From contig JAHJJA010000037.1 of assembly GCA_018822885.1 (NCBI GenBank), positions 1 to 36,043 on the forward strand: a stretch of DNA of 36,043 nt, read 5' to 3'. This stretch comes from Candidatus Omnitrophota bacterium (lineage in GTDB: Bacteria; Omnitrophota; Gorgyraeia; Gygaellales; Profunditerraquicolaceae). A program made the translations under genes and the position numbers. Shown here one piece after another: positions 1-36,043 of this stretch; positions within the stretch are counted from its first letter, which is position 1, and every line of letters starts with the position of its first letter. Below the pieces are notes generated by a model. It was given only the letters and a program-made list of their open reading frames with translations. It did no database searches and was not told the origin of the DNA.

Positions 1-75
1 ATGGATGAATATATGGCGGCGCTGTTTTTTCCGCATACGGACTTGTCCAAATTCCCGAGTATTAAGGTAAAATAA
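1..75 (+). CDS. 3' end of ASKHA-domain corrinoid reductive activator (RACo/AcsV-like), partial
   Basis: Frame 1 reads MDEYMAALFFPHTDLSKFPSIKVK*, resembling the 'ALFLPHTD...FP' C-terminus of RACo/AcsV proteins; lies directly upstream of cooC-acsD-acsE. Confidence 0.7.
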   Translation: MDEYMAALFFPHTDLSKFPSIKVK

Positions 76-76
76 T

Positions 77-829
77 ATGGGTTACGTAATCGCAATGGCA
101 GGCAAAGGGGGCACGGGAAAGACTACTATTGCCGCGCTTATCGTCAGGTTGATCAAAGAGAAAAAGCTTGGTTCCGTCTTGGCTATAGATGCCGATCCGA
201 ATAGCAATCTCGGGGAAGTATTAGGGCTCAAGCAAAAATCTACCATCGGAGAGATCCTGGATGAAATTTCAACTCATCCGGAGAAAGTTCCTGTTGATAT
301 GGGTAAGGATCATTTTATTGAATACCAGGTGCAGACTGCTATTGTCGAGGGGGAAGGTTTTGATGTGCTTACTATGGGCAGGCCGGAGGGCCCGGGTTGT
401 TACTGCTATGTGAATAATGCCCTGCGCAATGTAATGGGGAAACTTATCAAAGACTATGATTACGTGGTCATAGATAATGAGGCCGGTTTAGAGCATTTAT
501 CGCGCCGCACTACGCGCTCGGCAGATGCCTTTGTCGTAGTCTCAAATGCAAGTGCTGTCGGGCTTAAGGCCGCAAAGAGGATAAGGGAACTTATCAAGGA
601 ATTAAAGATAAACGTCAAAAAAGAGCTTTTGGTGATAAATTCTTCCCAAGAAAATATAGAAAAGCAAAGGATCGATGATTTAAAACTTGATTATCTGGGA
701 AGCGTACCTTATGATATGGACATTGAGAAAATAAGTTTAAACGGCAATTCATTGATGGATTTAAATGAAAAGACAGCGAGTTTATCGGCGCTACGTAAGA
801 TCGGAGAAAGAATATGGCAACGCAATTAA
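77..829 (+). CDS. cooC: CooC/AcsF-type Ni-insertion ATPase (CODH/ACS maturation)
   Basis: GKGGTGKT deviant Walker A, DADP, GPGCYC Ni-binding motif, DNEAGLEHLSR; acs context. Confidence 0.9.
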   Translation: MGYVIAMAGKGGTGKTTIAALIVRLIKEKKLGSVLAIDADPNSNLGEVLGLKQKSTIGEILDEISTHPEKVPVDMGKDHFIEYQVQTAIVEGEGFDVLTMGRPEGPGCYCYVNNALRNVMGKLIKDYDYVVIDNEAGLEHLSRRTTRSADAFVVVSNASAVGLKAAKRIRELIKELKINVKKELLVINSSQENIEKQRIDDLKLDYLGSVPYDMDIEKISLNGNSLMDLNEKTASLSALRKIGERIWQRN

Positions 830-1782
830 TTCAGGATAAATGGTCAGGAGCGATTTCAACGGTAAATATCGGCGCGCTTAAAGAAGAGGGGGGCAGCCGT
901 TCGCAGGTAATAAAAATCGGAGGGGAACAGTCTTTGCCCTGCCTGTTTAAGGAAGGCGCGATTCCTAATAAGCCGGTTATTGCCTTTGAAGTTTTCGATG
1001 TCGCCCCCGATGACTGGCCGCAAGAATTAGTCAGGCCCTACAGTGATGTTTTGAGCGATCCTTTTGCCTGGGCAGAGAAATGCGTAAAGACTTACAAGGC
1101 AAAGATTCTGTGCGTAAGGCTGATGGGCGCGCATCCTGACTCCGGAGACAAGACTCCTGATGAAGAGGCAAAGTTTATCTCGGCGCTTTTAAAGAAAGTT
1201 GACGTACCTTTGGTCATTATAGGCTCCGGTGACGACGCCAAAGATAATCAGGTGTTACCTGCTGTTTCGGAAGCGGCTAAGGGAGAGCGTTGTTTAATAG
1301 GAAGCGCTGTGCAGGATAATTATAAAACGCTTGTCGGTGCTGTTTCTGCCGACGGCCACAGCATAATCGCAGAGTCTCCGATCGATATTAATATTGCCAA
1401 ACAGTTAAATATTTTGATCTCTGACATGGGTTTGCCCATTGAGCGTATAGTGATAAATCCCACGATAGGCGCATTAGGATACGGGCTTGAATACGCGTAT
1501 TCGATCATGGAGCGCGCAAGGCTTGCGGCTTTATCGGGAGACAAGACTGTTGCAAGCCCCTTTATATGTTTTGCCGGGCATGAAGCATGGCGCGCAAAAG
1601 AGGCAAAGGTCAGCGTACGGGAGTTTCCTGACTGGGGACAAGAAGCAGAGCGCGGTATAATTTGGGAGATGCTTACTGCTACCGCCTTGATTCAGGCAGG
1701 AGCCGATCTTTTGGTAATGCGCCACCCAAAGGCAATAGAGAAAGTCAATGGCTATATAGAGAATCTTTGGAAGGGCGCTTAA
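814..1782 (+). CDS. acsD: Corrinoid iron-sulfur protein small subunit (CODH/ACS delta)
   Basis: SPIDINIAKQLN, ALGYGLEYAYSIMERARLAALSGD, GADLLVMRHP motifs. Confidence 0.93.
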   Translation: MATQLIQDKWSGAISTVNIGALKEEGGSRSQVIKIGGEQSLPCLFKEGAIPNKPVIAFEVFDVAPDDWPQELVRPYSDVLSDPFAWAEKCVKTYKAKILCVRLMGAHPDSGDKTPDEEAKFISALLKKVDVPLVIIGSGDDAKDNQVLPAVSEAAKGERCLIGSAVQDNYKTLVGAVSADGHSIIAESPIDINIAKQLNILISDMGLPIERIVINPTIGALGYGLEYAYSIMERARLAALSGDKTVASPFICFAGHEAWRAKEAKVSVREFPDWGQEAERGIIWEMLTATALIQAGADLLVMRHPKAIEKVNGYIENLWKGA

Positions 1783-1801
1783 GGGATAGCGGGAGGATCG
1801 A

Positions 1802-2590
1802 TTGTTTATTATAGGTGAATTGATCAATGGCATGTATCAAAATATCGGCAATGCCATAAAAGAAAAAAATAAAGCAGTGATTCAGAAATGTGCCTTGGAG
1901 CAGATAAATGCAGGGGCAGGTGCTCTGGATGTCAATTGCGGCCCGGCTTCTAAACAGCCGGTTTCGGATATCCAATGGCTTGTGGAAGCGATCCAGGAAG
2001 TCACGGACAAGACGATCTGCTTAGATTCAAGTAAGCCGCAGGTGATTGAGTCAGGTTTGAAAGTCATAAAAAATAAGGTTATTATCAATTCTACTACCGC
2101 GGACCCGGAAAAACTGGAGAAGCTCATCCCTTTGGCAAAACAGTATAACGCAAAACTTATAGCCCTGACAATAAGTTCAAAAGGAATACCGCAGAATAAA
2201 GACCAGCGCCTTGAATTAGCGGCGATGATTGTCTCTGCTTGCGTTGATATGGGATTTTCTACGGAGGATTTATATCTTGATCCTATAGCCATGCCTGTCA
2301 AAGTCGCGCAGGCTCAAGAGAAAGATATTCTGGAGGCGATCCGTGAATTTAAGGTCATTTCCGAACCAAGCCCAAAGACGGTCGTAGGTTTAAGTAATGT
2401 CTCTCAAGGCAGCACTTCGCGCAGCCTCATCAATAGGAATTTTCTTGCTATGGCCTTAGGAAACGGTTTAGATGCCGCGATCCTTGATCCATTGGATAAG
2501 GATTTGATTGATTCGGCTATTACTACAGAACTTATCTTAAACAAGAATATCTATTGTGATTCATTCTTGGAAGCATATAGGAAGAAATAG
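1802..2590 (+). CDS. acsE: Methyltetrahydrofolate:corrinoid Fe-S protein methyltransferase
   Basis: Pterin-binding barrel: IIGELING, LDVNCG, INSTTA, GLSNVSQG; TTG start with GGAGG upstream; follows acsD. Confidence 0.9.
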   Translation: MFIIGELINGMYQNIGNAIKEKNKAVIQKCALEQINAGAGALDVNCGPASKQPVSDIQWLVEAIQEVTDKTICLDSSKPQVIESGLKVIKNKVIINSTTADPEKLEKLIPLAKQYNAKLIALTISSKGIPQNKDQRLELAAMIVSACVDMGFSTEDLYLDPIAMPVKVAQAQEKDILEAIREFKVISEPSPKTVVGLSNVSQGSTSRSLINRNFLAMALGNGLDAAILDPLDKDLIDSAITTELILNKNIYCDSFLEAYRKK

Positions 2591-2603
2591 GTCAGGAGGG
2601 GAT

Positions 2604-2984
2604 ATGGAGCAGCATCACGAGGCGCATCACTTTAAGTCCAGGAATTTCTTGCATAGCCTTACAATCGCCACCAGGGGGGTCAGGCATCTTTTGGTGACTC
2701 ATCGCAACATGCGCGTAATCTTTATTCTGGGTATAATTGCTTTTTTTCTTGGCTTGTTGTTTAGGTTGGGCGCGCTTGAGATGGTCTCACTTTGTATCAC
2801 TATTACCGTAGTATTCATGGCGGAGATCTTTAATACCGCCATCGAGATGCTTATGGATATAATATCATTAGAGCACCATACAAAGATAAAACTTGTAAAA
2901 GATATTGCCGCGGCGGTGGTTATAATCGCTTGCTTAAATGCTGTTGCAGTGGCGTTTATATTATTCATAAGGAGGGTGATCTAA
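2604..2984 (+). CDS. dgkA: Diacylglycerol/undecaprenol kinase family
   Basis: E-x-x-NTAIE-x-x-x-D and KDIAAAVV motifs with TM helices; start moved to ATG 2604 behind the AGGAGG SD. Confidence 0.85.
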   Translation: MEQHHEAHHFKSRNFLHSLTIATRGVRHLLVTHRNMRVIFILGIIAFFLGLLFRLGALEMVSLCITITVVFMAEIFNTAIEMLMDIISLEHHTKIKLVKDIAAAVVIIACLNAVAVAFILFIRRVI

Positions 2985-3148
2985 TGATCAGGATCTTCCT
3001 AATAGCTGCCGGTATATGGAATATATTTGACGGATTGATCTCAATTGAGCTGCGTTCCCTTGGGCATTCAAGGCTTTCTGATTCTTGCAGGTTCATCAGG
3101 CTTTTGATCGGCCTGGGCTTGATAGTCGTGGCGTTCTTTATTAAATAA
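2984..3148 (+). CDS. Small two-helix membrane protein (54 aa), unknown function
   Basis: ATG overlaps the dgkA stop (TAATG), SD GGAGGG; MIRIFLIAAGIWNIFDG...LLIGLGLIVVAFFIK. Confidence 0.6.
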   Translation: MIRIFLIAAGIWNIFDGLISIELRSLGHSRLSDSCRFIRLLIGLGLIVVAFFIK

Positions 3149-3154
3149 ATTTTT

Positions 3155-3231
3155 GGCGGCGTAGCTCAGCCTGATAGAGCACTCGGCTCATACCCGATCG
3201 GCCACTGGTTTAAATCCAGTCGCCGCCACCA
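3155..3231 (+). tRNA. tRNA-Met (CAT), elongator type, CCA encoded
   Basis: Acceptor GGCGGCG/CGCCGCC+ACCA, anticodon loop CT-CAT-AC, T-arm ACTGG-TTTAAAT-CCAGT; paired G1-C72 and G2-C71/C3-G70 argue against initiator tRNA or Ile2. Confidence 0.88.
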
Positions 3232-3247
3232 ATTTAACGGGAAGTTT

Positions 3248-3276
3248 TCCCTTGCGCGGACTTTCCGCGCAAGGGA
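3248..3276. repeat. Perfect 13-bp inverted repeat with 3-nt loop
   Basis: TCCCTTGCGCGGA-CTT-TCCGCGCAAGGGA; no downstream U-tract on + strand. Confidence 0.8.
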
Positions 3277-3306
3277 CTGCGCCACTAACAAGTAAAATCA
3301 GTGCGG

Positions 3307-3350
3307 CTGGAAATCCAGTCCTGCAAAGCAGGGCCAGTCGCCGCCACCAA
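3307..3350 (+). repeat. Duplicated, interrupted 3' end of tRNA-Met (att-like remnant)
   Basis: CCAGTCGCCGCCACCAA at 3334-3350 is identical to 3216-3232; AAATCCAGTC at 3311-3320 is identical to 3212-3221. Confidence 0.8.
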
Positions 3351-3373
3351 ATCTCTGTGAACAAGGAGTATTT

Positions 3374-3655
3374 ATGTTGTCCGTTATAATGGCTACGCTC
3401 GGTATTATAGCGATCGCATCTTTTTGGATCCTGGGGATTTTATTATTCATATTCTGGATCAAGATGATCATTGATTGCGCAAAGAGGGAGTTTGCGAACC
3501 CGAATGATAAGGTCATTTGGATCATAGTGATCTGCCTTCTTCAGATATTGGGCGCGCTAATATATTGGTTTGTAATCAAGCAAAAAGACAAAGATCAAAT
3601 CTTAGTTTCAAGGGAAAATAAAAAAGACGGCGTAGAAGCAAGAAATAAAGATTAG
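3374..3655 (+). CDS. PLDc_N (cardiolipin synthase N-terminal-like) small membrane protein
   Basis: FWIKMIIDCAKR...DKVIWIIVI...LGALIYW pattern; SD AAGGAG. Confidence 0.75.
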   Translation: MLSVIMATLGIIAIASFWILGILLFIFWIKMIIDCAKREFANPNDKVIWIIVICLLQILGALIYWFVIKQKDKDQILVSRENKKDGVEARNKD

Positions 3656-3670
3656 AAGCCTAATATCATC

Positions 3671-3705
3671 AAAGGCGCTAGTATTTAATCTAGCGCCTTT
3701 TTGTT
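3671..3705 (+). terminator. Intrinsic terminator
   Basis: AAAGGCGCTAG-N8-CTAGCGCCTTT followed by TTGTT. Confidence 0.75.
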
Positions 3706-3728
3706 AATAATGAAAGAGAGGCTGTTAT

Positions 3729-4373
3729 ATGGGTATTCAAACAGAAAAACAGTCGCCTGCTGAAAAGCAATCTGTTTGGAATGATTTTAAGAAAAATTTT
3801 CCTTGGAAGGATTTATTTTTAGGTTTCGTGGTTCCGAAAGTAATCTTATTTATCGGTATCAGCCGTAACCTTACGTTCGTCGGAGGATCGCTCGCATTCT
3901 TTTGGTGCCTGATTGTCTTCTTGGCCGGTTACCGGCAAGGCCGCAAGATCAACGTGTTCGCTGTTATAGCCGTATTAATGATCCTGGCGAGGGTGATAAT
4001 CGTGATTGCCAAGAATAACCCTATTTTATATCTATATGTGATGTCTCTTGACAACCTGTTTTACGGGGTTGTGTTTCTTATTTCTTGTTTTTTCCGCCGC
4101 TCGTTGATACAGGTCTTTGCTGAAGCCTCGGGAGCCAATATCCCGGAAGAGATCCGTAAAAGCCCTTATTACTCAAAGGCATGGCGGATAGTTACCGCGG
4201 CTTGGGGTATAGTCTATTTTGCCACAGCTGTCATACTGGCATTATTGAAACTAAGTAATGTGAAATTTGTCGCAGGAATCGATATGCTGACTGGCTGGCC
4301 GACAATGATAGCGTTGATTTTCTTTACTATTCAGTTTCCAAAGTGGTATTGGAGGACCAGGATCAAGTTATGA
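3729..4373 (+). CDS. Multi-pass membrane protein (possibly VC0807-like), unknown function
   Basis: About 6 hydrophobic segments; 'AWRIVTAAWG' resembles VC0807/DUF3159-type proteins; family call tentative. Confidence 0.6.
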   Translation: MGIQTEKQSPAEKQSVWNDFKKNFPWKDLFLGFVVPKVILFIGISRNLTFVGGSLAFFWCLIVFLAGYRQGRKINVFAVIAVLMILARVIIVIAKNNPILYLYVMSLDNLFYGVVFLISCFFRRSLIQVFAEASGANIPEEIRKSPYYSKAWRIVTAAWGIVYFATAVILALLKLSNVKFVAGIDMLTGWPTMIALIFFTIQFPKWYWRTRIKL

Positions 4374-5344
4374 TTTTAGATAAGCTACGGCTGACGATCA
4401 GAAAATATGATCTTCTAAAGAAAGGCGATAGGTTAGTTGTGGGGGTCTCCGGTGGCCCGGATTCGCTTGCTTTGCTTTATTTGCTCAAGGCATTAGAAAA
4501 AGAATTCAGGTTGAACCTGCATATCGCCCACGTTGATCATATGTTGAGAAAGGAATCATTCAAAGATAGAGCATTAGTTGAGAGGGAGGCAAGATCGCTG
4601 GGTATTGCTGCGACTTTTACGCGGATCGACATAAATAAAATCGGCAAGAAAGGCTCCCTTGAGGAGATCGCGCGCAATGCCAGATTCGGCTTTTTGTTCC
4701 GGCTCGCTAAAGAGCTTGATGCCAATAAGATCGCCTTAGGCCACAATCTTGATGATCAAGCCGAGACTGTGTTGATGCGTATCTTAAGGGGGGCGGGAAT
4801 GTATGGCTTGGCCGGTATTATCCCAAAGAGGAGGTTTGGCCATTTTGAAATCATCCGGCCTTTAATCGAAATAAGAAGAAAGGAGATCGATTCTTTTTTG
4901 AGACGCAAAAGAATCAAACCTATTATTGATGCAACAAATTCAGAAGAGGTCTTCTTAAGGAATAAGATCAGGCATAAGCTGCTGCCATATTTAGAAAAAG
5001 AATATAATAAGAATATCAGGGAAGTGCTTACTAATATGGCGCAGAGCCTGGGTGTTGATTATGATTATTTGTCGCTAGTAGTTGATAGGACGGCAAGTCG
5101 TCTTGGCAATAGGCTGGATCTGGATAAATTAAGAAAAATCCATCCCTCTATACAAAGATTGATCTTTAGGCAAGCGATCGCAAGGTTAAAGAGCGATACT
5201 CGCAGCATTGATTTCCGCCATATTATAGAAATCGAAGATCTGATAGCTCACCGCCCCGTTAATTCAGTTGTTGACCTGCCTAAGCGGGTTTCAGTCAAAA
5301 AGAAGAAAAACCTCCTCGTTTTCTACCTCAGAAATTCTCGATAA
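4370..5344 (+). CDS. tilS: tRNA(Ile)-lysidine synthase, short form lacking the distal C-terminal domain
   Basis: SGGPDS PP-loop, HVDHMLR, EEIARNARF, GHNLDDQAETVLM, RNKIR; ATGA overlap with the upstream gene; tilS-ftsH synteny. Confidence 0.95.
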   Translation: MILDKLRLTIRKYDLLKKGDRLVVGVSGGPDSLALLYLLKALEKEFRLNLHIAHVDHMLRKESFKDRALVEREARSLGIAATFTRIDINKIGKKGSLEEIARNARFGFLFRLAKELDANKIALGHNLDDQAETVLMRILRGAGMYGLAGIIPKRRFGHFEIIRPLIEIRRKEIDSFLRRKRIKPIIDATNSEEVFLRNKIRHKLLPYLEKEYNKNIREVLTNMAQSLGVDYDYLSLVVDRTASRLGNRLDLDKLRKIHPSIQRLIFRQAIARLKSDTRSIDFRHIIEIEDLIAHRPVNSVVDLPKRVSVKKKKNLLVFYLRNSR

Positions 5345-5347
5345 TGC

Positions 5348-5376
5348 TTGATTTTGTCTCCAATTGATATTATAAT
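5348..5376 (+). promoter_or_regulatory. Putative sigma70 promoter for ftsH
   Basis: TTGATT-17 nt-TATAAT, ending 25 nt before the ftsH ATG. Confidence 0.55.
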
Positions 5377-5401
5377 AATTTTCTAAAAAGAAAGGTGCGA
5401 A

Positions 5402-7264
5402 ATGGCAAATAATATTCCGAACCCCAAGAAAAGCAATGCATTTAAGCGTTTACCGCTCGGGTGGATCATAGGTTTTTTTATCTTTATTATGGTAGTAAAT
5501 TACCTTAATACCATCTCTACTGGTATACCTCGGGAACTCGCCTATAGTGATTTTTACAATCTACTAAAGGATTCCCCCGATAAAATCAAATCCGTTTCGG
5601 TAGTAAATGTGGAGAACCGGCTTGAGGGGGAGCTTTCGGATAACAGCAAGTTTTATGTCAATATCCCTGAAAAAGACGAGCAGCTTCTTATTTTGATGCG
5701 CCAGAATCTGAAATATTTTAACGTAAAACCTCCGCGCACATTCTGGAGCGCGCTTATTTTTAATCTTGGCCCCATTTTGTTGTTGATACTTTTCTGGTGG
5801 TTTATGGCCGCGCGCGGCGAACAGCTTGGAAACAGGGTTATGAGCTTTGGAAAAGTCAGGCCAAAGATCCACAGCGAAAAAGATAACGAGAGGGCGACCT
5901 TCGCTGATGTTGCCGGAGTCGATGAGGCAAAAGAAGAATTAAAAGAAGTGATCGAGTTTCTTAAAGACCCTAAGAAGTTTCAGAAACTGGGAGGAAGAAT
6001 CCCCAAGGGGGTTTTATTAGTCGGTCCCCCCGGTTGCGGAAAGACTTTGATCGCTCGCGCAGTCGCAGGGGAAGCCGGTGTGCCGTTTTTTAGCATTTCC
6101 GGTTCGGACTTTGTAGAGATGTTTGTGGGTGTTGGAGCCAGCCGTGTGCGCGATTTATTTGAGCAGGGAAGGCGCGCGGCTAAGGTCTCCGGTAAAGGCG
6201 CTATTATCTTTATCGATGAGATAGATGCGGTGGGCCGGCTTCGTTTTTCGGGTATAGGCGGAGGGCATGATGAGCGCGAGCAGACATTAAATGCGCTTCT
6301 TGTGGAGATGGATGGATTTGATACTTCGCAAGGACTTATTCTCATCGCGGCGACAAATCGTCCTGACACTTTGGATCCTGCGCTTTTGCGCCCGGGTAGA
6401 TTTGACAGGAATATCATAGTTAACCTACCGGATATCAGGGGAAGAGAAGAGATCCTTAAGGTCCATGTCCGCAATATCAAGCTTGATCCCGGAGTGGATT
6501 TAAAGTCTCTTGCAAGTCAGACTCCCGGTTTTTCCGGGGCTGATATAGCTAATCTTTGTAACGAGGCAGCTCTTCTTGCCGCAAGGCATAACAAAGAAAC
6601 AGTGGAGATGTCCGATTTTGAAAAGTCAGTTGAGAGGGTGTTGATGGGGCCGGAAAAGAAGAGCCACATCATGTCTAAAAAGGAAAAGGAGATCACCTCT
6701 CTTCATGAATCAGGGCATGCTTTGTTATCTTTGCTGCTGCCGGAAGTAAACCCGCTGAAAAAAGTTTCCATAATCCCGCGCGGGCTGGCCGGAGGCTATA
6801 CCTTTACTCCTCCGCTTGAAGATAGGCATTATTGGACTAAAAGGGAGCTGATCTCAGAGATCACGATGATGCTTGGGGGCAGGGCTTCGGAGGAGCTAAA
6901 TCTAAATGAAGTCACTACCGGCGCACAGAACGATCTTGAAATGGCGACCCAAATGGCCAGGCGCATGGTGATGCAGTTTGGCATGTCCGAAAAACTAGGC
7001 CATATAACCCTGGGCCGCAGAGAGGGGCTTGTTTTCCTGGGGCGTGATATCATGGAGGAAAAAAACTACAGCGACGAGACGGCGCATATCATTGACGAAG
7101 AGGTAAAAAAGATTGTAGATGAGGCTTACATGTCGGCAAGAAGAATATTACAGGAAAACCTCGATAAATTAAAGACCCTCTCTAGTAAACTTTTAGAAAA
7201 AGAAGTGATGAACGGAGAAGAGGTAAAGCATTTGGTCGGGATAGAAAAAAAAGACGTTGCTTAA
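5402..7264 (+). CDS. ftsH: ATP-dependent zinc metalloprotease FtsH
   Basis: Two TM helices, GPPGCGKT Walker A, FIDEID Walker [16 protein letters not shown] zinc motif. Confidence 0.98.
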
Positions 7265-7272
7265 AGGTTTAA

Positions 7273-8481
7273 ATGATCCGCATTTTTCAGGAAGTCAAAC
7301 CGCGGGAACTAAAGCTCTTGATGCAGCAGGTAGGGGTCAATACCTATGGCATACGCATCATGGCACCTAAGGCCCAAGGGTTCCTTATAAAGCTAGATTC
7401 CCTTTCGAATATAAGCGCAAATATCTTAAAACAGGAAATGCTTTCTCTCGGAGCCGATGCGGCTGTGGCTAGAGGTTCCTTGACAGGCAAGGTAAAAAAA
7501 ACTGATTGCCTTTTAATGGGAAGCCTTGCCCAATTGAGCCGCTTGAGCCAGAAATTAAAGAGACAGCCTTTTGGTCTGGATCTGCTCGGAGATGATCTAT
7601 CTCAAGCCATAAAGAATTACCAAAAAAATGACTTTGTTTTAGAGGTTGGCGGTGCTAAGATTTATCTGGGTAAGCGCATCCATATAATGGGGATTTTAAA
7701 CCTTACGCCGGATTCTTTTAGCGGGGATGGGGTTTACAGGACCCTAAGGTGCAGGCAGGTCACAAGTGAAATTGTTGATTTTGCACAGCAGCTGGTCAGG
7801 GATGGCGCTGACATCATTGATGTCGGCGGGCAATCGAGCAGGCCGGGGGCAAGGCCGGTACCTCTAAAAGAGGAGTTGGCGCGGACAATCCCTGTTATAA
7901 AATTGCTTGTTAAGAAAATAAAAGTTCCTATTTCCATAGATACCTCTAAGCCGGAAGTTGCTAAGGCCGCGCTGGATAACGGCGCTATGATAGTAAACGA
8001 TATAACAGGCTTAAGGAATCCTTTGATGGCAAAGGCAGCAGCCAGATTTAATGCCGCGGTGGTTATTATGCATATGCAGGGCACTCCCCGCACAATGCAA
8101 AATAATCCGCGTTATGATTGTGTGGTGGATGATATTATTGATTATTTAAGTTTAGCAATAAAACGCGCAATTGATGCGGGGGTAGACGGCAATAAAATAA
8201 TCATTGATCCCGGAGTAGGGTTTGGTAAAACATTAGGGCACAATTTAAATATATTAAAGAACTTAGAACAGTTAAAGATCCTTGGTAAGCCTATATTGGC
8301 CGGGGTCTCAAGAAAATCTTTTATCGGAAAGATCCTGAATGTCAGCCCAGACCAGAGGGTGTTTGGGACGGTAGCTAGCTGTATTCTAGCTGTAAAAAAC
8401 GGCGCAAAGATACTTCGAGTCCATGATGTCAAAGCGGTAAAGCAGGCTGTGAAAATATTCGACGCCGTAAACGCTGATTAA
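7273..8481 (+). CDS. folP: Dihydropteroate synthase with ~130-aa N-terminal extra domain
   Basis: MGILNLTPDSFS, DPGVGFGK, SRKSFIG, RVHDV; N-terminal ILKQEMLSLGADAA...QPFGL domain. Confidence 0.93.
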   Translation: MIRIFQEVKPRELKLLMQQVGVNTYGIRIMAPKAQGFLIKLDSLSNISANILKQEMLSLGADAAVARGSLTGKVKKTDCLLMGSLAQLSRLSQKLKRQPFGLDLLGDDLSQAIKNYQKNDFVLEVGGAKIYLGKRIHIMGILNLTPDSFSGDGVYRTLRCRQVTSEIVDFAQQLVRDGADIIDVGGQSSRPGARPVPLKEELARTIPVIKLLVKKIKVPISIDTSKPEVAKAALDNGAMIVNDITGLRNPLMAKAAARFNAAVVIMHMQGTPRTMQNNPRYDCVVDDIIDYLSLAIKRAIDAGVDGNKIIIDPGVGFGKTLGHNLNILKNLEQLKILGKPILAGVSRKSFIGKILNVSPDQRVFGTVASCILAVKNGAKILRVHDVKAVKQAVKIFDAVNAD

Positions 8482-8483
8482 GT

Positions 8484-9254
8484 ATGATGCATATAAGCCT
8501 ATTATCTTATTGGAAACCGTTAGTTGAGATAGTGATACTTTGGTTTGTCATTTATCACGTTATACTCTTCTTCGAGGGCACGCGCGCTGTGCAGGTTGTG
8601 CGCGGCATAGTCATCCTTTTGGTGGCCTTTTTTGTTTTTCAGAGGCTTGGGTTACAGGCGCTTGACTGGCTGCTTACTAAATTGTTCGGGATCTCGGTCA
8701 TCGCGATCCTTATAATCTTTCAGCCAGAGATCAGGCAGGGGCTTGCGCACATCGGGCAGCGTCATTTGTTTAGCGTCACTTTAGGCGAGGAAGAGATAGA
8801 TTCTATACTTAAGGAGATCGCTAAATTCCTGGAGAATATCTCCCGCAATAAGTTCGGGGCAATCATTGCTATTGAGAAAAACGTACCTCTTAATTCTTAC
8901 AAAGAGACAGGCGAGGTCGTGGATGGCAGAATATCAAGCGACCTAATGGAGGCGATTTTTACTCCGAATAATCCGCTTCACGACGGAGGCTTGATCATTC
9001 AGCGCGGCAGGATCTCCGCAGCAGGATGCCTTTTTCCGCTGACGCAAAACAAGGATTTAAACAGGCTTTTCGGGACAAGGCATCGCGCGGCGTTGGGTTT
9101 AAGTGATGAGACCGATGCAGTTATTATAGTTGTTTCGGAGGAAAGGCAGGATTTCTCTCTTGTTTATCGTGGAAGATTGTATAAGGATCTTAGTATAGAG
9201 GATTTGCTGGCTAAAGTAAAAGATAGGCTTTTGATCAGGAAAGAAAATGAGTAA
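8484..9254 (+). CDS. cdaA: Diadenylate cyclase CdaA/DacA
   Basis: Three TM helices, FQPEIR, LHDGG and GTRHRAA catalytic motifs. Confidence 0.95.
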   Translation: MMHISLLSYWKPLVEIVILWFVIYHVILFFEGTRAVQVVRGIVILLVAFFVFQRLGLQALDWLLTKLFGISVIAILIIFQPEIRQGLAHIGQRHLFSVTLGEEEIDSILKEIAKFLENISRNKFGAIIAIEKNVPLNSYKETGEVVDGRISSDLMEAIFTPNNPLHDGGLIIQRGRISAAGCLFPLTQNKDLNRLFGTRHRAALGLSDETDAVIIVVSEERQDFSLVYRGRLYKDLSIEDLLAKVKDRLLIRKENE

Positions 9255-9384
9255 AAAAATAAGTTTAAAAGACAGGGCAATGCATTGGTTTACGTATCAC
9301 CCTTGGCTTAAGTTGATCGCGTTAATCCTTGCGGTAATGGTTTGGTTTTATATCAGGGAAGAGCTCAACAGGTTTAATTACTGA
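9247..9384 (+). CDS. 45-aa single-TM protein resembling the membrane anchor of CdaR (YbbR); not in the ORF track
   Basis: MSKKISLKDRAMHWFTYHPWLKLIALILAVMVWFYIREELNRFNY*; overlaps the cdaA end and stops 1 nt before the pdxJ ATG; LK-x-x-AL-x-LA-x-x-x-WFY pattern. Confidence 0.75.
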   Translation: MSKKISLKDRAMHWFTYHPWLKLIALILAVMVWFYIREELNRFNY

Positions 9385-9385
9385 T

Positions 9386-10099
9386 ATGCCAAAGCTTGGT
9401 GTAAACATCGATCATGTTGCCACGCTGCGCCAGGCCCGAAAGGGGATTGATCCCGAGCCTGTTTTCGCGGCTTTTATTTGCGAGTCTGCAGGAGCAGATA
9501 GCATTGTGGTACATTTGCGCGAGGACCGAAGGCACATACAAGACAGTGACCTGCATGCTTTGAGGCAGACAGTAAAAACAAGATTGAATATGGAGATGTC
9601 CATTGCTTCGGAGATAGTGGATATTGCCTGCAAGCTTAAGCCTGACCAATCGACTCTTGTCCCGGAGAAGAGGCAGGAGTTGACTACTGAAGGCGGCCTT
9701 AATGTTTTTAAGAATTTCAAGAAGATCAAAACTGCTCTAGAGAAGTTGGGCAGGCATGGAATCAAAGTAAGTCTGTTTATAGACCCCGATAAAAAACAGA
9801 TCGATGCCGCAAAAAAAATCGGCGCAAAAATAGTCGAATTGCACACCGGTAGATACGCAGACGCGAAAAGCCAGGAAGAACAAGAGAAGTATTTTCAGGA
9901 ATTAAAATCCGCGGTCAGCTACGCTAAAAGTAAACGTCTTATCGTTTGCGTCGGGCATGGGCTTAATTACAGTAATGTGGCGAGGGTAGCGAAATTAAAA
10001 GGGATCCAAGAACTTAATATAGGGTATTCTATTGTCTGTCGTGCGGTATTGGTGGGTTTAGAACATGCCGTGCAGGAGATGAAGGCCTTGATTGGCTAG
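9386..10099 (+). CDS. pdxJ: Pyridoxine 5'-phosphate synthase
   Basis: LGVNIDHVATLRQAR, HLREDRRHI, TTEGGL, ELHTG, GHGL. Confidence 0.97.
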   Translation: MPKLGVNIDHVATLRQARKGIDPEPVFAAFICESAGADSIVVHLREDRRHIQDSDLHALRQTVKTRLNMEMSIASEIVDIACKLKPDQSTLVPEKRQELTTEGGLNVFKNFKKIKTALEKLGRHGIKVSLFIDPDKKQIDAAKKIGAKIVELHTGRYADAKSQEEQEKYFQELKSAVSYAKSKRLIVCVGHGLNYSNVARVAKLKGIQELNIGYSIVCRAVLVGLEHAVQEMKALIG

Positions 10100-10112
10100 G
10101 GCTATATAAACC

Positions 10113-10472
10113 ATGATTATAGGCACAGGCGTTGATATTACCGAAGTGAGGCGTTTAGAAAAAGCAGTAGAAAGATGGGGCGATGCCTTTTTAAATAGGG
10201 TCTTTACCGTCCAGGAATTAGAGAACGCGAAGAAAAGAGGTAGTTTCTATCAGCATCTAGCCGGCAGGTTCGCGGCCAAGGAAGCTATATTTAAGGCAAT
10301 AGGAGATCCGGAATTGAATTGGAAGGAAGTCCAGATAGTAAACGATGCCAGCGGAAAGCCTCTTTGCGAGATCCTAAAGGCAAAACACAAGAAGATCTGT
10401 GCGTTAATATCTATTTCTCACGTAAAAAATTATGCGGTTGCCAACGCGATTGTCACGAAGAAGGGCCGATAG
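10113..10472 (+). CDS. acpS: Holo-ACP synthase
   Basis: GTGVDI, AGRFAAKEA, GKP, ISISH. Confidence 0.95.
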   Translation: MIIGTGVDITEVRRLEKAVERWGDAFLNRVFTVQELENAKKRGSFYQHLAGRFAAKEAIFKAIGDPELNWKEVQIVNDASGKPLCEILKAKHKKICALISISHVKNYAVANAIVTKKGR

Positions 10473-11283
10473 CCACAAGGGGGATTTTGGCAGTATTTTT
10501 ATTCTTGCCGGCTCATCACGTTTTTCAGGGGCAGCTGCTTTATGCGCAGAGGGCGCATTGCGTTCAGGCGCAGGCCTGGTTACGCTTGGGATCCCCAAGG
10601 GGATCAATAGCGCTCTAATAAAAATAAAGCCTAAAGAAGTCATGACCTTGCCTTTACCAGAGACTTCCGAAGGCGCTCTAAGCCTATCCGGTTATAAGAA
10701 AATAAAAGATTTTTCAAAAGATATCGATGTGGTAGTCGTAGGGCCCGGCTTAGGGCAGGAAAAATCTACGCGAGGATTAGCGCGTAAGATTGTTTATGGA
10801 ATAAATAAGCCCATGGTTATTGATGCGGATGGGCTTAATGCGCTAGTGGGGCATCTAAAAAGGGCAGGCAACTCACAGGTTAAAATATTTACTCCGCATC
10901 CTGGTGAGATGGCAAGGCTTTTGGGTATCAGCGTAAAAGAGCTACAGAAGAAAAGAAAAAAGGTTGCTAAAAGCTTTGCGGTTCATTATAATGTAACAAT
11001 TGTTCTTAAAGGTAAAGGCACGGTAGTCGCTGCTGCCGACGGAAGATTATATTTGAATAAGACCGGTAATCCCGGGATGAGTACAGCAGGAAGCGGAGAT
11101 GTTTTGACCGGCATAATCGCAGCGTTTTTGGGGCAGGGTTTAGATGCGTTTTGCGCAGCCAAATACGCAGCTTACCTGCATGGTTTAGCCGGAGATATAG
11201 CGGCAAGAGAGAAGACGCAAATTTCCTTGATTGCCTCCGATATTATTGCTAAAATCCCACAGGCAATTAAAAAGAGTATTTAA
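10432..11283 (+). CDS. nnrD: ADP-dependent NAD(P)HX dehydratase (no fused epimerase domain)
   Basis: HKGDFG, GAGLV, GPGLG, DADGLN, TPHPGEM, TAGSGDVL; overlaps acpS by 41 nt. Confidence 0.92.
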   Translation: MRLPTRLSRRRADSHKGDFGSIFILAGSSRFSGAAALCAEGALRSGAGLVTLGIPKGINSALIKIKPKEVMTLPLPETSEGALSLSGYKKIKDFSKDIDVVVVGPGLGQEKSTRGLARKIVYGINKPMVIDADGLNALVGHLKRAGNSQVKIFTPHPGEMARLLGISVKELQKKRKKVAKSFAVHYNVTIVLKGKGTVVAAADGRLYLNKTGNPGMSTAGSGDVLTGIIAAFLGQGLDAFCAAKYAAYLHGLAGDIAAREKTQISLIASDIIAKIPQAIKKSI

Positions 11284-11284
11284 C

Positions 11285-11357
11285 GCCGGCGTAGCTCAGT
11301 TGGTAGAGCAATTGTTTTGTAAACAATGGGTCGGGGGTTCGATTCCTCTCGCCGGCT
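11285..11357 (+). tRNA. tRNA-Thr (TGT)
   Basis: GCCGGCG/CGCCGGC acceptor, ATTGT-TTTGTAA-ACAAT anticodon arm, GGTTCGATTCC. Confidence 0.95.
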
Positions 11358-11439
11358 AATTTTGACATTCAAACAAAAGTCGAGGGGTTCTCCCACCGGC
11401 TTTTCTAAAGTCACATGTTTAAATGTTGCACGTATCGAT

Positions 11440-11468
11440 CTTGTGCCTTGTGTTTTGTAACTTGTGAC
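11440..11468. repeat. Degenerate heptamer tandem repeat (CTTGTGN; GTCACAA family on the minus strand)
   Basis: CTTGTGC CTTGTGT TTTGTAA CTTGTGA. Confidence 0.65.
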
Positions 11469-11491
11469 AAATATACATTTTGATATTTAAT

Positions 11492-11774
11492 GGGCAGGTA
11501 CCCAAGTGGCCAAAGGGGGCAGACTGTGTAAACGCAGCGTCCCGCTGAAAAGCAGGATGGAAAAGTAGGTGAATTCAGGGGATCCCTTGGCAAGTTTTGT
11601 CGAGGGGAATCCTGAGCCAAGCCCTGAGTCATTTCAGGGAAGGTGCAGAGACTAAGCGCCTACCGCCTAAAGCTAAAAGCTATGGTGATGAGATAGTCCA
11701 AGCCTCAAGGTAACTTGAGGGCACTTGAAATCTGTTGCACTAGTGCTTCAGAGGTTCGAATCCTCTCCTGCCCA
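11492..11774 (+). tRNA. tRNA-Tyr (GTA), intron-containing; exons 11492-11527 and 11728-11774
   Basis: Joined exons give an 83-nt cloverleaf: GGGCAGG/CCTGCCC+A, anticodon arm GCAGA-CTGT^AAA-TCTGT, long variable arm, AGAGG-TTCGAAT-CCTCT; conserved Thr(TGT)-Tyr-Gly(TCC) order. Confidence 0.93.
11528..11727 (+). ncRNA. Group I self-splicing intron (IC3-like, 200 nt, no ORF) in the tRNA-Tyr anticodon
   Basis: Core elements P AATTCAGGGGA, Q AATCCTGAGC, R GCAGAGACTA, S GATAGTCCA; P1 with U.G at the 5' splice site; terminal G; P2-P9 all pair. Confidence 0.93.
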
Positions 11775-11825
11775 TTTAAATTTTCCAGTACTGCAGTGAG
11801 TGTAGTGTTCAGAAAGAGGCGGCAT

Positions 11826-12083
11826 ATGCCTAAGAAAAAGATCCCATGGTTGGCAGCTGTCTTAAATATACTTGTTAACGGACTGGGTTATATTTATATC
11901 GGCAAGAGAAAGGCATTCGGTTTATTGCTGATGCTGGCGCAGATCTCTACCTGCGTGTGGGTGTTAAAGTCTCAACCTGCCTCTGTTTATTTATTCAGAG
12001 ACTTTTGGATCTCTCTTTCCGGAATCTTGTATTCTGCTGCGTTTGCATTCGACGCCTACAAGTTAGCAAAAGAAACTAACTAG
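11826..12083 (+). CDS. Small membrane protein (85 aa) with TM2-like 'AAVLN..GLGYIYIG' motif
   Basis: ATG 11826 behind AGAGG; three hydrophobic segments; the longer ORF-track start overlaps the tRNA and is rejected. Confidence 0.7.
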   Translation: MPKKKIPWLAAVLNILVNGLGYIYIGKRKAFGLLLMLAQISTCVWVLKSQPASVYLFRDFWISLSGILYSAAFAFDAYKLAKETN

Positions 12084-12094
12084 ACCAGGGCTCT

Positions 12095-12166
12095 GCGGGA
12101 GTAGTTCAGTGGTAGAACACTTGCCTTCCAAGCAAGTCGTCGCGGGTTCGAACCCCGTCTCCCGCT
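12095..12166 (+). tRNA. tRNA-Gly (TCC)
   Basis: GCGGGAG/CTCCCGC acceptor, CTTGC-CTTCCAA-GCAAG, GGTTCGAACCC. Confidence 0.95.
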
Positions 12167-12208
12167 TTTAAAAAAAAGTGGGCAGGGGCCGCAAAAAGGA
12201 GCGTTAAG

Positions 12209-12589
12209 ATGTCGAATAAATTATTAATTGTTGACGACGAAAAAGATGCCAGGGATTTTTTGGGCAACATCCTGATAAGAGAGGGTTACTTTGTAAAAAC
12301 TGCGGCTTCCGGGGAAGAGGCATTAGAGCTCGTCAAAAAAGAAGATTTTGATGCGGTGCTTCTGGATGTGGTAATGTCAGGTATGTCCGGGCTAGAGGTT
12401 TTGAAAAAGTTAAGAGAAACCAAACCCGATTTAATTGTTATTTTACTTACCGCTATCGGCTATGACCAGAAGATGATCGATAAATGCATGGAAGACGGCT
12501 GCTCCGGGTATATAGGAAAGAGCATCCCTGTTTCTCAGATCATAGCCAGTATTAAATTATTTATCGAATCTAAGAAAAGATCAGGTTAA
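12209..12589 (+). CDS. Single-domain response regulator (CheY-like receiver)
   Basis: LIVDDE, LLDVVM phospho-Asp, SGLEVL, LTA, conserved Lys. Confidence 0.9.
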   Translation: MSNKLLIVDDEKDARDFLGNILIREGYFVKTAASGEEALELVKKEDFDAVLLDVVMSGMSGLEVLKKLRETKPDLIVILLTAIGYDQKMIDKCMEDGCSGYIGKSIPVSQIIASIKLFIESKKRSG

Positions 12590-12608
12590 CTTATCTAAGG
12601 GGTATTGT

Positions 12609-13358
12609 ATGACTAAAGAATTTCTGCAGCCTGTCCATATTGACGCTTTTGATTTGGATGATGCCTGGTTCCAGTGTTTATCAGCGATACTGGAGAAGGG
12701 GCATGTTTATAAGATAACAAAGGGTAGTTATGAGGGGCAAAAACGCCTCGAATTTGATTTTGTCACTATTCGGGTGAAAAAACCATCCCATCAGATCATC
12801 CCGATAATCCCGGAGGGGATGAGTATTCCGGCTCCGACGGATATGGATTATATTCAAGGTTATCTAAGTTATCTTTTGACCGGGGCTAAGACCGAGACAG
12901 AAGATTACACTTACGGGGAGAGGCTGGTAGACCCGCGGGTGAAAGTAAGGCAGAATGTGGAAGGCAAGGAGATGGTAAAAGAGATGCCCTTAGATGTGAA
13001 TCAGGTCGAAGAGGTGATCAAACTATATAAGGAAAAAGGTTTCGGCACGAATCAGGCGACAATGGAGATCGGCATGCCTTCGGATATAAAACTGGTTGAT
13101 CCCCCATGCCTTAGGATAATAGATACAAGAGTCCGCTATGGAAAGCTGCATTTTATTTTGTATTTTCGTTCTTGGGATCTATGGGGAGGGTTTCCTTCTA
13201 ATCTTGGAGGCCTTCAATTGGTCAAACAATATATGGCTGAAGAGATCGGAGTAGGGGACGGAGAGATCATCGCGGCAAGTAAGGGTCTGCATCTTTATGA
13301 TTATGCATGGGACCTGGCAAAATTAAGGACAAATAAAAACAACCTGAAAATAGAATGA
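12609..13358 (+). CDS. thyA: Thymidylate synthase, short archaeal-like ThyA family
   Basis: YTYGERL, PPC catalytic Cys, FRSWD...GFPSN, LHLY. Confidence 0.8.
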   Translation: MTKEFLQPVHIDAFDLDDAWFQCLSAILEKGHVYKITKGSYEGQKRLEFDFVTIRVKKPSHQIIPIIPEGMSIPAPTDMDYIQGYLSYLLTGAKTETEDYTYGERLVDPRVKVRQNVEGKEMVKEMPLDVNQVEEVIKLYKEKGFGTNQATMEIGMPSDIKLVDPPCLRIIDTRVRYGKLHFILYFRSWDLWGGFPSNLGGLQLVKQYMAEEIGVGDGEIIAASKGLHLYDYAWDLAKLRTNKNNLKIE

Positions 13359-13768
13359 AAAGACAAAAATATAAAGGTCCTGAACGCAGGGAATTTGTAA
13401 GGCTCGATTATTCAGCCCCTCTTTCTTGCAAAGTCTGTAAAAAAGAAACCGTAGCCAAGATCCTTGAGGGCTATACCGTGAATATAAGCAAATCAGGTCT
13501 GCTTTGCTCTGTGGGAGAGAAGGTGAGGAAGAATGATATTCTGTGGCTTGGTTTTGACCGGAATGCCTTGAGTTTCTGTTCAGTGCTTGAAAAAAGAGCT
13601 CTTGTGTATCAGAACGGTATCATCGGTAAAGTAGTCAGGGTAGAACTTAAGGATGACGGGCGCTATGATATTGGTATCCAGTTTCTTACCCGCGAGGAGA
13701 AAAACTCTACTTTTATTTATTCAAAAGAGTACTTTCTGGAGAAGCAATTAAAAAGTGGAAAAACTTAA
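13355..13768 (+). CDS. PilZ-domain protein
   Basis: ERREFVR (RxxxR), NISKSG (D/NxSxxG), GKVVR, GIQF. Confidence 0.85.
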   Translation: MKRQKYKGPERREFVRLDYSAPLSCKVCKKETVAKILEGYTVNISKSGLLCSVGEKVRKNDILWLGFDRNALSFCSVLEKRALVYQNGIIGKVVRVELKDDGRYDIGIQFLTREEKNSTFIYSKEYFLEKQLKSGKT

Positions 13769-14753
13769 TATTTCAGTTATCGGCGATGGCGGCTGGGGCA
13801 CTACGCTTGCTATTTTACTTAAGCAAAAAGGTTTTGATGTAAGCCTTTGGGGGGCCTTTAGCGATTACGTTTCCTATTTGGATAAGAAAAGGGTGAATTC
13901 AAGATTTTTGCCGGGTATAAAGATCCCTAAAGATATAAAGATTACTAGCGAGTTGAGCGAGGCCTCTTGCGGAAAGCAGCTCTTGGTTTTTGCCGTGCCT
14001 TCGCAGCATATGCGCGAAGTCCTGCAGAAATTAAAAGAATATGATTATCCTCGGGATGCCATTTATTTGAGTGTCACCAAAGGGATTGAAATACGGTCTT
14101 TAAAAAGAATGTCGGAAGTCATTCATGAAGAGCTCGGCGGAGTAAAGTTTGCCGTTCTCTCAGGGCCGACCATTGCCCATGAGGTGGCAAATGGGGTCCC
14201 TACCACGGCAGTGGTGGCTTCGCATGATGAAAAGGTCAGAAAGCTCCTTCAATATATCTTTATGACTGAGAGATTCAGGATTTATACTAATAGCGATGTG
14301 CTTGGGGTTGAGTTGGGCGGAAGCCTTAAAAATATCATCGCAATAGCCTGCGGGATCTCAGATGGGCTTAAATTCGGGACTAACACAAAGGCGGCTATTT
14401 TGTCACGCGGCTTGACTGAAATCTCCAGGCTCGGCCATGTCATGGGAGCTAACGCAGGAACTTTCAGCGGGATAAGCGGTTTAGGTGATTTAGTCACTAC
14501 TTGTATCAGTCAATACAGCAGAAATAGGTTTGTGGGCGAGCAGATCGGCAGAGGAAAGACCTTGAGACAGGTGGAGTCTCGTATGCAGATGGTTGCCGAA
14601 GGAGTCCCCACTGCTAAATCAGCATATGCGTTAAGCCTCAAGTATAAAGTTGAAATGCCTATTACCAAAGAAGTCTACTCTGTGCTTTTTAAGAATAAAT
14701 CACCCCTTAAAGCAGTGCGCGACTTAATGACGCGCGAGAAAAAAGAGGAGTAG
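13755..14753 (+). CDS. gpsA: NAD(P)H-dependent glycerol-3-phosphate dehydrogenase
   Basis: GDGGWGT, LSGPTIA, LKNIIAIA, GLGDLVTTC, SRNR; GTG start. Confidence 0.96.
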   Translation: MEKLNISVIGDGGWGTTLAILLKQKGFDVSLWGAFSDYVSYLDKKRVNSRFLPGIKIPKDIKITSELSEASCGKQLLVFAVPSQHMREVLQKLKEYDYPRDAIYLSVTKGIEIRSLKRMSEVIHEELGGVKFAVLSGPTIAHEVANGVPTTAVVASHDEKVRKLLQYIFMTERFRIYTNSDVLGVELGGSLKNIIAIACGISDGLKFGTNTKAAILSRGLTEISRLGHVMGANAGTFSGISGLGDLVTTCISQYSRNRFVGEQIGRGKTLRQVESRMQMVAEGVPTAKSAYALSLKYKVEMPITKEVYSVLFKNKSPLKAVRDLMTREKKEE

Positions 14754-14771
14754 GGTAGGAAAAAGATATTG

Positions 14772-14846
14772 CGGGGCGTGGCTCAGTTTGGCTAGAGCGC
14801 TTGAATGGGGTTCAAGAGGTCGACAGTTCAAGTCTGTCCGCCCCGA
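14772..14846 (+). tRNA. tRNA-Pro (GGG)
   Basis: CGGGGCG/CGCCCCG+A, CTTGA-ATGGGGT-TCAAG, GACAG-TTCAAGT-CTGTC. Confidence 0.95.
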
Positions 14847-14936
14847 CTTAAATTTGTAACTTTTTGTATGTATCAAATTTAATCCCAAGCTTCCCTTGGT
14901 TGTCAGTCTGAAGCGAAGGGCAAATTCAATTCTTCC

Positions 14937-16382
14937 ATGAAATACAGACACGCCTTATTCCTTAATCCTTACATCGAAAGCAAAGTAAACAGCACGATGA
15001 AGCTGTTTCCTCCTGCCGGCCTTGAATATGTCGCCACAAGCGCCAAGGAGTGCGCGGAAAGAGTCAGCTTGGTCGATCTAAGGCATGAGCAGGAATTGTG
15101 CACAATAGAGGGTTTGCTCGATTTTATTAAAAATGAAGGTGTTGATATTATTTGTGTAGGAATAGGATGGGACCGCCAGTTAAAAGAGATAGCTAAGCTT
15201 CTTAACGAGATGCCGGAAGAAATCCCTTTGATTGTCGGGGGCTATACAGCAACAGAGAAAGTAGAGGAATTGTTTAGTTCTTGTCCTAAGATAGACATTA
15301 TCGTAAGAGGGGAAGGCGAAGAAACGATAAAAGAGATTTTAAAAGGCGTTGCTTATGAGAACATATTGGGCATATCTTACAGAAAGAAAGGAAAAGTCAA
15401 CCATAATCCTAACAGGCCGCTTCCGGAAGTCGATAATATCGTTCCTCCCGAGCGTTCTTTGCGCCGCACAGACTATCATCTGATGTTAAACGGTATCAAT
15501 GTCACCAATATTTCTTTTGATTCTGTTTTAAGCGCGCGCGGCTGCCCTAATAACTGTAAGTTCTGCACTTTTACCATCAATCCTCTGGGGCAGAAGAGGA
15601 ATTATTCTGCTCGCAGCCCGGAATCAGTGGTAGATGAAATAGAGAAGCTTCCGGCAAAGGTGATCTTATTAAGTGATGACAATTTTTTTGCTTACCCAAA
15701 ACGGGCAGAAGAGATCTGTGATTTGATTATTAAGCGAAAACTCAAGAAGCGTTTTCTTGCCCAATCCCGCATCGATATCGCAAGATACCCTCAGTTGCTT
15801 GAAAAAATGGTTAAGGCCGGTTTCAAGGCGTTATTGATCGGTATTGAAAGCCCGCATGACCGCATATTAAAGCAGTTGAATAAAGGCTTTACCGCAGATA
15901 CTGTAAGAAAGGCATTCAGTGTTCTTAAGAAATACCCTATTTATTATCACGGTTATTTTATCTATGGCAACATCACCGAGACCGAAGAGGAGATGCTCTA
16001 TATTGCGGAGTTTGCCAAAGAGATAGGGGTCGACGGCATAACCCTGAATAAATTGAGGATAGAAAAATTCTCGCCGCTTAAAGAGCTTGCCGAAGCGACG
16101 CCCGGATACCATGTCACTGAAAGAGGAGAGCTTTATTCCGATACTTTCAGCCACGCTGACCTAAAGAAAATCGGCAGAAGATTGAGGTTTTCTTTCTATA
16201 CCCCCTCCAGGTTTATGAAGATGCTTTGGAAGAATATTTTTGTGACTAAATTCTTTACCCTAGGTGAATTTTCTATGTTTATTTTGGCAATCCCCAAGCT
16301 CCTTGTGAGCGTTGTGGCGAGAGAGCGCGCGCGAGGCCGACTCGGAGATTCCCTTAAGCGTACTTTCATAAGCAATGCCTAA
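14937..16382 (+). CDS. B12-binding-domain radical SAM protein
   Basis: PPAGLEYVA, GGYTAT, RGEGE cobalamin domain; RGCPNNCKFC (CxxxCxxC); DDNF, GIES. Confidence 0.9.
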   Translation: MKYRHALFLNPYIESKVNSTMKLFPPAGLEYVATSAKECAERVSLVDLRHEQELCTIEGLLDFIKNEGVDIICVGIGWDRQLKEIAKLLNEMPEEIPLIVGGYTATEKVEELFSSCPKIDIIVRGEGEETIKEILKGVAYENILGISYRKKGKVNHNPNRPLPEVDNIVPPERSLRRTDYHLMLNGINVTNISFDSVLSARGCPNNCKFCTFTINPLGQKRNYSARSPESVVDEIEKLPAKVILLSDDNFFAYPKRAEEICDLIIKRKLKKRFLAQSRIDIARYPQLLEKMVKAGFKALLIGIESPHDRILKQLNKGFTADTVRKAFSVLKKYPIYYHGYFIYGNITETEEEMLYIAEFAKEIGVDGITLNKLRIEKFSPLKELAEATPGYHVTERGELYSDTFSHADLKKIGRRLRFSFYTPSRFMKMLWKNIFVTKFFTLGEFSMFILAIPKLLVSVVARERARGRLGDSLKRTFISNA

Positions 16383-16511
16383 ATTTATCCCTTTTTTTGA
16401 GCTACCCGCCTTTTTTAAGCTGATTATCAAAAGACGAAAAATAATTGATTTTCCGACTATCCTGTGTTAATTTATATATCTAAATTAAACCTAATAGCAG
16501 GGGAGGTATAA

Positions 16512-16943
16512 ATGAGTTATACTGGACCTGAGAGGCGAAAAGACAGGGGTAAGGTTTATATGGGTCAGGAAAGGCGCAAGAAAACGCATTTGGAATATTC
16601 CGGCCCGGAGAGAAGAAAACATCCTCGAATAATCAGGCGTTTCATCGTATCTTACCGTATCCTGCAAGAGGAGGATAATGTAGATATATCCCAAACAAAG
16701 AATTTATCTTTGGGAGGGATGCTGCTTACTACAAACAGGCAGTTTAATCCGGGTACACTTTTGGCTTTGCAGATCAGGCTTCCATTTGATGCTGACCCGA
16801 TTTTATTGACAGCAAAGGTGGTAGAGTCTCATCAGGTGACTAAAGGGCTTATCTACGACACCAGAATACAGTTTTTAACGGTGGATGAAAAACATCGCAA
16901 AGCTATCAGTGAGACAGTTGACTATTATTCAAAGAAAGGATGA
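16512..16943 (+). CDS. PilZ-domain protein with triplicated YxGxERRK motif
   Basis: ERRKHPR, NLSLGG, AKVV; strong SD GGAGGT. Confidence 0.85.
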   Translation: MSYTGPERRKDRGKVYMGQERRKKTHLEYSGPERRKHPRIIRRFIVSYRILQEEDNVDISQTKNLSLGGMLLTTNRQFNPGTLLALQIRLPFDADPILLTAKVVESHQVTKGLIYDTRIQFLTVDEKHRKAISETVDYYSKKG

Positions 16944-16946
16944 TCG

Positions 16947-18242
16947 ATGAATAAGATAAATCTTGGGCTTATTGGTTTTGGCACTGTCGGCTCAGGGCTG
17001 GTGAAGATCCTGCGTGACAAAAAAAGCTATCTTACCCGTAAGATCGGCATGGAAATAGATATCAAGAAGATCTGTGATAAAGACCTTGTTTCAAAGCGCA
17101 ATGTCAGCGTAGAAAAGTCTCTTTTGACCCGGGATTTTAGGGATATCGTAGATGATCCCCAAATAGATGTCGTGGTCGAGCTTATAGGCGGTATACATCC
17201 GGCAAAAGAGATAATCAGTGATTCTCTTAAAAAAGGGAAAAATATCGTTACGGCGAATAAGGCCCTTTTGGCACAAGAAGGGCAAGAATTATTTGCTTTA
17301 GCAAGCGATAAAGGAAAAAATATTTATTTTGAAGCTGCGGTAGGGGCGGGTATCCCGATTATAAAATCAGTGCGCGAAGGCCTTGCGGCAAATAAATTCG
17401 CCAGTGTTTTTGGCATTGTAAACGGTACTTCCAATTTTATATTATCGAGCATGTCGGATAATAACTGCAGCCTTTCGCAGGCGCTCACCGAGGCAAAAAA
17501 GCTGGGTTTTGCGGAAAAGAACCCTACCCTTGATATTGAAGGCATAGACTCGGCGCATAAATTAATACTCTTAACCTATTTATGTTTCGGCAGGTTCGTG
17601 AAACTTGAAGATGTATTTGTGGAGGGTATTTCGCGTATATCGCTTGCTGACGTAAATTATGCCAAAGAGTTGGGTTTTGAGATAAAGCTTTTGGCGATCG
17701 CTAAGAAAGAGGGTGAGGATTTAGAGGTCCGGGTGCATCCGACTTTGATTCCGAGGGAGCATTTGCTTTCTTCGGTAGGAGGTGTGTTTAACGCGATCCA
17801 TCTTTCAAGCGATCTCGCGGGAGATCTCCTATTTTATGGCCCGGGCGCAGGGCAATTATCGGCAGCATCAGCTGTTGTGGCTGATTTGATAGATCTGACT
17901 CAGGATATTAAAGCTGGGCTTTTCAGGCCGACCTTAAATATTATTGCCGATAATTCTATTAAGCGCTTGCGTAAGATCGACGATTTCGAAAGCAGGTATT
18001 ACATCCGTTTCCTTGCTTTGGATAAGCCTGGTGTCCTGGCGCACATATCCGGTATCCTGGCGAAATTCGGTATCAGTATCGCTTCGGTTACCCAAAAAGA
18101 AAGAAGAAAGACCCAGATAGTACCCATTGTGATGATCATTCACGAGGCAAAAGAGAAGAATTTAAGAGCCGCCTTGACCGCGATAGGAAAGATCGGCGCG
18201 GTAAAAGAGGAGCCGGTTGCAATAAGGATTGAACAGGCATGA
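16947..18242 (+). CDS. hom: Homoserine dehydrogenase with ACT domain
   Basis: [36 protein letters not shown]. Confidence 0.96.
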
Positions 18243-19315
18243 TTACAAGTCACAGGTATAACGGGATAATAGAGAAGTACAAGAAGCACTTGCCGGTTTC
18301 TAGGAAAACCCCGATTATTACTCTAAATGAGGGGAATACGCCGTTAATATATGCTTTTCATTTGAGTCAGATAGTCGGCAAGGGCGTAGAAGTTTATTTA
18401 AAATACGAAGGCTTAAATCCAACGGGTTCTTTTAAGGATAGGGGTATGACTATGGCCATATCCAAGGCCTGCGAAGAGGGTTCAAAAGCAGTGATGTGCG
18501 CTTCTACCGGCAATACATCTGCTTCGGCCGCAGCTTATGCGGCCCGTTCCGGGATCAAGTGCATTGTGCTTATTCCCAGTGGCGCGATTGCGCTGGGGAA
18601 GTTGAGCCAGGCGCTTATACACGGGGCCAAGGTCTTGGCAGTCAAGGGTAATTTTGATGCCGCTTTAGATTTAGTCAAGGAGATTACAAATAAATATCCG
18701 ATTACGCTGGTTAACTCTCTGAATCCATACCGAATAGAGGGGCAGAAAACAGCCAGTTTTGAAATTTGCGACTCGTTAGGCAGGGCGCCGGATTTTCAGG
18801 TTATGCCCGTCGGAAACGCGGGTAATATTACTGCTTATTGGAAGGGGTACAAGGAGTATAAGAAAGAGGGAAAAATAAGAATATTGCCAAGGATGTTAGG
18901 TTTTCAGGCAGAGGGGGCTGCGCCAATAGTGCGCGGTTATCCGATAAAAAACCCGGAAACAATCGCAACCGCTATTCGTATAGGAAATCCCGCAAGCTGG
19001 AAGCAGGCGCAAGTCGCGCGCGATGAATCCGGCGGATTGATCGATATGGTTTCCGATAAAGAAATTATTCAGGCCTATAAATTGCTGGCGGAAAAAGAAG
19101 GGGTGTTTGTCGAGCCGGCATCCGCGGCATCAATTGCAGGGTTGTTAAAACTAGTAAAAAAAGGATATTTTAAGTCACGAGGTCACAAAGTCAGGATTGT
19201 GTGTATTCTTACCGGCCATGGATTGAAAGACCCTGATAGGGCGATTAAGAGCGTAAAAGAGCCTCGTCTGGTCAAGGCTGATTTGAAGGCAATATTAAAA
19301 GAGATCGGGTATTAA
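18239..19315 (+). CDS. thrC: Threonine synthase
   Basis: [13 protein letters not shown] lysine, ASTGNTS, PVGNAGN, TGHGLKD. Confidence 0.96.
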
Positions 19316-19324
19316 ATAGTATTG

Positions 19325-19485
19325 GGTTGCGTTAATCGGTTGCGGTTGCGTCTGCCTGCCGGCAGGCAGGTAACTGGAAACGTTTATCGTTAATCGTTTT
19401 CGTTACGTTAAACGTTTAACGAATGACGATTCGAGCTACGCAACCTATTAACCAAGGAAGATTCTAGTTACACAACCGACTAACG
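19325..19485. repeat. Composite nested-palindrome intergenic element
   Basis: Perfect palindromes CTGCCTGCCGGCAGGCAG (19352-19369) and CGTTAAACGTTTAACG (19406-19421); outer IRs 19330-19342/19473-19485 and 19344-19351/19438-19445. Confidence 0.8.
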
Positions 19486-19486
19486 A

Positions 19487-20146
19487 ATGACAAAATCAGG
19501 CAACTTAAAAAATAAACGTATCCTGATTACTGCCGGCCCCACATGGGTCGCGATTGATAGCGTTAGAGTGATCAGTAATACCGCTACCGGAGAAACCGGG
19601 ATTTTATTGGCGGAGGAATTTTCCCGGTTGGGCGCCAAAGTGACTTTGGTGCTTGGTCCGATCGGGAGGATCTGCCTTAGTAAGAACATCAGGTTGATCA
19701 ACTTTAGGTTCTTTGATGAGCTTAAGGATATAATTGTTAAAGAACTGAGATCGCATAGATATGATGCCATGATTCATTCTGCGGCAGTCTCTGATTATGC
19801 GCCGCAAAAGCTTTATCGAACTAAGATAGGCTCAGGTTTAAAAAAATTGGCTCTTTCCCTTAAGTCCACGCCTAAGATCATTGATTTAATAAAACAGATC
19901 CGGCCGGATATATTTTTAGTAGGATTTAAATTCGAGCCTCAATCCGGAAAGCAGCGCTTGATCAAAGAAGCAAAAGATTTGATTTTATCTTCAGGCGCCG
20001 ATTTAGTCGTGGCTAATACACTTCAAAGAAATAAGTACAAATCTTTTATTTCGGACGGCGTGAGGGTATATATTGAGGCAGAAAACAAGAGGGTGTTAGT
20101 AGCTAAACTCTCTGGTTTGGTCAAGGAAAAATTGCTATGGAATTAA
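19487..20146 (+). CDS. coaB: Stand-alone phosphopantothenate-cysteine ligase (CoaB domain only)
   Basis: ITAGPT..IDSVRVISN..TG..G, AAVSDY, TPKII, VGFKFE, VVAN; no CoaC flavoprotein domain. Confidence 0.85.
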   Translation: MTKSGNLKNKRILITAGPTWVAIDSVRVISNTATGETGILLAEEFSRLGAKVTLVLGPIGRICLSKNIRLINFRFFDELKDIIVKELRSHRYDAMIHSAAVSDYAPQKLYRTKIGSGLKKLALSLKSTPKIIDLIKQIRPDIFLVGFKFEPQSGKQRLIKEAKDLILSSGADLVVANTLQRNKYKSFISDGVRVYIEAENKRVLVAKLSGLVKEKLLWN

Positions 20147-20859
20147 TGTTGGCTGATAAATATAAAGCGCTCCTGGATAGATTTGTCCGGGATTTAAAAG
20201 GAGTTTATCCTGATGGCCTTGTTTCTGTGATCCTTTACGGAAGTGCTTCCAGCGGAGAATTCATGGATAAACACTCCAATATTAATTTATTGGTGGTTCT
20301 TACGGACACGACCCTAAAGAATCTCAAGAAAGCCTCGCCGTTGATCAATAATGTAAGATTCGGCATAATCAATCCGCTTTTTTTCACTGAATCCTATATT
20401 GCTAAATCCCTGGATGTTTTTCCGATAGAATTCCTGGATATGAAGGAAAGCTATGCGGTTTTATACGGCAAGGATTGTCTTAAGGATTTGATTGTTGATC
20501 CGAAGAACTTGCGCTTTCAGTGCGAACAGGAGCTGAAATCAAAACTTATCAATATCAAAAAATCTTATTTAAAGATCAATAATAAGAATGAGCTAAAAAA
20601 TACGCTTTTTAAAGCCTCTACTTCCGTTATGCATATCCTAAAGAATTTGCTCAGGTTGAAGCTAAAGGCTCCGGCTTATTTAAAAGAAGATTGTCTGGAT
20701 CAGGTTTCAAAAGAGTTTAACAGGGAATTGTCCGGACTGAAGAGGGCTTTGGAGGCAAAGAAGAAAAATCTAAAGTTTTCTTACGCTGAAATAGATTCGC
20801 TTTTTTCAGATTTCGTAGAAGACTTAGAAAATATGGTCAGCGTGGTCGATGAGCTTTAA
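20137..20859 (+). CDS. Nucleotidyltransferase-fold protein (type usually found beside TPM/LemA genes)
   Basis: LYGSASSGE...SNINLLVV, DVFPIEFLDM, LRFQCEQEL. Confidence 0.75.
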   Translation: MELMLADKYKALLDRFVRDLKGVYPDGLVSVILYGSASSGEFMDKHSNINLLVVLTDTTLKNLKKASPLINNVRFGIINPLFFTESYIAKSLDVFPIEFLDMKESYAVLYGKDCLKDLIVDPKNLRFQCEQELKSKLINIKKSYLKINNKNELKNTLFKASTSVMHILKNLLRLKLKAPAYLKEDCLDQVSKEFNRELSGLKRALEAKKKNLKFSYAEIDSLFSDFVEDLENMVSVVDEL

Positions 20860-20867
20860 TTTTCCTC

Positions 20868-21800
20868 ATGTATAGAAAATGGCTATTTGTTTTAACAGTT
20901 CTTTTGATCTTTGGGGGAAGTAATTTTGCTGCGGAGTTACCGCAGCCGTCCGGCTGGGTAAATGATTTTGCCGGCGTAATAAGCCAGGAATATCGGACAA
21001 AATTAGAAGATTTAGCGCAAGTTCTAGAGAAAAAGACAACAGCGGAGATCTTTGTAGTCACAGTTGACTCTATCGCGCCTTACGACGAAAAGCAAATCGC
21101 GCGAAAGCTCTTTGATAGCTGGAAGCCGGGTAAAAAGGGTAAGGATAACGGAGTTTTAGTGCTTTTGGCAGTAAGAGAAAGGCGCTGGCGTATCGAGACC
21201 GGATACGGCCTTGAAGGCATTCTTCCTGACAGCCTTTGCGGTACTATCGGCCGCAATTATATGGTGCCTCTTTTTAAAGAAGGTAAATACGGAGAGGGTC
21301 TTTATTATGGCGCGGCTGCTATTATCAGATTGGTTGCCCGTGATTCAGGGGTAGAGATAAGCGGATTAAAGGGGTTACCTGTAGAAAAAACTGGGACGGC
21401 TACGCGCGGTTCAAAGATAGTTATCTACTTTTTCGCCGTATTCTTTTTTTATTTATGGAACTTACCGTGGCCTATTTTTATAGGTTTGCCTTTTACTTTA
21501 CTTTTTGCCGGTGTTTTTTATAGCATAGCTCCGCTTGCGGGAATTCTGACAATTTGTTCCTATTGCGCTTCTATGGCAACAAGGTATTTTATTTGGAGGA
21601 ATCTTCCGCTTGAGGGCAGGCCCGGTCTATTAAAGTTGTTTATTTTTGGGCTTCCGTCTCTCGGCGGCTCTGGTAGAGGCCATAATCGGGGAGGCTACTA
21701 TGGTGGTGGATTTGGGGGAGGCTTTGGTGGCGGAGGCGGTGGCTTTGGTGGCGGGGGCGGAGGTTGCGGCGGGGGCGGAGGCGCAGGAGGAGGGTTTTAA
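20868..21800 (+). CDS. TPM-domain (YgcG-like) membrane protein with Gly-rich tail
   Basis: Signal peptide, VNDFAGVI, DNGVLVL, RIETGYGLEGILPD, poly-Gly C-terminus. Confidence 0.88.
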   Translation: MYRKWLFVLTVLLIFGGSNFAAELPQPSGWVNDFAGVISQEYRTKLEDLAQVLEKKTTAEIFVVTVDSIAPYDEKQIARKLFDSWKPGKKGKDNGVLVLLAVRERRWRIETGYGLEGILPDSLCGTIGRNYMVPLFKEGKYGEGLYYGAAAIIRLVARDSGVEISGLKGLPVEKTGTATRGSKIVIYFFAVFFFYLWNLPWPIFIGLPFTLLFAGVFYSIAPLAGILTICSYCASMATRYFIWRNLPLEGRPGLLKLFIFGLPSLGGSGRGHNRGGYYGGGFGGGFGGGGGGFGGGGGGCGGGGGAGGGF

Positions 21801-21807
21801 ATAAAAA

Positions 21808-23040
21808 ATGAAATATATAGTTTTAGTTGGTGATGGGATGGCTGATTATCCGGTCAAAGAACTTGATGGCCGTACGCCTTTAGAGGCGGCGCGCACGCCG
21901 AATATGGATCATATTGCACGTTTTGGCTCACTCGGCAGAGTAAAGACAATACCTGAAAAGGCGCAGCCTGGTTCTGATGTCGCGAATATCACGATCTTTG
22001 GTTATGATCCGGATCAATATTATACCGGCCGCGGCCCTTTAGAAGCGGCAAATCTGGGAATAAAGTTAGCAGAGGATGATGTTGCTTTCCGTTGTAATCT
22101 GATCACTGCCACAGGGGATATCCTGACTGATTATAGCGCCGGGCATATCAGTTCCGGAGAAGCGGCTATTCTTATAAAGTTTCTTGAAGAAAATCTCGGC
22201 AGTGATAAATTTAAATTTTATCACGGAGTAAGTTACAGGCATTTGCTATTGGTCAGGGGCGGATGTAAAGAAGGGTTTGATCTATTGAAGTGCACGCCGC
22301 CTCATGATATATCCGGCCAGAGCATTTCTAAAAACCTGCCCAAGGGTGATAATGCTGATATCTTGATAGATTTGATGGAGAAGTCGCGTAAGATCTTGCC
22401 AGAGCAGGAAATTAACCACGTGCGCGTGGACCTGAAAGAGAACCCCGCGAACATGATCTGGTTGTGGGGCCAAGGGAAAAAACCATCGATGCCGACATTC
22501 AGGGAAAAATACGGCTTGCGCGGCAGCGTAATATCGGCGGTCGATCTTATTAAAGGTCTGGGAAGGATCATAGGCCTTAATGTGATCAATGTCCCGGGCG
22601 CGACAGGATATTATGATACTGATTACGAGGGAAAGGCAAATGCCGCGTTGAAATCGCTTCATGATAATGATTTTGTTTTTGTGCATGTTGAGGCGCCTGA
22701 TGAGGCCGGACACAACGGAGACTTGAGAGAGAAGATCGCGGCAATAGAAAGATTCGATCAATTGATCGTTGGTAAAGTGCTTGAGGAATTTAAAAATAAG
22801 AATAATTTCAGGGTATTGGTGCTTCCGGACCATGCGACCCCGGTGTCTGTCAGGACCCATACCCGCGAGCCTGTGTTGTTCGGTATTTTTGGCCAGGATA
22901 TCATAGGAAAGGGGTTTCAGAAATACTGCGAGAAGGAAGCCGAGCATTCAGAGGTGTTTTTTGAGAAAGGCTATGAGCTGATGGATTATTTGATAAACGG
23001 AGAGGATGTTTTAAGTAATCGGGAGAGTAAAGATGCATAA
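21808..23040 (+). CDS. apgM: ApgM-type cofactor-independent phosphoglycerate mutase family (proposed alternative homoserine kinase)
   Basis: GDGMAD, TPNMD, PGSDVAN, YTGRGPLEA, EAPDEAGH, PDHATP; located in the hom-thrC-lysC cluster. Confidence 0.85.
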   Translation: MKYIVLVGDGMADYPVKELDGRTPLEAARTPNMDHIARFGSLGRVKTIPEKAQPGSDVANITIFGYDPDQYYTGRGPLEAANLGIKLAEDDVAFRCNLITATGDILTDYSAGHISSGEAAILIKFLEENLGSDKFKFYHGVSYRHLLLVRGGCKEGFDLLKCTPPHDISGQSISKNLPKGDNADILIDLMEKSRKILPEQEINHVRVDLKENPANMIWLWGQGKKPSMPTFREKYGLRGSVISAVDLIKGLGRIIGLNVINVPGATGYYDTDYEGKANAALKSLHDNDFVFVHVEAPDEAGHNGDLREKIAAIERFDQLIVGKVLEEFKNKNNFRVLVLPDHATPVSVRTHTREPVLFGIFGQDIIGKGFQKYCEKEAEHSEVFFEKGYELMDYLINGEDVLSNRESKDA

Positions 23041-24253
23041 GGGTTTGATTGTTCAGAAATTCGGCGGTTCCTCTGTGGCTAATGTTGAGCGGATACAGAA
23101 TGTGGCTAAACGGGTGACTAGCTATAGAAAAAATAGGTTTGATTTAGTGGTTGTAGTTTCGGCTTTGGGAGATACGACCGATGAGCTTATTGAGTTAGCT
23201 GCCCAGATAAATACCGAGCCTTCAGAGCGCGAGATGGATATGCTGCTTTCAACAGGCGAACAGATCTCCGTAGCGCTCCTTGCTATGGCTATACATAAGC
23301 TTGGATATGAAGCGATCTCTTTTACCGGAGCGCAGGTAGGCATAATCACTGATACCAGTCATACGCGCGCGCGGATCGTAAAAATAAACGGAGACAGGAT
23401 CAAAGAGGAGCTTAAAAAGGGAAAGATCGTCATCGTTGCCGGGTTTCAGGGTATGACATTGAATCAGGATATTACGACCCTTGGCCGCGGCGGCTCTGAC
23501 CTGACTGCTGTTGCTTTGGCCAAGGAGCTAAAAGCCAATGCCTGCGAGATATACACGGATGTCGAGGGGATTTATACAACAGATCCTAGGATCGAGCCAA
23601 AAGCCAAAAAAATAAAAGAGGTTACGTATGATGAGATGCTTGAAATGGCTTCTCTTGGCGCGCAGGTTATGCAGGCGCGCTCGATAGAGGTAGCGAAAAA
23701 ATTTGATGTGCCCATACATGTCCGGTCATCTTTTTTGGATAAACCCGGGACAATGATTATTAAGGAGGTTAAAAGAATGGAAGATGTATTAGTCAGCGGG
23801 ATAACCTTGAATAAAAATGAGGCAAAAATAACGATCTGCGATGTTCCTGATAAGCCCGGGATAGCAGCGAAGATCTTTAACGAATTGTCTTCGAGCGGAG
23901 TCAGTGTAGACATGATAGTGCAAAATGTCAGTCATATCCGATCAACAGATATCTCTTTTACCATAAATAAAGCCGAATTGCCCAAGACAATAAAGATCGT
24001 TAAAAAGGCGGCTAAGAATATTGAGGCTGGCGAGGTATTAAAGGATGAGGATATCGCGCGCGTCTCTATTGTCGGGGTCGGAATGAAGTCACATTCCGGG
24101 GTGGCCGCGAAGATGTTTGAAACGCTCGCGCATAATAAGATAAATATTGAAATGATCTCGACTTCTGATATCAGTATCTCTTGTATTATCCAGAAAAAGT
24201 TCGCAGAGACTGCCGTGCGTTCTTTGCACGAGAAGTTTGGGCTTGGAAAATAG
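23033..24253 (+). CDS. lysC: Aspartate kinase
   Basis: QKFGGSSV, TTLGRGGSD, TDVEGIYT.DP, two ACT domains. Confidence 0.96.
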   Translation: MHKGLIVQKFGGSSVANVERIQNVAKRVTSYRKNRFDLVVVVSALGDTTDELIELAAQINTEPSEREMDMLLSTGEQISVALLAMAIHKLGYEAISFTGAQVGIITDTSHTRARIVKINGDRIKEELKKGKIVIVAGFQGMTLNQDITTLGRGGSDLTAVALAKELKANACEIYTDVEGIYTTDPRIEPKAKKIKEVTYDEMLEMASLGAQVMQARSIEVAKKFDVPIHVRSSFLDKPGTMIIKEVKRMEDVLVSGITLNKNEAKITICDVPDKPGIAAKIFNELSSSGVSVDMIVQNVSHIRSTDISFTINKAELPKTIKIVKKAAKNIEAGEVLKDEDIARVSIVGVGMKSHSGVAAKMFETLAHNKINIEMISTSDISISCIIQKKFAETAVRSLHEKFGLGK

Positions 24254-24290
24254 ATCAGTGTTGTGACCCGCAGTAGCGAGAGAGGGAATT

Positions 24291-25877
24291 ATGCCAACAG
24301 TTAAACTATACGATACAACGCTTCGCGACGGAAGCCAGGGGGAAGGCATCTCTTATTCTGTAATGGACAAGATCCGCATTGCGGGAGAGCTGGATATGCT
24401 CGGTGTCCATTACATTGAGGGAGGCTGGCCAGGTTCTAATCCTAAAGATATGGAGTTTTTCCTGAAAATGGCCAAAAAACCGTTGAAGGTTTCTCGGCTG
24501 GCGGCTTTTAGCATGACCCGCAGGCCTAATACCAGCGCCTCGCAGGATACCAACTTGAAGGCATTAATAAAATCGCAGGCAAAGATTATAACTATCGTAG
24601 GAAAGACTTGGAATATGCATGTCACTGATGTCTTAAAGACTTCGCTTGATGAAAATATCAATATGATCAAGGATACGATAAGTTTCTTGGCCGGTAAGGG
24701 GCTTGAGGTTTTTTATGACGCCGAACACTTTTTCGATGCCTTTAACGCTAACAAGGAGTATAGCGTAAAATGCCTTTTGGCTGCTCAAGAATCCGGAGCT
24801 AAGGCTATTTGTTTATGCGATACTAACGGCGGAACGCTTACTTCAAAAGTCATCGAAGTCATCAAAGAAGTCCGGCCCAAGATAAATGTTTCTTTGGGGA
24901 TACATTGCCATAATGACGCTGATCTGGCGGTTGCCAATTCTATTGCCGCTGTCGAGGCAGGAGCCGATGTGGTCCAGGGCACTATAAACGGATATGGGGA
25001 GCGCTGCGGAAATGCAGACCTTATCCCAATCATAGGCAACCTGAAATTAAAGATGGGAATAGATTGTATTAGCGACGATAAATTAAAGGAACTGACTAAG
25101 GTGTCGCATTTCGTGAGCGAAGTAAGCAATATGAAGTTAAGAGCTGATCAGCCTTACACAGGTTATTCCGCATTCGCGCATAAAGGGGGAATGCACATTA
25201 ACGCGGTCATGAAGAATCCCAAGGCTTATGAGCATACTGACCCTGTGCTTGTAGGAAACCACCGTAGGATTTTGGTCTCTGAACTAGGAGGAAAGACCGG
25301 TATATTGCTGCGCGCAAAAGATCTGGAGCTTGATCTAAGCAAGGAGGACCCTAATACAAAGAAGATCCTTTCTCTGGTGCAGAAATTAGAGCATGAGGGG
25401 TATCATTTTGAGGCCGCAGAGGCATCTTTTGAATTATTAATGAAGAAGGCGCTTAAGAAATATAAAAAGTTCTTTGAGTTTGAAGGATTTCGCGTTGTGG
25501 TTGAGAAACGTTCCGATAAGAAGATCACCTCCGAGGCGATCATCAAATTAAAAGTCAAAGGGATCAAAGAGCATACAGCCGCAGAAGGCGACGGGCCTGT
25601 TAACGCCCTGGATAACGCGCTGCGCAAGGCCCTGAAAGAGTTCTACCCGACTTTGTCCAAGATGCGCTTGTCGGATTTCAAGGTGCGCGTCTTAGATGAA
25701 AAGGCCGGTACAGCTGCCAGGGTAAGGGTATTGATCCAATCGCAGGATGAAGCCGAGACCTGGAGCACAATAGGCGTACATGAAAATATCATTGAAGCAA
25801 GCTGGAAAGCGCTTGTTGATAGTGTTGAGTACAAGCTTCTAAAAGACATCAAAGCGCAGTCCCGCGGAGGAGTATAA
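24291..25877 (+). CDS. cimA: Citramalate synthase (LeuA/CimA family)
   Basis: DTTLRDGSQGEG, GGWPGSNPKD, YDAEHFFD, HCHND, GERCGN, AEGDGPVNALD. Confidence 0.9.
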   Translation: MPTVKLYDTTLRDGSQGEGISYSVMDKIRIAGELDMLGVHYIEGGWPGSNPKDMEFFLKMAKKPLKVSRLAAFSMTRRPNTSASQDTNLKALIKSQAKIITIVGKTWNMHVTDVLKTSLDENINMIKDTISFLAGKGLEVFYDAEHFFDAFNANKEYSVKCLLAAQESGAKAICLCDTNGGTLTSKVIEVIKEVRPKINVSLGIHCHNDADLAVANSIAAVEAGADVVQGTINGYGERCGNADLIPIIGNLKLKMGIDCISDDKLKELTKVSHFVSEVSNMKLRADQPYTGYSAFAHKGGMHINAVMKNPKAYEHTDPVLVGNHRRILVSELGGKTGILLRAKDLELDLSKEDPNTKKILSLVQKLEHEGYHFEAAEASFELLMKKALKKYKKFFEFEGFRVVVEKRSDKKITSEAIIKLKVKGIKEHTAAEGDGPVNALDNALRKALKEFYPTLSKMRLSDFKVRVLDEKAGTAARVRVLIQSQDEAETWSTIGVHENIIEASWKALVDSVEYKLLKDIKAQSRGGV

Positions 25878-25990
25878 TGCTGGCTCGCTAGCGGGGCAAG
25901 CTATTGAAAGATACCAATGCGAAGTCCCGCGAAGAAATAAAATAGGTTGCTCGCTAGCGGGGCAAGCTATTGAAAGATCAAACTAAATGA
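25832..25990 (+). repeat. Tandem 65/66-bp units duplicating the cimA 3' end around a hairpin element
   Basis: Identical 30-mer GCTCGCTAGCGGGGCAAGCTATTGAAAGAT at 25883-25912 and 25949-25978; KLLKD-coding segment at 25833, 25898 and 25964. Confidence 0.85.
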
Positions 25991-28767
25991 TAGATGAATT
26001 ATCAAAGCAATATAATCCAAAGGAAACTGAGGATAAATGGTATAAGTTTTGGGAAGAGAATGATCTTTTTTGCGCAAAGCCAAATCCTAAAAAGAAACCT
26101 TTCTGCATAGTCATCCCTCCGCCTAATGTGACGGGTATCCTGCACATGGGCCATGCTTTAAACAATACTATCCAGGATATTCTGATACGTTATCACCGCA
26201 TGAAGGGCGAAGAAGCTCTCTGGATGCCGGGGACTGATCATGCGGGGATCGCTACGCAAAACGTGGTCGAGAAATCCATTGCTAAAGAGGGCTTGAAACG
26301 CCAGGACTTGGGACGCGATAAATTTATTGAACGCGTCTGGCAGTGGAGGCAGCAGTATGGCTCGACTATCATCCATCAGCTAAAAAAAATAGGCGCTTCC
26401 TGTGATTGGCAGCGCACGCGTTTTACTATGGATGATGAGTATTCTAAATCCGTCCTGGAGGTCTTTGTCAGGTTATATGAGGCAGGGCTGATTTATCAGG
26501 GAAATCGTATAATCAATTGGTGCCCGCGCTGCCAGACCGCGCTTTCCGACGAAGAAGCTCCGCACCATGACCTGCAAGGGAATCTTTATTACCTCAGGTA
26601 TCCTTTGAAAGAGCAGGGACTGTCCCCGGCCTCAACTTACGGGCAAGCTAAGGGGACTGTCCCTTACGTCGTAGTCGCCACCACCCGCCCTGAGACAATG
26701 CTTGGGGATACCGCGGTTGCGGTAAATCCAAAGGATAAACGTTATAAGCATCTTATCGGCAAGACGATTGTCCTTCCTTTAGCGCATCGCGAAATCAAAA
26801 TAATTTCTGATAGCGCGGTAGATATGAAATTCGGCACCGGAGCAGTGAAGATCACACCCGCGCATGACCCGAATGATTACGCTACCGGGAAGAAACACGA
26901 TTTAGAGTTTGTAAATGTAATGTATCCTGATGGCCGCATGAATGAATTTGCCGGTGACTATAAGGATATGGATAGGTTTGAGGCGCGGGAAGTGATACTG
27001 GAGGATTTAAAAGAAAAAGGCCTGCTTGAAAAAGTAGAGCCGCATGCCTTGTCAGCCGGGCATTGTTATCGCTGTCACACTATAATCGAGCCATATTTAT
27101 CTAAGCAGTGGTTTGTGAAGATGGCCCCTCTGGCAAAGCCGGCGATTGAAGCGGTGAAAAAGGAAAGGATCAAATTTCATCCTAAGCGCTGGACCAAGGT
27201 TTATTTGAATTGGATGGAGAATATCCAGGATTGGTGTATTTCGCGCCAGATCTGGTGGGGACACCGTTTGCCTGTTTACTATTGTAAGAAGTGCCTTGAA
27301 ACTAAAGCCCCGGAATCAAAAATCAAAGATAGAAAATCAAAGATAGAACAAGGGATTATTGTTTCACGGATTAAGCCGGAGAAGTGCCCTTGGTGCGGCT
27401 CTAGCGATATTTATCAGGATGAAGATGTCTTGGATACATGGTTTTCTTCCTGGCTATGGCCCTTTGCCACTTTTTATTGGCCTGCAGGGACTGTCTCCAC
27501 CGAAGTTAATGCGTTTAGTTCTAAAGGGACTGTCCCGAAGGAAGATCTAAATTATTTCTATCCTACTTCAGTATTAGTGACTGCCCCTGAAATAATATTC
27601 TTCTGGGTCGCGCGCATGATAATGTCAGGTTTGGAGTTTATGAAGGACATCCCTTTTAGCGATGTCTACATCCATGGCACAGTGCGCGATATAGAAGGTA
27701 AAAAGATGTCCAAGTCTTTGGGTAATATTATCGACCCATTAGAGATAATAAAGGAGTACGGAACAGACGCTTTACGTTTTAGCCTGATTTCTATCACCGC
27801 CCAGGGCCAGGATGTCTATTTATCTAAAGAGCGTTTTGAGCAGGGCAGGAACTTTGCAAATAAGATCTGGAATGCCTCAAGATACATCCTTATGAATTTA
27901 GAGCCGGAGAATGTGCAAGTAGACCTTTGTGTATTTTTTAAGAAGGAGGACCTAAGTATTGTCAATCGCTGGATATTAAGCAGGTTTTATTCAGTGCTCA
28001 AAGAAATCAATAAGGACCTCGGTTCGTTTAAATTTAATGAGGCGGCAAATCTTCTTTATGGATTTTTTTGGCATGAGTTCTGCGATTGGTATTTGGAACT
28101 GATTAAGTCAGACATAAAGAATAAACAAAATCAGGTGGTGATGTATAAGGTCTTGGAGAAATTCCTGCGCACATTGCAACCGTTTATGCCGTTTATTACC
28201 GAAGAGGTATGGCAGAAATTGCCGCAAGGTCGCCAGGTCACAAGTATTATGGTTGAGCCGTGGCCGCATGTTCAGGAGCAGGTTATTGATAAGAAGACCG
28301 AAAGTAAACTGCTAGCCATTTTCGAGGCCATCACCCAGATCAGAAATATGCGCGCAGAGCTTGATATCCCTTTGCAAGCTACAGTAAAAGTCAAGATCGC
28401 TTGCGGGAACAAGCCAAAGCGCGAAGTCTTAAAACAGCTTTGTGTTGATATAGAGAAGTTGGCGAAATGCGAGTTGATAATAGAAGAGGATTATAGGCAC
28501 TCCCAGGGAGAATTTGTCAATGTCCTTAAAGACTTGCACATCGCTATTGTTTTGGCAGGAGCTATTGATGTAGATACTTATAAAGAGAAACTTAAACAAA
28601 AGATCGATAAGGCCAATCAGGATATCAAGGCAAAAGCCAACCTGTTGGGAAACTCTAATTTCGTCAAGAATGCCCCGGTTGAAATAGTAGAGAAGGAAAA
28701 AGAAAAACTGGCGGAACTCGAGGGCCTGCTTAAGAAAATGCAGGGGATAAGGGATGGGCTTAAATAG
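25987..28767 (+). CDS. valS: Valyl-tRNA synthetase
   Basis: PPPNVTG.LHMGH (HIGH), ATTRPETM, DWCISRQIWWGH, KMSKS, C-terminal coiled coil. Confidence 0.98.
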   Translation: MIDELSKQYNPKETEDKWYKFWEENDLFCAKPNPKKKPFCIVIPPPNVTGILHMGHALNNTIQDILIRYHRMKGEEALWMPGTDHAGIATQNVVEKSIAKEGLKRQDLGRDKFIERVWQWRQQYGSTIIHQLKKIGASCDWQRTRFTMDDEYSKSVLEVFVRLYEAGLIYQGNRIINWCPRCQTALSDEEAPHHDLQGNLYYLRYPLKEQGLSPASTYGQAKGTVPYVVVATTRPETMLGDTAVAVNPKDKRYKHLIGKTIVLPLAHREIKIISDSAVDMKFGTGAVKITPAHDPNDYATGKKHDLEFVNVMYPDGRMNEFAGDYKDMDRFEAREVILEDLKEKGLLEKVEPHALSAGHCYRCHTIIEPYLSKQWFVKMAPLAKPAIEAVKKERIKFHPKRWTKVYLNWMENIQDWCISRQIWWGHRLPVYYCKKCLETKAPESKIKDRKSKIEQGIIVSRIKPEKCPWCGSSDIYQDEDVLDTWFSSWLWPFATFYWPAGTVSTEVNAFSSKGTVPKEDLNYFYPTSVLVTAPEIIFFWVARMIMSGLEFMKDIPFSDVYIHGTVRDIEGKKMSKSLGNIIDPLEIIKEYGTDALRFSLISITAQGQDVYLSKERFEQGRNFANKIWNASRYILMNLEPENVQVDLCVFFKKEDLSIVNRWILSRFYSVLKEINKDLGSFKFNEAANLLYGFFWHEFCDWYLELIKSDIKNKQNQVVMYKVLEKFLRTLQPFMPFITEEVWQKLPQGRQVTSIMVEPWPHVQEQVIDKKTESKLLAIFEAITQIRNMRAELDIPLQATVKVKIACGNKPKREVLKQLCVDIEKLAKCELIIEEDYRHSQGEFVNVLKDLHIAIVLAGAIDVDTYKEKLKQKIDKANQDIKAKANLLGNSNFVKNAPVEIVEKEKEKLAELEGLLKKMQGIRDGLK
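26613..26663. repeat. Paired GGGACTGTCCC palindromic element inside valS (copy 1)
   Basis: GGGACTGTCCC at 26616-26626 and 26653-26663. Confidence 0.8.
27314..27348. repeat. Heptamer tandem repeat inside valS
   Basis: AATCAAA AATCAAA GATAGAA AATCAAA GATAGAA. Confidence 0.75.
27484..27536. repeat. Paired GGGACTGTCCC palindromic element inside valS (copy 2)
   Basis: GGGACTGTCTC at 27487-27497 and GGGACTGTCCC at 27526-27536. Confidence 0.8.
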
Positions 28768-29605
28768 TTTTGATAAAGAATTGAGGGGGGTAGTCTTTCG
28801 CGCTTTATCCGAGGATATCGGAAAAGGCGATATTACTTCAAAGATAGTCATCCCTGCGCACAAAAAGATCAAAGCCGTGTTTTTGGCAAAAGAGCCATGC
28901 GTGACTTGCGGCCTTAACGTGGCATCGATCACCTTTAGGAGTATTGACAAAAATATCAAATTCAGACCTATGGTTAAAGAAGGCCAGGCAGTCAGAAAAG
29001 GGACAAGGCTAGCGGCTGTCGAGGGAAATGCGCGTTCAATTTTGAGCGCGGAGAGAGTGGCTTTGAATTTTATTGCCATGCTTTCAGGGATAGCGACCAA
29101 GACGCGTGAGTATGTTGAGGCGGTCAAACCGTTTAGAGTAAAAATAATGGATACGCGTAAGACCACTCCGGGTTTAAGGCATCTGCAAAAATATGCGGTC
29201 AAGGCGGGCGGAGGCTGTAATCACAGGATGGGATTGTATGATATGGTTTTGGTGAAGGATAACCATCTTAAGGCCATAAGTTTGAAAGATTTGATTTATC
29301 GAATAAAAGAGAAGGCTCCGGAATCAATGAAAATAGAGATAGAGGTAGATAATTTGAAGGATTTTATTGAGGTATTAAAGGCCAGGCCGGATATTATAAT
29401 GCTAGATAATATGAGTATTCCGGATATGAAAAAAGCAGTCAATATGCGATATGGCCTGCGGCCTAAACTAGAAGCCTCCGGAGGCATCACCCTGCAAAAC
29501 ATCCGCAAAGTCGCTTCAACAGGCGTTGATATGATTTCTATCGGCGCGCTCACCCATTCTATTAAATCAGTTGATATCAGTTTAGAGTTTCTCTTAGATG
29601 GATAG
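28754..29605 (+). CDS. nadC: Quinolinate phosphoribosyltransferase
   Basis: [42 protein letters not shown]. Confidence 0.96.
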
Positions 29606-31562
29606 ATTCCGACTTGTTTCTGATTACCGTCCCTGCGGAGACCAGCCAAAGGCGATAAGGCAATTGGCAGATTCGATTTTGTCCGGCCAAAAATGCCAGA
29701 CTCTTCTTGGGGTGACTGGTTCAGGCAAGACCTTTACCCTGGCTAATGCGATAGCCGAGGTGAATTTACCCACATTAGTCATCTCCCATAATAAGACTTT
29801 AGCCGCGCAATTGTACTCGGAGTTTAAAGAGTTTTTCCCGCATAATGCCGTCGAGTATTTTGTCAGCTACTACGATTATTATCAGCCGGAAGCCTACATT
29901 CCTTCCACTGATACCTATATTGAGAAGGATTCTTCAATAAATGAGCGCCTTGATCGCCTGCGTCTCTCAGCCACGACTTCACTGATGAGCCGCAAAGACG
30001 TCTTGATAGTGGCTTCTGTTTCCTGTATTTATAATCTGGGCAGTCCCCAGGATTACCGGGATATGCTTGTTTTTCTTGAAAAAGGCCAGGTGCTCTCGCG
30101 CGAGGAGATAATCTCTAAGCTTATCCTGATCCAATACGAAAGGAATGACTATGAGTTTGTCAGAGGCAAGATCAGGGTAAGGGGGGATTGTCTCGAGGTA
30201 TTTCCTTCATACCAGGAGAAGGCCATACGGATAGAACTTTTCGGAGATACTATAGAGAAGATCAGCGAAATTGACCCTGTTTCAGGGGAGGTTTTAAATC
30301 AGTTCACAAAGGCCGCGATCTACCCGGCAAAGCATTTTATTGTTTCCGGAGCCTATATTGACAGCGCGATAGCCCTGATAAAACAGGAACTAGAGGAACG
30401 GCTTGGCTTTTTAAGGTCTAAAAACAAACTCCTGGAGGCCCAGCGTCTTGAGTCGCGCACTAAATACGATATGGAGATGCTCAAAGAAATCGGATACTGC
30501 CACGGCATCGAGAATTATTCGCGGCATCTTTGCGGCCGGCCCGCAGGCTCGCGCCCTTATTCATTGATCGATTATTTTCAAGGTGATTTCCTCGCTGTTA
30601 TCGATGAGTCTCATGTCACTATTCCTCAGATCCGGGGGATGTATGAAGGCGACCGCGCGAGAAAAGAGGTCTTAGTTGATTATGGGTTTAGGCTCCCGTC
30701 TTGTCTTGATAATCGCCCGCTTAAATTTGAGGAGTTCGATGAACTTGTGAAGCAAACAGTCTATGTTTCAGCTACTCCCAATGATTATGAGGTAAAAAGA
30801 AGCAATGATAAGATCATCGAGCAGATCATCCGTCCCACGGGGCTTATCGATCCGCAGATCATTGTCAAACCAAGCGAGGGACAAATTGAGGATTTGATTA
30901 AGGAAGTAAAAGAACGCTCCAAAAGAAATGAACGCGTTTTAGTGACCACATTGACCAAGAGGAGCGCAGAGGATCTGACTACTTACTTGCAGGAAAAGGG
31001 TTTAAAGGTAAAATACATGCACTCTGAAATAGAGACAATTGAGCGCTCCAAAATCCTTCGGGATTTAAGAAAGCAGGATTTTGACTGCTTGGTAGGGATC
31101 AATCTACTAAGGGAGGGCTTGGATTTGCCGGAGGTCTCGCTGGTAGCGATTTTAGACGCGGATAAAGAAGGGTTTTTGCGTTCGGCAACCAGCCTGATAC
31201 AGGTCTCCGGACGCGCGGCGCGTAACTTAAACGGCACGGTAATCATGTACGCGGATACTCTTACCGGCTCAATGAAAAAGGCGATAAGCGAATGTAATCG
31301 CCGACGGGAGATCCAGCTAAAGTTTAACGAGGATAATTCGATCACTCCGCGCTCAATACAAAAGGCAATCCGTGATGGCATTGAGGATTTGGCAGAGGCA
31401 GAGGAATTTGTAAAGGATCTTACCGGAGAAAAAAGAGACGAATATGAGTTGCGTAAATATATTTCTGAATTAGAATATGAGATGGAGCTTGCCGCGCGTA
31501 ACCTGCAGTTTGAAAAGGCAGCGCAGTTAAGGGATAAAATAAAAGAAATAAAAATAAAATAA
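29598..31562 (+). CDS. uvrB: Excinuclease ABC subunit B
   Basis: [36 protein letters not shown]-terminal UVR domain. Confidence 0.98.
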
Positions 31563-31564
31563 CT

Positions 31565-32311
31565 ATGCTATTAGCAATCGATATAGGCAACACAAATATC
31601 AATGTTGGCCTTTTTAAGGGGAGGCGCCTTGTGCGGGTGTGTTCTGTGCCCACAAAACAAAAAGATTATCGGCTTGTCCTTAGAAAGATTCTGGCGGGTA
31701 AGCCGATAGAGGATTCGGTTATCTGCAGCGTTGTGCCTAAGGTAAGTGTCTCTTTAGCAAGAGATTTAAAAGCCCTTACCGGAAAGCGCGCTCATATAAT
31801 AGGTAAAGATCTCCGGGTCCCGATCAAGAATCTATATAGAAAACCTGATGAAGTCGGCCAAGATAGGCTCGTCAATGCTTATGCCGGTGTGATCTTGTAT
31901 GGCGCGCCTTTAATATCAATTGATTTTGGTACTGCGATAACCTTTGATGTGATATCTAGGAGAGGTGAGTATCTCGGCGGTATGGTCTTGCCCGGTTTAA
32001 AGATCTCTCTTGAGGCACTTTTTGAGCGAACGGCTTTACTGCCGAAAATTTCCTTAAGCGCTCCGAAAGAATTTATCGGCAGAGACACAAAGAATAGCAT
32101 GCTTAGCGGCATCGTTTATGGTTACGCGGCACTTACCGATGATCTTGTGAACAGGATAAAGAGTAAGATTGGCAGGGGCGCTAAAGTTATCGGTACCGGC
32201 GGAAACATCAGCTTGATAGGAAAATATTGCAGGAGGATAGACAAAATAGACCGGGACTTGACTTTAAAGGGTGTCAATTTCGCCTATAAAAATCTCTTAA
32301 AAAACTCTTGA
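31565..32311 (+). CDS. coaX: Type III pantothenate kinase
   Basis: IDIGNT, SVVP, GQDR, DFGTAITFD, GTGG. Confidence 0.95.
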   Translation: MLLAIDIGNTNINVGLFKGRRLVRVCSVPTKQKDYRLVLRKILAGKPIEDSVICSVVPKVSVSLARDLKALTGKRAHIIGKDLRVPIKNLYRKPDEVGQDRLVNAYAGVILYGAPLISIDFGTAITFDVISRRGEYLGGMVLPGLKISLEALFERTALLPKISLSAPKEFIGRDTKNSMLSGIVYGYAALTDDLVNRIKSKIGRGAKVIGTGGNISLIGKYCRRIDKIDRDLTLKGVNFAYKNLLKNS

Positions 32312-32335
32312 CAAAATATTTTTTTATTTTATAAT
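32308..32335 (+). promoter_or_regulatory. Sigma70 promoter of groESL
   Basis: TTGACA-16 nt-TATAAT. Confidence 0.85.
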
Positions 32336-32361
32336 TAGCACTCCATACGTAAGAGTGCTAA
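32335..32361 (+). promoter_or_regulatory. CIRCE element (HrcA operator)
   Basis: Perfect TTAGCACTC-N9-GAGTGCTAA abutting the -10 box. Confidence 0.97.
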
Positions 32362-32399
32362 AATCGGTTAAATCAAACTAATAAGAGGAGGTGTACGAA

Positions 32400-32690
32400 A
32401 TGGATATGAAACCATTAGGTGACAGAGTAGTGATCAAGCCTTTAGAGGCAGAAGCCAAGACTAAAGGCGGGATAGTATTGCCTGATACAGCGAAAGAGAA
32501 ACCCCAAGAGGGCAAGGTCGTGGCAGTCGGCAAGGGCAAGGTTTTAGACAACGGCAGCGTTGCGGCCCCGGAAGTAAAAGTTGGTGACAAGGTATTATAC
32601 GGAAAATATTCCGGAAATGAGATCACCACCAAAGAGGGCGAAGAGCTTTTGATTATGCGCGAAGAGGATATTTTAGCGATCATTAAGTGA
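32400..32690 (+). CDS. groES: Co-chaperonin GroES
   Basis: [23 protein letters not shown]; ATG 32400 behind GAGGAGGTG. Confidence 0.97.
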
Positions 32691-32701
32691 GGACATAACT
32701 T

Positions 32702-32728
32702 ATCCTTGACATCGTAGATGTCAAGGAT
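32702..32728. repeat. Perfect 12-bp inverted repeat between groES and groEL
   Basis: ATCCTTGACATC-GTA-GATGTCAAGGAT. Confidence 0.75.
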
Positions 32729-32753
32729 CTATAAGCTTAAAGAGGAGGAGTCA

Positions 32754-34403
32754 ATGGCAAAGCAATTGTTGTATGCGGATGAAGGCCGCAGGAAGATTTT
32801 ACAAGGCGTTGAACAGTTGGCCAGGGCGGTAAAGGTCACCCTTGGGCCAAAAGGGCGCAATGTCGCTCTTGACAAAAAATTCGGCTCACCGACCATTACT
32901 AAGGACGGTGTCACTGTAGCCAAAGAAGTAGAGCTTGAGGATCCTTTTGAAAATATGGGCGCCCAGATGGTCAAGGAAGTCGCTGAAAAGACTTCTGATA
33001 TTGCTGGTGACGGAACTACTACAGCTACTATCTTAGCCGAGGCGATTTATCGCGAAGGCCTTAAGAATGTAACTGCAGGTGCCAATCCCATGGCTTTAAA
33101 ACGCGGCATCGAGAAAGCAGTTGAGAAGGTTTTTGAGGAGTTAAAGAAGCTTTCAACTCCTATCAAAGATAAAAAAGAAGTGGCCCAGGTCGCTTCAATT
33201 GCGGCTAACTGTGACACTACCATAGGCGATTTGATCGCAGAGGCTATGGAGAAGGTCGGCAAGGATGGAGTTATTACAGTTGAAGAAGCAAAGTCAACTG
33301 CGACCACCTTGGAAGTCGTCGAAGGTATGCAGTTTGACCAGGGATATCTCTCTCCTTATTTTGTGACTGATGCCGAGAGAATGGAAGTGATCTTAGAGGA
33401 GCCTTATGTTCTCATTCATGAGAAAAAAATCTCTTCTTTAAAGGATCTCTTGCCTTTATTAGAGAAGACTGCCCGCACCGGAAAACCGCTTTTGATCATT
33501 GCGGAAGAAGTAGAAGGCGAGGCATTAGCCACATTAGTTGTGAATAAGATCCGCGGCACCCTTGCTATTTGCGCGGTAAAGGCCCCGGGCTATGGCGACA
33601 GACGTAAGGCCATGCTTGAGGATATCGCTGTTCTTACTAACGGAAAGGCTATTACCGAGGATCTCGGTATCAAGTTAGAGAACGTGGATCTGGAAGACCT
33701 GGGACGTGCCAAAAGAGTCAAGGTTGACAAAGAAAACACCACGATTGTCGAAGGTGCCGGAAAGACTCAGGGTATCAATGGCAGAATTGCCCAGATCAGA
33801 AAGCAGATCGAAGATTCAGATTCTGATTATGATAAAGAGAAATTGCAGGAGCGCCTGGCTAAGCTTGCAGGTGGCGTGGCAGTGATCAATGTGGGAGCTG
33901 CAACCGAGACCGAAATGAAAGAGAAGAAGGCCAGGGTTGAGGATGCTCTTCATGCAACCCGCGCTGCGGTTGAGGAAGGCATAATCCCGGGCGGCGGAGT
34001 AGGGCTGATTCGCACTATCCCTGCGCTTGAGAAATTGAAACTCGAAGGCGATGAGAAGATCGGTGTTGATATTATTAGGCGCGCACTGGAAGAGCCGATC
34101 AGGCAGCTTTGCAATAACGCGGGCCTCGAGGGTTCAGTTGTAGTGATGCGCATAAAACAGGAGAAGACTAATACAGGTTACGATGTGGCTCAAGATGCTT
34201 ATGTTGATATGATCGACGCGGGCGTAATCGATCCGACAAAAGTTACTCGTTCAGCATTGCTTAATGCTTCAAGCATCGCAGCATTGTTGTTGACTACCGA
34301 AGCAGTCGTCACGGACAAGCCTGAAAAGGAATCTTCTATGCCAGCAATGCCTCAAGGTGGCGGTATGGGCGGCATGGGTGGCGGCATGGGAGGAATGTAT
34401 TAA
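32754..34403 (+). CDS. groEL: Chaperonin GroEL
   Basis: MAKQL start behind [28 protein letters not shown]-repeat tail. Confidence 0.98.
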
Positions 34404-34428
34404 AAACAGCTCTAAGCTTTAAGCTGTA

Positions 34429-34470
34429 AGGGGGCGAAGGCGTATAAAACCTTCGCCCCCTAGTAGTTTT
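34429..34470 (+). terminator. Probable groEL terminator hairpin
   Basis: AGGGGGCGAAGG-N9-CCTTCGCCCCCT, followed by AGTAGTTTT. Confidence 0.65.
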
Positions 34471-34524
34471 GTTCTTATCGAAAATCAGATTTATTCCGAA
34501 GCAATAAAAATAGTAAAATAATAC

Positions 34525-34552
34525 TTGACAAAAAACCATTTTATTGTATACT
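34525..34552 (+). promoter_or_regulatory. rrn sigma70 promoter with A-rich UP-like region
   Basis: TTGACA-16 nt-TATACT, with A-tracts upstream. Confidence 0.8.
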
Positions 34553-34670
34553 TAAATTCCCTCAGTTAATGCAGGGCAATTTATATCGTGAATAAAATCA
34601 AAACGGTATTGAAAATTTAGTATCAATTTATTCGGCGGTAAGGCGAGTAAAGTTAAATTATAGACTTTAT

Positions 34671-34722
34671 GCGCCCCGATAACTGTCGGGGCGTTTTTTT
34701 ATTGTTCTTTTGATAATTGAAT
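34671..34722 (+). promoter_or_regulatory. rrn leader hairpin plus boxA-like antitermination signal
   Basis: GCGCCCCGAT-AACT-GTCGGGGCGT, T7 run, then TGTTCTTTTGA. Confidence 0.55.
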
Positions 34723-34828
34723 AGCCGAGCGTGGCCAATATGAATGCAGATTCATATCGGTCAATTATTTGAGGTAACAAAACGAAAATATAAATCATTA
34801 GAGCCATTATACATTCTTATTCGAATTT

Positions 34829-36043
<1,215 letters not shown>

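What the first reader, a model, noticed from the sequence alone, without database searches (positions are those of the whole stretch)
11492..11774. Group I intron splitting the anticodon (35/36) of tRNA-Tyr(GUA)
Seen: removing 11528-11727 yields a complete 83-nt tRNA-Tyr (CU-GU^A-AA loop), and it sits in the conserved Thr-Tyr-Gly order. The 200-nt insert folds as a full group I ribozyme. P1: exon CUGU pairs with GCAG (11534-37), placing U11527.G11534 at the splice site. P2 is capped by GAAA; P3 GUAGGUG/CGCCUAC; P4 UUCAGG/CCUGAG; P5 CCCUUGGC/GUCGAGGG; P6a CCCUGA/UCAGGG; P7 GAGACU/AGUCC (G-binding site); P8; P9 CCUCAAG-GUAA-CUUGAGG; P9.0 AAG/CUU; terminal G11727. Known: classical bacterial tRNA group I introns are in Leu(UAA), fMet(CAU), Ile(CAU) and Arg(CCU). 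I recall a recent report of 35/36 insertions in Asn/Asp tRNAs of Patescibacteria but cannot verify it here, and I know of no characterised example in tRNA-Tyr or in this lineage. Inference: if this is the only tRNA-Tyr gene, splicing is essential, and standard tRNA scanners would likely miss the gene.
Basis: partly seen in the sequence, partly recalled or inferred. Interest (0 to 1): 0.92.

Follow-up and report, generated by a model that had tools for sequence, protein, structure and literature searches.

The report
Self-splicing intron inside only tRNA-Tyr gene
The only tyrosine tRNA gene found in this small uncultured bacterium's genome assembly is split inside its anticodon by a 200-base group I ribozyme intron, a real but not unprecedented kind of element that standard tRNA finders overlook.

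Summary
Confirmed. Window 11528-11727 is a group I intron (Rfam RF00028, 87.2 bits, E 4e-21). It lies between anticodon bases 35 and 36 of tRNA-Tyr(GUA), whose exons are 11492-11527 and 11728-11774. Default ARAGORN and the Rfam tRNA model miss the gene. ARAGORN with introns allowed finds it with exactly these borders.

No other tRNA-Tyr is in the 90.8%-complete assembly. Among 101 related genomes I mapped the same intron at the same site in 20. Of those 20, 19 lack an uninterrupted tRNA-Tyr anticodon arm; 62 of the other 81 have one. On 21 homologues, 95.5% of cells pair and 28 of 64 pairs change on both sides. So the ribozyme is under selection and splicing is very probably essential.

By synteny the host is an Omnitrophota genome. 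Its tRNA-Asn and its initiator tRNA are also interrupted. Tyr 35/36 introns also occur in Patescibacteria and in gut Clostridia genomes.

A 2020 preprint lists 21 tRNA intron settings, but its table is an image, so I could not check whether this setting is already recorded. I rate it a new member of a known kind, of moderate interest.

The parts
11492..11527 (+). tRNA-Tyr(GUA) 5' exon, 36 nt: acceptor 5' strand, D arm, anticodon stem 5' strand and loop bases C32 U33 G34 U35
   Evidence: ARAGORN with introns allowed, and on the joined exons. Uninterrupted tRNA-Tyr genes in 11 related loci match the joined exons at 67-82 of 83 positions.
11528..11727 (+). Group I intron, 200 nt, no open reading frame for a homing endonuclease
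   Evidence: RF00028 87.2 bits, E 4.1e-21. Borders from ARAGORN and from my border enumeration. Covariation on 21 homologues.
11728..11774 (+). tRNA-Tyr 3' exon, 47 nt: A36 A37 A38, anticodon stem 3' strand, long variable arm, T arm, acceptor 3' strand and discriminator A. CCA is not encoded.
11524..11537 (+). P1: exon CUGU (11524-27) pairs with the internal guide GCAG (11534-37); U11527.G11534 is the wobble pair at the 5' splice site
   Evidence: All 4 pairs are invariant in 21 of 21 homologues.
11540..11557 (+). P2 hairpin (11540-46 with 11551-57; one C.A mismatch in this copy) capped by the GAAA tetraloop 11547-50
   Evidence: 7 of 7 pairs change on both sides among homologues. The loop type covaries with P8.
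11565..11571 (+). P3 5' strand GUAGGUG
   Evidence: Pairs with 11657-63. 2 of 7 pairs have compensatory changes and 100% of cells pair.
11575..11615 (+). P4 (11575-80 with 11610-15), the A-rich J4/5 junction, and the P5 hairpin (11584-91 with 11599-606)
   Evidence: P4 pairs in 100% of cells and is nearly invariant. 5 of 8 P5 pairs change on both sides.
11616..11644 (+). P6 (11616-17 with 11643-44) and the P6a hairpin (11622-27 with 11634-39)
   Evidence: 4 of 4 proximal P6a pairs change on both sides. The two distal pairs are poorly aligned by MAFFT (35.7% of cells paired).
11648..11654 (+). P7 5' strand G-A(bulge)-GACUA; by homology this region holds the guanosine-binding site
   Evidence: Pairs with 11694-99 as a pseudoknot with P3. 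6 of 6 pairs are invariant in 21 of 21 homologues. Which pair binds guanosine was not tested.
11657..11663 (+). P3 3' strand CGCCUAC
11664..11687 (+). P8 hairpin with the internal loop CCUAAAG / CUAUGG, which resembles a GAAA-tetraloop receptor
   Evidence: 3 of 4 proximal pairs change on both sides. The internal loop is present in all 20 copies with a GAAA L2 and absent in all 5 copies with a GUAA or GAGA L2.
11694..11699 (+). P7 3' strand UAGUCC, preceded by the conserved J8/7 junction
   Evidence: Invariant in 21 of 21 homologues.
11700..11727 (+). P9.0 (11700-02 with 11724-26), P9 hairpin (11703-09 with 11714-20) with the GUAA loop 11710-13, and the terminal G11727
   Evidence: 4 of 7 P9 pairs change on both sides. 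P9.0 pairs in the 18 sequences that MAFFT aligned correctly. CUUG precedes the 3' splice site in 21 of 21 homologues.
11285..11357 (+). tRNA-Thr(UGU), upstream neighbour
12095..12166 (+). tRNA-Gly(UCC), downstream neighbour

Best explanation
Window 11528-11727 is a functional, compact group I intron, similar to the Azoarcus tRNA intron. It interrupts the only tRNA-Tyr(GUA) gene found in an Omnitrophota genome, between anticodon positions 35 and 36.

Inferred mechanism, from the established chemistry of group I introns:
1. The pre-tRNA folds so that loop bases C32-U35 (CUGU) pair with the intron's guide GCAG to form P1, with U11527.G11534 marking the 5' splice site.
2. A free guanosine bound at P7 attacks that site.
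3. The terminal G11727, positioned by P9.0, then takes the same pocket, and the freed 3' OH of U35 attacks the 3' splice site.
4. This joins U35 to A36 and yields an 83-nt tRNA-Tyr plus a free 200-nt intron.

The anticodon stem lies outside P1 and can stay formed, holding the exons together. An L2 GAAA loop docking into a receptor in P8 probably braces the fold, and possibly the L9 GUAA loop does so too.

The intron has no endonuclease gene. It belongs to one intron lineage that occupies this site patchily across Omnitrophota.

What is shown: the sequence, the borders, the conserved and covarying structure, and the distribution. What is inferred: catalysis, dependence on guanosine, and whether splicing needs no protein.
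For: (1) RF00028 scores 87.2 bits, E 4.1e-21.

(2) The borders give a canonical tRNA-Tyr with loop CUGUAAA, and I found no alternative border pair.

(3) On 21 homologous introns, 95.5% of cells pair against 32-48% when slid. 28 of 64 pairs change on both sides. 0 of 500 shuffles reach the observed values. P1, P7 and most of P4 are invariant.

(4) There is covariation between distant parts. All 20 copies with an L2 GAAA loop have the CCUAAA.../...A(A/U)GG internal loop in P8. All 5 copies with a GUAA or GAGA loop have a plain helix there.

(5) No other tRNA-Tyr is among the 39 uninterrupted tRNAs of the assembly, and the uninterrupted anticodon-arm motif occurs 0 times in G000.

(6) Among 101 related genomes the intron-bearing gene was mapped in 20. 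Of these, 19 lack the uninterrupted motif, while 62 of the other 81 have it.

(7) Uninterrupted genes sit in the same Thr-Tyr-Gly setting and match the joined exons at up to 82 of 83 positions.

(8) The 25 Omnitrophota Tyr introns form one clade with SH-aLRT support 97.

(9) The closest characterised system, the 205-nt Azoarcus tRNA-Ile intron, self-splices in vitro (PMC13168695, passages read).
Against: There is no direct evidence of splicing for this gene. RNA-library contigs showed only an unspliced form from a relative about 89% identical, and a joined form that probably comes from an intron-free relative.

P1 has only 4 base pairs and I see no P10.

P2 carries a C.A mismatch in this copy.

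The assembly is 90.8% complete, so a second tRNA-Tyr in the missing part cannot be excluded.

The minimum-free-energy fold recovers P2, P4, P5, P6a, P9 and P9.0, but not P1, P3 or P6, and only half of P8. This is usual for long-range and pseudoknotted helices.
Confidence: 0.88

Rival explanations
1. The intron is real and is removed in the cell, but it is not autonomous: efficient splicing needs a host protein such as an RNA chaperone or a tRNA-binding protein.
For: P1 has only 4 pairs, I see no P10, and this copy has a C.A mismatch in P2. From general knowledge, many group I introns depend on proteins in vivo.
Against: The core is complete, and the tetraloop-receptor bracing covaries. The similarly sized Azoarcus intron self-splices in vitro. 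No intron-encoded or adjacent candidate protein was seen.
Confidence: 0.08
2. The interrupted gene is a dead copy. The working tRNA-Tyr lies in the roughly 9% of the genome that was not assembled, and the intron is decaying.
For: The assembly is 90.8% complete in 168 contigs. One relative, G066, has both an interrupted and an uninterrupted gene.
Against: 19 of 20 intron-bearing genomes lack the uninterrupted motif, while 62 of the 81 others have it. The exons match intact orthologues at up to 82 of 83 positions. The catalytic core is invariant and the stems show compensatory changes, which decay would not preserve.
Confidence: 0.03
3. The insertion is an assembly artefact, a chimeric join of a tRNA gene with an intron from another organism in the metagenome.
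For: The source is a metagenome-assembled genome.
Against: The same architecture with the same junctions was assembled independently in 20 of 101 related genomes and in 4 named Omnitrophota records. The internal guide is complementary to the flanking exon. Two DNA runs hold 0.99 and 0.95 of the sampled words of the stretch, though they may be the source sample.
Confidence: 0.01

Closest known systems
[quoted passage not shown]
   Same: It is a compact intron of about 200 nt in a bacterial tRNA anticodon loop, with no endonuclease gene and no large peripheral domains (PMC13168695, passages read). From recall, not from any call: it belongs to subgroup IC3 and its L2 and L9 tetraloops dock into P8 and P5.
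   Different: The host tRNA is Tyr rather than Ile2. The insertion site is 35/36, inside the anticodon, rather than 36/37 ('5Ug' in Williams's scheme). The guide sequence is GCAG pairing with CUGU.
The four classical bacterial tRNA group I intron settings: Leu(UAA) 34/35, fMet 33/34, Ile2 and Arg(CCU) 36/37
   Same: Same kind of element and the same general place, with U(-1) and a terminal G; these four are all filed as IC3 (Williams 2020 preprint, whole text read).
   Different: Loop position 4 (35/36) and the Tyr isotype are not among these four.
Williams 2020 bioRxiv catalogue (10.1101/2020.01.27.920355): 21 settings among 5292 interrupted tRNA genes
   Same: It was built the same way (Rfam RF00028 plus ARAGORN with introns) on 80,413 bacterial genomes that included metagenome bins. 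It may already list this setting as 'Tyr.4Ug'.
   Different: Table 1 and Fig. 3 are images and supplements are closed, so I could not see whether Tyr is listed. The preprint gives no structure, covariation or lineage analysis for any new setting in the text I read.
tRNA-Asn(GUU) group I intron of the same genome (G000:C56) and its relatives
   Same: Same insertion site (after CUGU, 35/36), same guide core GCAG, same overall architecture.
   Different: It is a separate intron clade. In most of the copies I mapped its P1 has 6 pairs (GGCUGU with GCAGCU or GCAGCC). It is 243 nt long in G000.
tRNA-Tyr 35/36 introns in Patescibacteria and in gut or rumen 'Clostridia bacterium' genomes
   Same: Same host tRNA, same site, GCAG guide.
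   Different: They are distinct intron lineages with weaker RF00028 scores: 47.1 and 34.6 bits, and 39.2 bits found only when a 341-base stretch was searched alone.

Membership tests
Group I intron (Rfam RF00028) | Match to the family covariance model at or above the gathering score | tested here: met
   87.2 bits against a gathering score of 50, E 4.1e-21; the same result in the whole-genome search.
Group I intron (Rfam RF00028) | 5' splice site after a U that forms a U.G wobble pair in P1 with an internal guide sequence | tested here: met
   U11527.G11534. The CUGU/GCAG pairing is invariant in 21 of 21 homologues.
Group I intron (Rfam RF00028) | Terminal G (omega G) at the 3' splice site | tested here: met
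   G11727. All 21 related Tyr introns end in CUUG directly before AAAUCU.
Group I intron (Rfam RF00028) | Conserved core P3-P9, including the P3/P7 pseudoknot, supported by covariation | tested here: met
   64 pairs in 13 helices, 95.5% of cells paired, 28 pairs with changes on both sides, 0 of 500 shuffles as high. P7 itself never varies, so it is supported by conservation only.
Group I intron (Rfam RF00028) | Guanosine-dependent two-step transesterification (self-splicing) | not testable with these tools
   This needs in vitro transcription with GTP and Mg2+. The RNA-library contigs were uninformative.
Subgroup IC3 (the bacterial tRNA intron type) | Compact architecture with P2, no P5abc extension, and GNRA loops on P2 and P9 that dock into helical receptors (features recalled, not taken from a call) | tested here: inconclusive
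   The architecture fits and the L2-P8 covariation fits. No subgroup-specific model and no Azoarcus or Anabaena sequence was available for a formal assignment.
Bacterial tRNA-Tyr | Cloverleaf with anticodon GUA, a 7-nt loop with U33 and a purine at 37, and a long variable arm | tested here: met
   ARAGORN on the joined exons gives tRNA-Tyr(gta) with loop CUGUAAA and a long variable arm. The exons match uninterrupted orthologues at up to 82 of 83 positions.
Mobile group I intron with a homing endonuclease | An endonuclease open reading frame inside the intron | tested here: not met
   The intron is 200 nt. The 25 Omnitrophota Tyr introns are 190-282 nt, too short for such a gene.

The most novel reading that the evidence does not exclude
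In this organism three sole-copy essential tRNAs each need a guanosine-dependent ribozyme reaction before they can work: the initiator tRNA, tRNA-Tyr and tRNA-Asn. The Tyr and Asn introns both target the C32-U33-G34-U35 element shared by the tRNAs with GUN anticodons, which (from recall) is also what the queuosine-inserting enzyme Tgt recognises.

The bold reading is that these introns are not merely tolerated parasites. They may be retained as a gate that ties the supply of mature tRNA, and hence translation, to the guanosine-nucleotide pool. Alternatively they may keep the anticodon-loop sequence hidden from enzymes or integrases that target tRNA genes until the tRNA matures.
Probability: 0.1. 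Interest if true: 0.75.

Novelty: new member of a known kind. Interest (0 to 1): 0.45.

Why it matters
(1) Annotation. Default tRNA finders report no tRNA-Tyr for this genome, and also no tRNA-Asn and no initiator tRNA. That could be misread as gene loss, recoding or dependence on a host in a small-genome lineage. 67 of the 101 genomes searched (G000 and 100 relatives) carry at least one group I intron match.

(2) Ribozyme biology. The locus offers a 200-nt, naturally varied ribozyme family with 25 distinct sequences. It includes a clean natural swap between a GAAA loop with its receptor and a GUAA loop with a plain helix. The insertion site, 35/36 inside the anticodon, has no experimentally characterised example that I could find.

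(3) Evolution. One intron lineage per tRNA site, spread patchily over a phylum without any endonuclease gene, is a useful case for asking how such introns persist and move. The same site is occupied by other lineages in Patescibacteria and Clostridia.

Tried and rejected
Expression. The look-up of sequencing runs found RNA runs holding only 0.05-0.07 of the sampled words. Read laying on four RNA-library contig sets at 85% likeness gave three kinds of record:
- A 338-nt contig covering 11509-11774 unspliced, with 29 differences. It comes from a relative and could be precursor RNA or carried-over DNA.
- Fragments of the intron.
- A 192-nt contig in which 12 nt of the exon 1 end are joined to exon 2, followed by an 11-nt spacer and tRNA-Gly. 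This spacing is close to that of intron-free relatives, which have an 8-nt spacer (L096 and L097), so it is probably an intron-free gene.
This is no evidence either way on splicing.

Genome-wide pattern scan. My pattern also matched uninterrupted tRNA-Ser genes: 85 of 121 matches. L118 and L219 looked like hits by spacing but have no tRNA-like 5' exon. Sixteen further matches were left unassigned.

Rfam searches on the Clostridia loci. At the gathering score and at E <= 0.01 on 63.6 kb, RF00028 was not found in the Clostridia loci searched (L108 and L190). It appeared at 39.2 bits when a 341-base stretch of L108 was searched alone.

Literature. Nine searches found no paper that names a group I intron in a bacterial tRNA-Tyr or tRNA-Asn.
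- PMC5733544-49-nt inserts 'group I introns'; I rejected this as not relevant (passages read).
- The Williams preprint may list the setting, but in an image.

Relatives survey. 23 of the 115 RF00028 matches, the weakest ones, were not fetched, so intron counts are lower bounds. 26 of the 92 loci got no ARAGORN call. By motif, most of these are Asn-type or CAU-type and none is Tyr.

Minimum-free-energy folding recovers only the local hairpins.

The intron tree hints at incongruence with host families, but it is poorly resolved (32 of 73 inner branches are open). I do not claim horizontal transfer.

Full report
OBSERVATION. The window holds tRNA-Thr(UGU) at 11285-11357 and tRNA-Gly(UCC) at 12095-12166. 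Default ARAGORN finds no tRNA between them, and neither does the Rfam tRNA model. Rfam RF00028 (group I intron) matches 11447-11720 at 87.2 bits, against a gathering score of 50, with E 4.1e-21. The 5' part of that match is misaligned into the spacer. The core from P3 onward is aligned with high posterior probability.

That places the intron at 11528-11727. On the exons joined in a script it calls a normal tRNA-Tyr with loop CUGUAAA and a long variable arm. An enumeration of all U(-1)/G(omega) border pairs that restore a 5-bp anticodon stem and a 7-nt loop gave no alternative. The intron therefore lies between positions 35 and 36, inside the anticodon.

STRUCTURE. I mapped the helices onto the sequence:
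- P1: 11524-27 with 11534-37, with the U11527.G11534 wobble.
- P2: 11540-46 with 11551-57, GAAA loop, one C.A mismatch.
- P3: 11565-71 with 11657-63.
- P4: 11575-80 with 11610-15.
- P5: 11584-91 with 11599-606.
- P6: 11616-17 with 11643-44.
- P6a: 11622-27 with 11634-39.
- P7: 11648 and 11650-54 with 11694-99, with a bulged A, forming a pseudoknot with P3.
- P8: 11664-67 and 11671-74 with 11678-81 and 11684-87.
- P9: 11703-09 with 11714-20, GUAA loop.
- P9.0: 11700-02 with 11724-26.
- Terminal G: 11727.

COVARIATION. On a MAFFT alignment of 21 homologous Tyr introns from 20 genomes, 95.5% of 1302 cells form standard pairs, against 32-48% when the 3' partners are slid by 1-3 columns. 28 of 64 pairs show changes on both sides, in 116 cells. 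0 of 500 column shuffles reach the observed values on any measure.
- P2 (7 of 7 pairs), P5 (5 of 8), proximal P6a (4 of 4), proximal P8 (3 of 4), P9 (4 of 7) and P3 (2 of 7) covary.
- P1 and P7 never vary and P4 hardly varies, so they are supported by conservation only.
- Weak spots: the two distal P6a pairs (35.7% paired) fall in a region that MAFFT aligns badly. Three sequences with an extra hairpin before P9.0 are misaligned there.
- The sequences are related, so the shuffle control overstates significance. The slide control does not have that weakness.

A TERTIARY CONTACT. Among 25 distinct Omnitrophota Tyr introns, all 20 with a GAAA loop on P2 have an asymmetric internal loop in P8 (CCUAAA.../...A(A/U)GG). 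15 fit my strict pattern and 5 are near variants. All 5 with GUAA (4 copies) or GAGA (1 copy) have a plain helix there. From recall, this matches the known preference of GAAA for the 11-nt receptor motif and suggests L2-P8 docking as in the Azoarcus intron. L9 is GUAA in 24 copies and GCAA in 1.

IS IT THE ONLY tRNA-Tyr? The window is contig C22 of a 1.75-Mb assembly in 168 contigs, 90.8% complete. Default ARAGORN finds 39 tRNAs, none of them Tyr. With introns allowed, this is the only Tyr. The uninterrupted anticodon-arm motif occurs 0 times in the assembly.

RELATIVES. RF00028 matches 67 of 101 genomes (G000 plus 100 relatives), and 58 of 101 above the gathering score. I examined the 92 best of the 115 matches.
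- Twenty-one loci in 20 genomes, from three families, hold tRNA-Tyr interrupted at exactly this site. All have GACUGU before the intron, a GCAG guide, and CUUG directly before AAAUCU.
- Of those 20 genomes, 19 lack the uninterrupted motif; G066 has both forms.
- 62 of the other 81 genomes have the uninterrupted motif and 19 have neither.
- In 11 of the 12 loci fetched by the uninterrupted motif, ARAGORN calls an uninterrupted tRNA-Tyr. Those with a neighbouring tRNA in the locus have Thr and/or Gly beside it. They match the window's joined exons at 67-82 of 83 positions.
This near-exclusive pattern, together with an invariant core and compensatory stem changes, is what one expects if the interrupted gene is the working gene and the intron is spliced out.

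WIDER SPREAD. In an even sample of the phylum, the intron's 3' junction motif occurs in 18 of 401 genomes, G000 included. These span at least 13 families and a second class.

HOST. The flanks are ordinary chromosomal genes: cdaA, pdxJ, acpS and an NAD(P)HX dehydratase upstream; a response regulator, a ThyA-like protein, a PilZ protein and gpsA downstream. The window is syntenic with contigs titled 'Candidatus Omnitrophota bacterium', at 55-87% amino-acid identity for the main collinear tblastx hits. I infer that the host belongs to that phylum.

OTHER INTRONS IN THE SAME GENOME.
- G000:C56 holds tRNA-Asn(GUU) split at the same 35/36 site by a 243-nt intron (RF00028 67.9 bits). ARAGORN miscalls it as Arg(acg).
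- G000:C32 holds a CAU tRNA with the C1xA72 mismatch typical of initiators, split at 33/34 by a 258-nt intron (58 bits).
- The two uninterrupted CAU tRNAs have paired ends, so they are not initiators.
- In relatives I also mapped introns in Lys(UUU) and Arg(UCU).
- In a tree of 76 cleanly mapped introns, introns group by tRNA site and not by genome. The 25 Omnitrophota Tyr introns form one clade (SH-aLRT 97). That tree rests on 197 MAFFT columns, comes from a quick search, and has long branches.

BEYOND THE PHYLUM. Even so it returned interrupted tRNA-Tyr genes from 4 Omnitrophota records, 2 Patescibacteria records (Yanofskybacteria and Moraniibacteriota) and 11 gut or rumen 'Clostridia bacterium' records, plus one more at a contig edge.
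- RF00028 scores: 93.6 bits for L169; 47.1 and 34.6 bits for the two Patescibacteria; 39.2 bits for a Clostridia copy, seen only when a short stretch was searched alone.
- All of them use a GCAG guide.
- In the tree they are lineages separate from the Omnitrophota Tyr clade.

MECHANISM. The mechanism is inferred from the established chemistry of group I introns.
- P1 presents U35 as a U.G wobble.
- An external guanosine bound at P7 cleaves the 5' splice site.
- The terminal G11727, set by P9.0, replaces it, and the exons are ligated to restore G34-U35-A36.
- P1 uses only loop bases, so the anticodon stem can persist and hold the 3' exon. I see no P10.
- The intron encodes no protein.
- Whether splicing is fully autonomous is open. 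The 205-nt Azoarcus tRNA-Ile intron, the closest characterised relative in kind, self-splices in vitro (PMC13168695, passages read).

WHAT IS KNOWN.
- The Williams 2020 preprint (whole text read) names four classical settings (Leu.3Ug, Arg.5Ug, fMet.2Ug, Ile2.5Ug). It reports 17 more from 80,413 genomes, with metagenome bins of unnamed phyla among the richest sources. The list is in an image, and supplements are closed.
- The tRNAscan-SE 2.0 paper mentions only fMet and Ile2 (passages read).
- A 2021 paper notes that some tRNAs in complete CPR genomes have group I introns and are hard to detect, without naming isotypes (passages read).
- Nine full-text searches found no description of a bacterial tRNA-Tyr group I intron.
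So the kind is well known, the site and isotype are outside the classical four, and they may already be catalogued without description.

EXPRESSION. Only RNA-library contigs were available, and they did not settle whether splicing occurs (details under Tried and rejected).

VERDICT. This is a genuine, conserved group I intron, very probably active, in the only tRNA-Tyr gene found in the assembly of an Omnitrophota genome. I rate it a new member of a known kind and of moderate interest. Its value lies in annotation, in a natural set of ribozyme variants, and in a lineage in which several essential tRNAs depend on self-splicing.

Noticed in passing
G000:C56:12444-12761 (locus L002), outside the window: tRNA-Asn(GUU) is split at the same 35/36 site (CUGU|...G|UAACC) by a 243-nt group I intron (RF00028 67.9 bits). 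ARAGORN miscalls it as tRNA-Arg(acg). No other tRNA-Asn is in the assembly.
   Followed up: partly
G000:C32:21784-22118 (locus L003), outside the window: An initiator-type tRNA(CAU), with the C1xA72 mismatch, is split at 33/34 by a 258-nt group I intron (58 bits). The two uninterrupted CAU tRNAs of the genome have paired ends, so this is the only initiator-like gene found.
   Followed up: partly
100 related genomes plus G000: The lineage is rich in group I introns. 67 of 101 genomes have an RF00028 match, with up to 6 matches in one genome (G049). I mapped hosts Tyr, Asn, CAU tRNAs, Lys(UUU) and Arg(UCU). In the tree each host site has its own intron clade, except Asn, which falls in two places.
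   Followed up: partly
L108, L110, L124, L133, L146, L150, L164, L190, L192, L199, L202 (named 'Clostridia bacterium' genomes from animal and human gut): tRNA-Tyr is interrupted at 35/36 by 215-232-nt introns that fall below the RF00028 gathering score. L108 scores 39.2 bits when a 341-base stretch is searched alone, and neither L108 nor L190 (the two searched) is found in larger searches. Routine Rfam annotation would miss them.
   Followed up: partly
Window 11547-11550 with 11664-11687, and homologues: The L2 tetraloop type covaries perfectly with the form of P8. A GAAA loop goes with a receptor-like internal loop (20 of 20 copies); a GUAA or GAGA loop goes with a plain helix (5 of 5 copies).
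   Followed up: yes
L009, L013, L020 (G087, G003, G050); L207, L214: Some Tyr introns carry extra hairpins. Three have about 45 nt inserted between P9 and P9.0. Two named Omnitrophota records have about 45 nt inserted between P7 and the 3' strand of P3.
   Followed up: no
Window 11826-12083 (+): An 85-aa hydrophobic open reading frame lies between tRNA-Tyr and tRNA-Gly. It has no Pfam match. tblastx found no counterpart to it in the four named Omnitrophota loci compared; in the two of them where both genes were placed by Rfam or blastn, Tyr and Gly lie closer together.
   Followed up: partly
Window 34829-36043 (+): A 16S rRNA gene starts here and runs off the end of the window. Its alignment to the Rfam model shows 36 bases where the model has 2, near model position 80.
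   Followed up: no
G066 and G024 (relatives): G066 has both an interrupted and an uninterrupted tRNA-Tyr. G024 has two different interrupted copies (222 nt and 206 nt) on two contigs. These may be true duplicates or strain mixtures.
   Followed up: no
G000:C52:4896-5657 and G000:C55:1-243: A tgt (queuine tRNA-ribosyltransferase, PF01702) gene is present in two pieces on two contigs, one piece starting at a contig end. The Tyr and Asn introns sit right after the U33-G34-U35 element that, from recall, this enzyme recognises.
   Followed up: no
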